Shown here: positions 1 through 41,579 of the stretch, piece by piece | How positions within the stretch are numbered: the stretch's first letter is position 1 | Layout: the number at the start of each line of letters is the position of its first letter | DNA from: Oligoflexales bacterium | Lineage (GTDB): Bacteria; Bdellovibrionota_B; Oligoflexia; Oligoflexales; RGVZ01 | Length of the DNA stretch: 41,579 nucleotides | NCBI GenBank assembly: GCA_044236265.1 | Contig: JBIIGV010000011.1 | Span: forward strand, 1-41,579 | Reading direction: 5' to 3' | Program-made: the position numbers and the translations under genes | The notes under the pieces: generated by a model | The model's database searches: none | What the model was told of the DNA's origin: nothing | The model's input: the letters and a program-made list of their open reading frames with translations, nothing else

Positions 1-675
1 ACCAAGGCTTTGAAATCTGAGGGTGCCAAGGCTTTAAAGAAGTTTGACGGACCCAGCAAGATGAAATCCATGGAAAAGAAATCTCGCGAGTCTGAACATG
101 ACACAGACTCGGGAGCTTTTGATCTTGGGATTGGTTTGCAGCTTGGATCTAACGCCTCCTATGGAAATGGACTCGTAACGAATCTTGATTTTTTTCGATT
201 TATGCGTGCCCAAGTTGGTGTTGGCTATAACTCTACAGGCGCCAAGGCGGGGGTGGGTGGAGCATTGATTCTGCCTTTCGGGCGCTCGTTTGGCCTGGAT
301 GCCGGAGGTTCTTACGCGCACTCGTTTGGGGTCAAGGATGAAGTTTCGCTTTCGGCTCGCTTTACGCCGGACGGTAGTTCGCAGAAAGAGTCGGTTGACG
401 CGATTCGAAAATTTAGAATTTCCCCAGGGAACTACTACGGAGTATTTATCGGCGGGTATTTTGCAATCCTCCAAAACATCTGGCTGGATGCTCATGTGGT
501 TTACAACAAATACGTAAGCGGCCATCAGGTAGAGTTTTACGATGGTGTCTCCTACAGTAAACCGATCGAAGCAACTAATGAAGAATCGGTACAAGCGGAG
601 TTTGAAAAGAAGGCCAAAGAAAAACTAAACGGCACGGGCCCAGGATTTACGTTGGGTGTTCAGTTTAGGATTTGA
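1..675 (+). CDS. Hypothetical protein, probable outer-membrane beta-barrel (5'-truncated by the window edge)
   Basis: Frame is open from base 1 to TGA at 673-675. It has Gly/aromatic-rich amphipathic strands (QVGVGYN, GLDAGGSY, WLDAHVVY) and ends GFTLGVQFRI, typical of a last barrel strand. Confidence 0.5.
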   Translation, partial: TKALKSEGAKALKKFDGPSKMKSMEKKSRESEHDTDSGAFDLGIGLQLGSNASYGNGLVTNLDFFRFMRAQVGVGYNSTGAKAGVGGALILPFGRSFGLDAGGSYAHSFGVKDEVSLSARFTPDGSSQKESVDAIRKFRISPGNYYGVFIGGYFAILQNIWLDAHVVYNKYVSGHQVEFYDGVSYSKPIEATNEESVQAEFEKKAKEKLNGTGPGFTLGVQFRI

Positions 676-716
676 TTCCTTAAGTTGAATTTTCAATTCA
701 TCAAAAATTTTTAAAA

Positions 717-1322
717 TCAGTGCACTTTCGGTAGGTGTGGTAGTTTTTGAACCACCTTCGCTTCGATCTCAAGCCACCTATCTAGTGCCTCGACAGTTTG
801 TTGTTCTCCAAATAACGATTTGGATAAATTTACAAACAGCGGAAAGTGCTGACTCTCAGCCTTAGCAAACTCAGTGTAAAATGACTTCAATTCGCCCTCT
901 GGGAGGTGATCAGCCAGGAGGCAAAATCGCTCACAGCTCCGTGCTTCAACCACAGCGGCTACGAGTAGTCGATCCTGGAGATGTTCACGGCGAGGGTGGC
1001 GTACATGCTTCATCAGGTCTTTCACGTAGGTATCAATATCGTCGGAGCCCATTTCCACGCCCCGCTGACGAAGGCGTTTAAAAATCATCTGAAAGTGCTC
1101 TAGTTCTTCAATCGCCAGCGCAATCATGGCCTCTTGAAGCTCTGGATATTCAGGAAACTTACTAACAATCATCATGGCTGCTGCGTGGGCTTTGCGCTCG
1201 CAGGAGGCGTGATCTGCCAAAAATGCGTCCACATTAGACGTGACCACTCCGACCCAGGCTGGATCAGTGGGCGAGCGTAGGGGGAGAGAGTGGCGAATTT
1301 CTGAAAGCATCGTTGTTTCCAT
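717..1322 (-). CDS. miaE: tRNA-(ms2io6A37) hydroxylase MiaE (ferritin-like di-iron)
   Basis: Motifs DHASCERKA, EELEHF, DRLLVAAVVEARSCERF and ESQHF. Start is probably ATG 1322 or 1310 rather than 1358. Confidence 0.9.
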   Translation of the reverse strand: METTMLSEIRHSLPLRSPTDPAWVGVVTSNVDAFLADHASCERKAHAAAMMIVSKFPEYPELQEAMIALAIEELEHFQMIFKRLRQRGVEMGSDDIDTYVKDLMKHVRHPRREHLQDRLLVAAVVEARSCERFCLLADHLPEGELKSFYTEFAKAESQHFPLFVNLSKSLFGEQQTVEALDRWLEIEAKVVQKLPHLPKVH

Positions 1323-1351
1323 GATAAATCTTGTAGTATGGAAGAGCTGCC

Positions 1352-2119
1352 ATGACAACTAAAGACGATCAAATATCTGTAATGACTGAGTTCGGAGCCC
1401 TCGTTCAGACGGCCGACGGCTCATGGACCATTCGCCATGAAGTTCATGGCCAGGACTTTCATTCGTCCGAGGGTGCACGTTTTGAAGCTTGGGAGCTTTA
1501 TGTCGTGGCTAGTGGTTTATTGACTGTCCTGAAAAGTTCTGAGGAGCGTCCTGTCGGCGTTCTTGATGTGGGCATGGGGCTTGGCTACAACGCGTGTGCG
1601 ACTATCGCCGCATGGTTGACTGGTGATGGATCTTCAGACCTGTCGATTTTAAGTTTGGAGATCGACTCTCGTCTTGTTGAGACACTGGCAAGTGGCGAAG
1701 CGCCATGGGTTAGAGGTTGGGATGATCAATGGTTAGCGGGGCCAAGATGTTTAAAAAAAATTTCCACGTCCACTTGGTCAGCCTGTATAAGTCATCCCCG
1801 CTCAGCAAAGACCTTGAGCTGGACAATTGTAATTGGTGATGCTGCAAACCTCGACATAATTCAAATAAGTAAAGACTTTGCCCCCGAGGGTTTGCACTTT
1901 GTGTGGCAAGATCCATTTACGCCTGAACTAAATCCTGAAATGTGGTCAGCAGCTTGGTTTCTACGAGTCAAAGACATCGTTTGTAGAAATGCCGTTCTCA
2001 TGACTTACAGTGTGTCACGGGTGGTCAAGGATGCGTTATCGGAGGCTGGTTGGTTGCCGGAGCGCTTTCGCACGCCGGGGCGAAAGCGGCATTGGTTGCG
2101 TGCGTCAATTAAGTCTTGA
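1352..2119 (+). CDS. mnmD: Stand-alone MnmC-type tRNA (mnm5s2U34) methyltransferase domain (MnmD-like)
   Basis: TADGSWT..FHSSEGARFEA, SAM-binding LDVGMGLGYN, QDPFTPELNPEMWS, LMTYS and PGRKR. No FAD oxidase domain is present. Confidence 0.8.
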   Translation: MTTKDDQISVMTEFGALVQTADGSWTIRHEVHGQDFHSSEGARFEAWELYVVASGLLTVLKSSEERPVGVLDVGMGLGYNACATIAAWLTGDGSSDLSILSLEIDSRLVETLASGEAPWVRGWDDQWLAGPRCLKKISTSTWSACISHPRSAKTLSWTIVIGDAANLDIIQISKDFAPEGLHFVWQDPFTPELNPEMWSAAWFLRVKDIVCRNAVLMTYSVSRVVKDALSEAGWLPERFRTPGRKRHWLRASIKS

Positions 2120-2144
2120 GACGCATCGCACGCTAGTTTTTTGA

Positions 2145-2193
2145 AATTTTTTTCCGACATCGTCCCGTGAATTAACCAGCGAAATCGTCCCGT
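2145..2193. repeat. Left-hand pair of 24-bp IS end repeats
   Basis: aattaaccagcgaaatcgtcccgt (2170-2193) matches the reverse complement of 3433-3456 at 23/24. A degenerate copy at 2145-2168 matches at 17/24. Confidence 0.8.
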
Positions 2194-2221
2194 TTGGTGA
2201 TCGGACCAAATGGACCCAGCT

Positions 2222-3364
2222 TTAGGCTGCTGGACGCTTCCATTGTCTTGTAGGTCGTGTAATGACCTCATATTCGAGCTTTATATGCCTGTAATACATT
2301 GAGATGGCCCCGTCTTCGTATATGTGGATGGAGATGTCCTTTTTTCGAAGGCTTCCCATGGTGCGATCTATGATCCGGTAAAGTTGATTCTCAAAATGGA
2401 CTGTATGATCGCTATGGATCTGGCGTATGTGTTTTATACAAAAGATTTCGTCTAAATTTTCATGAGGTAAAAGAGCTCTGTACCGTGAGTGCTGGTCTCG
2501 AGGTTTGACGGTGTTTCTTTCCTGCCAGTATTTAGGCAAGTAAACCTGATCAAGGTACCTATTGGCATCGAGCATGGAGGTGACCCCGTTGAGTCGTAGT
2601 TCAGGGACTAGGCGGTCTTGCGTAGTGCGCCAGGCTCGCTCAATACGGCCTTTAGACTCAGCAGAGCTAGTGGTGATAACTCGAATACCAAGCTCCTCAC
2701 AGGCTCTCACAAATTGGCTGAAGCCTCGACGTTTTTCTCCTCCGCCAGCCCATCCTGCTTGATCCGTATAAATCATTTGTGGAACACCTTTAGACTCAAT
2801 CAGCGCCCGCAATAGCTTCATACAGGCAATGGTCGTCTCCCCTTCAAAGAATTTTGCCGCGGGAATTTCACTCGTAGCATCGTCAATCATGGCGATCAGG
2901 CACCACTCATCCCTGCCATTCCATTTGTGATGAGAGCCATCCATCTGTAGCAGAAGCCCCTCGCAGGACATACGCTCTCGATGTACTCTCGCTTTGCTGG
3001 TTCTGCGACGTTTGTGCTTACCAATCCCTGCCTCTCTGCACCATCGATGAAAGGTTGTATAGCTGACAGTTAGGCCATGGCGTGCAGCTAGCATCTCGAG
3101 GCAGTGAGAGATGTTGAAATCGTAGTATTGCTCACGCGCTAATTTGAGCATTTGATCGCGACAGCTTTGATCTAATCGATTCCTAGCAGGCTTCTGATAA
3201 TTGCCGTGCTTGATGCCTTCAATGCCCTTCTGCCTAAGTTTCCTTACCCGACGCGAGATCGCTCTCTCACTACAATCCAGAAACTCAGCTGCCTGCCGGC
3301 GGCTTAACAATCCCGATCTAAAATCCTCCAAGATCCTTAGAGCCACTGCCTCGTTCTTAGACAT
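2222..3364 (-). CDS. DDE transposase, IS1202/ISNCY family
   Basis: N-terminal HTH (RRQAAEFLDCSERAISR), then LQMDGSHHKW, CLIAMIDDATS, IYTD and SKGRIERAWRTTQDRL. A strong SD (AAAGGGAGGT) precedes ATG 3364. Confidence 0.92.
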   Translation of the reverse strand: MSKNEAVALRILEDFRSGLLSRRQAAEFLDCSERAISRRVRKLRQKGIEGIKHGNYQKPARNRLDQSCRDQMLKLAREQYYDFNISHCLEMLAARHGLTVSYTTFHRWCREAGIGKHKRRRTSKARVHRERMSCEGLLLQMDGSHHKWNGRDEWCLIAMIDDATSEIPAAKFFEGETTIACMKLLRALIESKGVPQMIYTDQAGWAGGGEKRRGFSQFVRACEELGIRVITTSSAESKGRIERAWRTTQDRLVPELRLNGVTSMLDANRYLDQVYLPKYWQERNTVKPRDQHSRYRALLPHENLDEIFCIKHIRQIHSDHTVHFENQLYRIIDRTMGSLRKKDISIHIYEDGAISMYYRHIKLEYEVITRPTRQWKRPAA

Positions 3365-3432
3365 AAAGATACCTCCCTTTGGCATTTAGGCCCCTCCAAT
3401 CTGATGGTTAAGATCAGGGGAGCATAGTGGGT

Positions 3433-3483
3433 ACGGGACGATATCGCTGGTTAATTAAGACGGGACGATATTGCTGGTTAATT
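3433..3483. repeat. Right-hand tandem pair of 24-bp IS end repeats (27-bp period)
   Basis: acgggacgatatcgctggttaatt (3433-3456) and acgggacgatattgctggttaatt (3460-3483) are 23/24 identical. Confidence 0.9.
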
Positions 3484-3639
3484 TGAGAATGGGTTGGTGG
3501 CAGCCCTCGTTTTTTAGCCTAAATTAACCTGTTTTTTTAGCGGCTTATCTTGAGGATTCAGGAGTATCTCAAAAAATACCGATAACCCCCTTAGGTTGGA
3601 GGCCGGATGTTTTTTGGCTATTTTATTCCTAGTGTTCGT

Positions 3640-4152
3640 ATGTTGTTGGTCTTTTTGGGGCTGACGGGATTGATGTCGGCTTGCGGACGACCCAAGCAAA
3701 AAGTTGACATACGCGACGGTAGCACCATGAGCAGCGGCACACTTGATGTTAGTGATCCCAACTGCAAGAAGGCGGCTTGCCCTAAGGTTGAATTTCAGTT
3801 GGTTGATGAGTCTAATAAAGACATGTCTCAGGAAACTTTGACGGGCTCAGTGGGTGTTGAGGTCAATTGGAAATTTCAGGTGAAGTCAGAGGCCACGCCT
3901 GGTCGAATTCGAATTGCTCTTATTGAGGCCCCCATTTGGCTTACGTCTGCTGCTGGTGCAGAGCCCGGTTCTATTGTGGCTTCTGGAAAGCCAACAGAAT
4001 CTGCTACAAATGCGAGTTTTGTTGTATTAGCTCGCGATATAGGCCGCTGTAAGGCTATGGAGAAAGTTACGAAATCCTGCGCTGACGTCAAAACACCGTT
4101 CGAAGCTTACGATAAGCTCTTTAATATCAAGTTTTCGATTACAGGAAATTAA
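3640..4152 (+). CDS. Hypothetical lipoprotein, beta-rich (possibly Ig-like)
   Basis: Hydrophobic leader and lipobox MSA-C, followed by four more Cys. Start could be 3607 or 3640. Confidence 0.65.
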   Translation: MLLVFLGLTGLMSACGRPKQKVDIRDGSTMSSGTLDVSDPNCKKAACPKVEFQLVDESNKDMSQETLTGSVGVEVNWKFQVKSEATPGRIRIALIEAPIWLTSAAGAEPGSIVASGKPTESATNASFVVLARDIGRCKAMEKVTKSCADVKTPFEAYDKLFNIKFSITGN

Positions 4153-4192
4153 GCTACTCTCGGATATTAGCCAATTCGGGAGTGATGAGTAA

Positions 4193-5512
4193 ATGAGCGG
4201 TCTGGAAAGCCGAACCACGATTCATCGTGCTGGAGACATTTGGACGGTCGTTAAGGTTGATGGGCGTGCGGTCCTGAAATCTTACAAGTCGGCAGCTATG
4301 GTCGTGAATGACGACGGGACAATAATCAGTATTGGCAACTTCGATGATTTATCTCAGAAACATCCGTCTGCGGCGCTGATAGATCATGGATCGTCGACAT
4401 TGGTTCCTGGATTTGTTGACGCCCATCTACACTGTCCGCAGCTGGATGTGATCGGGTCGGGTGGATATCATTTACTGGACTGGCTTGAGCAGTATGTGTT
4501 TCCGGCAGAGGGCAAGTTTGCTGCGCTTGACGTAGCTGTCCGCGGTGCGAAAAGATTGAGTCGGGAGCTGGTTCGACACGGAGTTACGACTGCAGCCGTC
4601 TTTTCAAGCGTGCATGCTCACGCAGCCGAAGCACTTTTTCAAAATTTCGAACGCACCGGTCTGCGACTTGTGACAGGTAAGACATCAATGGATATTGGTG
4701 CGCCGAAAAATGTCACGGAATCCGTTGAAGCAGATATCGAAGCCCAAGAAAAACTCATTGCCACTTGGCATGGCCGTCATGATCGGCTTTTTTATGCCAT
4801 CACTCCACGATTCGCTTTGAGTTGCTCGCGCCCCATGATGAAGGCCCTGCAGGAATTAAAGGAGCGGCATCCGACCTGTTACGTGCAAACCCATATCAGC
4901 GAGAATGTTCACGAAGTAAAAGATGTTTTAGCCGAGTGGAAAGAGTTTGATGATTACCTTGCAGTTTATGAAGAGCATGGACTGATCGGGAACAAAACAC
5001 TTTTGGCTCACGGTATTTATTTGACTGATTCCGAGCTGGCTCGGCTGTCTCGCAGCAAGACTTCCATTGTGCACTGCCCGACCTCAAATACATTCTTGGG
5101 CAGTGGCTTGTTTAACTTAGAGCGATCAACGGCCCTGGGTGTCAATGTTTGTTTGGCGTCAGATATCGGAGCTGGAACTGGATTGTCTCCTTGGCAAACA
5201 ATGCTTGAGTGTTACAAGGTTCAAGCATTGCAGGGGCATCTCGTTACGGCCGATGAACTGCTTTATCGTGGCACACTTGCCGGTGCTGAAGCTTTGGGCC
5301 TTGATAACAGGCTGGGCAGTCTTGAGGTGGGCAAACAGGCTGACTTTGTGGTCTTACACACCGAACATAATGAACTCTTGAGTGAGAGGCTTCGGGTGGC
5401 AAAAGACCCTGCCGAACGATTGTTCGCCTGTGTAACCATGGGTGATGATCGGATGGTCCATGCAGTCTATGTTGCTGGGCGGCAGATCTCTCAGGGGCAG
5501 CATCGCCATTGA
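4193..5512 (+). CDS. guaD: Guanine deaminase (amidohydrolase)
   Basis: PGFVDAHLHCPQ, LLDWLEQYVFPAE, AITPRFALSCS, QTHISEN, HCPTSNTFLGSG and SDIGAG. Confidence 0.93.
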   Translation: MSGLESRTTIHRAGDIWTVVKVDGRAVLKSYKSAAMVVNDDGTIISIGNFDDLSQKHPSAALIDHGSSTLVPGFVDAHLHCPQLDVIGSGGYHLLDWLEQYVFPAEGKFAALDVAVRGAKRLSRELVRHGVTTAAVFSSVHAHAAEALFQNFERTGLRLVTGKTSMDIGAPKNVTESVEADIEAQEKLIATWHGRHDRLFYAITPRFALSCSRPMMKALQELKERHPTCYVQTHISENVHEVKDVLAEWKEFDDYLAVYEEHGLIGNKTLLAHGIYLTDSELARLSRSKTSIVHCPTSNTFLGSGLFNLERSTALGVNVCLASDIGAGTGLSPWQTMLECYKVQALQGHLVTADELLYRGTLAGAEALGLDNRLGSLEVGKQADFVVLHTEHNELLSERLRVAKDPAERLFACVTMGDDRMVHAVYVAGRQISQGQHRH

Positions 5513-5594
5513 TCTAATCCCGTGTTCAACTGCATTCACAGTTCACATAAAGTTGTGCTAACATAAAGTCCTATTGATCAAGGGGGCTTAGCTC

Positions 5595-6068
5595 ATGAAA
5601 ATTGACATTGGTATCTCTGAATCCAGTCGCAAAAAGACTTGCCAAGGCCTAGGTAAACTCCTGGCTGACAGCTACATTTTGTATCTTAAGACCCACAACT
5701 TTCATTGGAACGTTGAGGGGCCAATGTTCAACACCCTGCACACCATGTTCATGGATCAGTACACTGAGCTCTGGAACGCCTTGGACTTGATCGCTGAGCG
5801 CATTCGTGCCCTGGGTAGCTATGCTCCGGGATCCTACAAAAAATACTCTCAGCTCTCCTCGATCTCTGAAGCGGATGGTCATGTGACGGCTAAAGAGATG
5901 ATTAAGCAGTTACTTGAGGGGCATGAGGCTGTGGCGAAAACAGCACGCACTGTTCTTCCCACGGCGGAAGAGGGTGGCGATGAAGCAACAATTGATCTGC
6001 TGGTTCAACGTCTTCAGATCCACGAAAAAACAGCGTGGATGCTTCGCTCGATGCTTGCGAAGGATTGA
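5595..6068 (+). CDS. dps: Dps family DNA protection protein
   Basis: [32 protein letters not shown] and HEKTAWML. Confidence 0.95.
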
Positions 6069-6086
6069 TTAGAAAAGATAGTCGAT

Positions 6087-7223
6087 TTAACTTTGAGCTC
6101 CGCGGTCGCGGAGCTCAAGTGTTTTAAGCAGGATCATCGCTAGGACAATCATGAACGCGGGCAGCCAGTAAGCGGTGCCAAATCCCGTCACGTCGGCGAG
6201 CTTACCCACGACGTAATTCATCAGTGCCAGCATGGCTTGCATCGAGGCAAGCATCCAAATAATCATGCTGCGGTCACGCTCGGGAAAGCGCAGGCTGACC
6301 CATGTGACATAAAGTGGGAAGAATGGCCCAAAGACTCCCGCCAATGGAAGTAACCATAACCATCCAGTCATGCGCGCTAAGACAAAACAAACGAGGGAGC
6401 AAAAAAGGCTAACCCAAATCAGACTGCGGTGATACCGCGGTTTTGCCCATAGACCACAGGCGATACGCGTTATAAGCATCACACCAAAAAACATCGACGT
6501 GTAAAAGGATGCGTCTTTGATATCAAGTTTGTAAGCCTGGACCAGAAACGCCGGCATCCATGTGGATATTAAAACTTCACCAATGACGTAAGCGACAAGT
6601 ACGCTGATTGATAGAGCGTGAATAGCTCCTACCGACATCGGCTGTTTTTGACTCACTGTGGTCTCAGACGTTATAGACGGGCGCACTTTCAAAAAAATGA
6701 GGCTAGCAAGTGCCAGAGCCACGGGCGCCGTCCAGGCGAATAGTGACTGCCAGTTTTCTGGATTGGTCAGCACAACACCAGCGATCCAAGGCGCAAAAAA
6801 AGAACTGAGTCCATAAAGAGAGTGTAACGCCGACATCATCTGCCCGCGACGGTCCGCCTCAAAACTTGATTGGACAAAGATATTACTCAGCGAGCCCATG
6901 GTCGAAATTGATCCGCCGAGGAGCGCGCCCCAAAGAAAAAGTGACAACGATGTTGAGACTAAGAGGGTTGCCGTGCAGATCAGTGCCGAATAGATCAATA
7001 CGGATACTCCGACACGACGAAGTGACCAGCGATTGAGAAGCGGCATGAGTAACCACGTGCTGATCATCGCGACCAGATTGCCAAGGGAGATGATCATGGC
7101 CGCAGATCCGTAGTCCATCGCCATCAGTTTGGTGATTGCTGGCAGCAAGGGCCCACGCATGTTGTCAATCCATGAGCCGAGGCATAAAAGCCCTGCTCCG
7201 GAAATGAATATTGGCCAGCGCAT
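6087..7223 (-). CDS. MFS transporter
   Basis: About 12 hydrophobic segments, GPLLPAI, and RRGQMMSALHSLYGL. Start is 7223 or 7241. Confidence 0.85.
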   Translation of the reverse strand: MRWPIFISGAGLLCLGSWIDNMRGPLLPAITKLMAMDYGSAAMIISLGNLVAMISTWLLMPLLNRWSLRRVGVSVLIYSALICTATLLVSTSLSLFLWGALLGGSISTMGSLSNIFVQSSFEADRRGQMMSALHSLYGLSSFFAPWIAGVVLTNPENWQSLFAWTAPVALALASLIFLKVRPSITSETTVSQKQPMSVGAIHALSISVLVAYVIGEVLISTWMPAFLVQAYKLDIKDASFYTSMFFGVMLITRIACGLWAKPRYHRSLIWVSLFCSLVCFVLARMTGWLWLLPLAGVFGPFFPLYVTWVSLRFPERDRSMIIWMLASMQAMLALMNYVVGKLADVTGFGTAYWLPAFMIVLAMILLKTLELRDRGAQS

Positions 7224-7312
7224 GTGTGATGGATCTCTCAAGGCGATGCGTCGTTGAATCTAAGGCATCATAATGACATGGGAAATTGTCCTGTGCAACG
7301 ACTTTAGGTTTC

Positions 7313-7341
7313 TTGACAGGCCTCACGCACGGGCGTAAGGT
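7313..7341 (+). promoter_or_regulatory. Putative sigma70 promoter giving a leaderless transcript of the LLM gene
   Basis: TTGACA (7313-7318), 17-bp spacer, TAAGGT (7336-7341). ATG follows 8 nt later with no SD. Confidence 0.55.
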
Positions 7342-7349
7342 CATCCCCT

Positions 7350-8567
7350 ATGCAATTTGATCTTTTTCACAGTATTGGCAGGATTGATACCCTTAAACCT
7401 GTTCCGCAAGACAGAGCGATTTTTCGTGCGTTTTTGGATCAGTGCACTATCGGTGAGTCATTAGGTTTTCCGACCATGTGGGTGGCTGAGTCCCACTTCT
7501 CAAGTGAAGTTCAGAAGTCGAATGCTCGTCCGGTGATTCCTAATTACCATGGGGAAGTTGGCCTTAATGCCGACTCCTGTCAGCTGGCTCATCTTGTTTT
7601 TGCAAAAACTAAAAAAATCGCATTTGGAACAGCCATTCATAACATCGTGGGCGGCAACGGTGGACCGTTGGCTTCAGCTGATCGAATTCGAAGTCTCGCG
7701 TTCTATAACTCTTTGCAAGATAACCCGAGAAAGCTCCATATCGGTGTCGCGGCAGGGAGGTTTCCCTATATCAATGCTCCCTTTGGGATTGTCCCCCGCA
7801 ACAACGTCGAACAAGTTCTATGGCCTCAGTATCAGCGACTGATTTTCATTGAAGCCTTGGAGATATTTTTGCGACTAAGCCGTAGTGAAACTATTTCCTG
7901 CCAAGATATTGCCAGCTGGACGATAGACCATGCCATGTTCAAAACTGACGATGACTTTAAAGCGGCGATGAATCAGATAGGTGCCACTGATGCGGGTGTG
8001 CCCTATGAGCGTCGCTGGACGTTTGAAACGCTAAAACTGATTCCCGAGATGTCTCAAAACGAGTTAAGTGGGTTGATGAATTTTGTTTTGGGATCTCACG
8101 ATCCGATGGCTAGGGATCACGGATTGAAATTTGCAGATTTGGATGTTTTCAATCTTTCGTTTACGCCGCCTCATGAGCTTACAAAAATACATGACGACAT
8201 GTTTGTGAAATATAAAGAGAGCGGACGTACATGGCATCGTTCCCGCTTGCCACGCACCGTTCTGATCTTTATCGATAAGTCACCCAAGGTCGCAGCAGAA
8301 AAAGCGGAGCGATGCTTTGATACATACATTGAAGCTATGCGTGGTACCGTTGTTTTGCCACCGAAAGAGGAGCTCATGAGCCGGGCGCTGATTGGTGATC
8401 CAGCCATGATCCGCGATCAGTTGCACCCTGAAAATCCTAGGGCATTTCACAAAGATGATCGATTGATGCTTTGGTTTGAGTTCAATCAGATTGACCATGA
8501 AGATATTTTACAGCAGATGAGACTCTTTGCGGAGAACGTAATGCCCTACGTTTCGTCAAATCGATGA
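7350..8567 (+). CDS. LLM-class (luciferase-like) flavin-dependent oxidoreductase
   Basis: LGFPTMWVAESHF, TKKIAFGTA, LHIGVAAG, LIGDP and MRLFAENVMP. Confidence 0.8.
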   Translation: MQFDLFHSIGRIDTLKPVPQDRAIFRAFLDQCTIGESLGFPTMWVAESHFSSEVQKSNARPVIPNYHGEVGLNADSCQLAHLVFAKTKKIAFGTAIHNIVGGNGGPLASADRIRSLAFYNSLQDNPRKLHIGVAAGRFPYINAPFGIVPRNNVEQVLWPQYQRLIFIEALEIFLRLSRSETISCQDIASWTIDHAMFKTDDDFKAAMNQIGATDAGVPYERRWTFETLKLIPEMSQNELSGLMNFVLGSHDPMARDHGLKFADLDVFNLSFTPPHELTKIHDDMFVKYKESGRTWHRSRLPRTVLIFIDKSPKVAAEKAERCFDTYIEAMRGTVVLPPKEELMSRALIGDPAMIRDQLHPENPRAFHKDDRLMLWFEFNQIDHEDILQQMRLFAENVMPYVSSNR

Positions 8568-9541
8568 ATGATCTGATTCACGCTAAGCCCATATTTGCAT
8601 TTACTCGACGTGATATTACCGAGGTTGTTGTTCACGGTATTGTAGCGTTAAAACACCAAGGGCAGCCTCTTGTTGCCGATGATGCGTCGACAGTTATAGT
8701 GACTCGGTCTTTACTAAAGCCGTGGCAAGCGATGGCAACGGGTGGGTATGACCGAACCAAGTCTTTCTGGTCGATGTGCATTGCGTCGCACAGTGGCCTG
8801 ACAACCCATCTCGAGAGTCTCAAAGAGTTAATTCAAGAGACACATGCATCAGAGTCCGATCTCGTTTGTCCGCGAACATTTCCATTAGACGCAGGCGTTT
8901 CGGCAACCATGCGCCAGTCGGGTGTTCCGGCATCGAGACTTCACCATCCTTGTGCCGGTAAGCACCTTCTGATGCTTGCTGCTGCTCGCAAAGAAAATAC
9001 GGCTGTCGAGAATTACTGGCATGAAGATCACCCAGTACAGAAACGTATTCAGGCCCTGGTTGGTCGTGAAGCCAGTGAAAAATTGACATGGGTGACCGAT
9101 AGCTGTGGCCTTCCGGTTGCAGCGATGCCCGTGCGGGCATTGATGAATATGTACGAGCGATTTGCTCTCGACTCATCGGAAGCAGCGAGTGACTTGAAGG
9201 CATTGTGGTTGGAGTATCCACGCCTTGTCGGTGGAGCTAGACGATTGGATTCAGATATTGTGGAGATTGGTTCTCGCCACCTTATTGCAAAAGAAGGCGC
9301 AGATGGTCTTCTTGCGGTTCAGACACTTCCAATCCCAGGAGAGATGATTTCAGGGTGCTTCGTTAAAATTTCGTCTGGCTATAACACTGCTCATTCAGGC
9401 ATTGCTTTGTGGTGCCTTTTGTCGTCGCGTAACGACTTAAACGCCCCTCTTGTAGCGCTTCGTGACTATCTACGAAGTCGCCTGGAGGAGTGGGTGCCTA
9501 AGGATCAAAAGTTGCAAATTCTCTACAGGCCGCCCACATGA
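8564..9541 (+). CDS. Asparaginase II family (rhizobial AnsA-like) protein
   Basis: RSLLKPWQA, ASHSG, HHPCAGKH, DSCGLP and AKEGADG match family motifs. ATGA overlaps at both ends. Confidence 0.8.
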   Translation: MNDLIHAKPIFAFTRRDITEVVVHGIVALKHQGQPLVADDASTVIVTRSLLKPWQAMATGGYDRTKSFWSMCIASHSGLTTHLESLKELIQETHASESDLVCPRTFPLDAGVSATMRQSGVPASRLHHPCAGKHLLMLAAARKENTAVENYWHEDHPVQKRIQALVGREASEKLTWVTDSCGLPVAAMPVRALMNMYERFALDSSEAASDLKALWLEYPRLVGGARRLDSDIVEIGSRHLIAKEGADGLLAVQTLPIPGEMISGCFVKISSGYNTAHSGIALWCLLSSRNDLNAPLVALRDYLRSRLEEWVPKDQKLQILYRPPT

Positions 9542-10497
9542 GCATGACCCGTAAAGAGTTTGTCGTTCAAGCATCGCAATCTGAGATGCGCATTGATCTA
9601 TTCCTCGCGGCCATGTTGCCAGATCTTTCTCGTAGGAAAGTTAGGCAGATCTTGGACGTTGGTGGATGCTACGTGAATAACAAAAGAATGCATATTGCGT
9701 CCCGAAAGGTCAACTCTGGTGACAAAGTTCGCGTGGAATTTAGTTTAGAGGGATTAAAAAAATCTCGGCAGAAATTATTTGCGTTCGCAGATGCTGATAT
9801 TCTCTATGATAATCATCAGGTAATCGCAGTTAATAAGCCGCCTGGTTTACCCAGCCAAGCCACCCGTGATCAAGACATCATGCATGCCGAAGTTTGTCTT
9901 CGTGAGTGGCTTAAGGGAAAGAATAGGCCCAACGAGAAGTTGATTTTACTCCATCGCCTAGACAAAGAAACTTCCGGAGTGCTCTTGTTTGCGACCAATG
10001 CCAATACAGCGACATGGATTACGGACCAGTTTCGTCAGCGAACCTTAAGTAAAACCTATTGGGCGCTATGTCGTGGCATACCCAAGACGAGTAAATTTGA
10101 ACAGCAGTGTTATCTGTCAGATATCGATAAAAAAACAGGAATGGTGAGGCCAGTGCAAAGCGGTGGCAAGCCGAGCAAGACGCAGTTTGAAGTACGAAAT
10201 GTTGCTGCTGAGGCAGGTGTCAGCTGGATCGTGTGCTATCCGGAAACGGGCCGAAGTCACCAGATACGTGTTCATTTGGAGATGCTCGGATTTCCGATCC
10301 TTGGTGATAAGCGATATGGGCAGGGTGTAAGAGCACAGGTGTCCGACCAAATTTCGTCCTTATCCGCTCAGCATCATATGCTTCATGCGCGCAGTTTGCA
10401 GTTTTCCCCGGCGCCAAACATCTCTGATGTCACAGTTCAAGCGTCCCCCCCTGAGTCCTTTGCGGCAATAGTGGAGTTATTGAAAATAAATAGCTAA
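9538..10497 (+). CDS. RluA-family pseudouridine synthase with N-terminal S4 domain (RluC/RluD-like)
   Basis: RIDLFLA (S4), NKPPGL, HRLDKETSG, TGRSHQIRVH, PILGDKRYG and LHA. Confidence 0.93.
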   Translation: MSMTRKEFVVQASQSEMRIDLFLAAMLPDLSRRKVRQILDVGGCYVNNKRMHIASRKVNSGDKVRVEFSLEGLKKSRQKLFAFADADILYDNHQVIAVNKPPGLPSQATRDQDIMHAEVCLREWLKGKNRPNEKLILLHRLDKETSGVLLFATNANTATWITDQFRQRTLSKTYWALCRGIPKTSKFEQQCYLSDIDKKTGMVRPVQSGGKPSKTQFEVRNVAAEAGVSWIVCYPETGRSHQIRVHLEMLGFPILGDKRYGQGVRAQVSDQISSLSAQHHMLHARSLQFSPAPNISDVTVQASPPESFAAIVELLKINS

Positions 10498-10710
10498 CCA
10501 CTGGGTTGCTTCGCAGTGCCTTGGGTCAGTTTTAAGCGCCGACAGAGCCCTGCCCGCTGATTTGGTTCATATAGATAAAAATTTGGAAAAATCCCGTCAT
10601 TTCAGCTTCTGCGACGCTGTTGGCGAGGCTCCGTATTCCTTCCATTCATGATCAGACTGAAGCGGCTCGGTAAATTGCCGATGAGGAACCGCAAGCATGG
10701 ATTATTTTGG

Positions 10711-11802
10711 ATGAAAATGAATATGTCTGACTCGCCATTAAAACAGAAACAGGCTGGTGTTTACATCAATGCAAACGACATTGATGTGACTGACGCTAGT
10801 CTTGATCCCACTTTAAGTAAGGTTTGGACAGATGAAACCACCGGCGAGATTGCGGTTTCGGTTGAGCGAGTTCTTTTTGACAGTTTATTGGATGTTGCCG
10901 CCAGATATTTGGAGCCTAATGGGTTTTCGTTGAATCTAGAAAATCTATTGGCGACGATTGACAGTATGAGACTAGGAGTTTTTGCGTCAGTAGCCTCTAA
11001 AAATGGACCCGATGGCCGTGCGGTTGCAAAGAAATTGATTCCAGGTCTTTACATGCATTTGCCGCGTGTCAAGACAGTTGGCCCGACGCTAACCCGTTTT
11101 TATGATGAAATTGGACGCTATGAACGCGAATTGGCTCGACTTCAGGATATTGAAGCGAAGGCAAGAAAAATTGCAGAGGTTTCAGCAAAAGATGAAACGG
11201 GGCGCGCTGCAATCGAAGCTCTGCAAAGTGAAAACCAGGCACTTCGTGCAGAATTAGGACGACTTTCATCACGATTGAATTTGGCGGAACAAGCCCTCAA
11301 ATCGTCTGCCGCAGAGACAGATGGTGATGTGATGCCAAATGGTATCCGTAGCTGCGTGATACGAGCTGTTCGCCCTGCTGAGGGAACGGTGCTGCTGAAA
11401 TCTGGTGAGCAGCAGTTTACCTGCCCTCTTCGACGTCTAGATGGGGTTCCGTCTTTGAACGCACGTGGCCTAGCCTACTATGAGGGTGGTGTTCTTAAAT
11501 CCGTGATGATTTTCGATCCTGCGCCGGCACCATTCGAGTTTCAATTGGCAGATGTCATGGCTGTGGAGGGCCGAAAGATCAAGGTTCGCTACTCAGACCG
11601 CCGCGAAGGTTTGTTGACGATGGCTGCTGATCAAGCGGTTCCCGGCGTCGGTGTTCGAATTATTGCAAAGCTTGCAACTGGTTTTCTTGTCGACATATTA
11701 CCGGTCGCCGTTGCGGGTGACAGCATCATCGCAGATATGGTTTTTGATGAGCAAACCAAGCGTCAATTGAATGAAGAATTTGCGGAGGGTCTCAATGATT
11801 GA
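10711..11802 (+). CDS. Hypothetical soluble protein with central coiled coil; first gene of the motA-motB-helicase operon
   Basis: Long ORF (start uncertain: 10648, 10681, 10711 or 10723) whose stop overlaps the motA start by 8 bp. It has heptad-rich segments ELARLQDIEAKARK and LQSENQALRAELGRLSSRL, and no TM or signal peptide. Confidence 0.8.
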   Translation: MKMNMSDSPLKQKQAGVYINANDIDVTDASLDPTLSKVWTDETTGEIAVSVERVLFDSLLDVAARYLEPNGFSLNLENLLATIDSMRLGVFASVASKNGPDGRAVAKKLIPGLYMHLPRVKTVGPTLTRFYDEIGRYERELARLQDIEAKARKIAEVSAKDETGRAAIEALQSENQALRAELGRLSSRLNLAEQALKSSAAETDGDVMPNGIRSCVIRAVRPAEGTVLLKSGEQQFTCPLRRLDGVPSLNARGLAYYEGGVLKSVMIFDPAPAPFEFQLADVMAVEGRKIKVRYSDRREGLLTMAADQAVPGVGVRIIAKLATGFLVDILPVAVAGDSIIADMVFDEQTKRQLNEEFAEGLND

Positions 11803-12574
11803 AGGCTTAAAGGAGCGCAAATACGTCCAGACCGCGAAAAAGCGCACGGCGCCGATCAGTTTACTCGTGGCGACGGTTATTTTTGCTTTAGTGGTGATGG
11901 CCAGCATTGGAGTTGGCAAAGGCAAGTCCCTTGTTGATATTCGGGGGTTATTGATCGTTGTCGGTGGGACTATGGCTAGTCTGGTGTTCCAATTTGATCT
12001 GATGGTGCTGCTGAAGAGTGTCATGATGGTAGGGCGATCATTTGCTGGTACTCCCGATCGCGAAGTTCAACGGGCGATGCGTGATATTGACCGGGCGATA
12101 ATTGAAGGTCAATCACTGACGCAAATCAAGCGGTCAGATGAACTCACCGGAGAAATATTAGCCGATGTGATCCATATGTATAATCGAGGTCTGACCTATG
12201 ATGAAATCGACGCCTTTGTTACCGGTCGCGTTCAAGATGAGTATTTCGAGAGAGAAATGGCCACAGCGATGCTTCAAAAGGCCTCAATTGTTGCGCCATC
12301 ATTTGGCTTATTTGGAACAGTTATCGGCCTGGTTCAAGTGATGCAGTCCATGTCGTCGCCAGGTCAAATCGGTCCCGCGATGTCCTTAGCTCTCATGACG
12401 ACTGCTTACGGCGCCGGACTGGCTAGTTTACTATTTACCCCACTCGCAGGACGCCTTGAACACCATAATCATATTTACTTAGAGTGTCATAAACAGCTTC
12501 TAAGTAAAATCGGTATTCTTATGAAACGTGACGATCAAAGTTTGGAAACCGTGCGTGAGGTGGTGGCGGCGTGA
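11795..12574 (+). CDS. motA: MotA/PomA-family ion-channel stator A subunit
   Basis: Four TM segments, LIVVGGT, APSFGLFGTVIGLV and IGPAMSLALMTTAYG. SD GGAGG precedes ATG 11795. Confidence 0.9.
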   Translation: MIEGLKERKYVQTAKKRTAPISLLVATVIFALVVMASIGVGKGKSLVDIRGLLIVVGGTMASLVFQFDLMVLLKSVMMVGRSFAGTPDREVQRAMRDIDRAIIEGQSLTQIKRSDELTGEILADVIHMYNRGLTYDEIDAFVTGRVQDEYFEREMATAMLQKASIVAPSFGLFGTVIGLVQVMQSMSSPGQIGPAMSLALMTTAYGAGLASLLFTPLAGRLEHHNHIYLECHKQLLSKIGILMKRDDQSLETVREVVAA

Positions 12575-13227
12575 GACTTCGTGATTTAGAAAATGCTCAA
12601 GTCAGGAGTAAAGAGTCTCCTGTGAATGCATTTTATCTGAGTTTAAGCGACCTCATGACGCTTCTTTGCGTGTTTTTTGCTGTTTTAGTGGGTATGAGTC
12701 GTGTGGATGTTGGCTCTTTTGAGAAAATGAAGACGTCAGTAACTGGTGACTCTAAAGGCACATTGGTTGAGTTGGAGCGAGACCTCAAAAGTATTGCCAA
12801 AGGGCAGAAGGGCGTATCAGTTCGACTTGGGCAGGATGGAGTTCACCTGGATTTTGAAAGTGCCGCGCTGTTCGATACCGGCTCAGCAGTTCTTCGGTCA
12901 GGAAGTCTCGATCCGGCATCACCACTCTTGAAGAGAATTCTTTCAACTAAATACGTTCTGGATATCGAAGGTCATACGGATGACGTGCCACTTTACCGTA
13001 AAGACAAGGTAAAGGATGGCGAGGAAATCGAAACAAACTGGACGTTAAGTGGGCGTCGGGCTAGCAGTGTGGTCAACTGGCTCATCAATTTCGGATTCAG
13101 TGAGTCACGACTGCGAATTGTCGGTTATGCGTCGACAATGCCGAAAGTTGACGTGGGTGACTTGTCGGGAAATCGTTTGGAAGGTGCACGTTCGGAGAAT
13201 CGACGTGTGTCGATCTTGGTTCGATAA
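12571..13227 (+). CDS. motB: MotB-family stator B subunit with OmpA-like peptidoglycan-binding domain
   Basis: TM SLSDLMTLLCVFFAVL carries the conserved Asp, followed by plug-like SRVDVGSFEKM, LFDTGSA, IEGHTDDVP, NWTLSGRRA and NRRVSI. GTGA overlap with motA. Confidence 0.92.
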   Translation: MRLRDLENAQVRSKESPVNAFYLSLSDLMTLLCVFFAVLVGMSRVDVGSFEKMKTSVTGDSKGTLVELERDLKSIAKGQKGVSVRLGQDGVHLDFESAALFDTGSAVLRSGSLDPASPLLKRILSTKYVLDIEGHTDDVPLYRKDKVKDGEEIETNWTLSGRRASSVVNWLINFGFSESRLRIVGYASTMPKVDVGDLSGNRLEGARSENRRVSILVR

Positions 13228-13241
13228 GGCAGGAGCTGTGA

Positions 13242-16200
13242 ATGGGTGCTGAAAGATTGCTGAAATCTGAATCGATTGAAGACGGCCTATCGCTAAACGT
13301 TGGGCGAGGGTTTCGATTTACCCTGACCCGACAACACGATGATTCTGGATTCGAAAATTACATTATTGAGAACACCAGTAAGAAGCAGTTTCTTCGCATT
13401 CCTCGTTTTATCTTTGAAATTTTTAGATCGTCATTACAACAAGTACTTCGCTCGGATGATGCCGTAGAGGAGTCGATCAGTTTTAAAGGTAAGGTGAAGT
13501 TTCGGATTGAAGTCCTACCGGACGGATACTCTATCACTGCCGTGGATAAGCGTGAAGGTGCCGACGGCCAGCTGACGCTCAATCGTGAGGCAGCTGAGGC
13601 TTTAGCAGGACTTTTGCATGATCCTCGTGTTCGGCATGGAAGTGACGTTCTTAGTCGCATCTTGGCTTATCATAGATTGTTTAAATTCACGTTCGCTGAA
13701 GGTAGTGACAGCCTTAACAGCGGGCTAGCTCTGCGGTCTGATGTTCTCAGTCAAGTGGAAGACTATATTCCTCCTGTCGGGCAGCGGGCAGGACAAGTAA
13801 AGCTAAATGCAGATGATAAGGCTCTAGCTCTGAAAATTAGAAGTCATCGTCCTAGCGGTGACGAAAAGCCGAAAGATCTGAAATCTTTCAAAAGTCGTCT
13901 TGGTGAACGAAGTGCCGCGAAAGCTTGGGCGGTTGATTATCAAGCTTTATTTGGATCACAGGATCAGCGTTCAGCTGATCGTCAACCGAAGGTCAACACT
14001 GCTGATAGCGGACGACGCGATGGAGCAGCCAAGCATGTTTGGGAACTCCCTATTCTTGCTTCTGAGGTTCGCTCAATGCGTGGAAAGACCTTGCGATGTG
14101 AGCTTTCCGCGGAAGATGTTCATGAGATGCGGGAGACTTTTTTGACGGGAAGCGACACGGAGTTTTTTGTCGGATTTGATTTGATTGACGTGATTTTCAA
14201 AAGCACATCCGGGAAACTCAAGACATTTAGATTTCCATTGTACTATGCGCCTGTAAGTATTTCTGAGTCGGGTCGGCAAATTCTCTTGGATGGAGAGGCT
14301 GAATCGCGCATCTATTTAAATCACCTGGCTCTCGCGACCCTTGTGCAATCTTTTTCTGGAGAATCCAATCTTGAAGCGGCTGTAGATCAATTTTTCCGGA
14401 CTATTTTGTCCCAGCGTATTGATCATGATGGACGCGTGGGACGTATATATTTATCAAGACAGTTGCCAGTCGCTGACGAAATATTTCATCGTACGCGTGA
14501 GATTATTCTTGGTAATCCTGGTGAAAACGGCAAAGGCGGCCTTCTGTCATCAATGAATATTGTCGGGGCAGAGTGCGACACGGAACGCGTTTGTGTGTAC
14601 AAGGCGTCTAAGATTGTGGGTCCTCTGCAGCGATCGCTTGAGATGGATCTTGAGATGATGCAGGATCTCGCTCATCGAAGCCCTGAGAAGTTTGCGCGTA
14701 CATTGCCGGGCCGTTTTCTAAGTACGACCTTTAAGGACGTGACCAAATCGGCTCGTCTGTTCTGTGATCGTTCGATGACACCAGTTTTCCGTCCGCAGAG
14801 TACTCGGAAGTTGATGGATCGCCTCAACGCCCATGATGTCGTTTTGCTGGAAGGGCCTCCAGGAACTGGGAAGACGTTCACAATTATGAACCTTCTAATA
14901 CACGCGGTATGTACTGGCCAACGGGTCCTCATTGTAAGTGACGCCGATGCGGCGCTACATGCTCTCAATGAGAAGATTCTCGAGTATCTTGAATCAGGAG
15001 CTCATGATCATGGCAGTGATCCTGTTGCGATCTGGAAGCGGGCTGTACAGATGGTTGACAAGCTAGCGGGTGGTCATTCTGATTTAAGTGTATGGTGCCG
15101 TACGATTGAGACCTCTTTGGGTTTGGCGGATAATCGTGAGTTTACGGGCCAAGCAGCAGTGAAAGCAGTCGACCCAAAGGTTATTGAATCGATTGATCAT
15201 GAAATTCAACGCGTGAAAGCCATGATTGCTAAGGTGATGGATGCTCGTATTGGGCCAAAGACCGATTTGCGGCGTCGCGTCAGTCCTAAGCGAGGGCATG
15301 CCACAACGGTGGATGATATCCAGGCCTTTGTATCTTTTTTGAAGTTTATGGGTGGGCGCAGTGAGACGACCAAATCTTCGAAATTAGCACGGATCATGGT
15401 CCGAGATTTTGTACTAGGACGAGAGTATCTCAGCCAAGCAAAAGACAAGGATATGTACGAGACCTTTGCGATACCGGACCGAGTCACTTCGGATCATATT
15501 GATTATATTGAGCAGGCTTTGAAAACAGTTAAGAAACTGCTCGTCCTTAAACCGAAATCCATGGATGAGCTGACAAGAGTGATCGGTTCTCCTTCAGATA
15601 GCCGCGTAAATCGACACCTGTTTGATATTTGGTCGAAGATTTTTCCAATTGGCGAAAGTGGGCTTAAGCAGGCTATCCGTATGGTCAAGAGTATCATTCG
15701 CTTCCCCGGCAAATCCCATTTACGAAAGCTGGAATCACTGCTGTCGTCACAGCTGAAGATACTCAGGGCTTTTGATGCGTTTGAGAAGGGTGTGTGGCGT
15801 CAACTACAAATTATTCATGAGGCACTAGGTCCGTCGTTTAGAGGCGCAGTTCCTCTGTCGTTAGAGGTCTGCAGATTTGCCACGTCGTCAAGTTTTACCT
15901 TTGGGCATGCCGTCGATAGCATGCCAAGTGTTCAAGAGCTTCTTGAGCAACTCCAAGATTTGGATCGTCGAAGATCAGAAGAAGTGCGTAAAACATTTAT
16001 AGCGAAATTGGCTACAATCGTTTCTTCAGCTCATGCATCGAAACAAGGGCAGAGTAATGCCCTTACAGTTATAGGGGGAATGCTGCATGGTCTGAAGGGG
16101 CAAGCCTCGCTTGATGCCTCCAGTGGTTCTTGGCGTGAATTACAGGAAAAACTAATTAGCACGTTTCCGGTGTGGATGTGTCGTAAGCAAGCTGTTTCGT

Positions 16201-17528
16201 TCCTATTCCCTTGTAAGGCAAAGCTCTTTGATCTTGTGATAGTGGATGAAGCGACCCAGTGCCGCGTCGACGATGCCTTGCCATTGATGCTGAGGGCCCG
16301 CAAGTTTATGGTTGTTGGAGACGACAAGCAGACCGTTTTGGCCAAAAATAGTGTAATCGATGATTACTTGTTCACAGAATTTAATTTGGACGAGCATTTA
16401 CGCGGCACCCAGGCTCGCGGAATTAAGGGTGGTGGCAGCCATATCTTTGGGCTTGTGAAAGGGATTAAGGAAGCAAGTGTCATGCTTGATGAGCATTACC
16501 GTTGTCCTCCCGATATCATCGAGTATTCAAATCGATATGTCTATAATAGCGAGTTGAAGGTGATGCAGTGGCGTCGTGCTGGTGAACCTCGAGCGATGAC
16601 GATTGACTGGTCAGAACGGGGTAAGTCCGATAGTCAGCGTCTCGAGACTGGTCAGTACAAAGGTATCGAGACAGATATGGTGGATCGCTATCTCGAGTGG
16701 GTCGCTAACAAAGTAAAAGAGATTGAAAAAGAGACTGGACGCCGAATCAACATGGAGACGGACGTCGCGCTTGTGTACTTTCTACTTAAAAATGAGCCGT
16801 ACATCAGATCAAAGAAATCTGCATTCCTGGAAAAACTGGGTCGCGGGAAGGATGTTTTAGATGGCGCGGGCGCCGCACTTCAGGGCAAGGAACGCCCCTA
16901 TATTTTTTATCTTTGGGATATCAATCGTGGAAATATGATGGCCTTTCGTCATGGAGACGATCCCGACAAACGGAAAGGTGAGTTGAACGTATTGATGAGT
17001 CGTCCAAAGCGACGGGCATATCATTACTTGCATAAGAGATTTGATGAATTAGATCATGAGCGTGCAAGTATCTCTGACTTCCTGTGGCGCGCATGGCGTA
17101 AGCAGGACGAGGGAGAGCAGAAGAAAGAGTTTGTTGAGCGAACCAAGGCACCTGGCCCTGAATTCTTTCCTTGGCGTCGGTCATCAGGGCAGCTGATGAT
17201 TGCCGTGCTGGATCATGTGTTAAAGAAGTCGGCTGTTCAACTGGATCAATCTCGTATTCAGACTGGTGTTGTAGTCGGAGATCCGCGCTTTAAAATAGAT
17301 GTTGTCGTTGGCCCGAAAGACTCCCGCCATCCAAGTATCGGCCTTGTGGATCTTTGTGGGTTTGACTGGCACGAGCGTTGTGCGGACGATATCGTGGACT
17401 ATTATTTCCAGCTCTGCCGCGCTGAGCCAAAAATCAAGCCAATTTTTCTCTTTATCCACGAGATCGCAGATCAACGATCTCGGGGGTTTAGCCGTCTCAT
17501 GCATTGGGTCTTCGGCCAAAAGAATTAA
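13242..17528 (+). CDS. Large superfamily-1 (DNA2/NAM7/Upf1-like) helicase with C-terminal Vsr/REase-like domain
   Basis: Walker A GPPGTGKT (14853-14876), RVLIVS, FDLVIVDEATQ (D at 16245), VVGDDKQ, LDEHYRC, LQGKE and LNVLMSRPK. C-terminus reads FKIDVVV..GLVDLCGFDWH. SD AGGAG; start is 14 bp after motB. Confidence 0.9.
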   Translation: MGAERLLKSESIEDGLSLNVGRGFRFTLTRQHDDSGFENYIIENTSKKQFLRIPRFIFEIFRSSLQQVLRSDDAVEESISFKGKVKFRIEVLPDGYSITAVDKREGADGQLTLNREAAEALAGLLHDPRVRHGSDVLSRILAYHRLFKFTFAEGSDSLNSGLALRSDVLSQVEDYIPPVGQRAGQVKLNADDKALALKIRSHRPSGDEKPKDLKSFKSRLGERSAAKAWAVDYQALFGSQDQRSADRQPKVNTADSGRRDGAAKHVWELPILASEVRSMRGKTLRCELSAEDVHEMRETFLTGSDTEFFVGFDLIDVIFKSTSGKLKTFRFPLYYAPVSISESGRQILLDGEAESRIYLNHLALATLVQSFSGESNLEAAVDQFFRTILSQRIDHDGRVGRIYLSRQLPVADEIFHRTREIILGNPGENGKGGLLSSMNIVGAECDTERVCVYKASKIVGPLQRSLEMDLEMMQDLAHRSPEKFARTLPGRFLSTTFKDVTKSARLFCDRSMTPVFRPQSTRKLMDRLNAHDVVLLEGPPGTGKTFTIMNLLIHAVCTGQRVLIVSDADAALHALNEKILEYLESGAHDHGSDPVAIWKRAVQMVDKLAGGHSDLSVWCRTIETSLGLADNREFTGQAAVKAVDPKVIESIDHEIQRVKAMIAKVMDARIGPKTDLRRRVSPKRGHATTVDDIQAFVSFLKFMGGRSETTKSSKLARIMVRDFVLGREYLSQAKDKDMYETFAIPDRVTSDHIDYIEQALKTVKKLLVLKPKSMDELTRVIGSPSDSRVNRHLFDIWSKIFPIGESGLKQAIRMVKSIIRFPGKSHLRKLESLLSSQLKILRAFDAFEKGVWRQLQIIHEALGPSFRGAVPLSLEVCRFATSSSFTFGHAVDSMPSVQELLEQLQDLDRRRSEEVRKTFIAKLATIVSSAHASKQGQSNALTVIGGMLHGLKGQASLDASSGSWRELQEKLISTFPVWMCRKQAVSFLFPCKAKLFDLVIVDEATQCRVDDALPLMLRARKFMVVGDDKQTVLAKNSVIDDYLFTEFNLDEHLRGTQARGIKGGGSHIFGLVKGIKEASVMLDEHYRCPPDIIEYSNRYVYNSELKVMQWRRAGEPRAMTIDWSERGKSDSQRLETGQYKGIETDMVDRYLEWVANKVKEIEKETGRRINMETDVALVYFLLKNEPYIRSKKSAFLEKLGRGKDVLDGAGAALQGKERPYIFYLWDINRGNMMAFRHGDDPDKRKGELNVLMSRPKRRAYHYLHKRFDELDHERASISDFLWRAWRKQDEGEQKKEFVERTKAPGPEFFPWRRSSGQLMIAVLDHVLKKSAVQLDQSRIQTGVVVGDPRFKIDVVVGPKDSRHPSIGLVDLCGFDWHERCADDIVDYYFQLCRAEPKIKPIFLFIHEIADQRSRGFSRLMHWVFGQKN

Positions 17529-17680
17529 AAATCGGGCAAATAAGGGTTGATCTGCCGGACATTTGTGGATACAAACCCGGACGTTAAGAAGACATTGTTA
17601 TGTGCTTTAACCTGTATAAGCCATTGATCGGAATGGTGTATCTACCGGGCGCCGCAAATGCCCGTCTATAGGAGTGAGAG

Positions 17681-18271
17681 ATGAGAATGTTCGCTCGGAT
17701 TTTGACGTGTTCTGTATTGGCCTCTAGTTTAACCCTTGTATCCTGTGGATCTCGTGACGACGGCAGCATGCTTGCCGGTGATCGTAACGGCAATGATGAT
17801 CAAAGGTCCGATGACGGCAATGATCAGAACGACTCAGGCAAAGGCCACGGTCGCTTTCCAAAGGCTCCCCACAAGGACATGACCCCTGGCTCACTTTGTG
17901 AGAAAGGGAACAAGACCCGTTACCCTGAAAAAGTAAAGTACTGTGAGCGTGATGTTGATACTGAGACAAAGCGCCAAATTTTCGTAGCCTACGATAAAGA
18001 GTTTGGTTACCAGACCACCAAGATGGAGCGAAGTAGCTTTAAGATCGATCACCTTGTTCCGTTGTGCTTGGGTGGAAGTAACGAAGTTGATAATCTCTGG
18101 CCGCAGCACGTCAGTGTCTATGAAAATACTGATCCTCTGGAGCCGTTCTTGTGTGAGGTTTTGTCAGCGGGTCGCATTAAGCAGGCGGAAGCTGTTGAGC
18201 TGATTTTAACGATCAAAGAAGATCCAGAAACTGCCCCTGATGAGCTTCGTAAGCTTGAATCCCGCTTCTAA
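17681..18271 (+). CDS. Lipoprotein with HNH endonuclease motif
   Basis: Lipobox LVS-C, a D/N-rich linker and IDHLVPLCLGGSNEVDNLWPQ. SD AGGAG. Confidence 0.8.
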   Translation: MRMFARILTCSVLASSLTLVSCGSRDDGSMLAGDRNGNDDQRSDDGNDQNDSGKGHGRFPKAPHKDMTPGSLCEKGNKTRYPEKVKYCERDVDTETKRQIFVAYDKEFGYQTTKMERSSFKIDHLVPLCLGGSNEVDNLWPQHVSVYENTDPLEPFLCEVLSAGRIKQAEAVELILTIKEDPETAPDELRKLESRF

Positions 18272-18287
18272 GAGTTGCTAAGACGAT

Positions 18288-18334
18288 GACGCCAGACTTT
18301 GTCCCTTTTGACGGGAGGTCTGGCGTTGTTTTTT
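18288..18334 (+). terminator. Intrinsic terminator between convergent genes
   Basis: Stem gacgccagac/gtctggcgtt followed by a T-run. Confidence 0.7.
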
Positions 18335-20547
18335 CATTGAATCTTAGCATCGCAACTATTAGCCCCGCCGGGTCCACGAACCTTAAAACTGACGTTGGTA
18401 GTTTCCAACGCTTTGCATGGCAGCTCTGGCCAAGACTGAGCCTCATTTAGATGAAAAGCCCGCTCTGATGTCAGTGTGTAGCTAGAGCCTGTCGCTATGA
18501 TTTTGCTGATCCACCATTTCCCCGAGGCCGTCATCCCTAGTAGGTCAGGTTTGCCGTCGCCATCCATATCGAGAGCGGTGACATTCTTCCAATTTATCTG
18601 CGATGACCAAGCTCCCAAAATCTGATCGCTGGTGGATAAACCGAGGGGGGAGCCAAGTTTTATATACCATTTACCGGTGGCTTGGACCCTGCCGATGATA
18701 TCTGCATAACCATCTCCGGTAAAATCAGCGGATAGAATATCAACATAGTTTTGTGATGGACTCCAAGTCCCTGACAGTTGGGTTTTAAACGAAAGCGCTT
18801 TGGGGCGGGCCAGTAGCAAGAACCACGCGCCTTTGATTGCCGAGCGTCCTACGATATCGATTTTGCCATCACCGTTGAAATCCTGGGCGTGAATATTCAT
18901 CCACGGTTTTTTTGCTTCCGGCCAGGTTCCCCAGACTTTCGGAGCCGCGACACTTTGATCAGGGCGTACGAGTGTCACCACCCATTGTCCCAGCTCATTA
19001 AGTTCCGCTTTATCAATGGTCTTGTCTCCGTTGAAGTCTGCATTCAGTTTGGTTGAGTTTGCATTTGGATTAGCCATCGTGAAAATCTTTGAGCTTTCTC
19101 CGTCCCATGCAATGGCCTGTCCTTGAAATTCAAAGTTATCAATTGGTCCCGAGCTCTTATCCCTCTTCAGGGACACCAGACAGCGCTCTGTTTGAGCAAT
19201 TCGCCTGATTTCAATGAGGCATTTTGGGGCGATGACACCTGGGATAGGTGCGCTTTCGCAAGATACTCCTTCGCTAGACGAGCCTTGCAGAGAAGCTGAA
19301 ATGACCGTGGGGGTATTCGATTTACATGTAGCTATCGTTTCCCAGAGGTCAAGTTTCGCAGTCCAAGGGCTAATCAAGGTAGCACTTGTTTTCGGAGTAC
19401 CGATGACTTTATCCCCTGATCCTTTGACCGTCACGCTGCACTTTCCGCCCTCATCAACTCGCGTTGCTGCGATCGAACAATGGGGGCGAGCGTGGCCTGC
19501 ATATTCATAGGGACCAAATCTAAGCTGATATTTAGGATCGGTATCGCCAAAGCCAGAAATGATTCTTTGAATGTCAGCAGCATAATTGGCCGTTCGTGTT
19601 CCTTCGCCTGGGCCGCCCATTGTTACTTGACTCAGTAGATAGGGTGAAATGCCATTTTCATCCCTATAGATGGCAATAGACGGGGATGATGAGTCGCCAG
19701 GAATCATATTTTCATAAAATTTGGCGTAGGTTTTAAGTAGTTCGGAATCTAATGATCCAAAGACTGGATTCCAAAATCTGGCATTCCTGTCACTAAGCTT
19801 CCCGGGAGCTGCCAAAACAAGCAGTGCTTTGGAATCCTGATCTATGCGAAGAACAGGGCATTCAACCACCGGCAGATTTGCGTAAACGAGATCGTCAGGT
19901 TTTACGAGCTTCATCGGCGTGATGCTTCCCGGTAAATCTTGATCAAGTCTAACAACGGTGATGTCAACACCGTAATCGGAGGGGTCATCATTACCGACGT
20001 ATCTTAATCCAGAAACTTTGCGTTCGATCAGGCGATTGTCTGTGGTGAGAAAGCGGACAGTCCCTCCAATCTGAGGGTGATAGCCATAATGCTTTATGTA
20101 AAGAACATGTTTCGGGGTAATGGCCACGCCGCGCGGTCCATTGAATATGTGCGTGACTGCAGCGAGATTAAGGCCATGTATCCAGCTCGAAGTAAGGTGT
20201 TTTGAGGTGTCGCGCCAGACTTTTGATGTTTCAGGATTGGCCTGCGCCAGTCTTTGAGTGATTTCAGAAGAACAGCGCTCATACCAAGTGGTGTTTGCTG
20301 ATGTAGATGAAGCCGAGAGATTCATCTTATCAGTGGCGATGGAATCCTTCTGCTCGGCTTCAGACGGGCTCTTCATCGTTGGCGGAAAGGTATGATGATC
20401 TACACAGCCAACTTCGGGTCGATCCTTGCATAAATATTTTCCTTCGTTATGCGGCTGAGCATCGGTTTTTGTCGAGCTCGACCTCGATCCTGACTGCTTA
20501 CATGACGCAAGGACACTGATAAAAATAAAAATAATTTTAAATTTCAT
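18334..20547 (-). CDS. Lipoprotein: trypsin-like serine protease, Cys-bonded repeats and FG-GAP/VCBS repeats
   Basis: Lipobox LAS-C after ATG 20547. Triad motifs ITPKHVLYIKH, DITVVRL and PGDSSSP. Repeats DFNGDKTID, DFNGDGKIDIVGR, DFTGDGYADIIGR and DMDGDGKPDLLG. Confidence 0.8.
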   Translation of the reverse strand: MKFKIIFIFISVLASCKQSGSRSSSTKTDAQPHNEGKYLCKDRPEVGCVDHHTFPPTMKSPSEAEQKDSIATDKMNLSASSTSANTTWYERCSSEITQRLAQANPETSKVWRDTSKHLTSSWIHGLNLAAVTHIFNGPRGVAITPKHVLYIKHYGYHPQIGGTVRFLTTDNRLIERKVSGLRYVGNDDPSDYGVDITVVRLDQDLPGSITPMKLVKPDDLVYANLPVVECPVLRIDQDSKALLVLAAPGKLSDRNARFWNPVFGSLDSELLKTYAKFYENMIPGDSSSPSIAIYRDENGISPYLLSQVTMGGPGEGTRTANYAADIQRIISGFGDTDPKYQLRFGPYEYAGHARPHCSIAATRVDEGGKCSVTVKGSGDKVIGTPKTSATLISPWTAKLDLWETIATCKSNTPTVISASLQGSSSEGVSCESAPIPGVIAPKCLIEIRRIAQTERCLVSLKRDKSSGPIDNFEFQGQAIAWDGESSKIFTMANPNANSTKLNADFNGDKTIDKAELNELGQWVVTLVRPDQSVAAPKVWGTWPEAKKPWMNIHAQDFNGDGKIDIVGRSAIKGAWFLLLARPKALSFKTQLSGTWSPSQNYVDILSADFTGDGYADIIGRVQATGKWYIKLGSPLGLSTSDQILGAWSSQINWKNVTALDMDGDGKPDLLGMTASGKWWISKIIATGSSYTLTSERAFHLNEAQSWPELPCKALETTNVSFKVRGPGGANSCDAKIQ

Positions 20548-20727
20548 GTGATTCGTCCTGCAGAATCCTGTCCAACTTAATCTGAGCTGATTATGTTGGT
20601 TTTGGCTCCGGTTGGCGATTTCCAAGCCATTTGATTGGCGTTAGAATTTTAGCATGGCACAGGGAAATAGGGTAAAATAAAGGCGTGGATTCTGTTTTTT
20701 TGTGCTCATTTCAAAGGAAATTTTTAG

Positions 20728-21228
20728 GTGCGATCCAAGCTTCTAGTTGTATTTAGGCAGATATTAATTTTTAGCGCTGTGGTGCTTTTGGTGGGGCAGT
20801 GGCAATCGAGAAATTTGCCAACCGGTCTATCCCCTCAAGTTAAAGCTCAAGACTTGTCAGGAAATGCGGTTAATTTCCCCAATAAAGGTGTGGTCTCCAT
20901 CGTCTACTTTTTTGCTCCGTGGTGCGGCGTCTGCAGAGTTAGTATGCCGAACCTAAAAGCTCTCAAAGAGTATTTTCCTGAAATTGATATAACTGCGGTG
21001 GCCTTCGATTTCGAATCACCGGATGAGGTTCGGGTATTTAAAAGCGAGGTGGGCGTAAATCTTCCCATTTTGCTTGGAGAAGAGACGGCACGACGCCTTT
21101 GGAAGGTGTCTGCTTATCCAACCTATATCGTTGTAGATAAAGGAGGAGTTATTCGCGGTGCGTCAGTCGGATACTCCTCCCAGATGGGGATGATCATTAG
21201 GCTGCTATGGGCAAAAATTTTATCCTAA
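20728..21228 (+). CDS. TlpA-like membrane-anchored thioredoxin/disulfide reductase
   Basis: N-terminal TM, FFAPWCGVC and AYPT. Confidence 0.88.
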   Translation: MRSKLLVVFRQILIFSAVVLLVGQWQSRNLPTGLSPQVKAQDLSGNAVNFPNKGVVSIVYFFAPWCGVCRVSMPNLKALKEYFPEIDITAVAFDFESPDEVRVFKSEVGVNLPILLGEETARRLWKVSAYPTYIVVDKGGVIRGASVGYSSQMGMIIRLLWAKILS

Positions 21229-21237
21229 GAAGGTTTC

Positions 21238-22503
21238 ATGGACGCAACAGAGCAATTCGTCGAGTTTGACAAAACGTTGGTTGCTGCAGCCAAGGGTATC
21301 AAGGTGCTAAGTGCTCTTGGTTGGGGTGAGCAGACAGCTCATGATTTTCTACATGGGTGGCGAAACGGAAATGTTCAGCTACCGCAGGTTGAGTATCCAA
21401 AGTTTGACTATAGTGAGCAAAAGCAAATTTTAAAAACGATCATCGACCGCGCAAGTAGTGATCATCCGGTCGGCGTGTATTTGGCTGAGACTGCTCACAG
21501 TTATTACGTTGCTGCGCAGATGCTTGAAGGACTTGGGACGGCTGCATTTCGAGAGTGCAGCGAGGCTTTGTACGGCAGGCCAGACGAGTCTTTGGGAACA
21601 CTCTCAAATCTGGAACTTGCAGATGACTTTATCCGGATCACAAATGACTTTGCTGCTGTCATAGATTTTAATGACGATATGGGAGTGTTGCCTAGCACTG
21701 AGACGGCTAAGAAGATTAAGTCTAGAGCTGATGATTTCTTCCAAGATTACAAAATCAAAGTGCTGGTGGACGAGGAATTAACAAGTAAGGCAGCCGCTGG
21801 AAGTGAGCGCGTTCGCGTTCGTGGCAATTCCACCTTCACTTTGGCAGAAATTGAGCAACTTATTCAGCATGAGGTTTTTGTCCATTCGGCCACGATGCTC
21901 AACGGAAGACGCCAGCCCTGGCTCAAATCTCTGGGTCTAGGTGCGCCGCGCACGACGGCCACTCAGGAAGGATTAGCTACGTTTGCGGAGCTTATCACCG
22001 GGACGATGGATTTAGGCAGGCTTCGTCGTATCGCTTTGCGCATTAAAGGTATTCAGTATGCTTTGGATGGCGCGGACTTCCTGGAAACATTTAAATTTTT
22101 CTTGAATGCAGGGCAGTCGGAGCTGGAGAGTTTTCAGTCTGCAGCCCGCATTTTCCGAGGCGGTGATATTAAGGGGCGGCAAGTCTTTACCAAGGATGGT
22201 GTTTATTTGCGAGGTCTCATATCGGTACATACGTTCTTGAGGAAGGCCATTCAGGAGCGAAAAATTGATTATCCACAGAGGCTATTTGCTGGACGACTGA
22301 CGATCAGTGATGTTGTGAAGATGGACGGTTCCTTTGAAGACGGCTGGATTACCCCAGCGCGTTATCTTCCGGCGTGGGTTTCGAACCGGCAAGGTTTGGC
22401 AACCTATCTTTGCTATAATGCGTTCTCGCATCGTCTAAAGCTTGAAGAAATTCGCCTTGAGGATTTTGCACAAGGTATGCGTGACTTGTCGGCGGTAGAT
22501 TAG
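21238..22503 (+). CDS. QEGLA-motif protein (DUF1704/MATCAP-like metallopeptidase)
   Basis: HEVFVH, TTATQEGLA and FTKDGVYLRG. Confidence 0.9.
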   Translation: MDATEQFVEFDKTLVAAAKGIKVLSALGWGEQTAHDFLHGWRNGNVQLPQVEYPKFDYSEQKQILKTIIDRASSDHPVGVYLAETAHSYYVAAQMLEGLGTAAFRECSEALYGRPDESLGTLSNLELADDFIRITNDFAAVIDFNDDMGVLPSTETAKKIKSRADDFFQDYKIKVLVDEELTSKAAAGSERVRVRGNSTFTLAEIEQLIQHEVFVHSATMLNGRRQPWLKSLGLGAPRTTATQEGLATFAELITGTMDLGRLRRIALRIKGIQYALDGADFLETFKFFLNAGQSELESFQSAARIFRGGDIKGRQVFTKDGVYLRGLISVHTFLRKAIQERKIDYPQRLFAGRLTISDVVKMDGSFEDGWITPARYLPAWVSNRQGLATYLCYNAFSHRLKLEEIRLEDFAQGMRDLSAVD

Positions 22504-22516
22504 AGGTAGCGGAATT

Positions 22517-23794
22517 ATGCAAAAATCAACTCAACACGTGGTTGTCATTGGCGCTGGATTTGGTGGTATGGCCGCAGTAAAGAGATTGATCGCCAAAAGA
22601 ACCTCCAACATGAAAATCACGCTCATTGATCAGAAAAATCATCACCTTTTTCAACCGTTACTCTATCAAGTGGCAACCGCTGGTTTAAGTCCAGCCGAGA
22701 TTGCTGCGCCGATAAGAAGCGTGATCCATGCTGGTAGTGATCAAGTCAACGTTTTGATGGATAGGGTACTTGACGTGAATACTAAAGAGCAGGTCATCAC
22801 CCTAAAATCCTCGGCGCCCGTTCGCTATGACGTTTTGCTGGTTGCAGCAGGCGCAACGCACAGTTATTTCGGGCATGATAATTGGGAGGAGTTCGCCCCA
22901 GGGCTAAAAACTCTCGAACATGCCACTGAAATTAGACGAAGAATATTGCAGGCATTTGAAACGGCCGAGTCGACCGATGATCAGGAACTTCGGAGAGCGC
23001 TGCTCACTTTTGTCATTGTCGGCGGAGGGCCTACAGGGGTCGAGTTGGCCGGTTCGATCGCTGAGATTAGTCGGCAGAGTCTTGCTGAAGACTTTAATCG
23101 TATTGATCCTTCTAGTACGCGGATCATTTTGATTGAGGCTGGTGACCGCATTCTATGCTCATTGAGCGAATCTCTTTCAAGGCGGGCTGCAAGAGATCTC
23201 GAGAAATTAGGGGTGACTGTCTGGACTTCGATGCGGGTGACTGACATTTCAGCTGAGGGTGTCAAACTTGGTGGCGAGCAAGTAAGAGCAAAGACCGTAC
23301 TCTGGGCCGCCGGAGTTAAGCCCTCGCCTATAGCGGCTATGCTGAACGGAGAGACAGATAAATCAGGAAGAGTTTTTATCGATGAATTTTTACGCGTGAA
23401 AGGCTCGTCTAATATTTTTGCGATCGGTGACAACGCTCATTTTGAAGATCCAAAGTATGGAGTGCTTCCAGGGCTTGCGCCGGTCGCAAACCAACAAGGA
23501 CGGCTGGTCGCCGATAATATTGTAGCCCTTCTCAACGGTAAGACAATGAAGTCGTTTCGATACATGGACAAAGGAGAGATGGCTACCATTGGACGCAGAC
23601 GCGCCGTGGGCTCATTTAAGGGATTGCAATTCACAGGTCTGGTTGCGTGGCTCGTATGGATGGTCGTTCATATCTACTATCTCGTTGGATTTAGAAACAA
23701 ATTATTCGTTTTTTTACAGTGGATTAGTAGCTATGTGTTTTTTAAACGTGGCGCCCGGATTATTACATCTCGCAACTGGCGTGGTGATGAGTAA
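22517..23794 (+). CDS. ndh: Type II NADH dehydrogenase (FAD-dependent)
   Basis: GAGFGG, HLFQPLLYQVATAGL, VGGGPTGVELAG and YMDKGEMATIGR. Confidence 0.92.
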   Translation: MQKSTQHVVVIGAGFGGMAAVKRLIAKRTSNMKITLIDQKNHHLFQPLLYQVATAGLSPAEIAAPIRSVIHAGSDQVNVLMDRVLDVNTKEQVITLKSSAPVRYDVLLVAAGATHSYFGHDNWEEFAPGLKTLEHATEIRRRILQAFETAESTDDQELRRALLTFVIVGGGPTGVELAGSIAEISRQSLAEDFNRIDPSSTRIILIEAGDRILCSLSESLSRRAARDLEKLGVTVWTSMRVTDISAEGVKLGGEQVRAKTVLWAAGVKPSPIAAMLNGETDKSGRVFIDEFLRVKGSSNIFAIGDNAHFEDPKYGVLPGLAPVANQQGRLVADNIVALLNGKTMKSFRYMDKGEMATIGRRRAVGSFKGLQFTGLVAWLVWMVVHIYYLVGFRNKLFVFLQWISSYVFFKRGARIITSRNWRGDE

Positions 23795-23861
23795 ATGGGG
23801 ACATCCGACAGCATCCTAATTTGCTAGAAATGAATTTACTTTTGGTCGCGTGTCCTCACAC

Positions 23862-23888
23862 TAAAAACTAAGTTGAATATGCCGATAA
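23862..23888 (+). promoter_or_regulatory. Putative sigma28 (FliA) promoter
   Basis: Exact TAAA-N15-GCCGATAA (23862-23865, 23881-23888) in intergenic DNA about 80 bp upstream of the 23969 gene. Confidence 0.7.
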
Positions 23889-23968
23889 AAGTCCATACTT
23901 ATCAGGCACTTGAGAGTCATCTTTAAAATCAACGCCTTCTTTTCCGACCCCTTGACATAAGGAGGGAG

Positions 23969-24427
23969 GTGATGAAGCTTGCGCCCTTACTTTTTATTGT
24001 GTTCACGGCAGTCGTGCCAGTAGGCAATGTCTGGGGGCAAAACTCCACCCTTGGCAATGGCAACGTCATACAGGATCTCAGATCCTTTTTGTTTGATCCA
24101 GCTGCACGAAGAGATTTTGCAAAGGGGAATCAGGACGCGAGCGCTGTTAATAACTATCTTGAGGCATTTCCCAAATGGGCTCAAAATGAACTTTTAGAGA
24201 TTGTGATGATGATTGCTTCAGAGTCGATGTTGGACTCGTCAAAGCATGTTGCCGCCTACCAGCAGGGTGGCGTTGAAGGTGCAAAAGCTTCATTTTCTCC
24301 TGCGGTACGTGCTAGATCGGATCAACTGTTCCAAAAACTTATGAACGATCCATCCTTTAATACGCCGGAAAATTTGCAAAGGCTCAACAAGCTGATGCCT
24401 GTGATCAGAGGCAGCAAGATAAATTGA
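23969..24427 (+). CDS. Hypothetical secreted helical protein
   Basis: Strong SD AAGGAGG and a signal-peptide-like N-terminus (MKLAPLLFIVFTAVV..VWG). Confidence 0.7.
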   Translation: MMKLAPLLFIVFTAVVPVGNVWGQNSTLGNGNVIQDLRSFLFDPAARRDFAKGNQDASAVNNYLEAFPKWAQNELLEIVMMIASESMLDSSKHVAAYQQGGVEGAKASFSPAVRARSDQLFQKLMNDPSFNTPENLQRLNKLMPVIRGSKIN

Positions 24428-24437
24428 AATTATTTAG

Positions 24438-24481
24438 ATTGGTACTATCCGATCAACATCAATTGGTCGGATGGTACCAAT
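24438..24481. terminator. Long hairpin between convergent genes (probable terminator)
   Basis: 19-bp arms attggtactatccgatcaa/ttggtcggatggtaccaat: 17 Watson-Crick pairs plus 2 G-U pairs on the + strand. Confidence 0.65.
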
Positions 24482-24484
24482 TTG

Positions 24485-24898
24485 TTAGATTGCGCATTGG
24501 TAAACGGAGTCTACGGCGTCTTTTGATTCTCTTAGCCTAGCCGAATAGGTGTCATTGTGCTTTTCGGAGAGGTCAATGGCGAAGGTTAGGTCTTTAGAGG
24601 TGTAGGTCTTTCGTGCGTCTGCATTTGCGCGGTTTTCTACAACCAAGTTGGCCGTCTTGGAATGCTGAGTCTCACTACCACTATCAAATGTTAGCAGCCC
24701 CTTTAGATCGACCGTATCTTCCTGAACAATAATGTTGTTATAACGAGCAGAAGCACTTTCACTGACACAGGTTGCAAATAGCTTCATGCGAGCTGATGAC
24801 GAGTCGGAAAGTGTATCGGAGCCGTCACGGCGCATGCGACAGGATGCGAAGCTTGAAGCGGCAATCACGACAAATAAAATCCCACTCTTGAATCGCAT
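24485..24898 (-). CDS. Hypothetical lipoprotein
   Basis: SD AAGGGAGG before ATG 24898 and lipobox FAS-C. Lies directly downstream of ychF. Confidence 0.7.
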   Translation of the reverse strand: MRFKSGILFVVIAASSFASCRMRRDGSDTLSDSSSARMKLFATCVSESASARYNNIIVQEDTVDLKGLLTFDSGSETQHSKTANLVVENRANADARKTYTSKDLTFAIDLSEKHNDTYSARLRESKDAVDSVYQCAI

Positions 24899-24916
24899 AC
24901 GAGCCTCCCTTGGCAT

Positions 24917-26035
24917 CTAGACGTTGAACCTGAACTCCATGACGTCACCGTCTTTGACAGTGTACTCACGTCCTTCTGTTCGGATCAACCCTAATTCCTT
25001 GAGTTTGACCTTACTGCCAGCTTTTACAAGGTCTTCGATCGCATACACCTCTGCACAGATAAATCCACGTTCAAAGTCAGAGTGGATTTTTCCTGCTGCT
25101 TGTGGAGCCTTATCCCCGCGGTTGATAGTCCAAGCGTGGACCTCTTTTTCACCGGCTGTGAAATAAGTTTGTAGACGAAGCGTCTCGTAACCAGCGCGAA
25201 TCAAACGGTTAAGACCTGGCTCGGAAACGCCCAAGGATTCAAGCATCTCTTTACGTGAGTCTGCGTCCAACTGAATTAACTCCTCTTCGATTTTGCCGCT
25301 GATGATAACGGTCTGGGCGTGTTCAGCCTTGGCGCGCTCTTTGACGGTAAGGGTATACTTGTTATCTTTTGTTCCGTCACACATCGATTCTTCAACGTTG
25401 CAGACGTAGAGAATGGGTTTAGCCGTAATCAAGTGGAGATCTCTCCACGCATCATGGACTTCAAGGACTTCACCTACAAAGTCATGATAATTGAATGTGC
25501 GTGCTGGTTTTAGGCCCTGAAGATGGTTGTTTAAGCCCTCGAGCATCGCGACGATAGCGCCGAATTTTTTATTGCCGCTTTTGTTAAGCTTACGATTTCT
25601 GTCGAGAGCCACTTCAACCGTGGCAACGTCAGCGTAAATTAACTCAGTATCAATCGTTTCAATATCGCGGATGGGATTAACAGAACCATCGACGTGTACG
25701 ATGTCACCATCGTCAAAACATCGCACCACATGGGCAATGGCGTCCGTGCTGCGAATGTGTCCAAGAAACTGATTGCCGAGTCCTTCGCCTTTGGAAGCGC
25801 CTCGCACGAGCCCAGCGATGTCCACAAACTCCATAAACGTAGGAACAATCCTTTGAGTTTTAATGATTCCAGAGATTGTATCCAGCCGTTTGTCGGGAAC
25901 ATCCACCCGCCCCACGTTAGGATCAATCGTACAAAAAGGATAGTTGGCAGATGCCGCGCCCGCGGCTGTCACTGCGTTAAAAATGGTTGATTTCCCTACG
26001 TTCGGTAATCCGACAATTCCACACTTAAAACCCAT
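24917..26035 (-). CDS. ychF: Redox-regulated ATPase YchF
   Basis: [43 protein letters not shown] and C-terminal FRFNV. Confidence 0.98.
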
Positions 26036-26054
26036 ATTAAACCTCGGTTCAATG

Positions 26055-26546
26055 TTAGCGACGCATGTTTATGAATTGGAGGGGAAACTTGAGTTCCTTG
26101 CCGCGCAGCATCGCCATGACCGCCTGCAATTCGTCAATGCTCTTACTTGTTACTCGCAGCTGATCACCTTGAACTTCCGAGGTGACTTTAAGCTTCGAGT
26201 CTTTGAGTAGTTTTGTGATTTCTTTGATCTCCTCTTTTTCCATTGCTGCTTTTAAATCGACGAATTGACGCAGCATGTTGCCAGAGGCAGCTTCTTCGGG
26301 ATTAAACTTAAGGCCGCGCAGGTCAATGTTTCGCTTAGCCATTTTCTGTTGCATCACCTGGTGGATAGCCCGCAATTTCATATCGTCATCAGCCATGATT
26401 TTAATCTTCTTGGCTGTCTTATCGAGTTCAATAGACGATTTGCCACCACGAAAATCAAAGCGCTGCTCTATCTCTTTGGCGGTCTGATTGATGGCGTTTT
26501 CGACCTCCATGATGTCCAGTTCACTAACGATGTCAAAGGATGGCAT
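26055..26546 (-). CDS. yajQ: YajQ family nucleotide (c-di-GMP)-binding protein
   Basis: MPSFDIVS, RFDFRG, QGDQLRVT and LQFINMR. Confidence 0.95.
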   Translation of the reverse strand: MPSFDIVSELDIMEVENAINQTAKEIEQRFDFRGGKSSIELDKTAKKIKIMADDDMKLRAIHQVMQQKMAKRNIDLRGLKFNPEEAASGNMLRQFVDLKAAMEKEEIKEITKLLKDSKLKVTSEVQGDQLRVTSKSIDELQAVMAMLRGKELKFPLQFINMRR

Positions 26547-26643
26547 GTTCAACTCCCTCTGATTGGGTCAGAGCTCAAAGAAAGCTCCTGATATTTGTGA
26601 CAAATTGTTGCGGTCCCAATGGTCATTCCCGTACACTGGAAGC

Positions 26644-27768
26644 ATGGTAAACGCAATCAAAAGATCAACATATTCAGCGCCTATCGGCTATCTGTTTTTG
26701 GCGTCCCTCTTGGCCTTGCCGGCAATACCAGTCGGCGCCCAGCCGGCCCTTGCTCCAATTCCAGTCAAGGATCAACAAAAGTCCAACCAAAACTATCAGG
26801 ATTGCGTCAAATCAGCAGCTGCTGCAGTAAAAAGTGGCAAGCTAAAGACCCAGGAGTTATCTGGCGCTATCGCTAAATGTGGGGACAAGTTCCCGGCGGC
26901 GGCGCTTTTCAATGACTGTAAACGCAACGTCCTAAAAAATGCCAAAGGCAAAGATATCTCGGCCCTGGACTTCTCGGAGTGCAAGAGGTTGCAGGCCGCA
27001 GTCGAGTTTAATCCACAGGCCGCAGTCCCCGTTTTTGTGGCTCAGGGTAGCGCCTTTTTTGCTGGCATAGGTTTAAACAGGGACTTACCAATGAATGAAC
27101 TGCAGCCGCCAAACTTCACCTGTGAAAGGTTTTTAGCGGCTGCCCAGGATATTCCAAACAAGGCACATCACATCCTTTTTGGGAATAACGCCAGGGTTTT
27201 TGCCGCTGGACCGGACCAAGCGAAGTTTCTGCAGGCTCTCAAAGCAAAAGCAGGTAAGCCCTCAAAAGGTCAAAAATTTAATGATATTGTTGGTTTTGGG
27301 CGAGTCTTCGGCGATCCTTTGACGGATCCCTCCATGGTTTATTTCCCGTCTGCATCGTGTGACTTTCGCGGGGTCACGGGACAGATACTTTCGGGCCTCA
27401 GTGTCTACTATCTGCCCGATAATGAGGCAAAGATGGCGACCCCTTATTTTGGGATCGCGTATTACAAGCAAAACCAAAAAACGGTCAAAACTCCGGAGCT
27501 GGTCGCTGAGCTCTCCGCAAAGCTCGGCCCAGAATTTAAGGCTTATAGTAAGGATACGACCACCATTTTCATCTCGGCGGTCCCCTTTCAGGAGGTGGAT
27601 CGTGAGCGAGATCCCCGCAATATCTGTAAAGTTCCGCGGCAGCACCAGTTTGTGGCTGTCATTCGGACCCTAGCTACTAATACCAATGCCCCTGAGTATT
27701 TATTGCTGGCAAATGTCCGTAATATGTGCGATTACGGTGATCGGTTGGCCCGCAAAATGGGCCGCTAA
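26644..27768 (+). CDS. Hypothetical secreted Cys-containing protein
   Basis: Long ORF with a signal-like segment YLFLASLLALPAIPVGA and 8 Cys in the mature part. Start is 26644 or 26563. Confidence 0.7.
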   Translation: MVNAIKRSTYSAPIGYLFLASLLALPAIPVGAQPALAPIPVKDQQKSNQNYQDCVKSAAAAVKSGKLKTQELSGAIAKCGDKFPAAALFNDCKRNVLKNAKGKDISALDFSECKRLQAAVEFNPQAAVPVFVAQGSAFFAGIGLNRDLPMNELQPPNFTCERFLAAAQDIPNKAHHILFGNNARVFAAGPDQAKFLQALKAKAGKPSKGQKFNDIVGFGRVFGDPLTDPSMVYFPSASCDFRGVTGQILSGLSVYYLPDNEAKMATPYFGIAYYKQNQKTVKTPELVAELSAKLGPEFKAYSKDTTTIFISAVPFQEVDRERDPRNICKVPRQHQFVAVIRTLATNTNAPEYLLLANVRNMCDYGDRLARKMGR

Positions 27769-27795
27769 TAAAGACTGAAGGGCAGGTGATTTTTA

Positions 27796-27987
27796 ATGCC
27801 AGGTATTCGTCTCCGTGAAGGAGAGGCCTTTGAAGGAGCGCTTCGTCGCTTCAAGAAGCAGTGTGAAAAGGGTGGCGTTCTTAGCGATGTTCGCAAGCGT
27901 GAACATTATGAAAAGCCCTCAGTTCGCCTCAAGAAGAAATCTGTAGCAGCTCGTAAGCGTGCAGCTAAGAAAAACCGCAAATTCTAA
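27796..27987 (+). CDS. rpsU: 30S ribosomal protein S21
   Basis: [21 protein letters not shown]. Confidence 0.98.
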
Positions 27988-28036
27988 GCCATTGAAATGG
28001 CTTGAATTGGCGTGAGTCAAACTGTGAAAAGTTTAG

Positions 28037-28074
28037 GAATCCCGCTGTCAGTCAGTGACAGCGGGTTCTTTTTT
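28037..28074 (+). terminator. Intrinsic terminator/attenuator between rpsU and dnaG
   Basis: Stem cccgctgtca/tgacagcggg followed by a T-run. Confidence 0.85.
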
Positions 28075-28130
28075 GTGCTTTATTTCTCGCACGAGTAATT
28101 CCGCAGCTCACTTATTCAAGGTATCGGCGC

Positions 28131-29987
28131 ATGGCATCGTCTCTTGACGACGTAAAACAAAGAATCAAAGCGCGAGTTCCGCTCGATCAGCTGATCGGCG
28201 AAACGGTCACGTTGGTGCGCCGGGGTACAAGCGTGACAGCTTGCTGCCCATTCCACGCGGAAAAAAGTCCAAGTTTCCATGTGTATCCCGATCAGCATTA
28301 TTATTGTTTTGGGTGCAAGGAAACTGGCGATGCCATCACATTTGTGAGAAAAACCCGGGAGATGTCTTTCATTGATTCTCTCAAGTATCTGGCGAGTAAA
28401 TACGGAATCGAAGCGCCTGAATTGGAAGAATCAGACTTTCATAAACGCCGACGTGGTGAGCAGGCTGTCTTGGCCCAGATGTTGGCGGCAGCGCAAGATT
28501 TTTTCAGATCGGAACTGAAGACTGCGCGCGGGGCGGAAGCAAAAGCCTATCTTTTGTCACGTGGATTTACTGAGGAAACGATCGAGGAGTTTGGCTTTGG
28601 CCTGACGCCTGCGGAAGGCTTTGGTCTAGTGAAGCACTTGCGTGCACTTGGTTTTCGCGAAGATGACATGATTCGTGCAAGTCTCGCTGTCGTAAGCACG
28701 AAAACCGGACGTCCCTATGATTTCTTTCGCGATCGCATCATGATTCCGATCAAGGACGTTCAAGGACGCGTTATTGCTTTCGGCGGACGCACCACGGTGA
28801 ATGATCCAGCGAAGTACAAAAATAGCGGCAGTACGCCACTCTTTGACAAATCAGCAGTTTTGTTTGGTCTGGATCAGGCAAGAGACGCTATCAAAGACAA
28901 ACGCCAGGCGATCATCGTTGAGGGCTACATGGATACCCTATGTCTTTGGCAAGAGGGTTTTCGGCATGTAGTTGCGTCGATGGGCACGGCCTTGACAGTG
29001 CGACAATTGAAATTACTTTTCCAAAACACAAAGGTGTCTGACGTGATCATTCTGTTTGATGGTGACTCGCCAGGACAGAAAGCAACTTTGGATGCCGTGG
29101 ATGTCGTGCTCGAGGTACCAGAGCTAAACGTTAAAGCCGCTAAGCTCTCCGGTGGAGATGATCCCGACACTTTCGTGCGCAATAAGGGCAGCGATGCTCT
29201 TGGGGTAGTCATTGGTCATGCGGTGGATCTCATCGATGCGTCGATCGGCGCCAAGCTTGTCGGGATTTCACCGGCTGCAATTCCGAGTGTTGTAACCCGG
29301 GACTTTGTTCCATGGCTCTCGAGAGTCGAAGATCCTATTAAACGCGGTTATCTGGTTAACCGAATATTTGGTCTGACTGGGGTTCCTGCGGAAGCGATTC
29401 ATCGTCAGCTGAGGTCTTTTACCCTGGCGCCCACTCATGGTGCACGACAGATGGTGACGCCTCCCGTTGGGTCAGGGTCCGATTCCGCGGCTGGGGGCGA
29501 TCGTCTCAAAGTATTGCCAACCAGGGCTTTGACCCCAATCGAGAAAGGCTTTTTAGGGAACCTTTACTTTGCGACCTCTGGGGACATTGATCCTGGCGTG
29601 GTCGGAGGCTTTGTATCGAAGGAGCTTATGCTTGAGCCTCTGTGGGAGCAATTTGCGCGACAGGTGATCCAATGTCACGTAGAGGGCGTTGTACCGCGGG
29701 AAAATCCCGCATTGTTGGCGGCCTACTCACCGGAAGAGGCGCAAATTCTAGCTGCAATTACGGACCTTTCCCCTGATACTTTTGCCACTGAAGATCGTCG
29801 CCGCTCTTTGGAAAAGTTAATCCTTGAGCAAAAGCGAGCCAACATCCAGCAATCCATTGCGCTGCTCAAAAGGCAGGTTCAGGTTGCATCAAGTCAGTCG
29901 CCGCAGGATGTGCCCGGGTTTTTAGCCGAGGTTATGGCGCTCACGCAAAGCTTGTCCGCCTTGGAGCGGTCCCTGAGTGGTCAGTAA
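28131..29987 (+). CDS. dnaG: DNA primase
   Basis: CHC2 zinc finger CPFHAEKSPSF..CFGC, FGGR, KYKNS, and TOPRIM VEGYMD, FDGD, DPD. Confidence 0.98.
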   Translation: MASSLDDVKQRIKARVPLDQLIGETVTLVRRGTSVTACCPFHAEKSPSFHVYPDQHYYCFGCKETGDAITFVRKTREMSFIDSLKYLASKYGIEAPELEESDFHKRRRGEQAVLAQMLAAAQDFFRSELKTARGAEAKAYLLSRGFTEETIEEFGFGLTPAEGFGLVKHLRALGFREDDMIRASLAVVSTKTGRPYDFFRDRIMIPIKDVQGRVIAFGGRTTVNDPAKYKNSGSTPLFDKSAVLFGLDQARDAIKDKRQAIIVEGYMDTLCLWQEGFRHVVASMGTALTVRQLKLLFQNTKVSDVIILFDGDSPGQKATLDAVDVVLEVPELNVKAAKLSGGDDPDTFVRNKGSDALGVVIGHAVDLIDASIGAKLVGISPAAIPSVVTRDFVPWLSRVEDPIKRGYLVNRIFGLTGVPAEAIHRQLRSFTLAPTHGARQMVTPPVGSGSDSAAGGDRLKVLPTRALTPIEKGFLGNLYFATSGDIDPGVVGGFVSKELMLEPLWEQFARQVIQCHVEGVVPRENPALLAAYSPEEAQILAAITDLSPDTFATEDRRRSLEKLILEQKRANIQQSIALLKRQVQVASSQSPQDVPGFLAEVMALTQSLSALERSLSGQ

Positions 29988-30070
29988 TTTTGGCAGGTTG
30001 ATGGGTCTTTAGGGCGATGTTGCTCAAGTAGGCACAAATCTTGCAAACCCTTGAGCCGCTTGGGTTTTTG

Positions 30071-30099
30071 TTGCAACTCTTGGGCTTTCTGGATAGTAT
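30071..30099 (+). promoter_or_regulatory. Putative sigma70 promoter for rpoD
   Basis: TTGCAA-N17-TAGTAT in the dnaG-rpoD intergenic region. Confidence 0.5.
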
Positions 30100-30210
30100 C
30101 GAGCGCTTATCTCTCTAACGCCAGCAGGCGCTTAACCGCAGCCGGTCGTTTTTGTTGATCGTGCGCTTTCTCGTAATGGTTTTAAAATTTTTTATTTTTT
30201 GAGGCAATCC

Positions 30211-32553
30211 ATGGCCAAGACCAAGGCAAAATCTAACGCAAAATCAAAAAGCCCAACTCCCAAGGGAGCGGCAAAACTTGCGAAGAAACCCGCAGCGAAA
30301 GTTGTCGTCAAAGGCTTGGCCCTCAAGTCTAATAAGTCCAAACCAAAACCAGCTACGGTGATGGCAGCATCAAAAAAACCAGCAGCGAAAAAAGTTGCTC
30401 CGAAGTCTGCTCCGAAGCCAGCCAAGAAAGTTGCGACACCTGCAAAAGCGGTTGCTAAAAAACCTGTGGCTCCGAAAGCCGCTGCTGCTAAATCCCCGCA
30501 GAAACCTGTGGCTGCGAAAGCAAATGCAAAAACAGCGGCAAAACCAGTATCAAAGCCGCTCGTTAAAACTCCTGTGAAGCAAGAAGCTCCTGCTGTTGTA
30601 TCGACGAAGGCAGCTGCACCAGTTGTTGAACAACCGCGTCGTGGTCGCCCACCAAAGGCTACAAACGGTGTGGATGCAAAACCACAAACTACTGAGGTGA
30701 AGGTTCCGGGACGCAGAGGTCGTCCCCCGAAAAATCCCTTGCTCGACATTCCCGGTGTCACCGGTGCAAAGTCCGGCGGTTTGGAGTTACACAAAATTAT
30801 CGAAGGATTGGCTAAGCAATTTAAAAAAGCCGGAACAGTGGCATTCAAAGATATTGAAGCCGCTTTTCCCAAGGGCGCAATCAATCAAGACCTTTTGGAC
30901 GACGTTATCGTCTCGTTGCAAGACCGTGGTATCGAAATCGCAGACCGTCGCGGTGCTGCTGGGCTTCGCAAAGGAGCTAGTGGCGAAGAGGAGATGATCG
31001 GCGGTATCGATGAAGACGGTGATCTTGGTGGAGACACAGAAGCTGGTGATGCTGAAGGTGAGGAGGGAGCAGAGGCTCCAGCCGAGTTTGATGCATCTGA
31101 TGCGGCCATTGGTAAGTCTAATGACCCAGTAAGAATTTACCTGCGCAAGATGGGTGCGGTCGCTTTGCTTTCTCGCGAAGGCGAGGTTGTTATCGCCAAG
31201 AAGATCGAAAATGAAGAAAACAGAATTCTTGAGCGCGTACTGGGCTTCCAAATCGGTATGGATGCGATCATCGGTACTGCGAAAGCTTTTGTTGCAAATG
31301 AAGTGCGCATGAAGGCCTTCATCAAGGGCTTTGACGATGACGAAGCTAGCAACAATGAGCAGGAACACTTTGAGAAGGTTCGTCTTCAGACCGTTGAGTT
31401 TTTGAAGATTCATGATGAGTTCGAAGCGGTTGCCAAGAAAGCTGCCAACAATCCCAAATTGGTGGCTAAAGTTGATGGCGTACGTGAACGAATTTTCAAC
31501 GGCTTAAAAGAACTTAACATTAACCGTAAGCTTTTAGCTGGCGTGATCAACCAGATGGCGCAATTTGCCAATGCTGCACGAGAAGCTCGTCAGGATATGG
31601 AATATTATGCCCGCCGTCTTCAGACCAACATTGAAGACTTGGGTAAGTACATCGGCTCTGGCAACACGAAGCCTTACGGCTCTGCCGGAGATCGTGAGTG
31701 GTTGCGCATTGTTCGTAACTTCCAGGCAGCACAAGATACGATTCAGCGAGTGCAGCAACAGACTGCAATGACCCTGGATGATCTCGCGTCTGCTCACAAA
31801 GATTTGGCGATCATGCACCAGGCTGCAGAAAACGCTAAGCGTGAGCTGGTGGAGGCAAACCTTCGCCTGGTTGTTTCGATCGCTAAGAAATATACCAACC
31901 GCGGTTTGCAGTTCCTTGACCTGATCCAGGAAGGCAACATCGGTTTGATGAAGGCCGTAGAGAAGTTCGAGTATCGTCGTGGATACAAGTTCTCGACTTA
32001 CGCCACATGGTGGATTCGTCAGGCAATCACACGTGCCATTGCCGACCAGGCCCGCACGATTCGTATTCCTGTGCACATGATTGAAACAATCAACAAGATG
32101 ATTCGTACAAGTCGCTTCCTTGTTCAGGAAATGGGTCGCGAACCGACACCTGAAGAGATCGCAGCACGGATGGATCTGTCTGTCGACAAGGTGCGTAAGG
32201 TTCTTAAAATTGCAGTTGAGCCTATCTCGCTTGAAACACCGATCGGCGAGGAGGAAGATAACCATATTGGAGACTTCCTCGAGGATAAATCGCAGGCAAG
32301 TCCAAGCGAAAGCGTTATGACGGGAAGTCTTTCCGAGCAGACACGCAAAGCTCTGGCTACTTTGACGCCACGGGAAGAAAAAGTTCTTCGCATGCGTTTT
32401 GGTATTGCCGAACGCAGTGATCATACCCTAGAAGAAGTAGGTCAGAATTTTGATGTTACGCGCGAGCGTATCCGTCAGATCGAGGCGAAGGCTCTCAGGA
32501 AACTTCGTCACCCAAGCCGCAGTAAGAAACTGCGCGCGTTTATCGAGGGCTGA
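30211..32553 (+). CDS. rpoD: Primary sigma factor RpoD with long basic N-terminal extension
   Basis: [58 protein letters not shown] and [23 protein letters not shown] precedes ATG 30211. Confidence 0.98.
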
Positions 32554-32570
32554 TCTGGCACTCTAAATAA

Positions 32571-32606
32571 AATTACGACGCTCCCGAACGGGAGCGTCGC
32601 AATTTT
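32571..32606 (+). terminator. Hairpin after rpoD (terminator or processing site)
   Basis: cgacgctccc-gaac-gggagcgtcg followed by caatttt. Confidence 0.7.
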
Positions 32607-32611
32607 GGTGG

Positions 32612-32687
32612 GGGCTCATAGCTCAGTGGTTAGAGCAGCGGTCTCATAAACCGCTGGTCCCTGGTTCAAGTCCAGGTGGGCCCACCA
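32612..32687 (+). tRNA. tRNA with CAT anticodon, most likely tRNA-Ile2 (lysidine-modified)
   Basis: 76-nt cloverleaf: acceptor GGGCTCA/TGGGCCC, anticodon arm GCGGT-CTCATAA-ACCGC, GTTCAAG T-loop, encoded CCA. The paired 1-72 position and lack of three G-C anticodon pairs argue against initiator Met. Ile2 versus elongator Met is inferred from the sequence pattern and position after rpoD. Confidence 0.9.
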
Positions 32688-32742
32688 CTCAGTCTTTCTT
32701 AAAGTATTGGTTTGTATTTATACCTTTCGATGCTTGTTCAAC

Positions 32743-32785
32743 CCGCTGGAACAGATCTTGAAAAAGATGGGCCAGCGGTTTTTTT
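32743..32785 (+). terminator. Probable terminator after the tRNA
   Basis: Outer stem ccgctgg/ccagcgg, inner atctt-gaaa-aagat, then T7. Confidence 0.55.
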
Positions 32786-32973
32786 CGCAAAGATTACTTA
32801 GTAGTCACGGCCGTGGTGGCACCGCAGTCGTGGGTGAATTGCATGCTTTTTAGCCAAGTTAATATTTGATGAATGGCCCAAATTGTTTGACTTGCACGAT
32901 TGTAAAAGGAGACAATGGGAGGAAAGAAACTTCTGTAAGAAATGTGATTAAGCTTAAACGGTTAAGGGAATTT

Positions 32974-33960
32974 GTGAACCTACGTTTTCGTCACAAGCTT
33001 AGTTTGACCACTCTAGCCATAGTGTCTTCTTTTTTGGGAGCCACTGCATATGGCGGGGTCGTCGTCGGTGATACGCCCATTGGTGACAATCCCCAGGTTG
33101 TTCTTGGTCTTCCGACCTCCGAGAGTGATTCCTCGATCACGGTCAGTCGTAAACAGTACGTCATCAGTTGGAACTTTGAGCGTCGCATACCAGAGTGGGT
33201 TGCATGGAGCCTTAATAAACGCCTTTTGGGTGAGGTGACGCGGTCAAACGTCTTTCGACTGGATCGAGATCTGGACGAAGCCTTGGTTGAGCAAAATATG
33301 GATTCCGTTGGTCCGGGAGACTACCGAGGCTCCTGTCTGGACCGCGGGCATCAGGTTCCGAGTGGCGATCGGACGGCAACTGAAAATGACAATGAATCAA
33401 CCTTTCAAATGAGTAATGTGTTGCCTCAGTCGGCCCACTTAAACCGACGAACCTGGGTCAGTCTAGAGCGGTTTCTTCGCCGTCAGGTCCTTGAGAACAA
33501 TCAAACGTTGCAGATTTACGCCGGCGTCATTCCGGATACGCGCTCAAGTGTTATTGGACCAAACAGCGATATTCATGTCCCTGCAGCCAACTTCAAAGTG
33601 GCAGTATTTCTACCAACGCCTAAAAATAAATTGAAAAAGACGCAGTTTTTCGTCGTCAATTTCCCGAATCTAACCAGTAAAGGCACTCATCCCGTTAAGG
33701 ATCACAAGCAGGCTTGCTGGGACTCGGAGCACACGGTTCGATTGGATGAAACAAATCGTCAGTCCTACTGGCGGGAGCATCTTACTAAGCTTAATTCGAT
33801 AGAAAAACATTCGGGACTTCAATTTGAGTTCTTGGATGATGCCCATGAAATGACAGCTGCTGAGGTTGATCAGTTGATTGCGGACGAAAACCAAAAATAT
33901 TTCAACGTACAAACTCAAACCTATCTGCAGCCCAGTGCCATTCATCAATCTGCACCGTGA
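32974..33960 (+). CDS. Secreted DNA/RNA non-specific endonuclease (NucA/EndoG family)
   Basis: PEWVAW, LDRGHQVPSGD and TFQMSNVLPQ..LNR..W. Signal peptide follows GTG 32974 (start uncertain). Confidence 0.9.
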   Translation: MNLRFRHKLSLTTLAIVSSFLGATAYGGVVVGDTPIGDNPQVVLGLPTSESDSSITVSRKQYVISWNFERRIPEWVAWSLNKRLLGEVTRSNVFRLDRDLDEALVEQNMDSVGPGDYRGSCLDRGHQVPSGDRTATENDNESTFQMSNVLPQSAHLNRRTWVSLERFLRRQVLENNQTLQIYAGVIPDTRSSVIGPNSDIHVPAANFKVAVFLPTPKNKLKKTQFFVVNFPNLTSKGTHPVKDHKQACWDSEHTVRLDETNRQSYWREHLTKLNSIEKHSGLQFEFLDDAHEMTAAEVDQLIADENQKYFNVQTQTYLQPSAIHQSAP

Positions 33961-34364
33961 AATAGACAGCGCAATGATCCCTGAATGAGTCTGACGGGTT
34001 TGCTCGAATTTAGACTTCCGATCCGGACGTCGTTTGATGCGCCGCCGGGACGGCTCGGCAGTCTAAGATATATTCCATTTCCACTATAAATTTCCCACCT
34101 ATGCTCAAAGGATTGAGTGACCAACAAATCCTCCACCTCTAAATTGAGGTCGTAACCCCAGCTCAGTTTGAATAGATTGCCAGGGTAAAAATTTACAATC
34201 ACAAAAGCCTCCTTGTTCTGGCACTCAAGGGCTGCAAAGCGCTCCATGGGCTGGTTTGGGGTCGTGTCTCCTAGCAATCGGCTCGAAAGCAATAAGGCTC
34301 CCAATGCTAGGCAGCCCAATCTGGCAGATAAAGCTTTGTGAACGTGGTTAGTTTCTTCCTTCAT
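33945..34364 (-). CDS. Hypothetical, probably exported small protein
   Basis: Perfect SD AAGGAGGT before ATG 34364 and a hydrophobic leader LGCLALGALLLS. Confidence 0.6.
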   Translation of the reverse strand: MKEETNHVHKALSARLGCLALGALLLSSRLLGDTTPNQPMERFAALECQNKEAFVIVNFYPGNLFKLSWGYDLNLEVEDLLVTQSFEHRWEIYSGNGIYLRLPSRPGGASNDVRIGSLNSSKPVRLIQGSLRCLFHGAD

Positions 34365-34495
34365 GGCACCTCCTTGATGGCACGAACCTGATTTGATCGA
34401 GATTCAATTGCCGAATATGGTAAAATGAAGGGATTGTCAGCTTTGAAACGGCAGCTATTGGGAATGTCATTGAGCGACCCATGGAGGCGATAAGA

Positions 34496-35896
34496 ATGAA
34501 TGTGATGATGAAGATAGCATTGTCCGCATTATTGGTAGGTTGTATGCCGATCAAGAATAGCGGGACTGCAGACAAATCGACTTTGAAGTTCTTTTCATCC
34601 GGAGATGTTTCGGTACTTTTTCATCCTGTCGATCCTAGTTTGCAAATCATTGCCAAAGAGTTGCAGTCTGCTCGTCAGAATATTGATATCGCCATGTACT
34701 CCATGGACGTCACTCCGGAGAGTCCCGTTATGCAGACACTCTCCAGTGCAGACATGCAAAGCCGGATTCGTAGCGGCGCCTTGCGCATTCGCGTGATCTT
34801 TGAAGGCTACGGCAGTGACGAAGATAATAAAACCAGAAGCGAGGCTCTGGAGAAACTTGGTGTTGACGTGCGTTGGTTCTCAAGTAACCGCAAAGTTCAT
34901 CACAAGTTTGCAGCTATTGATGCGGGTTCAGCCGATGCAGCCGTAATTACTGGTTCTGCAAACTGGTCTCTTGGCTCGATGAAAAACTACGATGAAGCCA
35001 TCTTGGTTCTGCGCGCTTATCCTGGTGTGACGATGGCATACCAGAAAGAGTTCAATTTACTCTGGGGCCTTTCCGACGAATTTGGAGCAACTCGATTTCC
35101 GGAGACTCATCCAACTGCAAATATCGCCATGGAGTCAGGTGTTAAGCCGTTATTTAATTCAGCGAACTTTGCAATCAGTGGCAAACGTATCTCGGTGATT
35201 GAGCCAAAACTTTGGACATTAACGCGCTCATTGGTAGCCGCGATTGATGCTTCGAAATCGTCGATTAAAATTGCAACAACGAGAATCGTTTTACGACCAG
35301 TTTATAACGCCCTGCTCAGGGCTGCCGCGCGCGGAGTCAAGATTGATATTTTAGTCAATCAGGATGAATACGAAGTCCCAAACATCAGAAAAAAAGCCGT
35401 TCTTTCAGACTGCGCTAACGAGTACGACGAAAAGTGCTCAACAAGCACTGACTTCCCCTGGTTTCTTGATTCAGTGCAGTATCCAGGCAAAGAGAACGTC
35501 AAAGTTCGTATCAAGTTTTTCAGCTTGAATACACAGGTTACGTTGGCCAAACAAATGCACGCAAAATACATCATTATTGATGAAGAACGTGTCCAAAGTG
35601 GATCCTTTAATTGGAGTACGTCTGCTGAATATAACCATATTGAAAACGTCGTAAATTTAGAAAATTCAAACTTTGGTAGCGTGATTTCTGCTTTTGAGGA
35701 CAATCACCGGCGTGTCTTCAATCAGGGACGTGATCAGTACGAAGGGTATATTTCTCGTATTGAAAATGCGATCAAAACAGGTGTGAAAACAGACTGTGGA
35801 TTTTATCCAATGGCACTGACGTTCTCGGAAATTGATTATCTTCTGGATAGTGGGCAGAGAGCTGGAAACAAACCGTTTAGGGAAGCCTGCAATTGA
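34496..35896 (+). CDS. Phospholipase D superfamily lipoprotein with two HKD motifs
   Basis: Lipobox LVG-C, HHKFAAID..TGSANWS and MHAKYIIID..SGSFNWS. SD GGAGG precedes ATG 34496. Confidence 0.9.
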   Translation: MNVMMKIALSALLVGCMPIKNSGTADKSTLKFFSSGDVSVLFHPVDPSLQIIAKELQSARQNIDIAMYSMDVTPESPVMQTLSSADMQSRIRSGALRIRVIFEGYGSDEDNKTRSEALEKLGVDVRWFSSNRKVHHKFAAIDAGSADAAVITGSANWSLGSMKNYDEAILVLRAYPGVTMAYQKEFNLLWGLSDEFGATRFPETHPTANIAMESGVKPLFNSANFAISGKRISVIEPKLWTLTRSLVAAIDASKSSIKIATTRIVLRPVYNALLRAAARGVKIDILVNQDEYEVPNIRKKAVLSDCANEYDEKCSTSTDFPWFLDSVQYPGKENVKVRIKFFSLNTQVTLAKQMHAKYIIIDEERVQSGSFNWSTSAEYNHIENVVNLENSNFGSVISAFEDNHRRVFNQGRDQYEGYISRIENAIKTGVKTDCGFYPMALTFSEIDYLLDSGQRAGNKPFREACN

Positions 35897-35911
35897 TTTG
35901 AAGTCTTAAAT

Positions 35912-35944
35912 AAAAGACCTGGCCAACGGGGGCCAGGTCTCTTA
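35912..35944. terminator. Terminator between convergent genes
   Basis: Perfect 10-bp stem agacctggcc/ggccaggtct with an A-run on the left (a T-run on the minus strand). Confidence 0.8.
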
Positions 35945-35967
35945 TGTTTCGAAGCGATGTTTAGAAA

Positions 35968-37137
35968 TTACATTGATTGAACGAGCGATCGAGGAACAAC
36001 AATTCCGAATCTGCCTTTGGTAGCGATCGCTTTGATGTATCCTAAATCCATGCGGTAATAGCCATCAGGCGAGGATATGACGCTTTTGCCGACCTCATTT
36101 GTCGATGAGCCTGCACCCCAGCTGTTCTTAAACTTTACGTATGCCAGCTGCTCGGCAGATTTTCGAACCTCTTGCTGAAGTTCCTCATCAGGGATTGCTC
36201 CCTCAACTCCATTAATATTCACGAAGTCCGTAATCAGAACGGCATGACCTCCGTTGAGCCCGATAATGGAGTCAACCAGTTCTGGGTTGGCATCAAGATC
36301 AGTAGCCTTGAAGTTTGGTGCCAAAAACAGGCCGCCTTTCAGATTGTCGTAAGATACGCCAAAACTTAGAGGGACACTGTACCCAGCGGCGAGAGTCTTC
36401 TTGGCAATTTGGATCAAGCGCAATGAGTCGACGGCATTGCGAGCACGTATCGCGACGTAGTCGCTACTTTTGAATCCGATGACGTCTCTGGCATACTCTT
36501 GACTTGTCATAGTCTTGCCATCAATGGTCAAAGACGATGGCGGTCTCGACGGAAATGCTCCCTCAGCAGTCAAAACAGCGTCAAGCGATTCATTGGATAT
36601 ACTTTGCTCTCCAGTTAGCAGAGCTTTAAATGGCTCCTGGATAGCGGACTTTAGGCGTCGAGCTGATTCTGGCGAATCAAACTTAACGGACCAAATAGAT
36701 TCTGGAACAAGTCCGAAGTCGTCAATCAACTCCATGGCATCCCGAGATTTCTCATGATCTCCAGCACGTACAACCCATCCTTCGAGGGATTTTCCGCGAG
36801 TGCTTTCCAATGCGGTTTGCAGAGAGATCGATCCTTTCCGAAAAGAGGTGGCGATCTCTTTGAGTTCGTTTCGCATGCGTAGATAGCCGATAGCTTCTTC
36901 GCTGAGATTAATGGTCTCGCCAGTCTTCACCTTGTGATTAGACTCAATGAGTCCAATCGTGGCATAAGACCAGCAAAACCCGATACTAAATTGGTTTTCA
37001 ATCGGTGTTTGCTCGATACTGACGGCATCGATAGTTGACGATTGCGGTTTCACTCCGCACGCCGTCAATGACGTCAAGATAATAAGCATGGCGACGCAGG
37101 TAGCGTAGCACACCAGTCGCGCAGACATTCGGTCCAT
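35968..37137 (-). CDS. Papain-like (C1) cysteine peptidase lipoprotein
   Basis: Lipobox LTA-C, NQFSIGFCWSY, LSEE, GGHAVLI and KNSWG. Confidence 0.88.
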   Translation of the reverse strand: MDRMSARLVCYATCVAMLIILTSLTACGVKPQSSTIDAVSIEQTPIENQFSIGFCWSYATIGLIESNHKVKTGETINLSEEAIGYLRMRNELKEIATSFRKGSISLQTALESTRGKSLEGWVVRAGDHEKSRDAMELIDDFGLVPESIWSVKFDSPESARRLKSAIQEPFKALLTGEQSISNESLDAVLTAEGAFPSRPPSSLTIDGKTMTSQEYARDVIGFKSSDYVAIRARNAVDSLRLIQIAKKTLAAGYSVPLSFGVSYDNLKGGLFLAPNFKATDLDANPELVDSIIGLNGGHAVLITDFVNINGVEGAIPDEELQQEVRKSAEQLAYVKFKNSWGAGSSTNEVGKSVISSPDGYYRMDLGYIKAIATKGRFGIVVPRSLVQSM

Positions 37138-37480
37138 GGCAACATCCTTTCACTACAGCAGCAGCAAAATATGATTCAACAACAACAGCAGGATCAGTCG
37201 TAGACGGCGATAAGCCTCCTTTTCAGCACTTTCTCTCGAGGGTTGGTCACTTGGCCAAAACCCTTTAAACCCACTCTCCATGTTATTTTAATAATGTTTA
37301 TAATTCAACATTAAAATGTATAAAATAATATTAATTTTAATAACACTTTGAAATTGTTGATTTTTCTGCTTATTGCCGGCTAGAATTAGGCCTTCTGCGA
37401 GATCAGCAGAGTTTTAACCGTCCTTATGCTAAGACACAGAGCTCAGTCAGCTCAGACGAGTATAGGATTTGGAGGCGTAG

Positions 37481-38575
37481 ATGTATCGATGGACCGAACG
37501 TGATCACGACGATATGAAGATTCGTCCGATCGAATTCGCCGAAACAATTCCCGCCCGATGGTTTACCGACCCAGACATGAATCTCACTGACCGTGAGCTC
37601 GTTCTAGCCAAGACTTGGCAATACGTTGGCCATGAAAGCCAGCTTACAAAACCAGGTGACTACCTCGTAGATGAGATTATTGGCCGACCGATTCTCGTTG
37701 TCAGAAATCTTGAAAATGAAATTCTTTGTTTTTCGAATGTATGCAGACATCGCGGCGGCGCCTTGGCGACCAAGAATGGGTCGGCGCGTGCTTTAAGATG
37801 TGTTTACCATGCATGGACCTACAATCTAGATGGTGTCTTGGTCGGCGCACCAAAATTTGAGGGTGTGGAAAACTTTAACAAGCATGAGTGCACGCTTCCT
37901 CGTTATCGCATGGAATCCTATGAAGGATTTTTGTTTGTAAACTTTTCCGGTGATGCGCCGTCGCTAGCAGAGCATCTATCGGGTGTTAAAGAAACGATTC
38001 AGCCGATTAATCTGCGCGAGATGCGTTTTCATAAGCGTGTCGTTTATCAGGTCAAAGCGAATTGGAAGGTCTACATTGATAACTACATGGAGGGTTATCA
38101 CATCCTCCCTGTGCATCCGGGCTTGGCAAAAATTCTTGATGTTTCAGGTTACACTACGACCATCGAAAAAAATAAGGTCCTTCAGTACGGTCCACTTGCG
38201 GGTGAGGATAATCCCTATCATACGGGTGGAGCCGCCTACTATTATCAGGTGTTCCCCAATCTTATGCTGAACATCCTTCCTGGCCGGGTGCAGATGAATA
38301 GCATTCTGCCGATTGATGCCGATCATTGTTTGACCGTCTTTGATTTTTTCTTTGATGAAAAAGATCCTGCGAAGCTTGAATCCCGGGCCAAAGATGACCT
38401 CGACATTTCTGATGTTGTTCAGAAAGAGGATATTTGGATTTGCGAGCTAGTGCAGAAGGGTCTGAAGAGCGGAACCTACGATAAGGGACGTATTTGTGTT
38501 CAAGAAGAGCGCGGCGTATGGGCGTTTCATAATAATTTACGCGATGCATACAGACAAATTGCGTCCAGGCAATAA
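37481..38575 (+). CDS. Rieske non-heme iron oxygenase alpha subunit (choline monooxygenase-like)
   Basis: NVCRHRG, CVYHAW, NWK..DNYMEGYH..VH and EDIWICELVQKG. Confidence 0.92.
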   Translation: MYRWTERDHDDMKIRPIEFAETIPARWFTDPDMNLTDRELVLAKTWQYVGHESQLTKPGDYLVDEIIGRPILVVRNLENEILCFSNVCRHRGGALATKNGSARALRCVYHAWTYNLDGVLVGAPKFEGVENFNKHECTLPRYRMESYEGFLFVNFSGDAPSLAEHLSGVKETIQPINLREMRFHKRVVYQVKANWKVYIDNYMEGYHILPVHPGLAKILDVSGYTTTIEKNKVLQYGPLAGEDNPYHTGGAAYYYQVFPNLMLNILPGRVQMNSILPIDADHCLTVFDFFFDEKDPAKLESRAKDDLDISDVVQKEDIWICELVQKGLKSGTYDKGRICVQEERGVWAFHNNLRDAYRQIASRQ

Positions 38576-38593
38576 CAGCAGAAGAGTTCACTA

Positions 38594-39373
38594 TCAGCGG
38601 TTTTTGAACTGATGAAGATTTTGTTCGTGGGTGGCATTCATCCAAATGGATTCAAAAATATCATCAGCCCAAGTGTGATCGCCCGATGAACCTTCGCTCG
38701 AGTGACGCAGCATTTTCTTTTGGGCTGCCACTGCTAATGGCTCAAGTTGCAAAATTGGTAGAATACTCGCGCCGATTCCGTCCGAGTTTGCTGAATTGAT
38801 TAATCTGTGAATCAGTCCGAGCTGGTGCGCCTTTTCCGCGTCCATACTCTCGCAAAAATAAAGGAGTGACTGCGCTTTGGATTTGCCCAGCAGACTGACA
38901 AGGCGTGAAGATGCACCGTAGCCTGTCGCTAGACCAAGTTTCAGTTGTTTAAATTCAAATGAGCTGCGAACGGTTGCAAGTCGGATATCACCGGCCAGCG
39001 CCAGTTCAGCGCCTCCCCCGATCGCAGCACCATCTACCACCGAGAAGACGGGTAGGGGAAGAAACTCAAGTCCTTCGCAAAATTTCCGCATCATGGTTGC
39101 ATAGGCTCGACCTTCAGCCTTGCTGGGAAGCTCCGAAAGCTCCTTGAGATCGCCTCCGGCAATCCAAAAGCAGCGATCTCCCCTCGTCACTGTTTCAGCT
39201 GTTATGACAATGGCGCGAATCCCGGGCCTGGGATTTTTTCGAAAAAAATCCAGGGTGTCACAAAGTTCTCTGGCTAAGGTTGTGCCAAGGGCATTCATGC
39301 GCTCGGGGCGGCAGATGTGCCATTGCTGCCAACCATAGGCCTCGGTCGTGTGGTTTGTGATTAAGATTGTCAT
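38594..39373 (-). CDS. Enoyl-CoA hydratase/isomerase family protein
   Basis: RPERMNAL, AGGDLKE and VDGAAIGGGAELALAGDIR. Likely start ATG 39373. Confidence 0.88.
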   Translation of the reverse strand: MTILITNHTTEAYGWQQWHICRPERMNALGTTLARELCDTLDFFRKNPRPGIRAIVITAETVTRGDRCFWIAGGDLKELSELPSKAEGRAYATMMRKFCEGLEFLPLPVFSVVDGAAIGGGAELALAGDIRLATVRSSFEFKQLKLGLATGYGASSRLVSLLGKSKAQSLLYFCESMDAEKAHQLGLIHRLINSANSDGIGASILPILQLEPLAVAAQKKMLRHSSEGSSGDHTWADDIFESIWMNATHEQNLHQFKNR

Positions 39374-39526
39374 AAAATAAGTATTCCATATCATTGGAAA
39401 AATGGGAACCGTTGGGTGCTCGTAAGAGCCTATAAACACGGTTGCAAATCCATCGGATCCCAAGTAAAAACACGGCATCGGAATATTGAGTTATTTGCTC
39501 AGGTAAAATCAGGACAAGGAATCACT

Positions 39527-39847
39527 ATGACTAAGCCAGAAGTCGTCAGCAAAATAAAAGCAGATATTGAATCTACCCCTGTGCTTCTGTACATGAAGGG
39601 TACGAAGGATCAGCCGATGTGCGGATTTTCTGCACAGGTTTGTCACATTCTAAACAGTTACGGCGTTGATTATAAGACGGTCGACGTATTGTCGGACTGG
39701 GATATCCGCGAGGGAATTAAATCCGTGAACAACTGGCCGACGATTCCTCAGCTTTTTATCAAGGGTAAATTTGTGGGCGGATGCGATATCACGATGGAAC
39801 TTCACAAGAGCGGAGAGCTCAAGAAGCTTATTGAAACTGCAAAATAA
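39527..39847 (+). CDS. grxD: Monothiol glutaredoxin Grx4
   Basis: LYMKGT..PMCGFS, WPTIPQLF and GGCDI. SD AAGGA precedes ATG 39527. Confidence 0.95.
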   Translation: MTKPEVVSKIKADIESTPVLLYMKGTKDQPMCGFSAQVCHILNSYGVDYKTVDVLSDWDIREGIKSVNNWPTIPQLFIKGKFVGGCDITMELHKSGELKKLIETAK

Positions 39848-39931
39848 CCGGCAAAATCAACTAATTGTTGATTCATCGGGATAACTCGATAAACTTGACC
39901 CTCATCCATTCATCGGTGAGGGTTAATTTTT

Positions 39932-41083
39932 ATGCATTCTGATCTCAGAACGAAGACGATTGCTGTGCACGCAGGCACTGAGCCTGAGCCAAACACGGGC
40001 GCGATCATGACGCCGATTTTCTTGACGTCAACGTTTGTTCAAGAGGCGCCTGGCGTCCATAAAGGTTACGACTATTCCCGTGCCGATAATCCGACACGGC
40101 AAGCGCACGAAAAAGCGCTCGCACAGATTGAGCGCGGAGCAAAGTATGCGTTGGCGTACGCGAGTGGGTTGGCCGCTGAACAAGCTATTATTCAGCTTCT
40201 AAATCCTGGGGATCGTATTCTGGTGTGTGATGACGTCTACGGCGGAACTGGACGATTGTTTCGCCGCTTGTTTGCAAAATACAATTTGGACTTTCAGTTT
40301 ATTGATATGGCGAACATGGATGAGGTCAAGAAAGCAGCTACCGCGAATACAAAGCTCATTTGGGTTGAGTCTCCGACCAATCCTACGATGAAGGTTATTG
40401 ATATTCAGGCCATGAGTGCCGTAGCGAAGTCAGTGGGCGCAAAACTTGTTGTCGACAATACGTTTGCCTCGCCAGTATTTCAGTCTCCGCTTCTGATGGG
40501 CGCTGACATTGTGATGCATAGCTCCACAAAGTATATCGGTGGCCATTCGGATATGATTGGTGGCGCACTGATGATGACCGACAAGGCTTTGCATGAACAA
40601 CTTAAATTTGTTCAGTTTGCTGCAGGCGCAGTTCCCTCTCCTTTTGAAAGCTTCATGTTCCTGCGTAGCATCAAGACATTGGCGGTCCGTATGGAGCAAC
40701 ATGCGAAAAATGCGCAGGCGGTTGCTGAGTTTTTAGAAAAACATCCTAAGGCAAAGCGTGTCTATTTCCCCGGTCTTAAATCTCACCCCCAGCATGAGCT
40801 TGCAAAGAAGCAGATGTCAGGATTTTCAGGTATGGTGAGTTTTGATATGAATGGAACTTACGATGATGTCGTTAAATTCCTCAAAAAACTTAAAGTTTTT
40901 TGCTTGGCAGAAAGTCTTGGTGGCGTCGAGTCTTTAGTTAATCATCCAGAGAAAATGACTCATGCCAGCGTTCCAGAGGAGCTACGCAAAAAACTAGGCA
41001 TCGGTCCTACGTTGCTTCGACTGTCAGTAGGAATTGAGGACACGGCTGATTTGATCGCTGATCTTGATCAAGCGCTGTCTTGA
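39932..41083 (+). CDS. Cystathionine gamma-synthase/gamma-lyase family PLP enzyme
   Basis: YDYSRADNPT, DDVYGGT, ESPTNP, VVDNTFA, HSSTKYIGGHSD and AESLGGVESL. Confidence 0.93.
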   Translation: MHSDLRTKTIAVHAGTEPEPNTGAIMTPIFLTSTFVQEAPGVHKGYDYSRADNPTRQAHEKALAQIERGAKYALAYASGLAAEQAIIQLLNPGDRILVCDDVYGGTGRLFRRLFAKYNLDFQFIDMANMDEVKKAATANTKLIWVESPTNPTMKVIDIQAMSAVAKSVGAKLVVDNTFASPVFQSPLLMGADIVMHSSTKYIGGHSDMIGGALMMTDKALHEQLKFVQFAAGAVPSPFESFMFLRSIKTLAVRMEQHAKNAQAVAEFLEKHPKAKRVYFPGLKSHPQHELAKKQMSGFSGMVSFDMNGTYDDVVKFLKKLKVFCLAESLGGVESLVNHPEKMTHASVPEELRKKLGIGPTLLRLSVGIEDTADLIADLDQALS

Positions 41084-41091
41084 AGCCGTAA

Positions 41092-41579
<488 letters not shown>

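Follow-up and report, generated by a model that had tools for sequence, protein, structure and literature searches.

We identified a four-gene operon in which a stator of the flagellar family is inherited together with a putative nucleic-acid module, made of a coiled-coil/OB-fold protein (ORF1) and a large helicase, on a contig of an Oligoflexales bacterium (JBIIGV010000011.1; the whole stretch analysed, 41,579 nucleotides, is referred to as the window). The parts and their folds, the intact ion-coupling and ATPase motifs, the loss of FliG-contact charges in the motor and the strict co-inheritance of the genes are directly established. Taking both signalling directions together, we lean somewhat towards an anti-phage system that surveys nucleic acid, is coupled to the motor and was assembled independently. 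The more specific proposal, that a flagellar-family stator was rewired to the nucleic-acid module, most likely guards against phage or incoming nucleic acid and is switched inside-out, is put forward tentatively. So far, 5:2 ion motors are known from swimming, gliding, Ton/Tol transport, type IX secretion and Zorya. If true, an exapted stator machine would add a new use of these motors, be it in defence or in the core handling of nucleic acid. In the first case, motor-coupled immunity would have been invented independently a second time; in the second, nucleic acid would be handled in a new, membrane-energised manner.

A conserved four-gene operon

All four genes lie on the plus strand: ORF1 (10723..11802, 359 aa), motA for the stator A subunit (11795..12574, 259 aa), motB for the B subunit (12571..13227, 218 aa) and the helicase gene of superfamily 1 (13242..17528, 1428 aa). 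An alternative in-frame ATG at 10711 would extend ORF1 to 363 aa, but the start at 10723 is most likely because it is aligned with the starts of the homologues. The stop codon of ORF1 (TGA, 11800-11802) overlaps the motA ATG at 11795 by 8 bp, the end of motA and the start of motB share GTGA at 12571-12574, and a 14-bp spacer containing AGGAG separates motB from the helicase ATG at 13242, as expected from the preliminary description, which had claimed four closely coupled genes on one strand. The unit is flanked by gaps of 213-225 bp upstream and 152 bp downstream. A hairpin just 3′ of the helicase stop (17535..17556), called terminator-like on the minus strand, may weakly mark the 3′ boundary; the promoter and terminator scan of the region was at chance level, with five terminator-like sites found versus 7.4 expected from shuffled sequences. 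Flagellar, chemotaxis, Ton and Tol families were absent from the window, as had also been claimed, according to Pfam for 30 ORFs and inspection by eye for the remainder. An IS-type transposase gene lies 7 kb upstream (2222-3385) and is not attached to the operon. The gene of an HNH-like lipoprotein downstream (17681-18271) was considered as a fifth part and rejected, as its linkage is genus-only and other genes are inserted in three loci; the protein matched no Zorya partner in PADLOC.

We then examined 74 loci, several of them redundant, for which flanking sequence came from metagenomic and MAG relatives. Wherever at least 3 kb was available upstream of the helicase, the four genes occurred in the same order (52/52 loci, two phyla), and the arrangement is therefore far beyond chance. 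The helicase thus adjoins motAB in every testable locus, including those of a marine Gammaproteobacteria clade, and the recurrence of gene order that the preliminary description had proposed to check is confirmed. Among 94 Oligoflexales genomes, ORF1, MotA and the helicase were all matched in 39 and none was matched in 52, and the operon is all-or-none in this order. No description of the four-gene operon was found in the literature and no PADLOC system matched it, in line with the earlier claim that it fits no described system.

The motor resembles a flagellar stator and is not for swimming

MotA matched Pfam PF01618 (5e-19), and its best NCBIfam model was MotP/PomA, below the cut-off. Its profile retrieved PomA from the PDB at 2.4e-27, with PomA or MotA in 10/10 matches and ZorA in none, and it had no match to the ZorA models of PADLOC. 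The protein ends about 35 residues past the PomA-aligned core and carries no tail, so the short, tail-less, flagellar-type MotA of the preliminary description stands, whereas ZorA tails are long in all Zorya subtypes as far as the accessible text of PMC11946911 describes them. Thr175, Thr202 and Thr203, equivalent to PomA T158, T185 and T186, were invariant in 58/58 rows; the PomA residues are presented as Na+-site threonines of stators in the accessible part of PMC10374538. Judging from these residues, the MotA5B2 motor is probably driven by Na+.

MotB consists of a transmembrane segment with Asp27 (present in 30/30 and 32/32 family rows), a plug helix, a very short linker and an OmpA-like peptidoglycan-binding domain. 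The MotB_plug match scored 31 bits against a cut-off of 24, OmpA was also matched in Pfam, and the plug helix aligns to that of Clostridium MotB, while the linker is about 28 residues shorter than in the latter. The nearest solved chains were MotB, PomB and MotS (2.8e-23), with the ZorB chain 8vvn_B at 1.4e-7. The nearest solved relatives of the motor are thus PomAB, MotPS and MotAB, and its descent from flagellar PomA/MotB rather than from ZorAB is indicated at the sequence level by the missing tail, the retained plug, the short linker and the invariant Na+-filter threonines. Stators of flagella belong to the FIT/TGI4 class, and those with plug and OmpA domain are treated as a flagellar clade in the available text of PMC12505986.

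The motor differs from flagellar stators at the FliG-contact positions, which were read off one HMM alignment. The position of PomA Arg88 was hydrophobic in 57/58 rows and that of Glu96 was reversed to Arg in 54/58, while the position of D114 was mostly Gln, Lys or Arg in Oligoflexia rows and Glu in 26/29 rows of the gamma clade. The three other MotAs of the same genome retain the Arg that the operon MotA has lost. The operon motor also carries an extra conserved N-terminal motif, and its cytoplasmic charged residues D99, D124 and E137 are newly invariant, as is R245 in 57/58 rows, implying another conserved partner. Five carrier genomes, picked for weak FliG and 91-96% complete (two of them single-contig), had weak or no FliG_C matches and no flagellin (0/5), and in four of them the operon motB was the only MotB_plug gene; many other carriers are flagellated. 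Since the FliG-contact charges are lost and the operon is kept in the five flagellin-less genomes, we conclude that the motor is not for swimming, and the non-flagellar role claimed earlier held up. If the motor were simply a supernumerary flagellar stator next to an unrelated helicase, this would suit its sequence and domain layout of the FIT, PomA-like class and the FliG gene of the window's genome, which is probably flagellated; set against these five genomes, the lost charges and the four-gene linkage in every testable locus, this reading is largely refuted and very improbable.

Zorya systems also combine a 5:2-type ion motor, a catalytic Asp and a peptidoglycan-binding B subunit with co-encoded soluble nucleic-acid proteins, a helicase-nuclease among them in type I, the transmembrane Asp and OmpA domain being common to all MotB. 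Types I-III pair ZorAB with ZorCD, ZorE or ZorFG in the accessible sections of PMC11946911 and PMC11890865. A convergent form of this logic appears unlikely; here the wall would be deformed when a phage attaches, the short MotB would take hold of peptidoglycan, and the turning motor would bring in or switch on the helicase-nuclease and ORF1 to destroy the entering genome. In its favour, MotB is ZorB-sized, and among otherwise weak matches to PADLOC ZorB models (1e-12 to 1e-3) it aligned over its full length with that of type III (7e-12). Its Asp-to-core distance of 106 residues compares with 115 and 171 in the other MotBs of the genome, and the coiled coil of ORF1 could substitute for the ZorA tail. 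However, the operon MotB keeps its plug, and ZorB is described as lacking one in the accessible text of both papers. A short linker alone would also leave stator behaviour unchanged, as PomB without the linker after the plug still gave normal motility in the portion available of 10.1101/2023.11.13.566875.

The helicase and ORF1 carry folds of single-strand-binding type

The helicase matched Pfam AAA_11 above and AAA_12 below the cut-off, and its nearest solved structures were IGHMBP2, Sen1, Dna2 and UPF1, so that it can be assigned by sequence to superfamily 1, of the UPF1/IGHMBP2/Dna2 kind, as had been proposed. Helicases of the UPF1-like family track 5′ to 3′. Fourteen helicase-motif residues were invariant in 75/75 dereplicated homologues, and the motifs that we take to be Walker A, DEAxQ, GDxxQ, HYR, QGxE and NVxxSR are intact. 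At the N-terminus, residues 12-134 (13275..13643, plus strand) are modelled as a tandem PUR repeat of the PUR/PC4/Whirly single-strand nucleic-acid-binding fold: the AF2 model superposed on Pur-alpha 3k44 with Z 12.0 and rmsd 3.0 over 118 aligned residues, and the top six Foldseek rows were all PUR-alpha (E 2e-3 to 1e-2).

The C-terminal residues 1295-1428 (17124..17525, plus strand) resemble REase_MTES_1575/DUF559. Their first ESM Atlas match scored 0.91 with 170 shared features, and the best matches were 10/10 from one family or clan; the hhalign comparison was not significant, and Pfam scans of the N- and C-terminal alignments of the helicase gave nothing. D1353 was present in 75/75 and D1370 in 74/75 dereplicated homologues. 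Compared with four true MTES_1575-type C-termini, in an alignment that is itself non-significant, the two Asp are kept, but other residues stand in place of the motif's Glu and His. These data support a putative, half-degenerate MTES_1575 nuclease-like domain; the two Asp would suit Zorya-like logic, whereas the replaced Glu and His speak against it.

In the libraries, the helicase core matched anti-phage proteins best, namely ProA (1.3e-21), Hhe (1.2e-19), PDC-S37 and MkoC. The UPF1-like core and MTES_1575-like C-terminal domain are shared with Hhe (NF042953), ProA (NF058533), PDC-S37, MkoA and MkoC. The scores were nevertheless far below membership of these DUF4011/AAA_11/AAA_12/MTES_1575 helicases (69 bits versus a cut-off of 2000 for Hhe and 76 versus 1500 for ProA). 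DUF4011 was matched neither by Pfam in 26 members nor by a deeper profile, and hhalign with true DUF4011-type helicases aligned 331-392 plausibly but short of significance (E 0.11). The operon helicase further differs from these proteins by its PUR fold, degenerate nuclease motif and constant motor linkage. A literature search found no paper on ProA.

By sequence, ORF1 appears to be a new family. Pfam gave no family for it or for 88 aligned homologues, coiled-coil noise aside, and a search of 1.84 billion representatives returned 139 matches, 125 of them at E<=1e-10, including a few that are coiled-coil noise. The ESM Atlas gave no usable match, and a viral fold search gave generic OB-type or low-TM rows only. 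The AF2 model (pLDDT 80) comprises an N-terminal alpha/beta domain, a long coiled coil (residues 121-194, 11083..11304, plus strand; helices H121-156 and H159-194), tandem beta-barrels (residues about 208-331, 11344..11715, plus strand), which are two OB folds with the second the clear one, and a C-terminal helix. The OB region resembled OB domains of SSB, PriB, RPA, MCM and PAN at a generic level (VIA Z 7.0-8.8, rmsd about 2, about 60 aligned), and Foldseek matched EF-P and the Mpa interdomain (E 3e-4 to 2e-3). The last two-thirds of ORF1 share their order of coiled coil and tandem OB with the N-terminal region of mycobacterial Mpa/ARC (Foldseek E about 1e-3), but the TM-score is low, identity is 12-15% and ORF1 carries no AAA domain, so this may be merely a common arrangement. 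The OB and PUR folds are candidate nucleic-acid binders, folds alone being no proof of binding. ORF1 is proposed as an adaptor between motor and helicase; a complex prediction of two MotA with ORF1 scored 0.00, which we counted neither for nor against contact.

Neither ORF1 nor the helicase matched ZorC, ZorD, ZorE, ZorF or ZorG in PADLOC. Zorya systems contain nothing equivalent to ORF1 or the PUR domain, and the helicase is superfamily 1 while that of Zorya is of SNF2/DEAD type. The expectation that no complete Zorya system would be called was correct for PADLOC, with weak ZorB matches only.

Inheritance and neighbourhood weigh on the role of the operon

The helicase tree in Oligoflexales tracks host families, with family-level monophyly of f1 (99), f5 (100), f12 (100) and f3 (92), so inheritance within this order appears vertical. 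All 12 congeneric genomes carry the operon at a stable site, its codon use is ordinary, and across four close loci the identity of the helicase (70-83%) and MotB (78-93%) equals that of housekeeping neighbours. The marine Gammaproteobacteria clade carries the whole cassette in many different neighbourhoods, and the cassette moved between phyla as a block. The GC content of the operon was lower than that of the flanks in 12/14 loci. No match was found in plasmids at 1e-20, and viral contigs contained no member, the matches being nine distant SF1 helicases only. In five operon-less genomes of genus g43 the flanking marker was also not found, and they hence give no empty-site information.

PADLOC on 149 + 139 dereplicated neighbour proteins identified a single complete system, Wadjet at L108, and a lone PDC-S05 gene at L032; the remaining matches look like generic enzyme cross-matches. 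One operon copy sits between tRNA-Lys and the complete Wadjet system, the only clear defence island among the loci scanned. An SNF2 helicase adjoining ORF1 in L063, with ZorD/DpdE core matches, was rejected as a component, being 3 kb away in another locus and not seen at the remaining ones.

Defence is suggested by the three single-strand-binding-type folds, the anti-phage helicase matches, the cassette spread, the low GC and the Wadjet-adjacent copy. Against it stand the scarce defence context, which weighs equally on Zorya-like logic, the vertical descent, the stable congeneric site, the housekeeping-level identity, the ordinary codon use and the absence from plasmids and viral contigs. Most of these opposing observations would suit a non-defence, lineage-specific machine that uses the ion gradient and wall anchoring to handle nucleic acid, for example in membrane-tethered RNA surveillance, processing of prey or environmental DNA or RNA, or rescue of stalled nucleic-acid complexes, as would the half-lost nuclease motif and retention of the operon in genomes of 1.9-2.2 Mb without flagella. 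This explanation, too, is put forward only tentatively: the operon was not found in 52/94 Oligoflexales genomes, whole genera included, and is therefore dispensable, it crossed between phyla, and no uptake, secretion or RNA-decay genes are conserved beside it at the examined loci. Of the independent, non-Zorya system proposed in the preliminary description, one conserved, non-Zorya, non-flagellar and undescribed unit stood, while the defence role is not supported so far, given one clear defence island and vertical descent in Oligoflexales.

A model for a stator acting on nucleic acid

We consider it quite possible, if still short of probable, that the stator has been co-opted for a machine distinct from both motility and Zorya, whose ion-driven rotation works on single-stranded DNA or RNA through the OB-fold adaptor and PUR-helicase, switched from inside. 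At rest, the MotB plug would keep the channel shut. The helicase, through its PUR domain, and ORF1, through its OB folds, would capture single-stranded DNA or RNA that is exposed close to the membrane, and ORF1 would dock on the remodelled cytoplasmic face of MotA, so that ORF1 and the helicase replace FliG as activator and load. Release of the plug would let MotB anchor to peptidoglycan and ion flow turn the MotA ring; the torque might hold, reel or strip the substrate while the helicase tracks along, and/or an ion leak might arrest the cell. The C-terminal domain of the helicase would bind or nick, and the main effector may lie elsewhere.

The accessible part of PMC10374538 attributes the release of stator plugs to contact with the rotor on the cytoplasmic side. 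Because the plug is kept and the nuclease motif is half lost, the helicase may be a sensor rather than an effector, and by analogy with stators the signal would run inside-out. The outside-in direction suggested earlier, with envelope breach being sensed, is not supported so far on the same two grounds. In flagellum-less cells, a plug-and-OmpA stator persists whose rotor contacts have been rewritten and to which three folds of single-strand-binding type are linked. With the operon, the effect of a rotating stator on DNA or RNA becomes testable, as does the direction of signalling, inward or outward. Records of the helicase exist for the cultured species Microbulbifer rhizosphaerae, Pleionea sediminis, Exilibacterium tricleocarpae, Thalassocella blandensis and Pseudobacteriovorax antillogorgiicola, and work in tractable hosts is therefore possible.

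Four genes conserved as one unit

On re-reading the window, we recovered the four same-strand reading frames and all three junctions of the preliminary description. ORF1, which encodes a protein of a new family, lies at 10723-11802 (+); its homologues start at the Met at 10723, and an in-frame alternative start is present at 10711. It is followed by motA (11795-12574, +), which overlaps ORF1 by 8 bp, by motB (12571-13227, +), joined to motA through a GTGA overlap, and, after a 14-bp gap containing AGGAG, by the gene for a 1428-aa superfamily 1 helicase (13242-17528, +). The window, contig C130, belongs to a genome of 3.25 Mb that is 89% complete; by the standard of this genome, the four genes show nothing unusual in GC, GC3 or codon bias.

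These genes form a single unit. Matches to ORF1, to the MotA family profile and to helicase residues 1-500 were each found in 41 of the 94 genomes of the order: all three in 39 genomes, none in 52, and all but one in 3 fragmented genomes. Across the phylum, the helicase matched in 42/130 genomes, one of them in another order. We then read 74 loci in six frames; in 52 of them (25 from Oligoflexales and 27 from a metagenome clade), the sequence upstream of the helicase extended for 3 kb or more. The order ORF1-motA-motB-helicase was kept in all 52, although several are near-duplicates and thus not independent events. The arrangement recurs in Oligoflexales as well as in the gamma clade, a branch of the operon in marine Gammaproteobacteria. 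Protein searches identified the full-length helicase, with 64-68% identity across residues 960-1300, in one Myxococcota MAG as well as in Microbulbifer, Gilvimarinus and unnamed Gammaproteobacteria; it was also found in Exilibacterium, Pleionea and Thalassocella, and a metagenome scan using gamma-clade sequences gave 39 true loci out of 41. The ORF1 family is small and closed (139 matches among 1.84 billion representatives), and the names in the ten clusters checked were all 'hypothetical'. Our literature search, which had most subscription papers outside its scope, found no description of the operon; large predicted-defence catalogues could list it. The operon is a real, undescribed motor-coupled helicase system.

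Some copies were irregular. The helicase occupies two frames in G007 and G010 (loci L035 7075-11438 and L042 4400-8658), reflecting a frameshift or assembly error, and motA of G091 has one internal TGA. The genome bin G077 (5% contamination) holds two divergent operon copies on contigs C121 and C174 (L056 and L057), which may stem from duplication or transfer or be an artefact of binning.

A stator of flagellar type that has lost its fit to the flagellum

The MotA profile had 10 matches in the PDB, all of them PomA/MotA chains (best 2.4e-27), with no ZorA chain among them. Similarly, MotB/PomB/MotS chains headed the MotB matches (2.8e-23), while a ZorB chain scored far lower (1.4e-7). The ion-binding Asp27 of MotB was present in all family rows checked (30/30 and 32/32). 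Three PomA threonines make up the Na+ site, according to PMC10374538; because these positions are invariant in 58/58 MotA rows, the motor is likely Na+-coupled.

Despite this shared descent with flagellar stators, the contacts to the rotor protein FliG are lost. The position of PomA Arg88 is hydrophobic in 57/58 MotA rows, that of Glu96 is Arg in 54/58, and that of Asp114 is mixed, with Glu in 26/29 gamma-clade rows; the contact Arg is present in the other three MotAs of the window's genome. Moreover, flagellin was absent from five carrier genomes picked for a weak or absent FliG_C match (91-96% complete, two being single contigs), and in four of them the operon MotB was the sole MotB_plug gene. 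With these charges lost and the operon kept in flagellin-less carriers, service to a flagellum is almost excluded, and the motor, though a stator of flagellar type, is not suited to a flagellum any more. Its MotB retains the plug and lacks about 28 linker residues. Since PomB without residues 61-120 still gives normal motility (10.1101/2023.11.13.566875), the short linker alone does not imply wall sensing.

In the stretches read, the window's genome has three more MotA-type genes that lie away from flagellar clusters (L049 6707-8202, L050 9334-10967 and L051 8448-9239). The L049 pair includes a short MotB and carries all three threonines of the Na+ site; no motB adjoins the L051 motA.

ORF1 and the helicase

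The predicted structure of ORF1 (pLDDT 80) has an alpha/beta head followed by a coiled coil of 74 residues and a pair of beta-barrels. For the second barrel, generic-level matches to OB folds were obtained (Z 7-8.8), and the best Foldseek rows were the tandem-barrel proteins EF-P and Mpa. In the helicase, the model shows a tandem PUR repeat at residues 12-134 (against Pur-alpha, Z 12.0, rmsd 3.0, 118 aligned). These predicted folds suggest binding of single-stranded nucleic acid. The helicase core is UPF1/IGHMBP2-like, with every checked motif residue invariant in 75/75 dereplicated homologues. The C-terminal 130 residues resemble REase_MTES_1575/DUF559 (Atlas 0.91), a likeness not significant in sequence tests; two Asp are invariant or near-invariant, and the Glu and His of true members in neighbouring genomes are replaced. 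A DUF4011 domain was not demonstrable in the helicase, which is neither Hhe nor ProA, the anti-phage DUF4011-type helicases. True DUF4011/AAA_11/AAA_12/MTES_1575 helicases occur at L069 5178-9314 (G039) and L067 4064-8359 (G035), where the neighbours look mobile or restriction-related by eye, in contrast with the operon's core setting.

Possible direction of signalling

The operon may work like Zorya, but as the preliminary description held, it is not Zorya: tail, plug and partner genes all differ. That description also proposed that the motor may sense envelope breach and then activate or recruit the effector. Zorya motors are plugless (PMC11946911, PMC11890865), whereas the operon MotB is plugged like flagellar stators, and we consider such outside-in defence unlikely. 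Flagellar plugs are thought to open once the cytoplasmic face meets the rotor (PMC10374538), and on this face the operon motor has acquired different charged residues, which are invariant. By this analogy, defence activated from inside the cell ranks higher, as a tentative reading. With the plug kept, the rotor contacts lost and new cytoplasmic charges invariant, the simplest reading places ORF1 in FliG's position: ORF1, carrying the helicase on single-stranded nucleic acid, would serve as trigger and load. The motor would yield torque rather than a bare leak, because the peptidoglycan domain is retained. Should the motor turn out to act on nucleic acid or to serve outside defence, the system would be of a wholly new category.

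Neighbourhood and inheritance

Both signalling directions counted together, defence is modestly favoured. In library searches, the helicase core scored best against anti-phage proteins, though far below their cut-offs; the whole cassette has moved between phyla; and in the gamma clade the operon occupies many different neighbourhoods, with GC below the flanks in 12/14 loci. At L108 (2895-23000), the sole clear defence-island setting, it sits between pal-cpoB-queE-queC-tRNA-Lys and a complete Wadjet system (jetABCD). However, PADLOC on the neighbour ORFs (149/156 and 139/163 dereplicated; those left out were short or antisense frames, core-gene pieces and some plainly housekeeping genes) returned this Wadjet and a single PDC-S05 gene, all other hits being generic cross-matches. 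The Oligoflexales helicase tree, a quick search with long branches flagged, follows host families (SH-aLRT f1 99, f5 100, f12 100, f3 92; f4 and f15 unresolved), and the operon is kept by 12/12 congeners with conservation equal to housekeeping neighbours. Handling of nucleic acid outside defence is nearly as likely as defence activated from inside. The gamma clade forms one group (support 100) on a long stem; because the tree is unrooted, its donor is not proven. No family members were found on plasmids or viral contigs.

Other neighbours were recorded. In L105-L107 (1-3200), DUF4062-iSTAND, AAA ATPase and WD40 genes stand in a row about 4 kb upstream of ORF1 and resemble a ternary conflict system. 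A 914-aa SNF2 helicase (DpdE/ZorD core hits) immediately precedes ORF1, in the same orientation, at L063 12565-15309 (G071) and 3 kb from the operon in G039, and was not seen at other loci. In the window, an IS-type transposase (2222-3385, -; HTH and an rve-like core, rve below the Pfam cut-off) lies 7 kb upstream, not attached to the operon. Downstream lies a lipoprotein-like ORF (17681-18271, +) that matches HNH weakly (E 0.003); it comes after the operon in six loci of the genus, whereas other families lack it at this place. A 763-aa secreted-looking protein with FG-GAP repeats (18334-20625, -) was in none of the congeneric loci read, and a bacterial MATCAP-family peptidase (21238-22503, +; PF08014, 2e-105) is kept near the operon within the genus.
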